From NCBI GenBank assembly GCA_951406725.2, contig OX597831.1, positions 65,348,001 to 65,412,000 of the forward strand: DNA of 64,000 bases. The letters run 5' to 3'. Shown in pieces: positions 1 through 64,000 of this stretch (the stretch's first letter is position 1; every line of letters starts with the position of its first letter). Source of the DNA: Octopus vulgaris (lineage: Eukaryota). The notes below the pieces were generated by a model, which saw only the letters and a program-made list of their open reading frames with translations, made no database searches and was not told the origin of the DNA. A program made the position numbers and the translations under genes.

Positions 1-2112
1 TACTGTAGAGTGTGGGGACTGAGGAGCATTCCTACATTTCACGCTGTAGAGTTGTTAGGGCCTTTCTATGCTGAAGTAGAGATAAAAGTTCACCCATTTC
101 CAGCATCATGATATTTTACTTTGAGATCACTGTGATTAAAATGGTGTTTTTGTATTCAAATAATACCAATATTTTGCTTGACAGCAGATGTAGTGAGTTC
201 AGGTAATTGATTTATGGGGTTTAATGTTCGGACATTGAAGATGGAAATGTTGAAATCCTTTTGTTTTTACATTTCAAAAGGTTAGATTTTGAGTTTGACT
301 TTGTTATTAACTTTTTGAACACCGTGGCTGAAGCCACACCTTTAGCAGGATGTGCCCCTTGTTGACACATGCGATAGGTGAAGCAGTTTAAGTGTCTGAT
401 ATGAGAAAAGATTATGCTTTATCTTTCATTAGCTGAACATTTTATGTGGCAACAACTGCTAAACCTATTGATGTTGCAGTTGTTGCCTTACTAAACTGGG
501 TGGCCCTGGGTCTTGCCTTTTATGATTTCTTTCACCCAGTATCTTTGTGTGTTTTGCCTGGTGGCAGATAGCACCTGCTCTGCCAAAACAAACACATCTG
601 TCATGCTGCTTCCCCTGGCTTCATCGTGACACCCTGGCTCAAAGGTTTTTCATTGGGTGATTATTTTAACCTGGATCCTAGCCCTCGACCTGTCAGGTGT
701 AGGTGGCCCTACAGGAGCACACATATAAACGTATAAAAAAACATGAAAAATATAAAAATATAAAAAAAATATAAGGTTTAAAAATATAGATATAAATAGA
801 ATAAAAATATATAAACAATATATACAAATGTACACCTTATTGTTTGGTGTTACCTACTCATGAGTTCCTCTGCCCTTTGACAGGTTTCATCTTTCAAAGG
901 TTTTTTCAAAATAAATGACAGTGGCTTATTCTTAGTTTGCTCTTACTCTCTAGTACTACTGTTACATCTTTCTGGCATAAACATGAAAAGTGAATTCTTT
1001 TTCTAATTAGTTGTGCTCCAAGTTACTTTCATAACTTGGTCCATCAGTTTGATATTTTTTTAGTTACTTTCCAGAACATTTCCTTAACCTTTGTTGGAAT
1101 TGGTGATATTGCTAAGTTAGTCATTGGGTATGACACTACCTTATACTATCTGATTGAGTTTCTCAAATATTTTCAGCACATCTCTGCTGGTCTGCTTGCC
1201 TTCTCTGTCTTCATATCTTAATTACGCTTTAGACTATACAGCTGTCAATTTTAACGGCCAGTTCTACTGTTAGGGCCCATTTATCACAATCTCTGGTTCC
1301 CTTTTTCCTCTACAGATTCTCCTCATTCAGCAACCACCCATAACATTTCATAGCCTTTTTGTTCTGGGTCTTGGTGAGCATAAATGTACTATTGGCTGTC
1401 ATTCAGAACACGCTTTTCTTTAACAATGACATCATTCATGCACTGACAGTACTTCACATTTGGAACATCTTACACTTCTGATCCTCTTATCACAAAACAT
1501 TGGCAAACCTCTTTCTGTAATTTCTACTTCTCCCTCTGCTATTTCTGATTTTCAGTTTCTCTTCAAGCTACCTGATTACTCACTCTCCCCTTTCATCCAA
1601 AGCTTTCATAGCCCTATCTCCTTCTATTATCCGCCACCATGTGACTTTTTATCTCGCTGTTACCTTGCTCCAGTTACATCTAGTCTGGCTCATAGCAAAT
1701 TGTTTTGTTGAAACTCTCAGTTTTTCTTAGTTATAGGTCAATTTCTGAAATTATGTAGCAGAGGGATCTCCCATCTCCTATACCTCCCTTCTTTAGATTG
1801 TTTTGTACATCTGAATTAATCTAGTATTTACTTTGAAGTCACTAATCTATATTGAGTGCTATATTCTTCTTCAGAGTAAAACTTAATATTCATAACCATT
1901 ATCTCTCTTATTGTCTGGTTAATGGGAAATCTGTCTGGCTTGTGTGATCACCTGATTGGTAGACAATCAATTGGCTGGCTAGTTTCCTGAAGTTAGTGTT
2001 GCAGATGTGTCATTTGTATCACAGAAGTTAAGGAGTCTTGAGTCTTCTTTATTCCTTGTATCACATCAGTAACCTACATATATGCTAGAGTAGCCATCAT
2101 GGTGCTGTTTAA

Positions 2113-2445
2113 CATCATCATCATTTAACGTCCGCTTTCCATGCTAGCATGGGTTGGACGGTTCAACTGGGGTCTGGGAAGCCAGAAGGCTGCACCAGGC
2201 CCAGTCTGATCTGGCAATGTTTCCACGGCTGGATGTCCTTCCTAACGCCAACCACTCCATGAGTGTAGTGGGTGCCTTTTACGTGCCAGACGAGGCTGGC
2301 AAACGGCCACAATCGGATGGTGCTTTTTACGTGCCACCAGCACGGGGACCAGGCAAGGCTGGCAAATGGCCACGATCGGATGGTGCTTTTTACATGCCAC
2401 CGGCACTGGTATCACAGCTACAATTTCCATTGATGTTGATCCATT
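2113..2445 (-). mobile_element. RTE-tail SINE copy (3' portion)
   Basis: Reverse complement of ...GTCCAACCCATGCTAGCATGGAAAGCGGACGTTAAATGATGATG tail plus the GGCGTTAGGAAGG-CATCCAGC block; more than 10 related copies in the window. Confidence 0.8.
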
Positions 2446-2699
2446 AAAATTACCAGCTGCGATAATTGTTGTCATTTGTTACCAAAGTGGTTTATGGGGG
2501 CACCTTATAGATTGTCTTGATTGTGATGCATGAACTGAGACAACTGTTGTCATTAGATTTCCTATGACTAGTCTATGCTTAATGATTCTACCACTTGCTC
2601 TGGCCACCTCATTCACTTTATTCATTTCTCTGCCAATAATTTGTCTATTCCACTCATTCCAACCCAGCATTGTTACCCACCCAGAAGAACTTGCATCTA

Positions 2700-4010
2700 A
2701 GCTAGAAGCTACAGAGCAGGTTTGTGGCTGGAACCAGATGGAAGATAGCATGGTGGTAGAATACTACTTTCGATACAGCCATAAAAGCTAAAAGACAATC
2801 GTAGAAATAATGGAAAAAAGGAGCCAGCAAAAAACAATATCATGTTGCTAGAAGAGAAACTAGTTGCCAAATTTACATAGCACAGAGAGGCTTGCCAATG
2901 TTCTCCATGAAAAGGATGAGAGGTGAAAGATTGCTAAGCAGAATGTCAGGTGGATAAAGAAAGAGGCTTAGAACTATTACTACAAGAGATTGCTAAATAT
3001 GGGAAATATGTGGAAGGAAAAGCAACTATCTGAAGTATACTTGACAGAGGGTCCATCTATTGAGATAGACAGTTATTTGGTCAATGTGGCTATTAAGAAT
3101 ATGAAGACAGAAAGCAGTTGGTTCATCTGAGATGCTAAAAAAATATCTTGATGAACAAAAGCTCAAGCTAGTCAGCCACATAGTTAAGTAATGCCCAAGA
3201 TTTGTTACAAGGGCTAAGGAAATATTCTAGAAAGAAACATCTACAGATATATTTAACAAATTGATCAATTTATGAAAGTAATAGGGTCTTAGCACAATTG
3301 ATTATGAAAATAACTCACTTAGATGAGATGCAGTTTGGAACGTCATCTGATCCCCTCTTCATAGTGAAACAACTGGAAGAGAAATTCTTAAGAACAAGCC
3401 TCTTTATCCAGCATTTGTTGATCTGTAGTTTAGAGGACACTAAGGAAAAATTATGAGTGGCTGGCAAGGGCAGCGCAAGCCATATATAGATATGGTCAGC
3501 AAAGTGAGAATTGGCAATGAGTTTGGATGCAAGTAGGTGTCCATCAAGGCTCAGTTTTCAGCACCTTCCTATTTGTTATAGTCTTCCTAACCATAATAGG
3601 TGTTTAAAACCATTTGTCTGTAGAACGTATGATGATGATCTACTCCTTTTAGTAGAGACTGAAGGATTTAGAGAAGGTCCAGATGTGGAAACAAAACCCT
3701 GAACCAAGAAGTTGCAGAGTAAACATATCAAAGTTTTAGTAAGGAAGAAGACAGGCCACTAATACTGTCAAGAAACTAAACGGTCATGCTCAATATGCAG
3801 AAAAGGTGTCAGTAGAAATTCCATACACTAGTGCAGTTAGCAGTCAATGCAGTTGTAAAGTAACTTCCTCGCAAAAACTCCCAAGATTTTATAGTAGTTG
3901 ATAGTTTCTGTTACTTAGGTGACCTAATCAGGAGTGGAGATGAGTATGCTGAAAGCATGGTAACCAGAATAAGAATGGGGTGGAAAGATTCAGGAAGCTG
4001 TTAGCCGGTG
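2700..4010 (+). mobile_element. Decayed RTE-clade LINE reverse transcriptase remnant
   Basis: Broken frames read FIVKQLEEKF, AFVDL, GVHQGSV, YDDDL and VDSFCYLGDL, matching RTE RT motifs; many stops and frameshifts. Confidence 0.65.
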
Positions 4011-4519
4011 AACCGATATTTGCTTTGGCCTCTTTACGGAGAGTACTGGGTGCTTTTAATGTAGTGCTGGCACTAGTGAAGTCACCAGGTGACTCACAAG
4101 GCAAAATCCCTTAACTGAAATAAGGTGTAGGAAGGTGGCTTTCTACCAGTTAACAAGAGATAGGACAGTAATAGGTGTGTTTGCTGTTGATGAGATACAT
4201 GATTAATCCAGCTGGAAAAGTGAAGAAGACAATGATGTAGATGTGTCACGAGGTGAGTGGGTAGGTCCACAAGTGTGGAAAGAGAGTGGCAGATGGACAT
4301 GAGGGGAATGCAGTGGGTGGGGATCAGTTGCGAAGGTGGAAGAAGTAGGAGTGGGTTACAGAGGTAATAGGTGGCAGCATAGTTGATGTGAAGTGTGTAG
4401 GAGTGGGATGTGAGGGATGAAGTCAGAGGTGGAAAGGGATGATGGGAGAGGACCTTGGTGGCTAAATGAGAAGGTGTACAGAAGAAAAAAAATATAACAC
4501 ATAATAATTATATATGATC

Positions 4520-4760
4520 CTCTCTTCTGTTTTCCCTGTCCTGAAGTCATTCCATGTCTTCCTGGGTCTCCCTCTTCCATGTGTTCCATCCACTTTGAGA
4601 GACCAACACTTCTTTATGGAACTGTCGGCATCCATTGCATCACATGACATGTTCACTGCATCTAATTCCTCTTATGCCTAACTTTCTCAATAACTCTTAT
4701 GATGATCATCATTTTTAAGACTACTTTTTTCATGCTGGCATAGGTTAGACAACACTTGAT
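4520..4760 (-). mobile_element. RTE LINE 3' end fragment
   Basis: ORF 4462..4656 contains LKVDGTHGRGRPRKTW, the GRGRP..W motif at the RTE ORF C-terminus. Confidence 0.55.
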
Positions 4761-5097
4761 GAGGTATTCTACAGCCAAATACCCATCCTAGCCCTATTCC
4801 TTTGTTTTCCAAGTAAGGTGTATTTTCACTGATCCATCCCCATGTCTAAACAACTGAGCAACAAAATGCATTGATTTTGTTGGAGACATAAGACTATCAC
4901 CACATATACAGTGTCAGTTTGAAGACATGCTGAAATAAACATTCATATACACGATGACCTTCCATACAATTTCCATCTACCAATTTCACACACAAAGCAA
5001 TTAGTCAACTAAAAGTTGTAGTAGAAAGCACTTGTCCAAAGTACCATGCAGTAGCATACATTGTGTGTGTGTGGGTGAATGCGTTTGTTTGGACATA

Positions 5098-5099
<2 letters not shown>

Positions 5100-5128
<29 letters not shown>

Positions 5129-5525
5129 TTGTTTCAGTGTTTCAGTCATTTGCCTGTGGCCATGCTGGAGCACCGCCTTTAGTCGAGCAAATCGACCCCG
5201 GGACTTATTCTTTGTAAGCCCAGTACTTATTCTATCGGTCTCTTTTGCCAAACCGCTAAGTGACGGGGACGTAAACACACCAGCATCGGTTGTCAAGCAA
5301 TGCTAGGGGGACAACCACAGACACACAAACACGCATACACACATATATATATATACATACATATATACAACAGGCTTCTTTCAGTTTCTGTCTACCAAAT
5401 CCACTCACAAGACATTGGTCGGCCCGGGGCTATAGCAGAAGACACTTGCCCAAGATGCCACGCAGTGGGACTGAACCCGGAACCATGTGGTTGGTTAGCA
5501 AGCTACTTACCACACAGCCACTCCT
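5100..5525 (-). mobile_element. tRNA-derived SINE, near full length, with internal (TA)n
   Basis: Minus-strand head GGAGTGGCTGTGTGGTAAG...GGGTTCAGTCCCAC (A/B-box-like) and tail ...CTGAAACAAGTAAAAGAG; near-identical copies at 53120 and 61630. Confidence 0.85.
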
Positions 5526-5774
5526 GTTTACATTCCTCATAAAGAATATGAGTTTTTTATGATTTCAAAAACCAGTAGGATAAAAAAAATGAAAAATCCT
5601 TTATGTGAGAAACAGAAGGGTTGGTAACAGGAAGGACACCTGGCTGTTAATTACTACCTCAGTAAATTTCCATCTGACTCATGCCCACTTGTAAAAATCG
5701 ATGTGAATTGAATGGATAAATTTTTTTTTTTGTTATAATCAGGGGTGGGAAAAGGGTAAGAAGCCAGAGGAAAT

Positions 5775-6115
5775 CATCATCATCGTTTAACGTCCATATT
5801 CCACGCTAGCAAGGGTTGGACGGTTCAACTGGGGTCTGGGAAGCCAGAAGGCTGCACCAGGCCAGTCAGATCTGGCAGTGTTTCTACAGCTGGATGCCCT
5901 TCCTAACGCCAACCGCTCCGAGAGTGTAGTGGGTGATTTTATGTGCCACCGACACAGGTGCCAGACGAGGCTGGCGAACGGCCACACTCGGATGGTGTTT
6001 TTTACGTGCCACCGGCATGGCCAGTCAATGTGGTACTGGCTACGGCCACGTTCGGATGGTTTTCGTATGTGCCACCGGCACTGGTACCACAAAGCTACAA
6101 ATTCCATTAATGTTC
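5775..6115 (-). mobile_element. RTE-tail SINE copy
   Basis: Same family as 2113-2445, with (GAT)n tail on the minus strand. Confidence 0.8.
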
Positions 6116-7923
6116 ATAAAACCTATAATTTTCTAATGCTCCAACTTCCACTTTTTTTACTCACTCCTTGAATATATTTTGTTAGTTCAAGAGAAACAAC
6201 TCAACCAAGAGGTTTTTTTAGTGAGTCATGTTTTTTTTTTTAAAACTTCAGTGTCATGATGCATAATCAGAAAGCATGCATACTTCTTGTATTGTCAGAT
6301 GAGTAATGGGTGCCTTTCTAGATTGTTCCTGGGCTTATATAATCCAAGCATTGAGTTTTTGACCATATCATGTATTTATAAAGAATGCTGTATTATTTCA
6401 AACATTGTACTCGTATCATGTCAGGTGATTCAAATGTTTATTTAGCACTTAAATGATATATAAACTATATAGTTTTCTTCAATTTTATTTTTCAATATAT
6501 TTTTTTTTGTTAATATTGTTTGATTATTATTATTGTTTGTTTAGGAAAAATGCCATTTTCTAAAGATGAGAGAATGTTCATTGTCCTAAAAATGGTACAA
6601 TGTAATGTTAATCCTGTTCTGTTGTCAGGGCATATCTAGTTCAAGTATCAGGAGTGGTCCTTGTGGTTTGTAATACGAATGACCGGATAACAGACCAGCT
6701 ATCCTGAGTCCCTGAGTCATGAGCCAATGAAATTACTGAAGTTGAGGGGAATGTGTTTATAATTGTAGTGACAATTAGGGAAGGCTTTAAGGAGGTAGGA
6801 AGGAAGAGAGCATTCATTAAAAAACTCAACTGACCTCAGTTGTTATATTCTAATGCTAAGGTCCCTTTAGCATTTATATATTAATTACTAAAGGGACTTT
6901 TGAATACTGTGAGTGTGTGTGTGTGTTATGTAGCTTGTTGGTAAATGATTAGTATAGAAGATGGCCGGACAATTCTTTATGGTCAGTTGAACGTTTGCTT
7001 AAAGTATGTTTTTGAAACATTAGCCTATGAAGAAGTGCAGAGATTTAGCTTTACAAAAGAATCAAGATTTTTCCTGATTGGTATAGAAGTAGAAAATATA
7101 TTTTGGCTTGTCTTCATCCAAAGCGAATGAAGTATATAATATTTCAGAATGTGGTTTGAAATTATAGTTATTTGAAAAAGCTTGTGATGGCATGTGTGTG
7201 TGTATGTCTTTTGTTGATGATTATAAAAATGACATAAGCATGAAAGCTTCTTCACAAGAATGTGGCAAAAGAAATTAATCTCATTTGAGCCAGATCCAGT
7301 TTGCTAAAAGTTAGTGTGTGAAGAATAAAAGAGAAGTAAACTGAAAGGTTTATGCCAGATGACTGACAACTTAGAAGCATCTAATTGCTGCATATGCAAT
7401 TTATTGGTTTACTGTATCATGTACAAGAAATCTGATAGAACTCACATGTCAACTTCATTTAATCTTCTTTATTAAAATATTTTTCCTTTTTCATGTTGAT
7501 AAATATTTTCTGCAAAAATATTGACTAAATTACAGAAAGCAGGACAAGATAGATAGTGGTAGTAGAGCCAATGCAAAATACAGGCATTCGCTTGGGACGG
7601 AATGTGATTTTGGCACCGTTTATCACCACATTTCTCTGCAGTTTGATGTGAATTTATTTACTCCCTTGTCTTATTACCTAATTACAATGTCAGATGTTCA
7701 ATGATTTCTACAGGGCACAGTATTGAAGGTATAGATGTATGGACACAGATGTATAGTTATTAGTTTCTTTAAGAATATGTTTCAAAATAAGAAAACAAAA
7801 TAGCGAACTCGCAATAGTTGAAAATGTAATTATCTAACCATACATTATTTGCATTGCCATATTGCATGTTAAAACACATTGAATATTTCATGTTTCTAAC
7901 TTTCTAAGTTCATTTTCTAACAG

Positions 7924-8001
7924 GGAATTATGTTAGTCTACGATATCACAAATGAAAAATCATTTGAAAACATAAGAAATTGGATTCGGAATATTGAAGA
8001 G
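7924..8001 (+). CDS. RAB8: Rab8-type small GTPase, internal exon ([26 protein letters not shown])
   Basis: 78 nt, flanked by ttttctaacag and gtaagt, phase 0/0; translation is nearly identical to the Rab8 beta4-alpha3 region. Confidence 0.97.
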
Positions 8002-8246
8002 GTAAGTTTAACCAAGTTTTATTAGTTTTGTAAAAATTGAAATAAAAAAGAGCTAGTGAGAGTGAGATACATTTGTTCCAGTAGTGTATATTAAGAATAT
8101 TCTGTTCACAATTATCATTTTTTTTTTTCTGGCTGTTATTTTGAAGAAATTATTCTTATTTTTTGAAAATGAGAGCCTTCAAAATATTGTACACTTGTTA
8201 AAATAAAATCAATTCTTTGTCCTTATTAGTATTATTTTTACACTGT

Positions 8247-8680
8247 AAGGCGGCGAGCTGGCAGAATTGTTAGTATGCTGGGCAAAATACTTAGTGGCAT
8301 TTCGCCCATCTTTACATTCTGAGTTCAAATTCTGCTGAGGTTGACTTTGCTTTTCAATTTTTCAGGGTCGATAAAATAAGTACCAGTTGAGCACTGGGGT
8401 TGATGTAATTGACTTACCTCCTCCCTTGAAATTGCTGGCCTTGTGTTAGAATTTGAAACCAATATTTTAAGGCAGTGAGGTTGCAGAATTATTACCTGTG
8501 CCAGGCAAAATGTTTAGTGGCATTTCATCTGTCTTTGTGTTCTGAGTTCAAATTCTGTCAACTTTACTTTTTGTCTTATCAGTCAATAAAATAAGTACCA
8601 GAACACTGGGAGTTGATATGATCGACATCTCCCCTCCCCTCGATATTGCTGGCCTTGTGCCAAAATTTGAAATCAATCTT
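8247..8680 (+). mobile_element. Two tandem copies of a short SINE (AAGGCGGCGAGCTGGCAGAA head)
   Basis: Units ~8247-8465 and ~8468-8680 share GAGTTCAAATTCTG and ATAAAATAAGTACCAG; TTTTACACTGT occurs on both flanks (TSD-like). Confidence 0.75.
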
Positions 8681-9090
8681 ATTTTACACTGTGATGAGAA
8701 CTATGTCTCCAGTTATCTCTAACATAAAAAATAACAAATAAATTAAATGTTTATCGGTTAAATTATACAGACCTTGTTTTGTAGTACATATTTTGACTTA
8801 AAGTACAAAGTATGCCAAAATATTTTCAAAAAGTGAACTTGACTAAAAAAAATAATGTTTGAGAACCACTGCTCTAGACTATGAGATGTACTCTTATTGT
8901 GTATGAGAGTATAGATTGAATCTGAAGTAATTTAAAGTTTGAATGAAGTTATTATATAATTAATCTGAACAGATATATTGGGATGCATGGACTGACTATT
9001 AAATATTAAAATGGTAACAATGATGCTAAATTATTAGAAATAATGATTATGAATTCTGATAATAATAATCTGCATTTATTTTATTTGCAG

Positions 9091-9180
9091 CACGCTTCTA
9101 AAGACGTTGAGAAAATGATTTTAGGTAACAAATGTGATATGAATGATCGACGACAGGTATCTAAGGAAAGAGGAGAACAG
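9091..9180 (+). CDS. RAB8: Rab8-type GTPase exon ([30 protein letters not shown])
   Basis: 90 nt, ttatttgcag/gtaaat, contains G4 motif GNKCD, phase 0/0. Confidence 0.97.
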
Positions 9181-9278
9181 GTAAATACACACACATGCAG
9201 TTATTTTGTCTTTCAAGCATAGAATGAATGACTTTTATAACATTTTATTTATTCAATACTGTGATTGTTTATACTATA

Positions 9279-9650
9279 CTAGCACTATGACCCAGCAACG
9301 CCAGGTCATAATGCTAGTGCATGCATATACAGCTGCGTGCGTGCGCACATACACGCGAGTACTGTCCAAATCTCTGACCAATCACAAACAGCTAGCTGGC
9401 ATTCAATTGGCGTATCAAGATTCAGGCATTTTGATTGGGTTTTGGATAGAAAATTCACAAAAAAGTGACTTCTATTGATTTTTTAATAGCGTTGCAGGAT
9501 GACTGGGGAAATGTAAAGATGTGCATGACCACCCTTGGCCGGTTTTGAATGACCGTAGAAAGTGTGAGCCCTCTATCTGAAAAATTGTGGATTTGTATAA
9601 AGGACACACACACACACACAGATATTTTGCCGTTTATATATATATATAGA
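9279..9650 (-). mobile_element. Non-autonomous Helitron-like element
   Basis: Minus strand ends in CTAG with a GC-rich hairpin just upstream and starts with TC in a TA-rich context. Confidence 0.6.
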
Positions 9651-9652
9651 GA

Positions 9653-10049
9653 CTAGCAGTATCGCCCGGCGTTGCTCGGGTTTGTAAGGGAAATAACTAT
9701 ATAAGCATTTTTAGAGAGTTATAGCCAAAAAATAGGAAAAAAATGCATTAAAAATGGAAAAAAAAAATTAAGGTAAATTTCTTTTTAAATCGTTGACACA
9801 TCGTAGATATTTTTAGAGAGTTACTTCCCTTATATAATAGCGAAAAAAATGCATTAAAATGGAAAAATATGATGGTAAATTTTTTTAAATCGTAGACTCA
9901 TCGTAGACGCGCGCTAATACCCAGAAGGGCTCGATATGACTCACAACTATAAGATACCCGGTTTTGGTTACACTGCACCACAAAATGTGGGAGTAGTTAG
10001 GAATCTAAATCATAGGAGACAGACACACAACTTCACTCTTATATAAAGA
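9653..10049 (-). mobile_element. Non-autonomous Helitron-like element (second, adjacent)
   Basis: Minus-strand 3' end CCCGAGCAACGCCGGGCGATACTGCTAG (hairpin + CTAG); 5' end TC; internal ~120-bp duplication. Confidence 0.65.
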
Positions 10050-10148
10050 TATAAGTCACGTAGTTATATACACATACTTTGTTTAAAAGAAAATGTTATT
10101 TTGAATACAACATTTATAAAGAATAAAATATTTTTTGGTTTTTCTTAA

Positions 10149-10900
10149 CCCTTTCGTTACTATATTTCTGACCAAAATACACCCCTTATGTGTTTCAATT
10201 AATTTCTAACGTAATTAGTCTGGTTTCATTAAACAACAATAACTTTTTTATTTATCAATATATTAACGTGAATTTTGGAAGATAATTTAATGAAATGTCC
10301 TCAACCAATTCTATACTATAATTTTTGTCACAAAGTGACTCTAATTGCAGGTAGATACAGGTAAATTCAACAATATATAAAATTATTAAAATTTTGTTCA
10401 AACATCGCTATAGAAAATGGGTAATATTCAATTGGGTATACAACAAAATTTTACGATAGAATTTGTCATTCTGGGTAACTTTCTGATACCCATAATAATA
10501 TTTATGGCAAAATAGGCCTTAATTTCATTTAAGGTTGTGGGAAATAACAAACTATCATTTCTTTCGTTTTGTTTACGTTTAGCGTAACGTTTCGTTTCTG
10601 CCGTAATGATTTCAAATGGGCTCATTTGAAAAAGTAAATAGAAATAGTCTAAGGCTTTACTCTTCTGGGAAAGTCTGTGGCTTGGTGCAGTTTCTTCAGA
10701 AAAATCACCGAAAGAAACAGTTTTTAAATTTTCACTCCATTCAGGTACCAATTCGTTTTCTTTATCGCTGTCGGATTCACTGTTTTCACTTTAATAGCTG
10801 CAAACTTGCAAAGACAAAGGAGGAGAAGGGTGATAGCGTCAGTGAAACAATTCGCTCCCTTTGTGTGTGTGTGCGTTTGCGTGTGGTGTAAACCACATTA
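10149..10900 (-). mobile_element. piggyBac remnant with N-terminal transposase fragment
   Basis: TTAA|CCCTTTCG terminus at 10145-10149; ORF 10428..10751 has ALDYFYLLF...AETKRYA...TTLNEIKAYFAINIIMGIRKLP, typical of piggyBac/PGBD transposases; right boundary approximate. Confidence 0.8.
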
Positions 10901-11744
10901 AGAAAAACATTTGACATACACACCAGAATGTGAGTTTTCTGTAAATTTTGCTTAATTGGAGTTTAAATTTTAAAAACTGGACCTGGCATGACCCGATGCA
11001 TTCTACTCTTAAAAATGCTAGGTAAATTGTAATTGAAGAAATCCTATATTGTAGATTTCTATAAGTTACAAAGGGAGGCAGATAAAATCTGCCTTTTATA
11101 ATAAGAGATATCAGTCCTACACAGGTATTGACTATAGATATCAGTGTTCCTAACAAGGTATAAGTTCAGTTGGATACAATATCAAGCAACATAACTTACT
11201 GGCATATTTTTTATTTCATGACAATTCACGCAACTACTTTTTTATTCCATCTTCGGCATATGAGAATCTTAAGATGTCCAACAATAAGAATAGCAACTCT
11301 GCATCAAATATGACTCTTTTACATGACAAAAATTTTTCAATATTCTTCATTGCCTAAGCTGATACTTCCTGGCTCAAGTGGAACTGCACATGAGGTGCGT
11401 TTGTGGAATAATGCAATGAAGAGAAATTAATCTCTTCATTAACTACCTCTATCATGATAAGTTCCATCAAATTAAAAATTGTGTGAGATACCAAGAAGAA
11501 TTGAACCAGCTAGGGTGTAGTGTCTTATTATACCAGATAACTCTTTGAGCAAAATATTCAACATGACAAACGTTCTAGAACAAGGGACTCAACACAACAT
11601 TTGTTTTCTTCACAGCAGTACTTTGCTTGACTTGATGTTGAAAAGATTCTTCAGTTGCAGAATTTGACCCAAACTAGTTAAGCTTCATTGAGACAAAAAG
11701 GAAATCTGGTTCTGATAAGTGTGTGCTTTTGTGGGAACAGATAA

Positions 11745-13619
11745 CATCATCATCATCATCGTTTAACGTCCGCTTTCCATACTAGCATGGGTTGGACGGT
11801 TCAACTGGGTTCTGGGAAGCCAGGAGGCTGCACCAGGCTCCAGTCTGATCTGGCAGTGTTTCTACGGCTGGATGCCCTTCCTAATGCCAACCACTCCGTG
11901 AGTGTAGTGGGTGCTCTTTATGTGCCAGACGAGGCTGGCAAACGGCCACGATCGGATGGTGCTTTTTACATGCCACTGGCATGGAGGCCAGGCGAAGCTG
12001 GCAACGGCCATGATTGGATGGTGCTTTTTACGTGCCACTGGCATGGAGGCCAGGTGAGGCTGGCAAACGGCCACGATCGGATAGTGCTTTTTACGTGCCA
12101 CTGGCATGGAGGCCAGGTGAGGCTGGCAAACGGCCACGATCGGATGGTGCTTTTTACGTGCCACTGGCATGGAGGCCAGGTGAGGCTGGCAAACGGCCAC
12201 GATCGGATGGTGCTTTTTACGTGCCACTGGCATGGAGGCCAGGTGAGGCTGGCAAACGGCCACGATCGGATGGTGCTTTTTACGTGCCACTGGCATGGAG
12301 GCCAGGTGAGGCTGGCAAACGGCCACGATCGGATGGTGCTTTTTACGTGCCACTGGCATGGAGGCCAGGTGAGGCTGGCAAACGGCCACGATCGGATGGT
12401 GCTTTTTACGTGCCACTGGCATGGAGGCCAGGTGAGGCTGGCAAACGGCCACGATCGGATGGTGCTTTTTACGTGCCACTGGCATGGAGGCCAGGTGAGG
12501 CTGGCAAACGGCCACGATCGGATGGTGCTTTTACGTGCCACTGGCATGGAGGCCAGGTGAGGCTGGCAAACGGCCACGATCGGATGGTGCTTTTTACGTG
12601 CCACTGGCATGGAGGCCAGGTGAGGCTGGCAAACGGCCACGATCGGATGGTGCTTTTACGTGCCACTGGCATGGAGGCCAGGTGAGGCTGGCAAACGGCC
12701 ACGATCGGATGGTGCTTTTTACGTGCCACTGGCATGGAGGCCAGGTGAGGCTGGCAAACGGCCACGATCGGATGGTGCTTTTTACGTGCCACTGGCATGG
12801 AGGCCAGGTGAGGCTGGCAAACGGCCACGATCGGATGGTGCTTTTTACGTGCCACTGGCATGGAGGCCAGGTGAGGCTGGCAAACGGCCACGTTCGGATG
12901 GTGCTTTTTACGTGCCACTAGCATGGAGGCCAGGTGAGGCTGGCAAACGGCCACGATCGGATGGTGCTTTTTACGTGCCACTGGCATGGAGGCCAGGTGA
13001 GGCTGGCAAACGGCCACGATCGGATGGTGCTTTTTACGTGCCACTGGCATGGAGGCCAGGTGAGGCTGGCAAACGGCCACGATCGGATGGTGCTTTTTAC
13101 GTGCCACTGGCATGGAGGCCAGGTGAGGCTGGCAAACGGCCACGATCGGATGGTGCTTTTTACGTGCCACTGGCATGGAGGCCAGGTGAGGCTGGCAAAC
13201 GGCCACGATCGGATGGTGCTTTTTACGTGCCACTGGCATGGAGGCCAGGTGAGGCTGGCAAACGGCCACGATCGGATGGTGCTTTTTACGTGCCACTGGC
13301 ATGGAGGCCAGGTGAGGCTGGCAAACGGCCACGATCGGATGGTGCTTTTTACGTGCCACTGGCATGGAGGCCAGGTGAGGCTGGCAAACGGCCACGATCG
13401 GATGGTGCTTTTTACGTGCCACTGGCATGGAGGCCAGGTGAGGCTGGCAAACGGCCACGATCGGATGGTGCTTTTTACGTGCCACTGGCATGGAGGCCAG
13501 GTGAGGCTGGCAAACGGCCACCACGATCGGATGGTGCTTTTTACGTGCCACTGGCATGGAGGCCAGGTGAGGCTGGCAAACGGCCACGTTCGGATGGTGC
13601 TTTTTACGTGCCACTAGCA
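11745..13619 (-). mobile_element. RTE-tail SINE carrying an expanded internal tandem array
   Basis: (CAT)n plus family tail at 11745-11925, running directly into the 63-bp array. Confidence 0.85.
11930..13619. repeat. 63-bp minisatellite, ~27 units
   Basis: Unit TGCCACTGGCATGGAGGCCAGGTGAGGCTGGCAAACGGCCACGATCGGATGGTGCTTTTTACG; 21-aa periodicity in the ORF track; no unique spacers. Confidence 0.97.
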
Positions 13620-15100
13620 ATGAATGCTTAATTCTGTTTGTGAAGCAGATTGAAATTCTTTTCATCCTGTCAGTTATTCTGAGATTCTTTGCTTATCTAA
13701 GAAAAGAAAAGACAGAATCAGGCTTCTTACTACAAAGTAACCTCTATGAAAGCAAGGAGTGTTACCAAATCAGTTATACCATATATGGGTGATTGACTAG
13801 ATCAAGACTTGTCTGTGCTTCACAAAAGAATCAATACAGCAACGAAAATGATTAACACTGGGGAACAAGCTAAAGATCAACCATGCTAGACTCTGGAGCA
13901 ACTTGGTACAACAGGATCCAAGTCTGTTATTGGAAATTTAAAGAAACAAATAACTGATGATGATAAGGTATTGCATGTAACTCAAGAATGCACTACAAAA
14001 TTTTCAATATTAGGAAAAGTGTAAACTTAGCCTGAATGAACACAATCTATTATTCATGGCCTGGAATACTAGGATCAAATTCTAATTCCTTAGTTGAGGC
14101 TATCTATCAATAAGCATTCAGTGCAATGCTTTAACTCTAAGCTTGATACAACCTGTCTCTGCCTTTCAGTTCATTAGCTCTTAAGTCAAACCAGTTGCTG
14201 CACGAAGCTGAAGGGCTTCTCTAAATGAGAGAATTCATTCATAAGAAGGGAGACAAAGATTGCAAACAAGACTGCATCATCCAGCCGGGTTATTCTTTGT
14301 AATGTTCATTGGTGTTCGTGGTCATAAATAGGAAGAAACGATCAGTAGTGGATTTCAGCCAAACTGTGAATTTGTCTACTTCTCTTGATGCTTACTCAAT
14401 GCCAAAGGTCAATGAAAATGTAAACAACCCAGACTTGAAAACTACTTACATCAGATGTTAATCATCTTGGATACAGAGCATCGTTATTCTGCTAATGGAA
14501 GACTCAAGCAATTCTATTGATTTCTGTTCAGTACCACCAAAGAATTGCGGGAACCATCGATAAAATCTACTAGATGTACTTGTGCTTGTGGCAACATTCA
14601 CCCTTGGCGGGTTGAGTCGGCTTCTTCCATCACCCTCGAGGCATTGTATTCGCCAATGAGAATTCATGGAAGAAGTTTCATGGGAATATGTGGATTTGAC
14701 AAGCGGTCCCCAACAATCCTGCATGTAGAGACATCCTGTTTGCTGCAGATTGTTCGCAGACGCAGGGGCAGAATGACCGAGGAGCTGCTGGTTGCCGAAA
14801 CAGACACTCTGAGGATTTTCTGCCAGGTTGTGGCCCTAATACCACTCGGTGTCAGACCAATCCGCCTTGGGTGGCCCTACCAGGAACCGAAGTTCCCGAC
14901 GGCATAGCTCTCTGACACTACCCGTTGTCAGCGTCCCCACCACGGTGAGGTGGGGATGGACTTTGGGGATGCAAGATGATACTTTAGCTTAAGTTGACAA
15001 CATTATATAAGCTGGAAACAGCTTGGATGAATATAAATTCTGACAAACTTCGTGAAGTTACAAAACAACTTAGTCTCACATTCGGTACGGAAGAGACTGT
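13620..15100 (+). mobile_element. Highly decayed Gypsy-like LTR retrotransposon pol remnant, interrupted by an RTE fragment
   Basis: LDSGA protease-like motif ~13885; KKRSVVDFSQTVNLSTSLDAYSMPKV...DLK at ~14330-14450; disrupted (Y)VDNI at ~14990. Confidence 0.55.
14570..14965 (-). mobile_element. 5' leader fragment of an RTE/BovB-like LINE
   Basis: Minus strand GAGCTATGCCGTCGG...CCTGGTAGGGCCACCCAAGGCGGATTGGTC resembles the recalled 5' block of RTE/BovB elements; GC-rich island. Confidence 0.6.
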
Positions 15101-16397
15101 ATGACATGTGAAATGCATGTAACTCTTATACAGCTTTTAAGCCTGACTTTGAACAAACCAAGTCTTCACTTCATATTTCACCTCTAGAATCATTGTAGGT
15201 CTTGTCTCTTATTATAATGGTTGTATATCTGGTTTCTCAAAATGAACAATCTCTCTAATACAGGCTGACTCTTTTCCATTAAACAGGGAAGAAATTGAAG
15301 TCTTTGAATCTCTTAAGTGGGGCATTGTTGATTCAGTATTATCTGTCATTGATGAATATGTTCCAGGTAGAAACAGGTGCTTCTGAATTTGCCATTTCTG
15401 TCTTCTCAGTTCCACTTATAAGGTATGGATTGATCGAAGGCTATAGAAAAGGGCATTTGCCCTATATCCCATGCAGTGGATCAAGCCAGAGACCTCATAG
15501 TTGTGAAATGAAGTTCTAAACTATTTTGCTATGCTTCACTTACACATAATATATATCTGCATATAACTAAGATAATTTAATCATGGTTGAAAGGCAAAAC
15601 TACCCTGCTAGCCCTTCCTTCCATGACCTGTTACATCTACTGATTTGGGTGAGTACTGTAGTACTCATTTAGACAAGCCTGTCCTGTATCCATCCATCCA
15701 TTCTACAAAAATACCAACAATCAGCTAGCTTAGCTTTGTGTGTGTGTGTGTGTGTGTGTGTGTTCATGACTGACTGCATATTCCACACATCTTTATAAAC
15801 AAAAGCTTTGCTGAAACTGAATGGAAAGGTGTATGCTACATGTGTACCAAGTGCCATGATATGTCACTTGTGAGATGTGATGCAAAAAGTAGGACAAAAT
15901 AGGGGGGGACTGTCATGGGGCCTGTAAAGCTAACTCTTCCTTAAGATATTGGCCTTAATGATCTCTAAGGATTTAGCTTAAGTCTTAGCAAAGAAGCTGG
16001 TGCTTATAGTTGGGAAAATGTAAGCCTCCATGACAGCCTCCACCTCCTGTGAAACATCTCATTCAGCTGATACTGCTGTGACTGGAGGCATGTAGGGAGA
16101 TTCTATTCAAAGTAGCATGCAGGAGAGCCATGTCAGGATATGCAAATGTCACCATCATATTAAACACCATGGAGATTGAGGTGGGTAATGTCTTTTTAAA
16201 GAAATACAGGGCATTAATTCACTCCTATGAGACAATGGACTTGCACCTTTATACTTAGAGAAGCAAGGGAAATATACTGACAGGCTGCTTAAGTTATTTA
16301 GGGGTCTGGTTCATTCCATTTCTGGTGGATAGAAACTTGGACAAGGTTCCAAGAAGTGTTGCTAGTTTCACTCAAAAATCGTGTGAGAGTGAGCTCT

Positions 16398-16622
16398 ACC
16401 TTTTAGTGTTTAAACTGGCCATATCCGGCCAAAATATTCTACCTATTTTGTGTTCAAACTTGTCAGATATGGTCATTCATAGCTACCTTATTGTGTCATT
16501 TTAAAAATAAACAATCACATCATTGAAATCTCAAAGCTATGAAATGATGCAAGATTAATTTTACATAGTGTGAATACATAAGCTTTACATTTGGCAGAAT
16601 AATCTGAATGCTAAAGGGTTAA
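16398..16622. mobile_element. piggyBac-type MITE, family B (also ~24790-25010, ~35631-35850, ~62440-62640)
   Basis: ~220-bp copies ending ...CTAAAGGG|TTAA with shared internal AAACAATCACATCATTGAAA. Confidence 0.7.
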
Positions 16623-17259
16623 AGCATGGGCAAAGTGATTATTGTGTGCACCACCTCTATTGTATATTACTGTTGTGCTTTGCCCCAGTTTTTGTTTGAC
16701 TAGATTGGTGCATCTCCTTTTCTTTCTGTAGATGTGTTCCACTGGTTAAAAGGTCCATCTTTTACCGACAGCCTCTGCTTGGCAGACTTAGTATTTTGTA
16801 GCTGCTGAAGTGTGAATGTGCAGAGATTCTTAGACAAGCAGCAAGTGTTGACACAGTTTATCATATAGAATTTCTCATGGACAGCCACTCTAAACTCCTT
16901 TGATATAGCATAAAGAACTGTAATGTATAGGAAGGGAGCTGAGAAATGCACAATGAATTCTTTGCCGAACCTGTTGCAAATTTACTTCTTGAGGGTGTCC
17001 TCGGGAAACCATCAGGTGGAGTGAGTCACATTATAAATTGCGACTTCCAAAATCAAAGTACCTGAGAGGGTTTTACCTTTTCAAAGCAGTAAACAGAGAT
17101 TCTTTTCAGTTAACTACTGATGACGTTCCATAAATTTTAGTTTTAACTTTACAAAATTTTACTGGAATGGTTAATGAAACCAAGGGAGAATACTCTCGAT
17201 CATTATAATATGAATAGTGAATATGTGGCCACTGTCGATGTCGCCTACTATATCCAAAA

Positions 17260-18928
17260 CTAGCAGTATAACCCGGCCTTGCCCAGGATTAAGTTACGAT
17301 TATTAAGCTAATCAAGTTCTTTATTTCAAACCAAACTAAGTAATATAGATGTCAAATTTGGGTGAAATCCGTTGAAATTAGTTATATTATATATATATAA
17401 TATAATACCTGTGTCGGTGGCACATAAAAACACCATCCGAAGACCCGGCAAGACTAGTCAGGCCATAACCCATGGCCCCTACCTGGGACGTAGTCAGTCC
17501 ACCTGTGCATACCTTCCTTCTTGTGACACTTGTGAAGACCTGTTGAGGCAAGTGAAAATCAAAATCAAAACAAATCAAAATAGATGAACATCAATGGAAT
17601 CTGTATCTTTGTGGTACCAGTGCCGGTGGCACACAAGAGAAAACCATCCGAAAGTGGCCGTAGCCAGTTCCGCATCGACTGGCCTCCGTGCTGTGGGCAC
17701 GTAACAAACACCATCCGATCATGGCCGTTCGCCAGCCTCATCTGGCACCTGTGTCGGTGGCACATAAAAACACCTTCCGAAGACCCGGCAAGACTAGTCA
17801 GTCCACCTGTGCATACCTTCCTTCTTGTGACACTTGTGAAGACCGGTTGAGGCAAGTGAAAATCAAATCAAATCAAATCAAAATAGACAAAATAGATGAA
17901 CATCAATGGAATTTGTATCTTGTGGTACCAGTGCCTGTGGCACACAAGAAATCCATCAGTGCTGTAGTCAGTGCGGTGGGCACATGACAAACACCATCCG
18001 ATCGTGGCCGTTCGCCAGCCTCATCTAGCACCTGTGTCGGTGGCACATAAAAACACCATCCGAAGACCCGGCAAGACTAGTCAGGACATAACCCATGGCC
18101 CCTACCTGGGACGTAGTCAGTCCACCTGTGCATACCTTCCTTCTTGTGACACTTGTGAAGACCTGTTGAGGCAAGTGAAAATCAAAACAAATCAAAATAG
18201 ATGAACATCAATGGAATTTGTATCCTTGTGGTACCAGTGCCGGTGGCACGTGGCACACAAGAAAACCATCCGAACGTGGCCGTAGCCAGTACCGCATCGA
18301 CTGGCCTCCGTGCTGTGGGCACGTAACAAGCACCATCCGATCGTGGCCGTTTTGCCAGCCTCATCTGGCACCTGTGTCGGTGGCACATAAAAACACCATC
18401 CGAGCGTGGCCGTCTGCCAGCCTCGTCTGGCACCTGTGTCAGTGGCACATAAAAAAACACCATCCGAACGTGGCCGTTTGCCAGCCTCGTCTGGCACCTG
18501 TGTCGGTGGCACATAAAATCACCCACTACACTCTCGGAGTGGTTGGCGTTAGGAAGGGCATCCAGCTGTAGAAACACTGCCAGATCTGACTGGACTGGTG
18601 CAGCTTTCGGGCTCCCCAGACCCCAGTTGAACCGTCCAACCCATGCTAGCATGGAAAGCGGACGTTAAATGATGATGATGATGATGATGATAAATATATA
18701 TGGGCAACAGACATGAACACACATACACACACGTACGTACACCTATTGCATGTTTTGTGCATGCATACATGTTCATAAACAGAAATGAATGGAAAAATGT
18801 TAAATTTGTAGATTAACACTCGCACGATTTTCACTAAAGTATATATACTATGATTATAAAATATAGTGTCTTTCAAAAACAAAAAACAAAATATTTTACA
18901 TTTTATTTTTTATGAACGTCATAACTTA

Positions 18929-18964
<36 letters not shown>

Positions 18965-19294
18965 TTCTCTCTCTCTCTTTCTCCCTCTCTCACTTTGTCT
19001 TTCCCGTGAAACTCTCTACCTCCTTCTTCCACTTTTCTTTATCTTATTATTTTTTTTTTGTTAGATGCCATCAAAAAAGCCAAGGCTGATATTTTTTGTG
19101 GCTAAAGGCTATGTTTGAAAATAGATATTTACGCTACCCACGGGTGCCTCGGGGGGAAAAAAATAAGTTGACAAAACCCAGATAGGATGTTGACAAATGT
19201 CCTCCTAAAATTGGAGCGACATGCGTGCTAATTTGTGGACGTGCATAAATTACAATCACACACACACACACACACACATCCTCCCTTTTATAGA
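17260..19294 (-). mobile_element. Helitron-like element split by a nested SINE cluster
   Basis: CTAG plus hairpin at 17260-17290; TC start near 19294; the SINE block 17405-18690 lies inside. Confidence 0.5.
17405..18690 (+). mobile_element. RTE-tail SINE with three tandem internal-domain duplications
   Basis: Block CCTGTGTCGGTGGCACATAAAAACACC..GAAGACCCGGCAAGACTAG..GAGGCAAGTGAAAATC restarts at ~17408, ~17748 and ~18030; single (GAT)n tail at ~18670. Confidence 0.85.
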
Positions 19295-19669
19295 TATGAT
19301 GACTGTCCCCAACAAGATTCTGAAACTGTGAGGCTAGCTGTTGGACTTTTTCTACTGATTCATAAAGCTTGGTAACATAGGGGACCCAAATCACAAGAGC
19401 CAAGAGGTTTCTCCAATTTGGGGATCACTTGATCACATGGTTCATTCGGGTCTTGCTGGATAATTCAAATTAACACAAGTCAGCAAATTTGCTGGATCAC
19501 TTATATATGTTGGCATTATTGTTTGTAGCTTGTAACTCAGTGGTTTGGCAAATAGATATTGATAAAGTACTAGACTGAAATAAATACTGGAGGTACTTAT
19601 GAGAATGCAGTGCTTTAGCATGGCCACATTTCATTGACTGAAAACACTGAAAAAAATGACATGAATCAG

Positions 19670-19885
19670 ATCATCATCATCGTTTAACGTCTGCTTTCCA
19701 TGCTAGCATGGGTTGGACGGTTCGATCGGGGTCTGGGAAGCCAGAAGGCTGCACCAGACTCCAATCTGATCTGGCAGTGTTTCTACAGCTGGATGCCCTT
19801 CCTAATGCCAACCACTCCGTGAGGGTAGTGGGTGCTTTTTACACGCAAACAGCCACGATCGGATGGTGCTTTTTACGTGCCAACA
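19670..19885 (-). mobile_element. RTE-tail SINE 3' fragment
   Basis: Family tail sequence, antisense to the 17405-18690 copy. Confidence 0.8.
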
Positions 19886-20100
19886 AATTATGTACTCATG
19901 CCATTAAAATATTCGTATTCTACATGTGAAAAGTATAAATCTTTGCATTCATTAGTGTTTAATTTCTCAGAACAATAAAGTATATTGACATCTTGATAAG
20001 AAAATACTCTGAAATGCTTTATCAACGTAACTTTCCTGCTCATAACATTGGAAAGGCATTTTAATAACTGTCCAACTACTTATTTGTTTTTTTACTTTAG

Positions 20101-20217
20101 CTTGCAATTGAACATGGCATAAAATTCATGGAAACCAGTGCTAAAGCCAGTATCAATGTAGAGGATGCCTTCTTTACTTTGGCTAGAGATATTAAAGCAA
20201 AAATGGACCGTAAAATG
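20101..20217 (+). CDS. RAB8: Rab8-type GTPase exon ([39 protein letters not shown])
   Basis: 117 nt, tttactttag/gtaagt, contains G5 motif ETSAK, phase 0/0. Confidence 0.97.
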
Positions 20218-20241
20218 GTAAGTTTTTGTGTAAATTTTTCT

Positions 20242-20670
20242 GGATCTTTTCGGTTTGAACAGCAGTTTTTTCTAGCGGTGTCATATGAAATTGTCACCCT
20301 TAATTATGACCCTAGTATCGATCTATTGCATTTCAATCTGTTTTAGGGTTATGGTTAGTTAGGGGTGGGGGGGAAGGGTATCTTTTTTTCTTCACAAATG
20401 TAAATAAACCCAATGTATTTCTTAAACGAGGGACATATTCATATGGCACAGATTGTTTTTTTACCTCAATAGACGTCAGTGATTGGTTGAAATTGCAGAA
20501 ATTGAAGAAAAAAAAACCCCAACAAATATCTTACAAACTATAGAGTTTTCTCAATAAAGCCAAGAGAAAAAAGATGTTTTATAAACACATTCTACCAGTA
20601 TACGAAGTTTAAATTTTTTTAGTTACCTAGAAATTATGTTAAAAACTGCCGTTCGAACCAAAAAGATCCC
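20242..20670. mobile_element. MITE with ~29-bp TIRs and 8-bp TSD
   Basis: GGATCTTTTCGGTTTGAACAGCAGTTTTT / AAAAACTGCCGTTCGAACCAAAAAGATCC; ATTTTTCT at 20234-20241 and 20671-20678. Confidence 0.85.
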
Positions 20671-22559
20671 ATTTTTCTCTTATGTTAAAGTTTATAAAGA
20701 CAAATTCATAATAATGATGCCCCAGTATGGCCATTGATAACTGGCTAAAAACGAGTAATTCTGTTAGAATTCCTATGATTGACTTTAAAAGAATGGCTGA
20801 TCATTGATAGAACTTGTTCTGTTTTGGTCTGTAAAATAATTTGTCAGGACATGATGCTATTTTAGCTGTTAGTTTTATTTAACTAAAGAAATATTCAAAA
20901 GCTTCCAAATGTTCTTTTTCTAACTGTTAGAAACCTTGTTTTGAAAGAAAATGATCAATAGAAGCTATGTTAAACTCAAATATTTTAGCACATATATAAT
21001 CCTTACACAGACTAAAATGATTACCCTTTACTAACAATTCTTATATTAATTCTATTTTTAGGAGAATAAGATAATGATTATAGAGTGTAAGAGGAATGAT
21101 GCAATTTGAGTTTGAAGAAATTAGCAATTAACAGTTGATATAAATAGTTGGAAAGGAAGAGTTTCACAACAATATTCTCTTCAAAAATGAGTGGTTGCAT
21201 GCAGTATTTTAGTATCAGTCTGTGAGACAATGAGATATTGGAATCATATTAGTAAATAGTTCAGAATTCATTGATTCATTATCAAGTATTTAGTGCTCAG
21301 TGGAGATTGAGTTGAATTGATTCCTTTTTCACTTTGAACTTTATTGTGCTATGTTACTACTACTTGAAATCTTTTCTAGACTTTACTTTTTTTTCATTCT
21401 TTTTGGGTTCATCTCTTGTATATCACCACTCAGTTTTTTTCTTTTTGGGTTCATCTCTTATATATCACCACTCAGTTTTTTTCTTTTCAATGAGACCTGA
21501 TTCCTATATTTTTTGCTCCTCTACATTTTACATATGGCCAGCCTGTGCCTAATTTTTACAATTTTTGTTGCCACAGGATTTTATATTCATTTAGTTTCTA
21601 TTGAATCTTGTGTAATTTCTATTATCATGCAGTATGAAGAGTGAGTTTGCATCTGTAACCTTTTATAATCTCTTAGAGGGGTGGAATCCCTTTCTCCTGG
21701 AGAGAGCTAGGAACACATTGTCCAAAATGTTCTTTTTCTGAAATGATCTTTCTAAAATGGTAGTGTTATTCAAGATGTATTTTTGTGAAGTTGTGCAATA
21801 CCTAGTGGCTCCCTCATTGGCTTGTTCCTTCGCATGAAGTTACTGCAGTTGGTGTTCATTTTGTAATTTTGAAGTTTGATTATTATAGAAAAAAACTTGA
21901 CAGAAAATGCATTGTACTAAGTTTTCAGGTCTTGGACTGGAAGGTGTTAAGCTTTCTACTTTTAAATCATAGTATCATTTCAGTTCAGATGAAGGATGCT
22001 TTTAGTGAAAATATACCACATGAATAACTCATAAACTCTTCATATAGCAAAAAGTTCTACTAAAATGTGATTACAATAGTTGCCTTTTTTATGAAATATA
22101 TATTAATTTTAAAAAAAAATTAATCTCTTTGTTTTAATCTTTGTTTTCCATCATTTGTGAGAAATTGTCAAAATTACACATAACATATTAGATATAAAAT
22201 TGTCAATATTGCACAGAAAAGATTAGATACAAAATTGTCAAAATTACACAAAAGATACAAACTTTTTAAGATGGTAAAAAAAAATATGAAAGAATTATTT
22301 CCCTTTGTTTTGTTATTGTTAGAAATTTCCCTGTACTATCCATATAATTTTGGATTTTATTATATTAATGGTTCAAAACGGTGACAGAAGAAAATCCTAC
22401 TTATGTCATCAAAATTTGATAAGCAACTATTTTCTAAATGTATTTTGTGATTAATGGGTAATGTTGCTGTCAGAATGGAAAATTTTGATATCACTTAATC
22501 ACATCCTAATCACAACAATCCTATCATTGAATTTGTTCAATAACAGAATTTTTTTCACT

Positions 22560-22835
22560 AGTTTTGTTTGTTCCTTCTTGAGCCATGCCTGGCTCATAAG
22601 GGCTGGTTTCCCGGTTTTTTGGTGTATAGGTCCATCGCAGGTGAGCTGCAAGATGCAGGAGGAAAGAGTGAGAGTAAGTTGTGGTGAAAGAGTCAGCAGA
22701 AGTTTCGCCATTACCTTCTGCCAGAGCCGCATGGAGCTTCGGTGTTTCGCTCATAAACACACACATCGTCTGGTCTGAGATTCAAACCTGCGATCCCTCG
22801 ACTGCGAGTCCACTGCTCTAACCACTAGACCATGT
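22560..22835 (-). mobile_element. tRNA-derived SINE (same family as 47708-48026), internally deleted
   Basis: Minus-strand head TGGTCTAGTGGTTAGAGCAGTGG...GGTTTGAATC and tail ...CTCAAGAAGGAACAAAC. Confidence 0.85.
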
Positions 22836-23469
22836 TTGCTGTAAATTTTGTATATTAAATCTGTAAAATAATTCCTTGATTAGCTAGCAGTCTCTTTGGT
22901 TGAGAGTCTGTAAAATTTGAGAAGGTGTAGTCATAATAGTTAGCCGTATGCTCAGAAATGGATTTTAATATAGTGGGACCCTAAGTTATAGGATCCAGTA
23001 GAGGCCCATTTGACAGTCGTAAATAGAAAGTAAAGCTGTGTAATAAGTGAAGTTTGCAAGATACAAATCTGTGTGTAGTGATTGAAAGAAACAGTATTCT
23101 CAGAATTTTAAACTTGTTTTTAATTATTCAGTTTCAAGATGTTTAACAAAAAGAAAATATTGGAAATTCATTCTTAGTAGGTTAAATAATTAAGAGTTAA
23201 TTTCTTGGAATAAAATATTCTTGTAATTACCAGAAAAGGAAGCGTTAATTTCAAGTTATAACATCATTAGTTCTGATAAAGCAATTTATAATTGACAAAA
23301 CATAAGAACTGCTAAAACATTACAACTGATGGAACCTCATGTAACAAAAAAAAAAAAAAAGCAGTAGTTAGGTAGCTTCTTTGAATCTTAGGCTTGAAAA
23401 TTACACATTGTATGTAAAAAGTTAATAAAATCATTATGGAACTACAATGAGCAACAATAAACAATGCCA

Positions 23470-23760
23470 CTGATTCTCACAATGTCAAGTGTTATGCCCC
23501 AAACGCTTTAATCTCTCTCTGGTGATACACCCTGATATTTGGAAGCATACCTCTAAGGTAATTGAAAGAACCATTAACAATAATGTTCTCCAACACCAGT
23601 ACAACTTCTTGAGAGCCAGATCCTCTGGAGACCTGCTCTCTTTTGTCACTCACCAGTGGACTCTCATAGCGAAAGCAATGTTGTTGCTCGAGAAAGCTTT
23701 TGAAAATGTCTGGCATGGAAATTTATCAAAACTTCCTGCTTTACGGGCTTCACTCATCTT
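23470..23760 (+). mobile_element. Jockey/CR1-group LINE RT fragment
   Basis: SKVIERTIN...QYNFLRARSSGDLLSFVTHQW...KAFENVWH resembles RT QYGFR..RSTGDLL..D.SKAFD.VWH. Confidence 0.65.
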
Positions 23761-25811
23761 TTAGTATAACTGGGGTCACCGTTCAAAGGCTGGCTCTTCT
23801 CTTCAGCACCTGAAAATATTTCATGCACCAACAGTTGTTGACACTCTGCAAGACTCAAGTGATGCCCACAATGGGATATTGGTCCCATGTCTAGGACACT
23901 GCTACTACTATGTACACAGTCATCTTGGACTGCATCCAAGACCACATGACCAACTGAAATTCAATCATAGAAATATGAGCCTCTCTCTTTGTCTTATTAA
24001 TCTCTACTATAATGGCTTCCAATAGTCTCAGCTCCTGACCAACTTGTCTTTCTACTTCTCATCACTCATGGTGCATCCAACTTCATTGCCCCCACTGTAC
24101 CCAGTCCTTTCTCCCCAGAACATTGGTCCTCTGGAACCTTGCCCCTGTTCATGTTTTTTCCCCCACAACAGTTTAAGTGGAACATAACTGGCATCAATCT
24201 CATTGGTATTTTAGGGCTTGCAAAGGTCATATGCAATGCTCCTTTCTCAAGGCTTAATAAATGCAGAAGAAAGTCACTTAAATAAACAAAATAAATAACT
24301 ATAATTATGTAATTATATTTGATAAAATTAATATTAAAATATTAATTCTTAAATATCAGATCTTTCAAGCTTGTGTAAATAATGATTTTTTTTTTTCAAT
24401 AATTGGGTCTTATTTGTTAATGTTAATTATTACTTAGGTTAAACCATTTCTTAAATACAAATTATGATACGTACTGTAACAAATGAAAAAATTCTGAAAT
24501 TTTTAAGTGTGTCCTTCCTGTCTGTAAGGTCCTAAACTGTAGCTTGTTTGATTTTTATCTAAACCCTAAAAGACAGTAAGTAAAGTAAAAACTGATGAAA
24601 CTTAATCTGTTGTAAGAAGAACAATTACCTAATTGGACAAACACTTCTTTTTGCTTTACTTTCCTTAAAACTAACAAAAATATTTTTGATAGATTTTTTT
24701 CCCCCTTTATATTCTTAATTTCCTTGAATTTATTCTTTGATTAATTTTTTAGAACTACAGTTTTATTAAACTGAAATCTATCTTTTTAACCCTTAAGTGT
24801 TTAAACCAGCCATGTCCGGCCCAAATATTCTACATGTTTTATATTCAAACTGGCGATATCTAGCCTCTCAGACCTAACCTACAATGCCATTCTAAAAATA
24901 AACAATCACATCATTGAAACCTCAAAAGCTATAAGACAATGCAGAATTAATTCAAAACAATTTGAATAAAAAAATATTACATTTAACAGAATAATCTGAA
25001 CACTAAGGTGTTAAAGTGTAACCTGCTTTCTAAGCTACAACTTTACTCATAGAAGTATACAACAGTTAAATCAATGGCAAGTTGAATTAAACACAAACTC
25101 TACAATGGCTAAAGATCAAGCCCAAGGGGATTCATTTTTAGAGGTAGTCTTAACTTAGATGTCCTGAAATTAATGCATGAGCAATTATAATTAGTCAATT
25201 TTACTGGTAGATAATTACAATGTTGCAAACTAATAAATATGAAATTTGTAGTTTCAGTTTCACTGAAAAAACTTCTGTGAGAATTTGGAGAAAATGCAGG
25301 ATACTTGGACTTAACTTTTTCCTGGCAGTTGAAGACTGTTTTCTCTGGGAACTTTTATATCTGATTATTTGGTTCTCGTTACAAAATCTGTCAAAGTTAC
25401 AGGAAGAGCCCCAATTATGGCAGCAACATAATATCTGGTCTGTGTTTAATATTTCTACTGTACTGATTTAAAAACCAATACGGCAGAGACCAAAGTGCTC
25501 GTTAGCAGCACAAAGTCAATGTAGTTAGTCTCTAGGGTATTAATCTGTTTGAAAGTTGGAATATAATGGGCTGAGAATGTTTGGGTATTGAAGCTATAAA
25601 CTAATATCTGCAGAAAAAAGAAATCAGTTCTGTTATGCAATGGAATGTTGGGTACTGGAGAAAATGGAATACTGAGAAATGTAGGAAGTGATGGTGACAT
25701 CAGATCTCATGATACTGAGGCTCACTGTTAAGATGAAAGACTACCATGAAAATTACTAAGCTTTGTAGCAGAACCTATCAACCTATACTAGCATGGGAAA
25801 ATTAAGATTAA

Positions 25812-26031
25812 CCCTTTCGTTACCAACCCGGCTGAAACTGGCTCTGGCTCTGAGTACAAATGTCTTGTTTTCATAAGTGTTGAATTAAAATTTTCCCCCA
25901 AACCTTAGCCACAAATTATGTTCCTAACTCTAGCTTAATGATAACTAAGTTATTTTACTAAATTCTTTGTTATATTAAAATTAATTGAAAGAAATGCAGA
26001 GCATCTCAAAATAAATACAGTAATGAAAGGG
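25812..26031. mobile_element. piggyBac-type MITE, family A
   Basis: TTAA|CCCTTTCGTTAC ... GTAATGAAAGGG|TTAA; close second copy at 37320-37540. Confidence 0.9.
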
Positions 26032-26652
26032 TTAAAGCAGTAATGATGGTAGAAATTGTTCAGTAACATTGGTTAAGAAAGAAAAGTATGATTTTTAAAA
26101 AAAATGGAAGCATTTTTTTATTTGAAAATCAGATTATTGAAAAGCTGTATTTGGAACAAAGTTGGCTATGAAATGTTTTAAAACTAAAATTACAACTTCA
26201 GTCCAAATGTTAAATACTATTCAAATATCAAAAGCAAGGCCCCCACTAAAATTAGAAATTAAATGAACAGTTTTGCATCTGACTTTTTTTCTCAGTTTTA
26301 TTTACGAGATCATTTCAATTTTATTAATGTTTTTCACAAGAAAAAAACAAAAAAAAAAAACCTACCATGGGCTCTTTGATATAAATTGCTACAACATTAA
26401 TTCTTTATCATTGACTCTTGATCAATCATTTCCAAGAAATCAACTCAGTGGTGTCAAACTCTGCTAACTTCCTGTCACAATTCTATATGCATCTATTAAT
26501 GTGGTTTGTACATCATGTCCATTATATATAACCTTTCAGATAACCTACGTGGATGTAATTATGTAATAAATTCTATCTATTTGAGCTTCTCTTTTTTCAC
26601 AATATGCTTCTGTTTTCATTCTGTTTCTAATTCAAAGATCTTTGTATTTCAG

Positions 26653-26748
26653 GAGGCTTCTAGTCCACAAAACCGAGGGGGTAGTTACCAATTAACACGA
26701 AAGGATCAAACACCGAAGAAATCATTCTGGAGGTGTAAACTGCTTTGA
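26653..26748 (+). CDS. RAB8: Rab8-type GTPase terminal exon (EASSPQNRGGSYQLTRKDQTPKKSFWRCKLL*)
   Basis: tttgtatttcag acceptor; hypervariable tail ending in single-Cys CaaX (CKLL), as in the Rab8 subfamily; TGA stop. Confidence 0.92.
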   Translation, partial: EASSPQNRGGSYQLTRKDQTPKKSFWRCKLL

Positions 26749-26978
26749 TTTCCTCTTTCCCCCATTCTTTTTTACCCGATTCCCTTTCGCCACAGCCGCC
26801 TTTTTTTTTTTTTAATCATACAGAAAACAACCAGCCGCAGCAACTTTGACTCCATCTTCAACTCCACCATCACTAATAAATACCAATATTATGGCAATCA
26901 GGCACCACGCCAGTGTAATAGCAACATTTTCTTTATTAAATTTTTGTTACTATTATCATAAGAAACCTTTAATAATTG

Positions 26979-27026
<48 letters not shown>

Positions 27027-30000
27027 GTATGTACTATAATGGAAGTTATAGATATATTTTTTCTGTGGTTAAAAAAATTACTATGTACTCAATATATTTC
27101 TCCGTGTGGTCTTCATTTCTCAACATTAACACAATGTTTCTAATCATAAAGTTACATTCTAATTAGGTTTGTTTTGTTGGAAGAGCTGGTTTCATGATGT
27201 GGCAATTAAGCAAGATTAACAGATTCTCTAGCTATTACTTGTGGCAGTTAGCAGAAATTCCTTATATCATGCATTGGTTTCAGATTAATATAGAGGGATT
27301 CAAGAATCAATATTCTTAACTTAATTCTCTTGTATGTTCCCAAAACACAGTTTTTGAATGAATACACATAATTTGAATAAATATTCAGGCAGAAAAAAAC
27401 CATTTAAAAAGCAATGATATTTTGATTCAGCATTTCTTCTGCTCAAGTAAATTTAATCCTGTTGCCAAAATTAAATGTTATTCTAAATGATTGTGACATG
27501 TAAATAAACATATTTTTTGAATAAAATGTCATAAATGAAATTTATAAACCCTGGAATACTTTGAGTCTCAAAAGGATTTAATGTTGAAACACAATTCAAA
27601 GTAAATTATGTCTTCAGTGATAACCATGACTTGGACAGTAATTGCTAATCTGCTAGAAGCAACAGCATTGGTGTTTTCTTTATTAGTGGTTTAAAATGTT
27701 TATTTTATAACATTTCTTTCTTCAGCCATGGAAATGAAATTCTTGAAAATTGCCTGTGATGAGGAATTTCAACTTTCCTTATTTTTGTACTTATATTCAT
27801 TGTTGCTCATTCCTTGGATAACTTCTATATCAAATTTTTCTTTTTTTACTTATAACGACCACATTTAATATTCCAAAAACGAAATAGATGTTTTATATAT
27901 ATACATATATATAAACTATTTTGCTTCAACATTGTGTTATAGACCCTGAATTTTAGCCCATTTCTAATGGCTGCTAGTTTCTGCTCTAGTTAATTGACAA
28001 GTCATAATTTTTGTCCCTGATTTCATTAAGTTTTGGCAGGGCATTATATTTGTTGGATTTTGAAATTTCCTTTTTCAAAATTAAATAAAGTAAAACACAG
28101 CATTTATATATTCTTTAGCTATGCAATTTTGCATGTTTTGTTGGCTATCAAGTTGGCTATTAGCTACTGCTGATTCTCTGGTATTTAGTTGCTGTGTACA
28201 TTTTTATAATTCACTCTTGCAACAAACCAGCAATCAATTCCATCCACTATTTCATTTCATTGACATTTTGGTAAAAATGTAAATGTGTGGATTTTCTCTT
28301 GTATAAAATAAGTGAGCGAATATTTTTAATGATAGCATGGACATGGTAAATGAGAGCGACTAAATTGCTTCTTTATTTAGTCAAAGCAGATAGTCAACTT
28401 AAAGCTTAAGTTGCAGAACATTATGTAGATCATAGTATATTTGTTAAAATTATCATTCTGGTTAATTTGGAAATTTGTATCTTCTGTTACTGTCTCATAT
28501 GGTAATGTATTCTTGCCAAAGGCTTGCATTGAATGTGAATGATTAGATTCTCCCTATTACTGCAATCATTTAAAGTTCATTAATTGCAATGCTAAATCAA
28601 AGTAATAACTTTTCTTACTTGTACAAATATTTCTTGGTTCATTTTAGAAGCTTGAAGCTAATCATTTTTTAGAAATTGCATCTATTTTCTAGGTCTTCCT
28701 TCATTAGTTTGAAATATTTGAAAACAAACTTTTTCCAATCCTATGTTGTCAAGATTTTTTTTTGTAATGCCATTGACACATTTTTGTTTTTGTCTTTGGA
28801 ATTTTTAAAAACTTTTTTTCAGTTCCTTTATAAAATGTAAACTGGCAAATATTTAAACAATTTGATATTCATTATCAATAGTACTGTTAATATTTATTTA
28901 TCTATTACATTTCTATTATGTTTGTATAAAACATTTGTTACACACTCCAGTGTCCAAAGTTTTAACTTTTATAGTACTCTAAGCATTAATTACAGTTAGG
29001 TTTTACAGTAAAAGAAATGAAACCTGTTTTGTGTATAAATACACTTTGTAGCAAGGCTTCTCCGACTTCAAAATGTTATTACGTCACTTAGTTGTAGTTT
29101 CTGCTTCAGTTACACATGCTGTAATATCCAGTGTAATATAAAAAAACTTATTTGATCATTAACTACAAAATTATCCTCAAATGTTATTTACAGTAAAGGC
29201 ATTTTCTGCTTAAAAACTTTTGTATTTTTTTAAATATGCATATATACTGCATTGTATAACCAATTGCATTGGCAAGAGACCTCATGTATAATATAATATA
29301 TGTATATTTACACATAACAATAAAAAAAAAAGTTCATTAATTCAATAATTGTTAAAATTTTGTGGATAAAAACAGTAAAAATTAAGATTTTGTGAACAGC
29401 ATTCATTGTAATCATACACAGGGAAAAAAAAGTAGAAAAACTGAATCAAATGGTGGGAAAAATAGTGCCTTGTATAAAGTGAGGATCAAAAACGTACCTT
29501 CTATACTAAGTGCACTATTGTATCCTGAAATTATATCCAAAACTTTAATACTTTAATTTTGCTGAGGTTGACTTAGCCTTTTCGTCTCGGAAAAGGCAAT
29601 TGTAGTTAAAAAAAAATAAATTTCATAGGTGTTTATTGGCGAAAAAATTCTAAGGATGGTTACTAATCTACCTAATGGTTGTTATTCTTTGAGAAATTGG
29701 TCTACTCAGTTGAAATGGAAATATATATTCCAAACAGAGCAAGGCAATACATTTTTCTTGTTTATTTATAAATAAACATTTCTTTTTATTTATTTGACTA
29801 AATTATTGTATTAATTTTGCTCTACCTAGCTACTTCACTGCTTCTTCATTTTTTTTTTTCAATTGCTTTTATACTTAGTTGTTACATATTCACTCTATAT
29901 CATGTTCTAATAAAAAAATAATTTAGATGCTTGCCACTTTTAACTGAAAACAACTTTTGTCAGCCTCTTGATCTATTGAATCATTTCTGTTTAACTAAGA

Positions 30001-30174
30001 CTTTGAGATTTATAGGTATTAATATTTATAATAAATGAATATGAATAAAACTACATTTTTTAAAATTCATTTATTTAATGTAAAGATGCTGGTATTTTTT
30101 TATAATTAGAACTCCAGAATTCTGTATTAAGCATCACTGAATTAAGCACTCAATTCTAATTAGTCATCACTTAA

Positions 30175-30217
<43 letters not shown>

Positions 30218-30432
30218 TGTAATAGTTTCCTTTATACATTATTAACACAACTGATATTCTTCAACAGTTTCTCAACATTCAACATAATGTTCCCAATTAT
30301 AATTTTGTTTGAGACATTTTAAGATTTTCTTCCTTCATAGTGATCATATATTAAATTTATTTTGTTTCATAAGTACGGTAATGTTTTAAAAAAGTTTTAT
30401 AATCTAACCATATATATATATATACATATGTT

Positions 30433-30465
<33 letters not shown>

Positions 30466-30750
30466 ACATATGTTTATATATGTGTGTGTACATATGTTTA
30501 TATATATGTGTGTACATATGTTTATATATATGTGTGTACATATGTTTATATATATGTGTGTACATATGTTTATATATATGTGTACATATGTTTATATATA
30601 TATGTGTACATATGTTTATATATATATATATATATACATGTTTATATATATATATATATATATGTTTTATATATATATATATATATATACATGTTTATAT
30701 ATATATATATATATATACATTTTTATATATATATATATATATATATACAT

Positions 30751-30798
<48 letters not shown>

Positions 30799-32620
30799 GT
30801 TTATATATATATATACATGTTTCTATATATATATATATATACATGTTTATATATATATATACATGTTTCTATATATATATATATATATATATATACATGT
30901 TTATATATATACATATGTTTATATATATATATATACATATGTTTATGTGTATATAAACATGTGTGTGTTTATGTATGTATATGTAATTTTAGAAATAAGA
31001 AAATCTTTTTTTCCCCCCATTTAGCAGTCTGTTAAGCTTTTGATATGGAAGTGTAAAATCTTTGTCTCACTGTTTCATAAATTTGTTTTCATTGTAAAAT
31101 TTATCTTTTCAACAGATTCATTGTAATTTTTCAGTGAGTTTTGAACTAAGTACTTAATTTTAGTTAAGCTTCTCTCTTACTAAAATTATTTCTTTTTAAT
31201 CATTGTCATACTAACAGTTAATTAGCTTATTTTGGTTTTCAGGGACTATTTAGTATGTACTGAAGAGACATTTTGAACTTTTAGTACTTGAATAAAAAAA
31301 AGAAATAATAATAAAAAAAGGCTGTTTTTATTTGCCAACCTAATTTGGTCAACATTTACCATCAGTTGTATAGGATTGAGATGAAGTTATTTTTGATAAA
31401 GTGGAAAAATGAGAATTACTGTGGGTTTAAATGCTCTTATTGTATAAAAGTTGAGAAATTATTAAATGTACATTTCTAAACATGATTCGTTTTTTTAATT
31501 AAACAATATAGAATTTTAAATATTTTTAATTTCTTTCCAATGTGGTTGATTGCTCAGATCAAATATGATCAATTGTTCAACAAACAGGGTCATTGGCATT
31601 TTATATAGTTCAGTCCTGCTGGCATTCTTAAATTTGTCAACTTGAGTTTGGATGAGAGGAAACAAGTGTAATCATTAAAAAAACTAGTTAATATTTGGTT
31701 GTTTGTGAGAAAAATGCAAAGAAAAATGCAAGTTTGTTGCCGATTAAAGAGTATGAAATATCGATTCCCCCCCTCCCCCATAGTTTTAAAATTAGGCGAG
31801 TTATTAGCTAAACTTACGCTTTAGCCGGTTAGTAACTTTTATTTGAAACAATGTCAATTTAAATGTTTCGTGCTTAATTTGATATTAAAGCAAATTGTCT
31901 TCAAGCAAAGGTATAAGTTTATTTTAATAAAGATATCCAGTTCCAAACTGTATGTAAGGCTAATGATGAGACACCTTCCGAAAGTATTTATGAAGTTTGA
32001 TTTTTGAACATAAGAGGATTTGAAGTCAGTAAATTATGCAAATACAATATTCACTGCTTGCTTAACCACTTGCAACATGTTACAAATCATTGATCTTTCG
32101 GCCAGATTGATGTTAATTTTTTGTTTTTCTATGTATCTATTTTATACTGATTTAGACTATTTAACCTTTTCAGTACTGAGTTTTGTTTATGCTAGAAATA
32201 TTTGAGTCTCCCTTTAAATTTAGTACTTCTTGTCAACAAGTTTTTAACTTTAATCATTGCAGTTTTAATGCAATTTGCATCAGAATTTTCCAAAGTTTTC
32301 AGAACAGTTTTTTTGTGGTATCAATAACTGTAATGGTTTTGTAAAATCACTTCTACTGTTCATTTCTGAATCAGCTGATTTAGATATAACCAAGACTGAC
32401 AGTTGGGCTTAATGTGAAAGCTCATGGTAACAATGGAAAAGTTTGTAGATACAGAAAATGTTGACCTGCTCAGCCACTGGACACTCAAAAATTGTAAGGT
32501 CGTTGATTCATCATCATGTATGCTGCTTTAGCTAACAACACAAGACAAATGGACACTATGAAATCAGTATGCTATCTAGTTACTGTTACTTATGTAATTA
32601 GCTCTGCTAATCAAATTTGA
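26749..32620 (+). other. Putative long 3'UTR / downstream region of Rab8 (end unknown)
   Basis: ~6 kb of AT-rich sequence almost free of the TEs that fill the rest of the window; several AATAAA signals. Confidence 0.4.
30410..30985. repeat. Compound (TA)n / TACATGTT minisatellite
   Basis: Repeated TACA(TA)TGTT(TA)n units; source of the YI-rich ORFs. Confidence 0.95.
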
Positions 32621-33115
32621 TGACTGGCGTCTGTGCTAGCGGGGTGCAAAGAGCACCATACGAGTGTGACCATTGACAGAGCGGCTAACCGGCTTCCGTG
32701 CCAGTGGCACTTAAAAGGCACCATTCGAGCGTGATCGTTACCAGCGTCGCCTTAAAGAGCACCATCCGAGCGTGATCATTGCAGGAGCAGCTATCTGGCC
32801 TCCATGCCGGTGGCACGTAAAAGACACCATTCGAGCGTGATCATTACCAGCATCGCCTTACTGGCACCTGTGCCGGTGGCATGTGTAAAAGATTCGAGTG
32901 AGGTCGTTGCCAAGTACCGCCTGACTGGCCCTGTGCCGGTGACACGTAAAAGCACCCACTACACTCTCGGAGTGGTTGGCGTTAGGAAGGGCATACAGCT
33001 GTAGAAACTCTGCCGGATCAAGATTGAAGCCTGGTGCAGCCATCTGGTTCGCCAGCTCTCAGTCATTCGTCCAACCCATGCTAGCATGGAAAGCGGACGT
33101 TAAACGATGATGATG
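32620..33115 (+). mobile_element. RTE-tail SINE, related subfamily
   Basis: GGCGTTAGGAAGGGCAT...CCCATGCTAGCATGGAAAGCGGACGTTAAACGATGATG; degenerate internal subrepeats. Confidence 0.85.
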
Positions 33116-34258
33116 ACAAATTGAGCTAGTCCTGTCCCTGTCTCCTTCTGTTTGTGAAGTGTGACATTTCGTTTAGTGACAGTACAAGTAAAAATTTAAG
33201 AAAAGTCTTTCAGTTGCTGGTAAGAAATGAATTTATTGTCAAACTATTTAAGCAATGTAAGGATGGCTTAGGTGAAGAAGAGTTTAGTGGGAAGTAAATG
33301 TTAGAACTTGGGTATGGAATGATTTAAAATAAAAGACATTTTATAACCATCAGGTAAGTATGAACACCTGTGTTTGCTCTTTTAATATCAACCTGCCTGA
33401 GAGACTTTTAGATCCTTGGTACCAAATGTCTGTTTTATTGTTTTTACATTAGAATTTTCATAACATCAAGGTTCTTAAATAAAATTGTCACCAAACGCTA
33501 GCATAATATATTGATTAATTGCAAAGTGAGATACTATCGCAGATGTTACATCTCCCCCCTTGATAGGTGAAAATCCGCAAGGTAGAAACTACTGCACTGT
33601 ATATTTTAAAAAATTATTTTTATAATTTGCATATATTTATTTTATTATAAATGCAAAACAACACCACAAAGGAATCGACGTAAGCTTAAATAATAAACCG
33701 GGATTACTGTATTCTACTTAATCTTTCATTCTTGATTATTCTGCAAATTAATTGGATGTTCATTAGAAATATAGTTGTGAAGGAGTTAAACTGATTTTGA
33801 TAATGACATGCAACCATTATGAGTAATTTGTAGTTAGGCTGTCTATTAGGCAAATCAGGTCTGACTTAAATAACATCTGCCTAATGTTATAAGTAACAGG
33901 TCTGTTACAAGCAACTTCACATTCCTTATATTTGTGTTGAAATTTTAGGCTTTGGAACCCTCTATTAGTTTTTGTAGAATTCAAATGAATAGTAACTATT
34001 TTCAATTTGGTGTAAAGCCATCAGGTGAGGGTGTCACTGTATTTCACTGTTTTATTGACCAGCTACATACAGTGTGGCATGTTTCTCATATGAAGACCAC
34101 AATTCTTTAACTGGAAGAATTGTCTTAGCATTATTATTAATGAATCTATATACAAGTAAAATTCAGATAGTCAAGGAGCAGTTGTGTGGAATCTTCTGAT
34201 CAGTGGAAGCAGTTTTTATGAAGGGAAATCGAATAATAATTTGACTAGAGACAACTTA

Positions 34259-35540
34259 CGAGGGACGTTCAATAAGTAATGCCTCTGACCCACTTGCAGT
34301 TGTTTGATCAAGCTGAAAATTTACATGTGCAATTATTTATATCTCTATAGATTAAGTGGCAAATTACAGCTCTGAACTAATTGTGGTTTCTGATATACAG
34401 GTGTTTGAACTGAGTCAAGTGTGAAATGGAGCCTGTTGAGTGTCGAGCAGTGATCCGGTTTTTGTATTTGAAAGGACGCACACCACGGGAGACTTTTGAT
34501 GAAATGAAAGTAACTTATGGTGATGATGCCCCATCATATGACCTTGTAAAACGCTAGCATCGTGAATTCAAACATGGTCGGAACTCTGTGGAAACAGCTC
34601 CCAGATCTGGTCGCCCCCCTTCTGCCATTGATGAGGCATCTGTCCGTCAAGTTAAAGCTGCCATTTTGGAAGATCGGCGCATAACTATTCGCCAAATAGC
34701 CCATGAGGTCAAGTTTAGTACCGGGTCTGTGGAAACTATCATTCATGACCATTTGCATATGCAAAAGGTGTCTGCCAGATGGATTCCCAGGTTGCTCACA
34801 CCTTTCCAGAAGCAAGAATGCGTCGAGTGCTCGAGGATGAATTTGGAGATGTGCCAAGAAGATGAGTCAAAATTTTTCAAAAGACTGATTACACAGGATG
34901 AAACCTGGGTCCATCACTATGATCCAGAGACCAGAGCCCAGTCAATGCAGTGGAAGCACCGTGACTCACCTCCTCCAAAGAAGGCAAGGGTGCAGCCCTC
35001 CGCTGGCAAGGACATGCTCACAGTCTTCTGGGACCAGGACGGAGTAGTGACAGATTTCCTGGCAAAGGGTACCACAATTACAGGAGCCTATTATGCTTCA
35101 CTTTTGAGGAAATTAAGAGAAGCTATCAAAATCAAGAGGCAGGGCAAGATCAGCAAAGGCATCCTCCTCCTGCAGGACAACGCTCCGTTCTACAACTCGC
35201 GTGTCGCCAGATCAGAAGCACAGGCGTGCGGCTATGAACTCATCCCCCTACTCTCCTGACCTTGCACCCTCTGATTTTCACCTCTTCCCAGCCATGAAGT
35301 TGTTTTTGAAAGGAAAGCATTTCCCAGATGATGCAGCCTTGATTTCTGAAGTCACATCGTGGTTGGAGGACCAAGCTGAGGTCTTCTACAAAAACGGTCT
35401 CCAGAGTTGCATCAAATGATGGGAGAAATGTGTAACTCTGAGTGGTTCCTATGTAGAAAAGGACTAATAACTTTGCCAAGTTTCGTTGCTCTACTGCTAT
35501 GGGAAGTGGGTCAGGGGCATTACTTATTGAACGCCCCTCG
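34259..35540 (+). mobile_element. Full-length mariner (D,D34D) transposon, 1282 bp
   Basis: TA|CGAGGGACGTTCAATAAGTAATGCC ... GGCATTACTTATTGAACGCCCCTCG|TA; TA target duplication. Confidence 0.97.
34426..35467 (+). pseudogene. Mariner transposase pseudogene
   Basis: MEPVECRAVIRFL..., WIPRLLT, QDETW, QDNA, YSPDLAPSDFHLF, YVEKD*; stops at 34555 (TAG) and 35417 (TGA); frameshift near 35240. Confidence 0.95.
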
Positions 35541-36296
35541 TAGTATGACTTGATGATACACAGCTGACAATATAGATTGATTATTCAGCTAATAACTCTT
35601 ATCTATTTTTTAGTTTTGTTAGGAGTTTAACCCTTTAGTGTTCAAACTAATATGTCAGAAGTAATCCTTATTCATTTACATTTAAAAAAATTAACCTGGT
35701 ATTATCTTGTAGCTTCAAGATTCGAAAGATGTAATTGTTTATTTTTAGAATGACATTGCAGGGTAGGTGTGAGATACTGGTTCTGGCCAGTTTGAGCATA
35801 AAATGAGTAGAATATATGGGCCGGATATAGCCAGTCTAAACACTAAAAGGTTAACCTAATTCAAGTCCAAGTAACTCAGTACCTTCATTCTACCAGCAAA
35901 GAGTCAGTTGACATTAGTTTACAAAAGCAGTGTTTGAAGATATCTATAACAAATTTTTCCATTGCATATTTTTCTTATGTAAAGAAAGAATACTTTGTAG
36001 ATATGGTTGATAATGTTGGTATCAATATTTTTATCAAGTGGGCTGGGGTGAGGAACTTGTTGAAGATTAAAAAGGTAAGATATAGTGGGTATTTAAATGT
36101 AACTATCATATTACAGTAAGGAGAAGGAAAACGTGATATTGGAAGTTATGCATATTATCAGAGAAATATTTGCTTTCAAAGGGTGTTACTGCTCAATCAA
36201 ATATTTGTCTCTTACTGCTTAAATATATTTGCAGCATCCTATTCTTACTGTGAAATTATGCCTATGAAAGTATAATCTAGGTCTATTTTGACTAAA

Positions 36297-37003
36297 ACAC
36301 ATCGCTAAAATTGCCAAGAAGGCTGAGGGTGTCTTGGCATCACTCACCAAGTCCTTTGTGAGCCGCTCTCCGGCTATCTATCTGCGGCTTTATATAGCTA
36401 TAGTATGACCTCACCTGGAATTTGCATCACTGGTCTGGAACCTCTATCTTGCCCAGGATATTAATTGTCTGGAAGCTGTTCAGCGACGTGTAACCAAGAG
36501 AATATCCTCCATCAGGCATTTGCCATATTCTGAATGCCTTACTTCCCTGGGTATGGACACATTGAAACTCTGACGTCTGGCAGCTGACTTGGCAGACACC
36601 CATAAAATTATTAACCATCTTACAAACAATAACTCTGAGCACCTTTTCAAACTCCACCTGTCTAACACCCGTTGACATGTTTACAAAGTCAGAAAACAGC
36701 ACAGCTCCCATGACTTTCGGAAACATTTTTTCACGCTGAGAGTTGCTGAAGCATGGAACGGACTGCCAGCATCAGTTGTTAGTGGTCGGAGCACTGCATC
36801 CTTCGAAACTTCCATGCTTCCTGAGATTTTCCAACACTACACCTGATTTTTCTCCCTTCCATACACATGCAAGCATGTATCTGACTCATACACTGTTCAC
36901 TTTCCAGACATTTGTACATTACTGCATATACTTTATGCACACTTTTTGACAAGTTGTGGTGCACCTGAGCACTGGATACAATAATTTCATTATTATTATT
37001 ATT
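36297..37003 (+). mobile_element. 5'-truncated CR1-like LINE
   Basis: PHLEFAS.VWN.YLAQDI..LEAVQRR.TKRI...LGMDTLKL.RLAADL RT C-terminus; (ATT)n tail. Confidence 0.9.
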
Positions 37004-37319
37004 TTAAGTTGGTTGAAGCCAATGCAGACTATTGCTGGACTCACTTTAACTCTATTCATTATCTTTCAATAATGTTCATTTTTATTTTTGTTTTTATAAA
37101 GTGTTAGGGAGTCTGATGTTGGAACAACAGGATTAGAGAGAGAGGTTGATCTAGAGATTTGAGAATGATTGGGCATAATAGTTAGAGCAGTAGCTGGGGG
37201 AATGATAGGGTAGTGATATATAGATAGGCCATCGTAGAAAAAATAGAACATGGGTTAAAGGTTGTTGGAGTTAGCTTTCTGGGTTGTTGAGTCCTTGTCA
37301 ATCAGTTGGATGGCTTTAA

Positions 37320-37540
37320 CCCTTTCGTTACTGACCCGGCTGAAACCGCCTCTGGCTCTGAGTACAAATGTCTTGTTTTCATATGTTTTGAATTAAAATC
37401 TTCCACCAAACCTTTAGTCACAATTTATGTTCCTAACACTAGCTGAATGATAACTAAGTTATTTTACTAAATTCTTTGTTATATTTAAAGTAAATGGAAG
37501 AAACACAGAGAATCTCAAAATAAATACAGTAACAAAAGGG
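37320..37540. mobile_element. piggyBac-type MITE, family A
   Basis: TTAA TSD with CCCTTT/AAAGGG termini; copy of 25812-26031. Confidence 0.9.
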
Positions 37541-38667
37541 TTAATGGAAGTGGTGGAAAATGTTTTTTGTGTATAACAGTAACAGTGTTTGAGATATGAG
37601 AGCAGTATCCTGCTGTAGGATTAACTTGTTTCGTAGTGAGGAATTGGTTGTTTGAATCTGAAGAGGAATGCTTGGCATGAGATCACTTTGGAGAAAAGAA
37701 GAATTATTGATTATGCCTATTCCTACACCCCAACTTTTGACTTCCACTTACTTTACCAACTTTGGAACGATAACTTTGTTGACTGGAAAAAAATTAGCTT
37801 AAAACAATTGTAAAATAAAAACATTACAAATTTGACAAAAATGGCAAAAATTAAGTTAGGAAAGCAATTACTTTTGACATCTTTATCAAGGACAATTAAA
37901 CTCGTGACAACAGTGCCAACAGCAACAACACAACAATAGGAAGTTCAACAAATAGAAGAAAACAACTTTATTGGATGGAGTGGAACTTTTTTTTTTTTTG
38001 TCAGTAATGGTAATATTGTCCACATTATTCATTTGTTGTGCAATGAGGTTTGAAGTGGAGTTGGACATTTTCTAGCTGCATAATGTTTGAGGCATTTTAT
38101 TGTTCTTGATAAGATGGCATCACGTAATTGACACGAGGATTAAATTGCAACATATCACCATGGTAATACTTTGGATTCAAATAAAAGAATTAGAACAACT
38201 CCTGTGCTTCGATGCTTATTGGCAAGCATCTTAAGCGGCTTGAAAACCAGACGTATTAGAAGTGAAAGAAAATTGAAAGCAAGATTGGAAATTAAAAGCA
38301 AAAGCATAAGGAAGTTGTATGAAATTCTAGGTTTGTGAATTTTCATTTGTTACTGCTAGAATTACACAGTAGTTGGTATCACAAGCGAAAAATAATATTT
38401 TGCTTGTTTATAACAGTAGCAGGCATTTTAGCCTCCTGGTTTTGCTAATATGACTGATTTGCTATATTAACTGACATTTAATTGGTGTTGTTTTTCTGCA
38501 GCTGCAATTAGCAATTTTAATTCTGGGATTTAAAGGCTGAAATCAATATACCATACATTTCAAGAAATGATTGAACATATATAAATTCCACATTACGTTT
38601 GAAATTTAGATGGAAAATATCTGTTAAAATGCATCAAACATTTGTATATATATTTTTGTTTTGGTAA

Positions 38668-38712
<45 letters not shown>

Positions 38713-40141
38713 ACATCGCTCTTTCTCTCCCTCTCTCACACATTCCTATATACAATTGGATATGCACATGTATGTGCCTAAATGGAAATTATCTTGTGAA
38801 AATAGCACCAACCCAGATGCAAATGATTGACTTAGCCAAGTTGTTCCTACTGCATAAACATTATTAATTTATTACTGTACAGAGTGTAAAAGTAATTATG
38901 AAATATTTTAATATATTTTGGTTTTCAATATCCTTGAAAAGAAAGAAAACTTGAATATTTTTATGTGTTGTGAAGTTTTAATACTTTTTCCCTTTAAATA
39001 TTATTTAATTTTCACAAAACACCATCCCCCCTTTTCGAAAATGCTATTTCAGCAGAAAGAATGTTAATTGTATATCAATCATTTGAAACTCATAAATTAA
39101 TTGCTAAAGTATTTACTATTTCAAGACAAATCTCTCATGTCATCTCTTATTGTAATTTTGTGGAAAAATATTGAAAAATTAATTGCTTAGAAATCATTAA
39201 GTCAGCTATGAAAATCATCTCATTAAGAAAGGCTATACACTCTAAATGGAGAGTGGAAAGTAAAATTTTCTGATTCTGTCCAAACTAAAACCAAATATTA
39301 TACAACCAACCACCAAAACAAATAATTAAGAGTTATGAATTAGTATTTCATTCAGCTGTTATTTCCTGGTAGTGTAGCAAGAAGATTAGTGCCTTAAATG
39401 AAAACATTTAGCCCTGAATCAAAGAGTAACGAAATATCATCAATAATGTTTTTAACTATAGATGTTAACCAAAACATAACGTTACCTGGAAAGTAAGAGA
39501 AGTAGAAATCAGTTAAAAAAAACACAGCAACGGAAAAAAAAAACTTTTCATATAAAAAACAGCAGAAAGTAATGGAGTCATTTCTCAAAGGAGAAATACA
39601 TCCATGAAGAGTTTAATGGTAAACTATTAAATTCTACTTGTAATAAGGTTCAATGTAATCAAATATGTAAAGTGATGTAAGCCAAAATAAGGTAATATCT
39701 TAAAATTGACTGAATCTAATTTAAAACAAATGGTGCTTATGAAAGATTTATGGTAATTTTCATCCCAAAGAGATTCTTGATATGGGAAAATCGTTTGAGA
39801 CATGCATAAGGAGTTCATTGTGTTTATAATACAGTTAGCAAACTTAAAAGTTTGTAGGAAATTAACATAAATGAAAAGAAATCTGATGATGATGATGAGA
39901 AAGAAACAAGTAGATATCAAAAGCTCTGATGCTTTTTGTGAAAATTCCAATTACTGCAATCATTAATGTGCATCTTCAGAAACCCCTCTTCCTGTTACAT
40001 GAAGATATAGAATAATCAGACCCGAGGTTAGCCTTAACATGTTTTCAGCTGATTTCCTATCAGTTACAACATCAACAAATAAGTATTAGATTCAAATTTG
40101 ATTTGTACTGAAGTCATAGATATAATTAAGTACACATAAAC

Positions 40142-40602
40142 ATGCGAAAGACAAATAAAAGAGAAGTGATGTATCAGGATAAGGGAAAAGGAGCTGCTCA
40201 GTATCGACCCCAATGTACAAATAAGTCGAAAAGACTTATTGTTAGTGGGCATGTCAATAACGAATCTGTAATCCGTAAAGAGAATGCAAAAGAGAAACAT
40301 TTGACGTCTCAGATGGACAGAATACATTTAGGAGATGGTTGTTCCAATACTAATCTAAGTCAACAAAACAATAGTAAAAAAAGCCACACTTCTGAGAATC
40401 AATTGAAACCAGAAACTGGTTATGATGTGGACAAGAACAACCCCGAAGGATGTAAAGGAAGAGAAAACACCTATCTTTTCCCTCTTGACTATGGCAATAA
40501 CTCAAGGAGGAGATCTGACTGTAGTGAACTAAAGAGAAAAAGAAAAATCCTTTTATCCCCAAGACAAGTTTTATATTTGAGAAAGAATTTTCAAGACAAA
40601 AG
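40142..40602 (+). pseudogene. Exon-like ORF ending in the N-terminal part of a divergent homeodomain (gene or pseudogene)
   Basis: Non-repetitive 154-aa hydrophilic ORF ending KRKRKILLSPRQVLYLRKNFQDK(R) at AG|gtaaac; no convincing helix-3 exon found. Confidence 0.4.
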
Positions 40603-40834
40603 GTAAACTAATTGTTTTTAATTTTTAAATACATTTAATTATTCATTTTATCATTAGTGACACTAATTTCTTTCAGTTGATCATTTTACTTGGTTAATTT
40701 TTTCTGTTAACTAAGAAGTATGTTGATTTTCTTTATTTTCCTTTTCTTTATTATTTTTGCAACATTTGTTGTAATTTATTATAATATTTGTTCAGTTCTT
40801 TCTTATTAGTTAAGTTTCCTTAATGTAACACCAC

Positions 40835-42135
40835 CATCATCATCATTGTTTAATGTCCGTTTTTCATGCTGGTATGGGTTGGACAGTTTGACAAGAGCTG
40901 GCCGGGCAGAAAACTGCACCAGACTTCTGTGTCTGTTTTGGTATGGATTTTTATGGCTGGATGCCCTTCCTAACATCGACCACCCTGCAGAATGGACTGA
41001 GTGCTCTTTACATGGCACCAGCACAGGTGAGGTCAGTTTTGGCTGCATATTTACAACTGGATGTTCTTCCAAATGCCAACCACTTTACAATGAGGACTGG
41101 ATGCTTTTTATGTGGCACCAGCACATGTATCTCTATTAGTAACCACCTACTTATAAACTTTCAACATATCTTGTTGCTATGACAGAAACATGATGTCATA
41201 GCCAAATCGTTCCAACAAAGCTCTCATCATTTATCGACTGTATACCCTGTTGTACATTTTCGACATTCATCATAGGGTTTCATTTTTGAAGAAATATGGC
41301 TGTGTGGTTAACAAGCTTGCCTTGTAACCAATTGGACCTTGAGCAAGTGTCTTCTACTATAGCCTTGAGTCATCCAAAGCCTTGTGAGTGGATTTGGTAG
41401 ATGGAAACTGAAAAAAAGTCTGTTGTATAATATATATATAACACCATCCGAGCGTGGCCGTTCACCAGCCTCGTCTGGCACCTGTGTCGGTGGCACATAA
41501 AAAACACCATCTGAGCGTGGCCGTTCGCCAGCCTCGTCTGGCACCTGTGTCGGTGGCACATAAAAAGCACCCACTATACTCACGATGTGGTTGTTGTTAG
41601 GAAGGGCATCCAGCTGTAGAAACACTGCCAGATCAGACTGGCCTGGTGCAGCCTTCGGGCTTCCCAGACCCCAGTTGAACCGTCCAACCCATTCTAGCAT
41701 GGAAAGCGGACGTTAAACGATGATGATGATGATGATGATGATATCATCATCATCATTGTTTAACGTCTGTCTTCCATGCTGGCATGGGTGGGACGGTTTG
41801 ACAGGAGCCGTCCAGGCAGGAACCTACACCAGACTTCTGTGACTGTTTTGGCCGGATTTTTACAGCTGGATGCCCTTCCTAACACCAACCACCCAGCAGA
41901 GTGGTATATGTATATATTTATGTGTGTGTGTGTGTGTGTTTGTCCCCCACCACTGTTTGTTTGTTTATGTTCCCATAACTTAGTGGTTCAGCAAAAAGTG
42001 ACTGATAGAATATGTGCCAGGCTTAAAAAAATTAAGTACTGACGTTGATTTATTCAATTGAAATTCTTCAAAGTGGTGCCCCAGCATGGCCATGGTCTAA
42101 TGACTGAAACAAAATAAAGGTAAAAGATAAAAGAT
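40835..42135. mobile_element. SINE cluster (RTE-tail and tRNA-head fragments, both orientations)
   Basis: Family motifs at 40835-41130 (-), 41295-41430 (+), 41440-41740 (+), 41745-41900 (-) and 41940-42135 (+). Confidence 0.8.
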
Positions 42136-42626
42136 TATGGTCTGAGAGAGATTTGTCTGCTATTTCTAACAGGTCTTACTCTTGCATAGAAGCTTCCTTA
42201 TTGGCTGTGTGTGTGCATGTAAGATCAACAGCTATACAAGTTGAAATTTTCAGAATTCCCTTTAAGGTTTCCAACTCTGCAGGTTTTCTATAGTAAAAAC
42301 GGAAACCTATATCATTGTTTTGAATGTATACTACACACATTTTGGCATTTTCATTCTGATGTGGCAATGTTGTTCTTGCTGTTATAAGTTACAATAAGTT
42401 ATGCATAAAGTTATTCTAAACATTCCCACAATATTGGTTCTTTGTTGACAAGTTGATTGTCCCGATCTGGATAACAGCTAATATTTTCTTCCAGTTAATA
42501 CAGAACAGCTTATGAAAGATTTTATTTTTTCCTACAGTTGAAAGTATCTGGAGAAAGACGTTTTGATAACACAACATCTACAAAGAAATGTTTTAAAGTT
42601 TCTTTTCAATTTGGATATATATCTGA

Positions 42627-43057
42627 CTAGCTATTTTGACCCGTGCTTCACTCGGGTTTTAGTGGTGGTGGTGTTGTCTCCTTTTCCCTTTCTTCTTAAG
42701 TTCGTCTTCTTTGCCTGGTTATTTTTATTGCCCTCTTCTTTACCCGCCCCCCCCCTTTCCAAAATCCCCCAAATTTTTACACCCACAATTAAAAATAACT
42801 TCCTCTAGCCCCTGCAGCAACATGAAAAGCCACCATTATTCAAACAGCGCAACCTGTCTATCCCATAAAACTCAATTTTTCCCATATTCCTCGCCATGGC
42901 AACCAAACGGTAGCCCCGAGTGACTTGCAACCCTCCTCATACCATTGCCCACCCCATTTTACCCCCCAGTGTAAATGTTGGCGCCAATCTGACCCCATCC
43001 CAAAAGAGATAAATAACCAAGAAATCAAACAACTTTTTTGCATTTCAGCTTTATAGA
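42627..43057 (-). mobile_element. Non-autonomous Helitron-like element
   Basis: CTAG plus ACCCGTGCTTCACTCGGGT hairpin at one end; TC start at 43057. Confidence 0.6.
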
Positions 43058-43059
43058 TA

Positions 43060-44269
43060 TTGATTATCTCACATGAAATGTTACATTTGAAAAAGTTTTA
43101 GAATATTTATTTATTTAATCAAAATATGATCCTTGTTCCTTTATGACCTTCATTCAATGTTCCGATAATACATATATTCCATCTTCAAAGAATTTGTCAT
43201 CTTTTACACTGATAAACTGTTCGAATGCTTCCATTACCCCTTCTTTATTTAAGAATGTTTTATTGCGTATAGCAAGCTCAAAGTGTTTAAATATGTGATA
43301 ATCAGTAGGAGAGATATCAGGAGAATAAGGAAGCTGTGCCAAAATTTCATAATTCAGGCTTTGCAACTTGCAGACCGTAGCTTGAGAAGTGTGAGGCTGT
43401 GCATTATCATGAAGCAAAATTGGGCCATCTCTATTCACTAATCAGGGTTAGTTCTTTTTTGATTTTTTATGCCTACAATCAAATTCCTGACAATAGGATG
43501 TTGCTGTTACAGTTTTTCCTTGTTGCAAAAATGAATAATGAATAACCCCCTTTGTTGACCACCATACAGTAACCATCAACTTTTTAGGGTGCAATGGTGG
43601 TTTTGGATAGTGTTTTGATAACTCTCTTGCATCTAACCACTGTCCTGTCCTTCTGCTGTTATCAAAGAGTATCCATTTCTTATCACACATAATGAGTCGA
43701 TACAAAAACGGTTCTCTTTCCAACCAAGAAATCAACATGGAACACAGTATTTCTTTGAATCTCATTAAGTTGATGGGAAACAAACCTATCCATCTTTTTG
43801 ACTTTTCCAATATTCTTCAAGATGTCTGGAGCTCTGATCCGATTTTTTTGACCATTGTTCTTGGATTTCATTTAACCAAGCATTCAATTCATCATGCCAA
43901 ATAACTGATTTTGGTCTCCCTTTTGGTTCATTTTTAAGGGTTTTCATTTCCTGAACGAAATCTTTGGAACCAACTCTGAACAAGTCTAATGTCAACAGAA
44001 TCATTATCAAAAGCCCGCTTGATGTTTTGTAGAGTTTTGGTGGCAGAGTGACCCAACTTGTATTCGTACAAGAAAATCACTCGGTATTGTTCAGTTGTCA
44101 ACATTTTCATAAGAGCTGTGGGTAACAATTTTGAATAATAGTATTGTCTAGAAAGGAAAAAGTTAGGAGTAAACACAAGCATACACATTAAAACCTTCAT
44201 TAAAATCCCATTTATAGATGACTCATAAGAAACCTATTTAAAATACATTTCTTGTGAGACAACCTGACA
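43060..44269 (-). mobile_element. Decayed full-length mariner (Hsmar1/cecropia-like)
   Basis: Imperfect TIRs (TCTCACA-GAAATG) with TA flanks; fragmented transposase MLTTEQYRVIFLYEYKLG, MCDKKW, LHDNAQPH, PYSPDISPTDYHIF. Confidence 0.92.
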
Positions 44270-44879
44270 TATATATATATATTTGTCAATTTCCTAAACA
44301 AATCATTGTTGTTTTTCATAAGACAGTTATTGCATTTGCTAGTTGCTGGCTGAGGTTGTTTATTTGTAGCCCTACTATATATGCTGATAATAACATGAAA
44401 AATTATTAGCTTTAATGATTAACTCTGATCAAGCAAGTCTTGACCGAAAACTCTAAAACCTAAACAAATTAAAATTTGAATGAGATGGGCTATCCTAGTG
44501 ACTGCTATGTGTGGTGGTGGTGGTAGAGTTGTCAATTGAAACTATTATTTGCTTCTTATGTTATTATCCCTATTTGTAGTCCTTTTAGGGATCCTACTGT
44601 ATTGAAATTGTCTCACTGCATTCATGTGACACAAATCTGTTGTAAAAACCCTTCAAACTTTCCATCATTTAAAAACAAATGTAATTTGTCCTCACCAACT
44701 TATTGCATCCCCGAAAATCAGTTGTAAAATAACAGAATGTGCAATGTTTAGCTTAACAAATTGAATTGCCAATGTTTAGGACCTGTTGTCTATTCACAAG
44801 AGTCCAATTCATAAACCTGGGGCCAATAAATCATTTCAAAAATTATTAACTGACTCTTCCTCATAATTTTTGAGTTCTG

Positions 44880-45315
44880 ACAAATGAAGTGAGTTTATGG
44901 CTCGCAGGACGGCCTGCTGTGCTAACCTTGGATCGTAGAGTGACCCACTGTTCTCGAGGAGACCTGTTGAGTCAAGAACGTCAACGTCAAAATAAAAATT
45001 CAAATGGAAATTGTAGTTAAGACACCCGTCTTAATTGTAGTAAAGACTGGCGTCCGTGTTGGTGACATGTAAAAGCACCAACCGATCATGGCCGCTTGCC
45101 AGCCTGCTCTGGCCCCTGTGCCGGTGGCACGTAAAAAACACCCACCACACTCACGGAGTGGTTGGCGTTAGGAAGGGCATCCAGCTGTAGAAACACTGCC
45201 AAATCAGACTAGAGCCTGGTGCAGCCTCCATGGCTTACCAGAACCCGGTCGAACCGTCCAACCCATGCTAGCATGGAAAACGGACGTTAAACGATGATGA
45301 TGATGATGATGATGT
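44880..45315 (+). mobile_element. RTE-tail SINE, related subfamily
   Basis: Family tail and (GAT)n end. Confidence 0.8.
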
Positions 45316-46199
45316 TACTCATTTGGACATATAGGCAGCAGTTGAAGATTGTATTGTCATGTAGAGAGAACAACAATAAACTACACCCAAGGCAATATTT
45401 GAATTTAGTGTTAAAAATTAATGAAATACTTCTAAGCTATCATTGTTAGCCAGTTTAATTCATACACACAAAACCCTGCTATATCTCTTAGGCTTTCTAA
45501 ACTCTTGGAGGCATAGATTATATTTCACCGATGAGGTCTCAAACATGTCTGTAGTTGTCACCCCACTGCTGAAGATCAGACTTATTTCCCACTGCATTTT
45601 GTATTTAATTGGTTTGTCCCTTACCTTTTTATCATTAAGATACTCGTTCCGGTCATTAGTGTTCTTCATTGTACCACTGAAGTCGTCACGCTGGTGTGCA
45701 GCGGACGGAAATTGTATTGAAAGACACTCTACTGTAAGGTAAGACTTTTTGCTTTTTGAGTCCAGTGGGATTTGTTGTTCGTGAGGTTTATTTTTTGTAC
45801 AGGCAAGGAGTCCTCACTGGATTCTAGGCTTTGGTCTTCCTGCGGTAGAGACGTGTGTTTTTCTCACTTAGCTGTGAGAACTGCTGTTTATAGGTGTGTC
45901 CTGCCTCCAAATTAATTTATTTTGAGAATTGTGCCTGTTTGACCTTGTAAAATTTTTTTGGAAAATCAATTTCAAGGAATTATACAAAGATTGAGAAAAG
46001 CTGTGAAGGCCAGGAGTAACGTGTGGCCAAAAACTATTTATTTCTGCAGTATTTTGAACTCTCATTCTCTTCTGTTGTTTATTTGAAAAACTGTATTGAA
46101 CCGTTTATTTTTATTTTTTTCTTCCTTTTTGTTGGGTCTTTCTTTTTGTTTTTCTCTCTGTAGTATTTAAAAAAATTTTGTGGACTATATTTGAAACTT

Positions 46200-46356
46200 T
46201 TTGGCTGTGTGGTAAGTAGCTGGCTTACCAACCACATGGTTCTGGGTTCATTTCTACTGCATGGCACCTTGGGCAAGTGTCTTCTACTATAGCCTCAGGC
46301 CGACCAAAGCCTTGTGAGTGGATTTGGTAAACAGAAACTGAAAGAAGCCTGTCGAA

Positions 46357-46402
<46 letters not shown>

Positions 46403-46550
46403 AGTGTGTGTATATGTTTCTGTGTCTGTGTTTGTCCCCCTAACATCACTTGACAACCGAAGGTGGTGTGTTTACATCCCCATAACTTAGCGGTTCGGCA
46501 AAAGAGACCGATAGAATAAGTACTAGGCTTACAATGAATAAGTCCTGGGG
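46200..46550 (+). mobile_element. tRNA-derived SINE, 3'-truncated
   Basis: Same family as 5100-5525. Confidence 0.85.
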
Positions 46551-47707
46551 TGGAAAGGAAGATGGTGGTGTTGAGGACTTACTCCAAGTCCTTTGACACC
46601 ATAGACATCTTCCAGAAAAACATAATTGAAAAAGAGCTGGCAGACTATATGCCAGCTATTAGATATATCTCTCGGTGGGGTCAAATATGCAATGGTGTGG
46701 TTGCTGTTTGACTCCCTTGAAGAAGCTTGCGAATTTGCAAGCCAGCCCCTAGAGGGCACAGAAATTTTGTTCCTTCCCACTTATTGTGGGAAAAAGTTGA
46801 TGAGGGCTTGGGTCTGAAGCTTGCCACCTGGAATTGAGCCCTTGTGAATAGTGGATACTATCTGCCGGGGTCTGGGTGGTAGCAGTACCAAGCTACTCAA
46901 TGTGAAAATTTTGCCTGTGGCTGATTGGGAGGAGGCAAAAGCTGTTTTGACCCTATGGACCCAATCAGCCGAAAATCTGGTTTTTCCAGATTTTGTAAGA
47001 ATGGCCTGGTCTAGGTGATGCTTGAGCCCCCCTAGGTGTCACCTGGGTCTGGGCCATATTAAAAAGAACTGCCCTCAGGACTAAAATAAGGTTCTGGGGC
47101 AGTTGATAAAGATACCGGGACATTGCTGCTGGCGTGTCTTGAAGCACCTTCGGTGGGAGTTGTGCCACCAAAGGTGGAAACTGTAGATCCCTCCCATGCT
47201 GTGGAGGAGTAATTTGTGTTCCTCTTCTATAAGGGAGAGACATTAGAAAACTTTGTTTTGAAGTAAGGCCAGTGGGAGGGTTATACGGAGGACCCTGATT
47301 GGCCTTTGCAGGTGGCTGCAGAGGTCATATGGGAAACCAATCTGTGCAGGATAATGAATTCCTTCCCAGAGGACTCTTTTCGATTCATGGCAAAGTGATC
47401 CGGCTTGACACCGTCCAGGTGCTTGCTTCAAAGAAGTGAGGAGCCTGGTTGGACAGGAAAGCATGTAACTGATAATAAAAGTAAGAGGCTTGGTGCCTCA
47501 CTTTTATTGTATTTTTATTGTATTTTATTGAATTATGTATGAGGTTTATTGCCTCATAAATGTGTTTTTTGAACTGTGTCAGAGGTTTATTGCCTCCAGT
47601 AGGAAACATAAAGAGAACAATGTCTTCGGGTAAACAGCAATTGGTGGGCGTTGCTACTTGCCCTCATTTTCCCCCATTTCATTTGTCATTCATATCATTA
47701 TGTGTGT

Positions 47708-48026
47708 AGTGGAGGCACATGGCCTAGTGGTTAGAGCAGTGGACTCGCGGTTGAGGGATCGCGGGTTTGAATCTGAGACCGGACGATGTGTGTGTTTATG
47801 AGCGAAACACCTAAGCTCCACGCGGCTCCGGCAGAAGGTAACGGCGACACTTCTGCTGACTCTTTCGCCACAACTTTCTCTCACTCTTTCCTCCTGCATC
47901 TTGCAGCTCACCTGCGACGGACCGGCGTCCCGTCCAAGTGGGGAACCTATATGCCAAGAAATCGGGAAACCGGGAAACCGGCCCTTATGAGCCAGGCATG
48001 GCTCGAGAAGGAACAAACAACAACAA
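47708..48026 (+). mobile_element. Full-length tRNA-derived SINE with 12-bp TSD
   Basis: A-box TGGCCTAGTGG, B-box GGTTTGAATC, (AAC)n tail; TSD CATTATGTGTGT at 47696-47707 and 48027-48038. Confidence 0.92.
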
Positions 48027-48174
48027 CATTATGTGTGTGTCCAGCCCGCAGCTTCCTTTCTTTGTAAGGCCCTTGTGGCCAATTAAATGAATAAATGAAT
48101 AAAAGATACTTGTTCTCATCCCTAAAGCAGTAATATTAACAAATTAAAGTTTCTTGGTTTACTTTACCAAATAT

Positions 48175-48471
48175 TCTATTGTGTCTGGGGAGAGCCATTC
48201 TCTTTTAGTGCCTTAATTATTTAACACATTCACCGGTAAAATTTCCACTTATTTCTTATTTTTATTTTCTAAAATTTTCGTTGCATCTTGCAACCTTTTC
48301 AATAGTCTTGACTCTAGAAAATAAAAATAAGAAATAAGTGGAAATTTTACCGGTGAGTGTGTTAAATAATAAGGCACTAAAAGAGAATGACTCTCCCCAG
48401 ACACAACAGAATATGCTTCAACACACAAACTCATATAAAGAATCTTGCAAACCAAATCCAAAAACGAAATA
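48175..48471. mobile_element. Fold-back non-autonomous element (PLE pLTR-like) with 10-bp TSD
   Basis: ~100-bp inverted arms 48171-48271 and 48315-48414; TACCAAATAT at 48165-48174 and 48472-48481. Confidence 0.75.
48269..48305 (-). ncRNA. Minimal hammerhead-like motif, U3:A8 variant
   Basis: CUA-UUGAAAA-g-GUUGCA aga UGCAAC-GAA-AAUU-U-UAG. Confidence 0.55.
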
Positions 48472-48628
48472 TACCAAATATGCTAGTAGCAACTTTATTT
48501 CTACATCTTCATACGGCAGACATCCTGAGTAATTGTCTCCTGTCATTCTACTATATAGTTATTACCACTTCTTACCTTTTCCTAGTATTCACAACAAGAC
48601 TGGCTTTGTCATTTGAGAATTTAGTTAC

Positions 48629-48840
48629 GGAGATGTACTTGCATAGCGAGTGACTTGATCTGAGATCATGTGCTGGAACGAAAACAATTGCAGCGTGGAA
48701 GGTGTTTGTAAGCCATTTAAGAAACACACAAAAGCCTTCGATTCACTTCAACATTTAAATTTAATTTGTCAAAATATTTTCGTCGCTTTGAGACCGCGAC
48801 CTGTTCACAAAGTTTTGTCAGTGAACAGGTCGCGGTCTCA
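48629..48840. mobile_element. 212-bp non-autonomous element with inverted end and 11-bp TSD (PLE pLTR-like)
   Basis: TSD AATTTAGTTAC at 48618-48628 and 48841-48851; perfect 22-bp inverted repeat 48787-48808 / 48821-48842. Confidence 0.8.
48765..48808 (-). ncRNA. Minimal hammerhead-like motif, G3:C8 variant (stem I 5' strand displaced to the inverted arm)
   Basis: GUGAACA-g-GUCGC ggucucaaa GCGAC-GAA-AAUAUU-U-UGACAAA; the inverted arm shows UUUGUCA directly before GUGAACA. Confidence 0.55.
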
Positions 48841-49084
48841 AATTTAGTTACATTCTGTATAAATTTTTGGTGCAGTTTTTACTGCTAAAAGAGTCAAAGC
48901 TGGCCTAAGTCAAAGTAGCTGCTGGTGTACAAATTGGAGAGTTAATAATTTAGAATCTAATCACCAGTTCTTCCAGACAAAATTCTCCTCACCAGAGACC
49001 ATAAATTTAAAATTTGTCATTATCATGCCTACCTCTGGCTCTTTTGTTTCTAATTGTTCTCATTATTCATTTAGTCTTTTCTTT

Positions 49085-49462
49085 CATTTGTTTCAGTCAT
49101 TTGACTTGGACCAGGCTGGGATACCGACCCGGAGGGTTGACTCCGGTCCATATCTTAAGTTCTTAAGTCTGGTACTTAATATATCGGTTTCCTTTTGCTG
49201 AAGTACTAAGTTTCAGGTTCATAAAGAAACCAAACACCAACTTAAATGGAAAGAAGCAAGCATGTGTGCATGTGTATGTGCATATGTGTCTGTGTATATG
49301 TGTGTATGTGTGTGTATGCACACACACATGCACACACACACAAACACACAAACAGACAAACACACACACACAAACACACAAACACACACACACACACACA
49401 CACTCACACACACAAACACACACACACAAACACACACACACATAAACACACAAACACACACA

Positions 49463-49518
<56 letters not shown>

Positions 49519-49680
49519 TACAAATAGGCTTCTGTGCAATATCCGTTTATCAAATCCTCTCACTAGGCATTGGTTAGCCTGAGGCTATATTAGATGACAT
49601 TTGCTGAAAGTCCAGTTGAGTAGAACTGAACCCAAAACCTCATGATTGCCAAGTGAACTTCTCAGCCAGATGGCCACGCC
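49085..49680 (-). mobile_element. Old tRNA-derived SINE with expanded internal (CA)n
   Basis: Diverged head and tail motifs flanking a ~250-bp CA/TG tract. Confidence 0.7.
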
Positions 49681-50068
49681 TGTGTATTATCAGATTACAT
49701 TTCCAATCCAGGCAAATGGCACCAGAATTAGTCTCCTTATGTTTACCAACAGTCTTCCGATTCGATGGAATATAGAATTGAAACACAATTATTGTAACTT
49801 GATGACACGTCATCACCATCATCACCATTTAACATCCACTTTTCCATGCTTGCATGGATTGGATGTTCCATGGCTGGATGCACTTCCTGTCACCAGCCCA
49901 TAGCCATTCCTGTGCAAGGTAACATTTTCTCATGTTTTTCATGGAACACTGGAAACAATTGCTTGTACGATGATGAGACTCGTTTACAGCCATCACATGA
50001 TGTCTTGACAGTGGTAAATTCGAACATACATACGTGCACAGAAAGATACATTCACCCTCTTACACACA

Positions 50069-50472
<404 letters not shown>

Positions 50473-50639
50473 ACTAGCTGTCTGTCTGTGTGCCTGCCTG
50501 CCTATCTGTCCATCTTTCTTTCTTTCTCACTCTTTCTCCTCTTCCTCTCTCTGTATGTATGTATGTTCTCTTCCTCTTTTTAATTTAGGATAAATTTTGA
50601 TTTCCCATCTACTTGGTAGCAAGTTTGTGAAGGAAAGCA

Positions 50640-51060
50640 TCTTGCTTTCTTCAGCAACCTTTTGGTCTTAAGAAGGTCTTGCAGATTTTTATAGTCCTAG
50701 ATATTGTGATCACTTGCGTATGAATTAAGGATGTGTGTTCTCCCCTCAAGAAACAAAGTTTAGACATACTTTGTTCCAGACAGGTTGACTCCAGTAATAA
50801 ATGGTATAAAGCTGAAAGGGTATCTTGGGTACTTGATTTGCAAACCTTGTCAAGGGTCCATAGATGTCCTCTTTCTTTTGTGTTTTTCTAACCATATTGG
50901 TGTCCAGAGGGTTAGAGTTAGGGTTAGGGTTATTTCCTAACTGATTTCCACAACAATATATCTTTTCTTTGTTCCACACAACAACATCTGGTCAGTTGTG
51001 TTTTAACTTGGTGGCTGTTTTAACTTTTTAAAGTTCCATGAATATTCTTTCGACCCATTG
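50640..51060 (-). mobile_element. Restriction-like endonuclease (REL) domain remnant of an R4/NeSL-type non-LTR element
   Basis: KTATKLKHN*PDVVVWNKEK...VVEIS...PLDTNMVRKTQKKEDIYGPL fits the RPD-x-E...K..KY pattern. Confidence 0.6.
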
Positions 51061-53119
51061 ACCTTAACAGAGTCAACTTCATCTAAATCCACTCACAAGG
51101 CTTTGGTCTTGGGATTGAACCCAAGACCATATGGTTGGGAAGTAAGCTTCTTAACTACACATCCACATCTGCATTTGGAAATGTTTTATTTAGTTATCAT
51201 TTTCTGTTGAATTATTTGATATAATTATTAAATTAATATTATCACAGATTATCTATAGAATAGTGATTTAATTAATTATCTTCTTTGATTATTGCTTTTG
51301 TATCTGATTTTTCTTTTACGTTTGTTGTAGTCATTGGGGATTTGTTTATATTTTACACAAATTGTTTGATCAAATGTTTCACTAATTCCTGCTCTACATT
51401 TTCTATATCATTCATTAGAAATATTCAGGTAACATTTCTAGCAGGATTTGAACTTAATGCACCTGTCAGTACCTTAACCACCTCATATGTCACACAATCA
51501 CACAAGGTCTGTTTTATATTTTTCCAGTTTAGTATAAATACTTTACCCATAAGACAAGCAATGACACTACCTTAATTAATTAAAGAAGTATTCCTTTTCA
51601 CCTTTTGAGATTGGTTAAATACACAGACACTGTGTATTGGGAAAGATATGACCATCATAATATTTCCATTCCCTTCTGTAAAGTTGTCTACCTTTCAAGA
51701 GAAATCATTAATAATAATATATTGAAATGTTGAACGATACTTCTATCAAACATTTAAAGGGGAGAATAAATATTCTATGACAAAGGGCCGAGTGACTTTT
51801 CTTCATTTGTTGTTTTGTCTTTCTGTCACATTATAGGAATTGTGGAAGAAAGGGGAGCTGATGTAGTAGACGAAGACAACCGAGGCAAAGGATAATTCTT
51901 GGAATACAGTGCCTTTACAAAGAATATTAAAAAAAATTATTTGTTACATAAAATATTTATATTTGCATAATTTATTCCATACCCAAATAAACCACATCGT
52001 TTCTGATAACCACAGCACTTGTAAACAAGTGGAAAATTGATACAGACACTGATGCTGTAATTATCTCCCTTAGGCTAAGGCATTAATTTACTTAGCTTAC
52101 GTATAGACTCTTTGGAGTTAATTATGCCAGTACTGTTGAGTAAATAAAGTAAAGAAAAGTTAGCATGTGAAAAATATATTTATTAATAATCTAAATGCTA
52201 TCTTGGAATTTGAAAACGGCTACATGCAATTCTGTAGACAACCTTAGGCTCCTATGGTAATCAAATTCATTGAAAGCACACACATTTTGAAGAAGAGCAA
52301 ATATTTATTCAACCATAAAAAGAAAAAAAAGTGTTAACTTGATATTTATTAACATTTTTCTGGAGGAAAATACAAAAATCTATGGTCGTCAAGGAATTAT
52401 GAATTATAAATAAGGCTTTATACAATCAGAGCAATAAATTGATGGCTTGGCTGAAGTAGTGATACTCTCATCAAATATTGGTGATGGAATAGTCTGCAGT
52501 TTCAATGTGTCTCTTACCAATCCCAAGGGAGAAAACAACTTGTTGAAATCAAAATTGCTTCAAAATATGTTGATTTTCCAATCAGAAGTAGATCTTCTGA
52601 TTGATGGTGTCTCCATATTACATAATTTTCCTAACTCTATCACATTTGTCTCTCAGAAATGTTAAAAGGTAACTTAAATAGATTTATAGCAAAACAAACC
52701 TTTTAACATATTTTACCTCTTTATCTTACTGTGATTTAACGAGGAAACTTGTTAATTATGTTGGCCATTTAGTGTTGTAACATCAATAATTAATCAAATA
52801 CATCAATAATTCATGTAATACATTGGAATTTAATTAAATCTTAATTAATCAATGATATCAATAATTTATCAAAGTTTTCTATTTAACTAGGAACAGAGAG
52901 CAATAATTAAAAGAATAATGATATAACATCTCTTTGCCAATGAATCAAGGCTAATAAATATTCCCAAACAGAAAAAATAGATGATAGCTTAAGTGATCGC
53001 AACTTGAAACTAATTTATTACTGTCTAAAGTTAAAACCTGACGGTGGAAAGCTCTGGCAGGCAATCGAATCAGATACCATAGAGTTCTTATGAATGAGGA
53101 CTTGATTGAGATTACATAT

Positions 53120-53510
53120 ACTCTTTTACTCTTTTACTTGTTTCAGTCATTTGACTGCGGCCATGCTGGAGCACCGCCTTCTATCGAGCAACTCGACCCC
53201 GGGACTTATTCTTTTGTAAGCCCAGTACTTATTCTATCGGTCTCTTTGCCGAACCGCTAAGTAACGGGGACATAAACACACCAGCATCGGTTGTCAAGCA
53301 ATGCTAGGGGAACAAACACACACACACACATATATATATACATATATATGACAGGCTTCTTTCAGTTTCCGTCTACCAAATCCACTCACAAGGCTTTGGT
53401 TGGCCCGAGGCTATAGTAGAAGACACTTACCCAAAGTGCCACGCAGTGGGACTGAACCCGGAACCATGTGGTTGGTAAACAAGCTACTTACCACACAGCC
53501 ACTCCCGTGC
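53120..53510 (-). mobile_element. tRNA-derived SINE, full length
   Basis: Copy of 5100-5525 with (GTAAAAGA)n tail. Confidence 0.9.
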
Positions 53511-53686
53511 CACATCTCTATTATGTAGCAAAAAAACTTTGAAATATTTCATTGCAAAAAGCATTATCTAACTGACAATAGTGTAGGATTGAATTTAATG
53601 ACTAAAATGTAGTTCACGATGCAATATCTATGACCTTATATATGAGGTAAATGCAGTTGAAGTCCATTTGAAAGATTTATTATATA

Positions 53687-54302
53687 TAATGAAATTATTG
53701 TATATAGTCCTCAGGTGCACCACAACTTGTCAAAAAGTGTGCATAAAGCATATGCAGTAATGTACAAATGTCTGGAAAGCGAACAGTGTATGAGTCAGAT
53801 ACATGCTTGCGTGTGTATGGAGGGGAGAAAATCAGGTGTAGTGTTGGCGAATCTCAGAAAGCATGGAAGTTTTGAAGGATGCAGTGCTCCGACAACTAAC
53901 AACTGATGCCAGTAGTTTGTTCCATGCTTCAGCAACTCTTAGCGTGAAAAAATGTTTCCGAAAGTCATGGGAGCTGTGCTGTTTTCTGACTTTGTAAACA
54001 TGTCCACGGGTGTTAGACGGGTGGAGTTTGAAAAGGTGCTCAGAGTTATTGTTTGTAAGATGGTTAATAATTTTATGGGTGTCTGCCAAGTCAGCTGCCA
54101 GACGTCGGAGTTTCAATGTGTCCATGCCCAGGGAAGTAAGGCATTCAGAATATGGCAAATGCCTGATGGAGGATATTCTTTTGGTTGTACATCGCTGAAT
54201 GGTTTCCAGATGATTAATATTCTGGGCAAGATAGGGTTTCCAGACCGGTGATGCAAATTCCAGGTGAGGTCTTACTATATAAAGCAGCAGATAGATAGCC
54301 GG
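53687..54302 (-). mobile_element. 5'-truncated CR1-like LINE
   Basis: Antisense copy of 36297-37003; ORF 53832..54158 ends ...FFTLRVAEAWNKL. Confidence 0.9.
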
Positions 54303-55104
54303 TTGATGCTTGTTGGATTACTGTGGTTTTAGAAACAAGAGATTGGGCCAAAAATGTTTAGTGTAGAATTTTGCAAATGGGCTGAGGTAAAAGAAAGGAA
54401 GCTGTAATAACTGGAGAGCTGCATAGAATAACAGAAGCAATTATCCTCCTTGTTGTGTTGTTGTCATCGTAATCATCATCATTTAAAGTTTGTCTTTCAT
54501 GCTTGATTCTATAGGATTTGGTAAGTCACCGGAGGACTGCATGGTCTGCCGTGCCCTTGATAACTTAACCTCTTTATGTGGAGTACTAGTTGAGTCACTC
54601 ACAAGAATAAAGATTCTTCATGAGTGAGTGGAAGTATAGGAGAGAGGAAGGTGGCCTTTAGGTTAGTTGTTCAGCAAAAAAAAGAAAATCTGACCGGAGG
54701 CCGGGCTGATATCGAACTTACGATTGCGACTTGACAAAGGAAGGAACGAACAAGTGGCAGCCGGCAGGTGAGAGATAGAAAATAAAAAAAAAATGAATGA
54801 AAGGACAGGAACAGGTTACTTGTGGCAGAGATTCATGGTTAGCTTGCAGCATATTAGGGTGAGTATGAATAGTCAGGATGGCGCTGGAAAGGGATAACGG
54901 TGGTGGTGACAAGGAGTTAGCGCAAGTCCTCAAGGCACCTCAAGGTCCTCAAGGTCCTCAAGGTTAGTAGAAGAGAAAGTAGAGTCAGAAGATCAGAAAG
55001 GGTGTGTGTATGGAAGGTGCAGGGGAGTGTGGTGAGTGTGAGGAGGGTGGCTGGCATTTGGGCAGGATGAATACAGTGAATGGTGAACAAGGGTGGATAG
55101 GTGG

Positions 55105-56110
55105 TTATCTTTTACTTGTTTCGATCATTAGACTGTGGCCATGCTGGGGCACCACCTTGAAGAAATTTTAGTTGGATACATTGACCTCAGTACTTATTTT
55201 TTTTAAAGCCTGGTACTTATTCTATCAGTCTCTATTGCTGAACCACTTAGTTATGGGGACATAAATACACCAACATCAGTTGTCAAACAGTGGTGGGAGA
55301 CAGACACAATGACACACACACATGCATGCATGCATGCATACATGCACACATGCATGCACACACACATTTACATATACATATATATATTCACAATTTCATT
55401 TGGCTTGATGGCTCAAGCATGGCATATTGCTGAAGGTCTCAGTCATTTGTCATTGCCTCTGTGAGGGCCAAATGCTGGAAAGGTGCTTTTTACATGCCAC
55501 TGGCACAGGTGTCAGTTACATGACACCTGCATTGGCCACAACTATGAATTCATTTGACTTGACAGGCCTTCTTGGGCATAACATATCACCAAAGGTCTCA
55601 GTCACTAATCATTGCTTCTGTGAGGCCCAATGTTCAAAGATCATGCTTCACCACCTTGCCTCATGTCGTCCTAGGTCCCCTCTTCCACAGGTTCCCTTCA
55701 CAGTTAGAGAGTGGCACTTCTTTACACAGTTGCTCTCAGCCATATGCATCACATAATTATACTAGCACAGTTGTCTCTCTTGCACACCACATCTGATGCC
55801 GCTCATGCCCAACTTTCCTCTCAAGATGTTCACACTCTGTTGCACATGCACACTGACATTGCACATCCAGTGAAGCATGCTAGCTTAATTTCTTTGAAGC
55901 CTACGCATGTCCTCGGTGGTCACAGCCCGTGTTTCACTGCCATGTAGCATAGCTGTTTGCACACAGGCGCCATACAGTCTCCCTTTCACTCTGAGTGAGA
56001 GGCCCTTTGTTGCCATCTGACGTAGGAGCTCTCTGAACTTTGCCAGGTTTATTCTTATTCTTGTAGCTATGTTCTTGCAGCATTCACCTCCACTACTGAC
56101 TTGGTCACCT
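55105..56110 (-). mobile_element. SINE tail fragments plus decayed RTE LINE 3' region
   Basis: SINE tail 55105-55330; minus-strand AMLHGSET and KFRELL-like RTE motifs at 55900-56060. Confidence 0.6.
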
Positions 56111-56391
56111 AAATAACTACTTCTAGCTTACCTGCCTGGCATTTGGTGGAGTCTATTTTCTGTACATATTTAGTGCTTATTTTACCTGTGCACCTTCCAC
56201 ACACTAAAGCTATTTTCCCAGTTGACCTTCCTCTGATATTGCTACACCTCTTATGTGTCCATATTATTGGATGATTTAGCAGTTCACTAAGGTGTACACA
56301 TAAAACTAAAATAAACAGCAGTTTGTAATGTTTCACCAAAATTATAATTTCCCTTCTTGGTGAAACATTGCAAACTGCTGTTTATATTAAT

Positions 56392-56497
<106 letters not shown>

Positions 56498-56516
56498 CAT
56501 ACATATATATTATATA

Positions 56517-56898
56517 CTAGCAGTATAGTTGCTCGGGTTTGTTTTGACGCTTTAGAATTGGAATTTTTGAAAAGTAAAAATTTTGCATTATGTAGCTTGT
56601 TATTCTCTTTAAGTGCACATTTTTCTGGTTAAAATACACCGAAAAATGGTGACACAGCAGTAAAAAAATCATAAAAAATAGGGATTTTCATAGAAAAAAG
56701 CACCTTTTTTATGTAAATAATTTTTGATGTTAACATGGTCCGATTTGCATTTTATCTTCTACAGAAGGAAGAGCAAGCCTTCTATCATACTCTCAATTTT
56801 GGTCAACTTGCGCCGCAGGGTCTCGCAGGAGATAGTGTTAGTTGAAGGCTACCAAACCTGCCACACACAGACAACTCAGCTTTATATATATATAGAGA
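56517..56898 (-). mobile_element. Non-autonomous Helitron-like element
   Basis: CTAG terminus resembling 9653 with a partly deleted hairpin; TC start in a TA tract. Confidence 0.55.
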
Positions 56899-56900
56899 TA

Positions 56901-57230
56901 ATGGGTCATCCCATAAATAATGCAGTTTTTTTATATTTCCTTTATTTTTCAAAATTAAGATAAACAAAGTTCTTTTTTAATCTTAAATATACTCTCCTTC
57001 ATTTTCTACAATGCTCTTCCATCTATCTAGTAGAATTTCAAGGCCCCACTTCCAAAATTAATTTGTCTGTGACAAAATAACACTCCTCCAGTACTGTTCT
57101 GACCTCATCTACAAAGTTCATATCTTTTCTGTTCAAATGATTTTGCAGACCAGATGGGGCAATGTCTGGTGAATAATGCAAACAGAGCATCGTTTCCCAT
57201 TCAAAATGCTCCAGCTTTTGGAATGTCTTT
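56901..57230 (-). mobile_element. Mariner 3' remnant
   Basis: EWETM...YSPDIAPS...LQNHL and RWKSIVENEGEYI; TIR-like GGGTCATCCCATAAATAATGC. Confidence 0.75.
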
Positions 57231-57377
57231 CAGATGTTTGCAGCTGTCATTATAGGTTTGTTGTTAATTGGTTAACTCAATTAATCCTTTGATTGGTTGA
57301 AAATATCGAATGACCTAAAAAGTTAATGCTACTTTTGTCCGTCATTTCCGGTTGTTGTCACCTAATATATTTTCACA

Positions 57378-57840
57378 GACATAGGTACAGGCATGGCTGT
57401 GTGGATATAAGTATAGACATGGCTATGTGGATATAGGCACAGGCATGGCTGTGTGAATATAGATACAAGTGTGGCTATGTGGTAAGTAGCTTGCATCTCA
57501 ACCATATGGTTCAGGGTTCAGTCCCACTGCGTGGCACCTTGGAGTCTTCTGCTATAACCTCGAGTTGACCAAAGCCTTGTGACTTGGTTTTGTAGATGGA
57601 AACTGAAAGCAGACTGTAATATATATATTAATGTGTATGTGTCTTTGTGTCTGTATTTGTCTCCAAACACAGCTTGACAACAAGTGTTGGCATATTTATG
57701 TTCCTGTGACTTAGTGGTTTGGCAAAAGAGGCCAATATAATAAGTACCAGGGTTAAGAAGATAAAACATACCGGAGTTGATTCATTCAGTTAAAAATTCT
57801 TCTAGACCATAGTCTAATGACTGAAACAAATAAAAGACAA
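57378..57840 (+). mobile_element. tRNA-derived SINE with 4x tandem ~26-bp head
   Basis: ATAGGCACAGGCATGGCTGTGTGGAT-like unit repeated before the SINE body. Confidence 0.8.
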
Positions 57841-57844
57841 ATTA

Positions 57845-58410
57845 TCATCATCATCATCATCATCATCATCAACATCGTTTAATGTCTGCTTTCCATGCTA
57901 GCATGGGTTGCATGGTTCAACTGGGGTCTTGGAAGCCAGAAAGCTGCACCAGGCCCAGTCTTATCTAGCAGTGTTTCTACAGCTGGATGCCCTTCTTAAC
58001 ACTAACCACTCCATGAGTGTAGTGGGTGCTTTTTACGTGCCACCAGCACAGGTGCCAGACGAGGCTGGCAAACGGCCACGACCGGATGGTGCTTTTTACG
58101 TGCCACCGGCATGGAGGCCAGGCGAGGCTGGCAACGGTCACAATCGGATGGTGCTTTTTACGTGCCATCGACACGGAGGCCAGTTGGGGTGGCGCTGGCA
58201 ACAGCCACGTTTGGATGGTTCTCTTATGTGCCACCGGCACTGGTATCACAACTACAATTTCCATTGATGTTGATCGATTTCGATTTTGATTTTGATTTTC
58301 ACTTGCCTCAACAGGTCTTCACAAGTAAAGTTTTGTGTCCCAAGAAGGAAAGGTATGCATAAGTGGACTGGCTACATCCCAGTTAGAGGCCACGGGTTAT
58401 GGTCTCATGT
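57845..58410 (-). mobile_element. RTE-tail SINE, long copy with unexpanded subrepeats
   Basis: Has 3-4 diverged ~63-bp subrepeats plus the internal domain seen at 17405-18690. Confidence 0.85.
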
Positions 58411-58744
58411 ATTCGATTATTTTGCTGTGACTGTTTAATGTAAAGACAACTCTAGCTAACCCCATTCAACTGGTACAGTGGGAAAACATCAACATGATTG
58501 CGAGAACTCAATATATTTAGTAGGACACCACTTTATGTATGCATATAATCTGATGTGACCCAGACTGCACTGATTAATGCAACACGACTGGATGCACAAC
58601 ATCCCACCTATAAATAACAGTCGCAGGAAGAGTTGAAACAATCGTCGTACTAAATAAAGACTAATGCCAAATCCATCTTCTGCTTCAATTATTGCTAATT
58701 ATCTATCTGTCTGTTTGTCTATCTATCTAAATATATATATGTAT

Positions 58745-58805
<61 letters not shown>

Positions 58806-58849
58806 ATGTGTGTGTGTGTGTGTGTGTGTGTATGTCATGTCCCTGGCCT

Positions 58850-59300
58850 GCCATGTGTGGCACCTGAAAGATCAAGGGACCCCGTGTGACATCAGGTGGA
58901 ATTTAATTGATTATTTGGGCCCATATATTAATGGAGGTGGTTATTGCAAGATCTGCATTGAGGAGAGAACCAAAATTCTTAAAGACTATAAGAAGCCTGG
59001 CACATTAAACAACCGTAAAGAAGCGTTTTCTAAATGTATCTACTTCAAATGTTACTAGAAAATTGTATCTCCCTGTTTGCATGTTAGGCTTCTCCAAGTC
59101 TATAAAGGTTTTTTTTCCCTCTGATTAAGGAGAAATAACCTGTCGTCATTAACGTTTTTTCTTACTCTTTGAGCTCTGAGTGTTTCTTCACATCTGCGAC
59201 GTTGATATTTAAAAATCTTGTATTCATATGAGTCTGATGAGCTGTCCACAAGGCTTTGACTTTGTGGGTGGGAAACCTTGGGTAACTCTATATAAAATTT
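58850..59300 (+). mobile_element. Penelope-like element 3' end (endonuclease C-terminus + pLTR)
   Basis: WHLKDQG...IRWNLI...PY...CKICIEERTKIL...TLNNRKEAFSKC matches the PLE ORF C-terminus; followed by a hammerhead motif. Confidence 0.8.
59230..59288 (+). ncRNA. Type I hammerhead motif, canonical C3:G8 core (degenerate at 11.1)
   Basis: GAGU-CUGAUGA-g-[12-bp stem II]-GAA-ACCuugGGU-A-ACUC; GUA cleavage triplet at 59282-59284. Confidence 0.75.
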
Positions 59301-59311
59301 TGTATATATAT

Positions 59312-59369
<58 letters not shown>

Positions 59370-59514
59370 TGAATCTACAGAAAACAAAACGAAGACAGGT
59401 GAAGGAACAACAAGCTGGTGTATTAGTTTGACACTCGGGAAGAATGGAAAGGCAGGTACTGTTTATATGTTGGACTGGGGTTTTAAGAGAATACACTGTA
59501 TAAAAGAGTGCAAT

Positions 59515-59915
59515 AATGATGATCGTTGCCAGAGCGGCTAACTGGCTTCCGTGCCGGTGGCATGTAGGAGGCACCATTCGAGTGGGATCGTTATCAGCAT
59601 CGTCTTACTGGCACCTGTGCCGTTGGCATGTGTAAAATATTCGAGCGAGGTCATTGTCAGTACCACATGTCTGGCCCCCAAAATTCGAGCAAGGTTGTTG
59701 CCAGTACCGCCTGACTGGCCCCCGTGCCGGTGGCACGTAAAAGCACCCACTACACTCTCGGGGTGGTTGGCGTTAGGAAGGGCATCCAGCTGTAGAAATT
59801 CTGCCAGATCAAGACTGGAGCTTGGTGCAGCCATCTGGTTTGCCAGCCCACAGTCAAACCGTCCAACCCATGCTAGCATGGGAAGCGGACGTTAAACGAT
59901 GATGATGATGATGAT
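59515..59915 (+). mobile_element. RTE-tail SINE (subfamily of 32620-33115)
   Basis: Shared body and (GAT)n tail. Confidence 0.85.
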
Positions 59916-59961
59916 ATTCTGAGCTGAAACTTTAAATAAATATATATATATATATATATAT

Positions 59962-60365
59962 ACTGCATCGACAACAGATTGCATTCCCAGAATATAGAAT
60001 GATACCTTTTAGTGAGCACATTGAGAAATGCGCAAAGCAACTACTGCCACAATTTTTAATCTTCCCATTTTACCAATGTGCTTTCGGATCATCAACACAA
60101 ATGAGACTGAACAAGGAAACATTCTTCATTGAAAAGTACAAACCCAGACTCAACCATCCGAACATACTGACACAGAGAAATTAACAAGGAAATGGGAAAA
60201 AAATTTTTTAAGCGATTATCTCCCCTACACCGGAAAAAATCACTCACTACCTCCCCTTATTTAGAAATCTCCTGGAAATAAAAACAACGATAAATCCATG
60301 CAATATAAACATAACGTCACAAGAAATTTGAAAAGCTACACGCGAAACCGGTAATTTCTTTAAAA
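59962..60365 (+). mobile_element. Penelope-like element 3' end, second family
   Basis: FSEHIEKCA...FLIFPFYQ...RLNKETFFIEKYKPRLN resembles the GIY-YIG C-terminus; followed by a hammerhead motif. Confidence 0.75.
60321..60360 (+). ncRNA. Intact minimal type I hammerhead motif, U3:A8 variant
   Basis: AAGAAAU-UUGAAAA-GC uacac GC-GAA-ACCGGU-A-AUUUCUU: perfect 7-bp stem I, palindromic stem III, GUA triplet. Confidence 0.8.
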
Positions 60366-60577
60366 ATTTAAAAATTATGTCATTTTAAGGAAAGGAAAAA
60401 AAAAAAAAAAATTTTTCCAATATTCTCCAGACATTTTGACACAAATATATATATCTTTTAACATTTAAGCCTTCTGTCGTTTTTTCACACTTTACTATTT
60501 TCTTATATATTCACCCACGTGCTTTACCAAACAAACTTTCTTATCTATATATATATATATACACATATATATATATG

Positions 60578-60890
60578 TGTAGGTGCAGGGCTCAGTGGTT
60601 TGAGCTTCGGGCTCACACTCATGAGGTAGCAAATTCAATTCCCAGGCTGTGTTGTGTTCTTGTGCAAGGCACTTTATTTCATGTTGTTCCAGTCCACCCA
60701 TGAGATGAGCTGTGATGTCACAGGTGCCAAGCTGTATTGGCCTTTACCTTTCCCTTGGATAACATTGGTGGCATGAAGAAGGGAGGCTGGTATGCATGGG
60801 CGATTACTGGTCTTCCATAAACAACTTTGCCCGGACATGTACCTTGGTGGGGAACTTTTTAGGTGTATTCATGACCGAAGGGATTCTTTA
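60578..60890 (+). mobile_element. tRNA-derived SINE, diverged family
   Basis: GGCTCAGTGGTTTGAGC...AATTCAATTCCCAGGC head and GGCACTTTATTTCA core. Confidence 0.65.
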
Positions 60891-61629
60891 TGTTATATAG
60901 GAATGCGGAGTAGATGAAACAGAGGTGGCTGAAGAAGGGGAATTTTCCTTGGTTGTATGTCTTGTACTCTGTTTTTTCGTTGTTTAAGAAAAATGTGTTT
61001 ATGTTTTCGTTTCTCATTGTGTTCGATGTTCTGTTTGGTGTCCTGTACCCATATATGCATGAATATATACATATAGATGTAGGTACGTACATATATGTAT
61101 GTATATATGCATATGCTTTATTTATTATTTTGTTATTATATATATACCAGTTGGGTACACTACCACACTCACAATATATATATATATATTTATATATATA
61201 AAAGTATGTATATATAAATTAATCTGTACATTTAGATGTCTACATATATTTGGCAAAATATTCTCTACTGCAAAACATAGTAGTGAGAATATTATCTTTG
61301 TCTATCATTTAGTTTTAACAGATTGTTAAACCCAAACAGTGATGCTTTGAAAGGCTCAAGTTCATCTCCAAGTTGTAGCAGGCAACTCCATATCTTTTAA
61401 TTGTTAATGATGGCCAAGAAATAATTTTCTTACTCCTGAATTTGGAATAAAATGTATTTGCAGTATTTAGTTTGGTTCTTTACTTCTCCAATTCCTGTTT
61501 TTTTTTCTCTTTACCTGTGAAATTATTTCCGGCATAAAATTATCTCCCTTTAAATCAATTTAACATCATTTTGTATGGAGATATTTGTAAATGGGATGTA
61601 TATATATGTTTTTTCCCTTTTTTTTTTCT

Positions 61630-62028
61630 TCTTTTGTTTCAGTCATTTGACTGCGACCATGCTGGAGCACCGCCTTTAATCAAGCAAATCGACCCCAGGA
61701 CTTATTCTTTGTAAGCCTAGTACTTATTCTATCAGTCTCTCTTGCCGAACCGCTAAGTTACAGGGACGTAAACACACCAGCATTGATTGTCAAGCAATGT
61801 TGGGGTCACATACAGACACACAAACATATACACACACACACACACACACACACTTTTATATATATGTATACATATATATGACAGGCTTCTTTCAGTTTCC
61901 GTCTACCAAATCCACTCACAAGGCTTTGGTCGGCCCGAGGCTATTGTAGAAGACACTTGCCCAAGGTGCTACGCAGTGGGACTGAACCCGGAACCATGTG
62001 GTTGGTAAGCAAGCTACTTACCACACAG
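61630..62028 (-). mobile_element. tRNA-derived SINE
   Basis: Copy of 5100-5525; followed by (CAT)n/(CAC)n tract 62040-62160. Confidence 0.9.
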
Positions 62029-62088
62029 GTACTCGTGGTTGTTGTCATCATCATTGTTACTACCACTATTATGACAACCATCATTACA

Positions 62089-62128
<40 letters not shown>

Positions 62129-63105
62129 CCACCACCACCACCACCACCACCGCCACCACAATTTTATGCTCTCTTTTTCATGTCTTAACAGCATCTCATC
62201 CCTTGTTATAGTCCTTTGACAGACACAGTAAACAGAAAAAGCTGTCAAACTTTGTTGTGTGTGATTCATGTATATTTTGCGATTTTTTTTTTAAAGGCTA
62301 GAATCACTTTGTAGCGTAACACCACAATAGAAATGCTGTCTGCGACATGATTAAAGAAGTACTCTCAACCCAGGTCCAAACTGAGAGCAGCCCCCAAATA
62401 GCGTCCACCTGTCCCTTCCATTGTATAACTAGCATGACATTAACACTTGAAGATTCAGATTATTTTGTCAAATGTAATACTTTATTGTTTTGAATTTATC
62501 CTGCATTATTTTATAGCTTCAAGATTTTGATTGTTTCGTTTTAGAATGGTGAGAGAGGCTGAATGTGGTCAGTTTGGATGTAAAACAGGTGGAGTATTTT
62601 GGGTCAGATATGGTCAGTTTAAATGCTAAAGGTTTAAAACAGCAAATGCTGATCATGGAATAATAAGTTCCAAAATTTGGGGGTTTTTTTCTGGGCTATA
62701 TTCCAGGCCAGATTCTACAACTATATTAAATATAATTTGCTATTTTTTACCTTTATTTATTTAACACTAAAAAAAAAAAGGCAACAAGTAAAATTATTAT
62801 TCTTTTACTTGCTTTAATCAGTGGACCGTAGTTAGGCTGAGGTAACTGCCCTGAGAGGTGTATTTGGTCAAATCAACACCAATAATTATTTAAAATCTAG
62901 TGCTCATCCTATCATTCTCTTTTGCCAAATGCCTTAGTTAAGGGATGTAAACAAACCAGCACTGATTGACAAGCAGTGACAGAAAAACGATAACACAAAT
63001 ATGCATGTGTGCACACACACACACATGCGCGCACACACACACATAAACACACACACATACACACGTGTGCACACACACACATGCGTGCACACACACACAT
63101 GCATG

Positions 63106-63138
<33 letters not shown>

Positions 63139-63649
63139 TATAGACTTCCTCACTAAATCCATATAGTTCTGAAATAGCTAACCTCATAACCACACAACTA
63201 TGCCTGTCAATTATTTATTTATAATTCTAGGGCAACAAAAAAAAGAAATGTAAATTTTCCGCACCTTTTCCTTATTTAGAAGGAAAAAAAAATACTGCTT
63301 TAATTTCCCATTTGCGTCATAGTAAATCCAACCCTCTTATCAAACAGTATGGGTCCTCTATTCATTGATGCTCTTGGTATGTTACAATTTTGTTCAATGC
63401 TTAATTCAGCTCTGTTTTTACATTGGGTCAAATTTTATTCAGTTTTTATTGTCAGAGATGGTTTGTTTGCATATGAACTGAGAAGCTCACATCACTTCTT
63501 ATGTAATGAAATTATGCTTCATATAATAATGATATTCATCTTTCTGGCTGTCTGGCTCCCTGTCTAGCTATCTGTGTGCATAGAGGTAAATATGCACGCA
63601 TGCACACATGCATGCACACACACATGGTGCAGAAAAGTTAGAAAACATA

Positions 63650-64000
63650 ACAGAAAACATATATAAACACCCCAAAAGATAGCCATCCATGATGACCATC
63701 CAAACTTATTAGAAAAAACTACTTATAATGTGCATAACTTGCATAACTGAAGTGCCCTTTTTGCTGCCCACAAGGTTATATATACAAACAGCCAGATGGA
63801 GTTCCCCCTTAGGACCTGCGTTTGCAGTATTCCACTGGTTCACAATAAAGAAGAGAATAATACCAAAACTCATGCACACAATATACACCAGATACATAGA
63901 TCACTTGCTAGTTGTAATGGATACATGAATTTGAGGAATTAAGGAATACTTAAATTTAGTATCCAGAATAATACAAATGAGATCCTGTTTTAGACATAAA
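63650..64000 (+). mobile_element. Penelope-like RT fragment
   Basis: TCITEVPF...LYIQT...SPLGPAFA...IYTRYIDHLLV resembles PLE RT motifs (MGSPLGP..A; YxRYIDD). Confidence 0.7.

Follow-up and report, generated by a model that had tools for sequence, protein, structure and literature searches.

A minimal U3:A8 hammerhead motif in the pLTR-like region of a truncated Penelope-like element of Octopus vulgaris, predicted to cut as a dimer

Is a 40-nt hammerhead motif at the 3' end of a truncated Penelope-like element (PLE) in the Octopus vulgaris genome an active ribozyme, a silent descendant of one, or a chance arrangement of letters? The motif is located in the window (the whole 64,000-nt stretch of contig OX597831.1 that was analyzed here) and it had been put forward as the best candidate for an active ribozyme in that stretch. 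The findings presented here indicated that it is very probably a type I hammerhead in the pLTR of a 5'-truncated PLE, with a predicted cut after A60353 only when two copies pair via ACCGGU.

The motif and the insertion that carries it

The sequence and a descriptor scan agreed with most of the original prediction. As shown in Table 1, stem I (AAGAAAU/AUUUCUU) is perfect, with seven Watson-Crick pairs; stem II has 2 bp and is closed by G10.1-C11.1; the core has U3:A8; the triplet is GUA; and the motif is 40 nt long. Because the triplet is G60351-U60352-A60353, the predicted cut site is after A60353. The type I core positions (U4, G5, A6, N7, A9, G12, A13, A14, A15.1, U16.1, and H17, plus a Watson-Crick 3:8 pair) are all present, as are the flanking pairs 1.1-2.1, 10.1-11.1, and 15.1-16.1, and stem I is open-ended, as expected for type I. 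The palindrome that had been proposed as stem III is also present, but it does not form a proper stem in the monomer. Specifically, monomer stem III consists of just A15.1-U16.1 and C15.2-G16.2 around a 2-nt loop and is unpaired in the minimum free energy structure, so the stable stem III of a canonical monomer-active hammerhead is lacking. A 2-bp stem with a 2-nt loop suggested a dimer interface instead of a monomer stem, and the palindromic 15.2-16.2/loop 3 region would permit a dimeric helix III like that of PLE hammerheads with a short helix III.

Table 1. Coordinates of the features in the window
Feature	Positions	Strand	Evidence
(TA)n microsatellite, 5' junction of insertion	59940-59962	.	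sequence; protein match begins at 59963
PLE endonuclease C-terminal fragment and stop	59963-60184	+	100% identity to P0001 residues 254-326; 72% to P0003
pLTR-like non-coding 3' region	60185-60545	+	contigs of X9 and X15 cover to about 60509
(TA)n-rich tract, 3' junction	60546-60575	.	sequence
Type I hammerhead, 40 nt	60321-60360	+	descriptor scan and sequence
Stem I, 7 Watson-Crick pairs	60321-60327 / 60354-60360	+	sequence, descriptor scan
Core U3 U4 G5 A6 A7 A8 A9 (UUGAAAA, U3:A8)	60328-60334	+	sequence
Stem II, 2 bp: G60335-C60343 (G10.1-C11.1), C60336-G60342; 5-nt loop	60335-36/60342-43	+	
GAAA	60344-60347	+	sequence
Palindrome ACCGGU	60347-60352	+	sequence
Triplet G60351-U60352-A60353 (GUA); N17 = A	60351-60353	+	sequence
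U3:A8 minimal hammerhead, U3 at 48302, N17 at 48272	within 48165-48485	-	post hoc descriptor
Hammerhead-like motif, G3:C8 core, G3 at 48808	48765-48842	-	post hoc descriptor

Some of the results could be taken to mean that the motif is a chance resemblance in AT-rich DNA. A loose descriptor was satisfied in 53 of 100 dinucleotide shuffles of the window, the folding energy of the motif was ordinary (z = -0.37), and no Rfam hammerhead family was matched, either by the window as a whole or by 60150-60450. However, when a stem I of at least 6 bp and a paired 3:8 were demanded, 2 of 100 shuffles qualified, and the strict descriptor (paired 3:8 and stem I of at least 7 bp) was satisfied in none of the 100. 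The same class of motif is also found at the same place in related PLE loci (14 of 15), and covariation across those loci refuted chance resemblance, the probability of which we put close to nil. When both strands of the window were scanned with the first descriptor, 60321-60360 was the sole match. The exact motif pattern had no match in viral contigs.

The start of the motif was measured at 137 nt 3' of the ORF stop (which ends at 60184), in line with the early figure of about 140 nt, and the motif is in the sense-strand pLTR position 3' of a PLE RT-EN ORF. The upstream ORF was correctly taken for the end of a PLE endonuclease (EN). Specifically, 59963-60181 encodes 73 residues that are identical to the C-terminus of P0001, a same-family protein of 326 aa that derives from a 1.2-kb contig. 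Identity to P0003, a protein with both RT and EN, is 72%. P0001 and P0003 matched Pfam RVT_1 and GIY-YIG, with GIY-YIG under the curated cut-off in both; the 74-aa fragment alone had no Pfam match. An alignment revealed a CX4CxxC linker, a GIY-YIG-like core, and the CCHH residues in P0001. The linker (C189-X4-C194-X2-C197) was invariant in all 10 aligned proteins, and full-length relatives also showed GxKF and DKG motifs (alignment of 10 relatives). The arrangement of an EN+ PLE, in which RT precedes a C-terminal GIY-YIG EN with CCHH, was found via P0001 and P0003, the window having the last 73 aa only. Judged from these sequences and the criteria given by Craig et al. 2021 (PMC8557442), the element is an EN+ PLE with a C-terminal endonuclease and probably belongs to the Neptune/Nematis type, the trees having contained no named reference sequences. 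A fragment from the same PLE protein family (P0022, protein cluster 7) was filed under a bacterial symbiont MAG and is probably host DNA contamination.

The insertion is about 0.58 kb long, is 5' truncated inside the endonuclease, and is flanked by (TA)n tracts; its 3' boundary is between about 60510 and 60545, and (TA)n resumes at 60546. The repeats flanking it resemble octopus SINEs. Linker-bearing PLEs have a target bias for (TA)n, according to PMC8557442. Neither a second copy of the pLTR nor any other PLE coding piece was found elsewhere in the window. A non-LTR retrozyme would have tandem non-coding repeats with a hammerhead in each; what we found was a single copy attached to EN coding sequence.

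Copies of the family and related loci

To place the motif in its family, contigs from four of the 24 public runs listed were aligned to 59900-60520. The DNA runs X9 and X15, which come from two organisms, yielded 1511 and 1307 aligned contigs, respectively. The family has multiple copies, and copies in the DNA runs of both organisms share the motif, as the original prediction needed them to. In the ORF, 13 sites varied at 5% or more in either run; 11 of these were third codon positions and 10 were synonymous. The synonymous excess (10 of 13; binomial p = 0.002 versus the transition background) is consistent with subfamilies selected for coding. Within 60321-60360, no alternative letter was listed at 5% or more. 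This 40-nt invariance alone is not significant because the flanking non-coding sequence, with 5 variable sites in 242 nt, predicts about 0.8 variable sites in 40 nt.

Record 6 of run X1 (a contig) had four unlisted differences across 60321-60366, and one X1 contig spanned 59970-60381 without a difference; that it is RNA is a guess, and, since contigs do not reveal ends, it bears on neither cleavage nor expression. More informative are the divergent sequences, which aligned over the hammerhead only and had loose ends at 60321/60322 on one side and 60352/60360/60366 on the other. The contigs that ended at 60352 (nine in X9 and eight in X15) carried C17, and their 3' strand was one base shorter. 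We also weighed a splice donor on the cut site (G|GUAAUU, 60351) paired with an acceptor at about 60430 but dismissed it; the joint was not listed in a check that skipped the repeat stretch 60382-60424, and the C17 subfamily does not have the donor.

A metagenome scan produced 27 related loci, and 15 of these matched through the EN end (best segments 36-58% identical). The other 12 (L013, L015, and L018-L027) matched short of the EN end and were excluded. Among the 15 loci, three pairs are nearly identical (L001/L017, L003/L011, and L014/L016), and the descriptor used for the relatives was adjusted after inspection of L005, L008, and L011. When up to 650 nt was searched, 14 of the 15 loci had a sense-strand hammerhead whose stem III is palindromic, located 96-542 nt 3' of the endonuclease; the sole exception has a flank of 174 nt only. 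An antisense hammerhead was present in 1 of the 15 loci, and the shuffle mean was 0.005 loci. An inverted pLTR copy was found in none of the 14 related loci, and no relatives were found in viral or prokaryotic collections.

The 3:8 pair was C:G in 12 of the 14 motifs and U:A in two. Stems I and II varied freely, with stem II ranging from 1 to 5 bp, and the palindromes were CCGG in nine motifs and CGCG, CG, CATG, CTAG, or CTTAAG in others. The extra nucleotide between A9 and G10.1 is absent from L006, L007, L009, and L010, as it is from the window motif. N17 was never G (0 of 14); L009 (L009:1877) independently combines U3 with A17, and L008 has C17. Protein trees placed the window's family among carriers of C3:G8 (98/95), and a topology uniting all three U3:A8 carriers in one clade was rejected (AU p = 0.018; 12 rows, tested after the first tree was seen). 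These two results indicated that the 3:8 pair likely flipped more than once.

Two further observations were made at the related loci. L017:2489 (minus strand) is a second, different hammerhead that faces the first tail to tail and has a 2-bp stem II, a CCGG palindrome, and a GUA triplet. In addition, of 12 regions counted from the EN end to the hammerhead, 7 contained one to four CRE-like TGACGT/ACGTCA words (shuffle means 0.02-0.27), namely, those of the window (60314-60320), L001, L002, L003, L007, L010, and L014. These words are possibly pLTR promoter elements.

Predicted cleavage and other motifs in the window

Two 40-mers were predicted to cofold into a double hammerhead of -14.1 kcal/mol, versus -4.0 kcal/mol per monomer. 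The shared helix III was 6 bp long, and its intermolecular C15.2-G16.2 pair had a P of 0.997. A U3-A17 pair was also predicted (P of 0.73 for the monomer, 0.71 for the dimer), and the closed dimer with this pair was predicted to be lower in energy than the active form by 1.4 kcal/mol. U3 and A17 may lengthen stem I by one pair, as C3-G17 does. When the motif was folded within its native context (181 nt), stem I was outcompeted (pairing P of about 0.03). Because the copy is solitary, U3-A17 pairing is predicted, and stem I is outcompeted, we read the motif as an ordinary pLTR hammerhead in an insertion that was dead on arrival. We saw no sign of a host function for this copy.

By analogy with known PLE biology, two hammerheads in a pLTR-ORF-pLTR or tandem parent transcript would swap strands to form the 6-bp shared helix III; no parent with two pLTRs appeared among the sequences covered here. 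Cleavage of the paired hammerheads would be slow and probably assisted by the PLE protein, and U3-A17 pairing is predicted to lower its rate again. If reverse transcription, starting from the 3' end, halted early, it would leave a fragment of 0.58 kb within a (TA)n tract. The solitary copy likely rides along passively, and cutting would be possible for it only in trans with another family transcript. Any cleavage would take place in tandem parent transcripts, if at all, and would probably depend on dimerization and on protein.

A stronger sense of "active ribozyme" would be efficient monomer cleavage at the locus, with a host or read-through transcript as the substrate. A perfect 7-bp stem I and an intact core are compatible with this idea; U3:A8 is an accepted natural covariation in hammerheads, and natural hammerheads with a two-base-pair stem II and U3-A8 cores exist (PMC3088659). 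However, stem III has 2 bp and a 2-nt loop, stem I is not predicted in the native context, the window has no second copy, and the one min-HHR monomer described as tested in PMC4209133 showed no cleavage. Efficient monomer cleavage therefore seemed very unlikely, and we retained the view that the motif is predicted to cut only as a dimer.

A more serious question is whether the dimer cuts either. The motif could be a genuine hammerhead descendant that is catalytically silent, or nearly so, in this family and is kept as a pLTR cis-element (for protein binding or dimerization) or by recent descent. In that case, U3-A17 would extend stem I like C3-G17, which inhibits minimal hammerheads (PMC3884650), and the predicted U3-A17 pairing and the more stable closed dimer agree with this, as does the C17 that a related subfamily has instead (loose ends after 60352). 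Published work points the same way: min-HHRs cut weakly and only as dimers (PMC4209133; review PMC6765202), and a lizard PLE hammerhead, which requires the element's protein, was dispensable for in vitro insertion when mutated, with no RNA ends matching the cut site in the public reads described (PMC11167929). In contrast, the remaining core positions of the window motif are all intact, L009 arrived at U3 with A17 independently, and nearest-neighbour models disregard the tertiary U3:A8 pair. Moreover, the covariation of 3:8 and the lack of G at N17 in the relatives point to selection for catalysis. Considering both sides, we regard a silent motif as the less likely reading and continue to favor a hammerhead with dimer-dependent predicted cleavage.

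The window contains two more PLE-type hammerhead-like motifs, on the minus strand at about 48.3 and 48.8 kb. Both matched a post hoc descriptor (no stem I demand, stem II of at least 5 bp) that was satisfied in 1 of 200 shuffles versus two matches in the window. The 60321-60360 motif, put forward originally as the best candidate, is the most complete of the three. The 48302 motif has an extra G, a 6-bp stem II, a 3-bp stem I, and an AAUU palindrome, and the two arms of a 101-bp inverted repeat (48171-48271 / 48315-48414) flank it. One arm of the repeat has an extension of about 57 nt, and the arm at 48271 starts exactly at N1.1. A 10-bp direct repeat at 48165 and 48472 may be a target-site duplication. 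Taken together, 48165-48485 is an inverted-pLTR PLE derivative that matches the inverted-pLTR insertions described in PMC3846280. The 48271 breakpoint could mark cut RNA, but a 3-nt microhomology explains the junction equally well.

The 48808 motif has an extra G, a 5-bp stem II, and an AAUAUU palindrome and is split across a 22-bp perfect inverted repeat. The 5' strand of its stem I is absent on its own strand and survives on the inverted arm, with seven Watson-Crick pairs to the 3' strand. No natural G3-C8 core was found in the literature searched; Lunse et al., outside that coverage, may have some. Elsewhere in the window, 41677-41798 is a long hairpin in which two inverted SINE-like ends surround (GAT)n/(ATC)n, and it gave spurious Rfam microRNA matches. 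The open frames at 53832-54317 and 55885-56127 (minus strand) resemble C-terminal fragments of CR1/RTE-type LINE ORF2.

These observations could be joined into a bolder proposal: PLE hammerheads flip 3:8 repeatedly (C:G; U:A in at least two lineages; G:C at 48.8 kb), the U3/A17 stem locks itself and is opened only by dimerization plus the PLE protein, and the inverted pLTR at 48.3 kb is a fossil of ribozyme-cut, reverse-transcribed RNA, which would mean in vivo cleavage. We consider this combination improbable.

Comparison with known hammerheads and PLEs

The window motif is a known dimer-type PLE hammerhead and not a new ribozyme class. Cervera & De la Pena 2014 (PMC4209133) had already published the U3-A8 core, a palindromic helix III, and PLEs that are truncated at the 5' end and keep a solo 3' motif. 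Their account gives U3-A8 for S. mansoni motifs numbering about 1,300, with the UUGAAAA core in one family, and their Table S1 is full of solo 3' motifs on truncated PLEs of this kind. Like the short-helix-III PLE hammerheads of that study (U3-A8 S. mansoni Cercyon), the window motif is type I, is in the sense orientation, and is 3' of the RT-EN ORF. It is also solo on a 5'-truncated copy, has G10.1-C11.1 and a palindromic 15.2-16.2/loop 3, and shares its UUGAAAA core with S. mansoni family 4 (their Fig. S3).

There are differences from that set, as far as its published text and figures were compared. The stem II of the window motif is 2 bp, whereas the text of Fig. S3 gives a minimum of 3 bp. 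Its stem I, at 7 bp, exceeds theirs in length, position N17 is occupied by A, and the element that carries it has a Zn-finger linker like that of Neptune/Nematis. The window motif has no extra A9/G10.1 nucleotide, a property shared with two entries in Fig. S3. With neither this nucleotide nor a long helix II, the motif departs from the strict min-HHR consensus of Cervera 2014, but it fits the small-palindromic-helix-III variants in the same paper. The PLE hammerheads of Lunse, Weinberg & Breaker (RNA Biol 14:1499), compared by way of the summary in PMC6765202, are similar in their diminished palindromic stem III, PLE association, and predicted dimer cleavage.

PAc (Poseidon of Anolis carolinensis; PMC11167929) likewise has a pLTR hammerhead in an EN+ PLE and relies on the 3:8 pair. 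It differs in having C3:G8 and a hammerhead that overlaps the ORF start, whereas no ORF start was seen after the window motif, and it belongs to the Poseidon clade, which is without a linker Zn finger. In protein, there is a likeness to the Neptune/Nematis EN+ PLEs (PMC8557442), with a C-terminal GIY-YIG EN with CCHH, a CX2-5CxxC linker, and (TA)n insertion, as well as the GxKF and DKG found in relatives of the window's family.

A recent Octopus repeat annotation describes active Penelope families, and the words ribozyme and hammerhead are absent from the text available from it (PMC13282606). Two other accounts (bioRxiv 10.64898/2026.07.22.740005 and PMC6155905) left the interpretation as it was. 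No such motif was reported in the literature covered on hammerheads in cephalopods or octopus, and Lunse et al., outside that coverage, may have some. The present case adds a young, multi-copy, linker-type PLE family with a hammerhead that is among the smallest of its kind (2-bp stem II, U3:A8, and A17). Whether PLE hammerheads cut in vivo and need protein is still an open question in the published accounts (PMC11167929 and PMC8557442). Because natural A17 and C17 subfamilies coexist, this family provides a tidy natural pair for asking about both.
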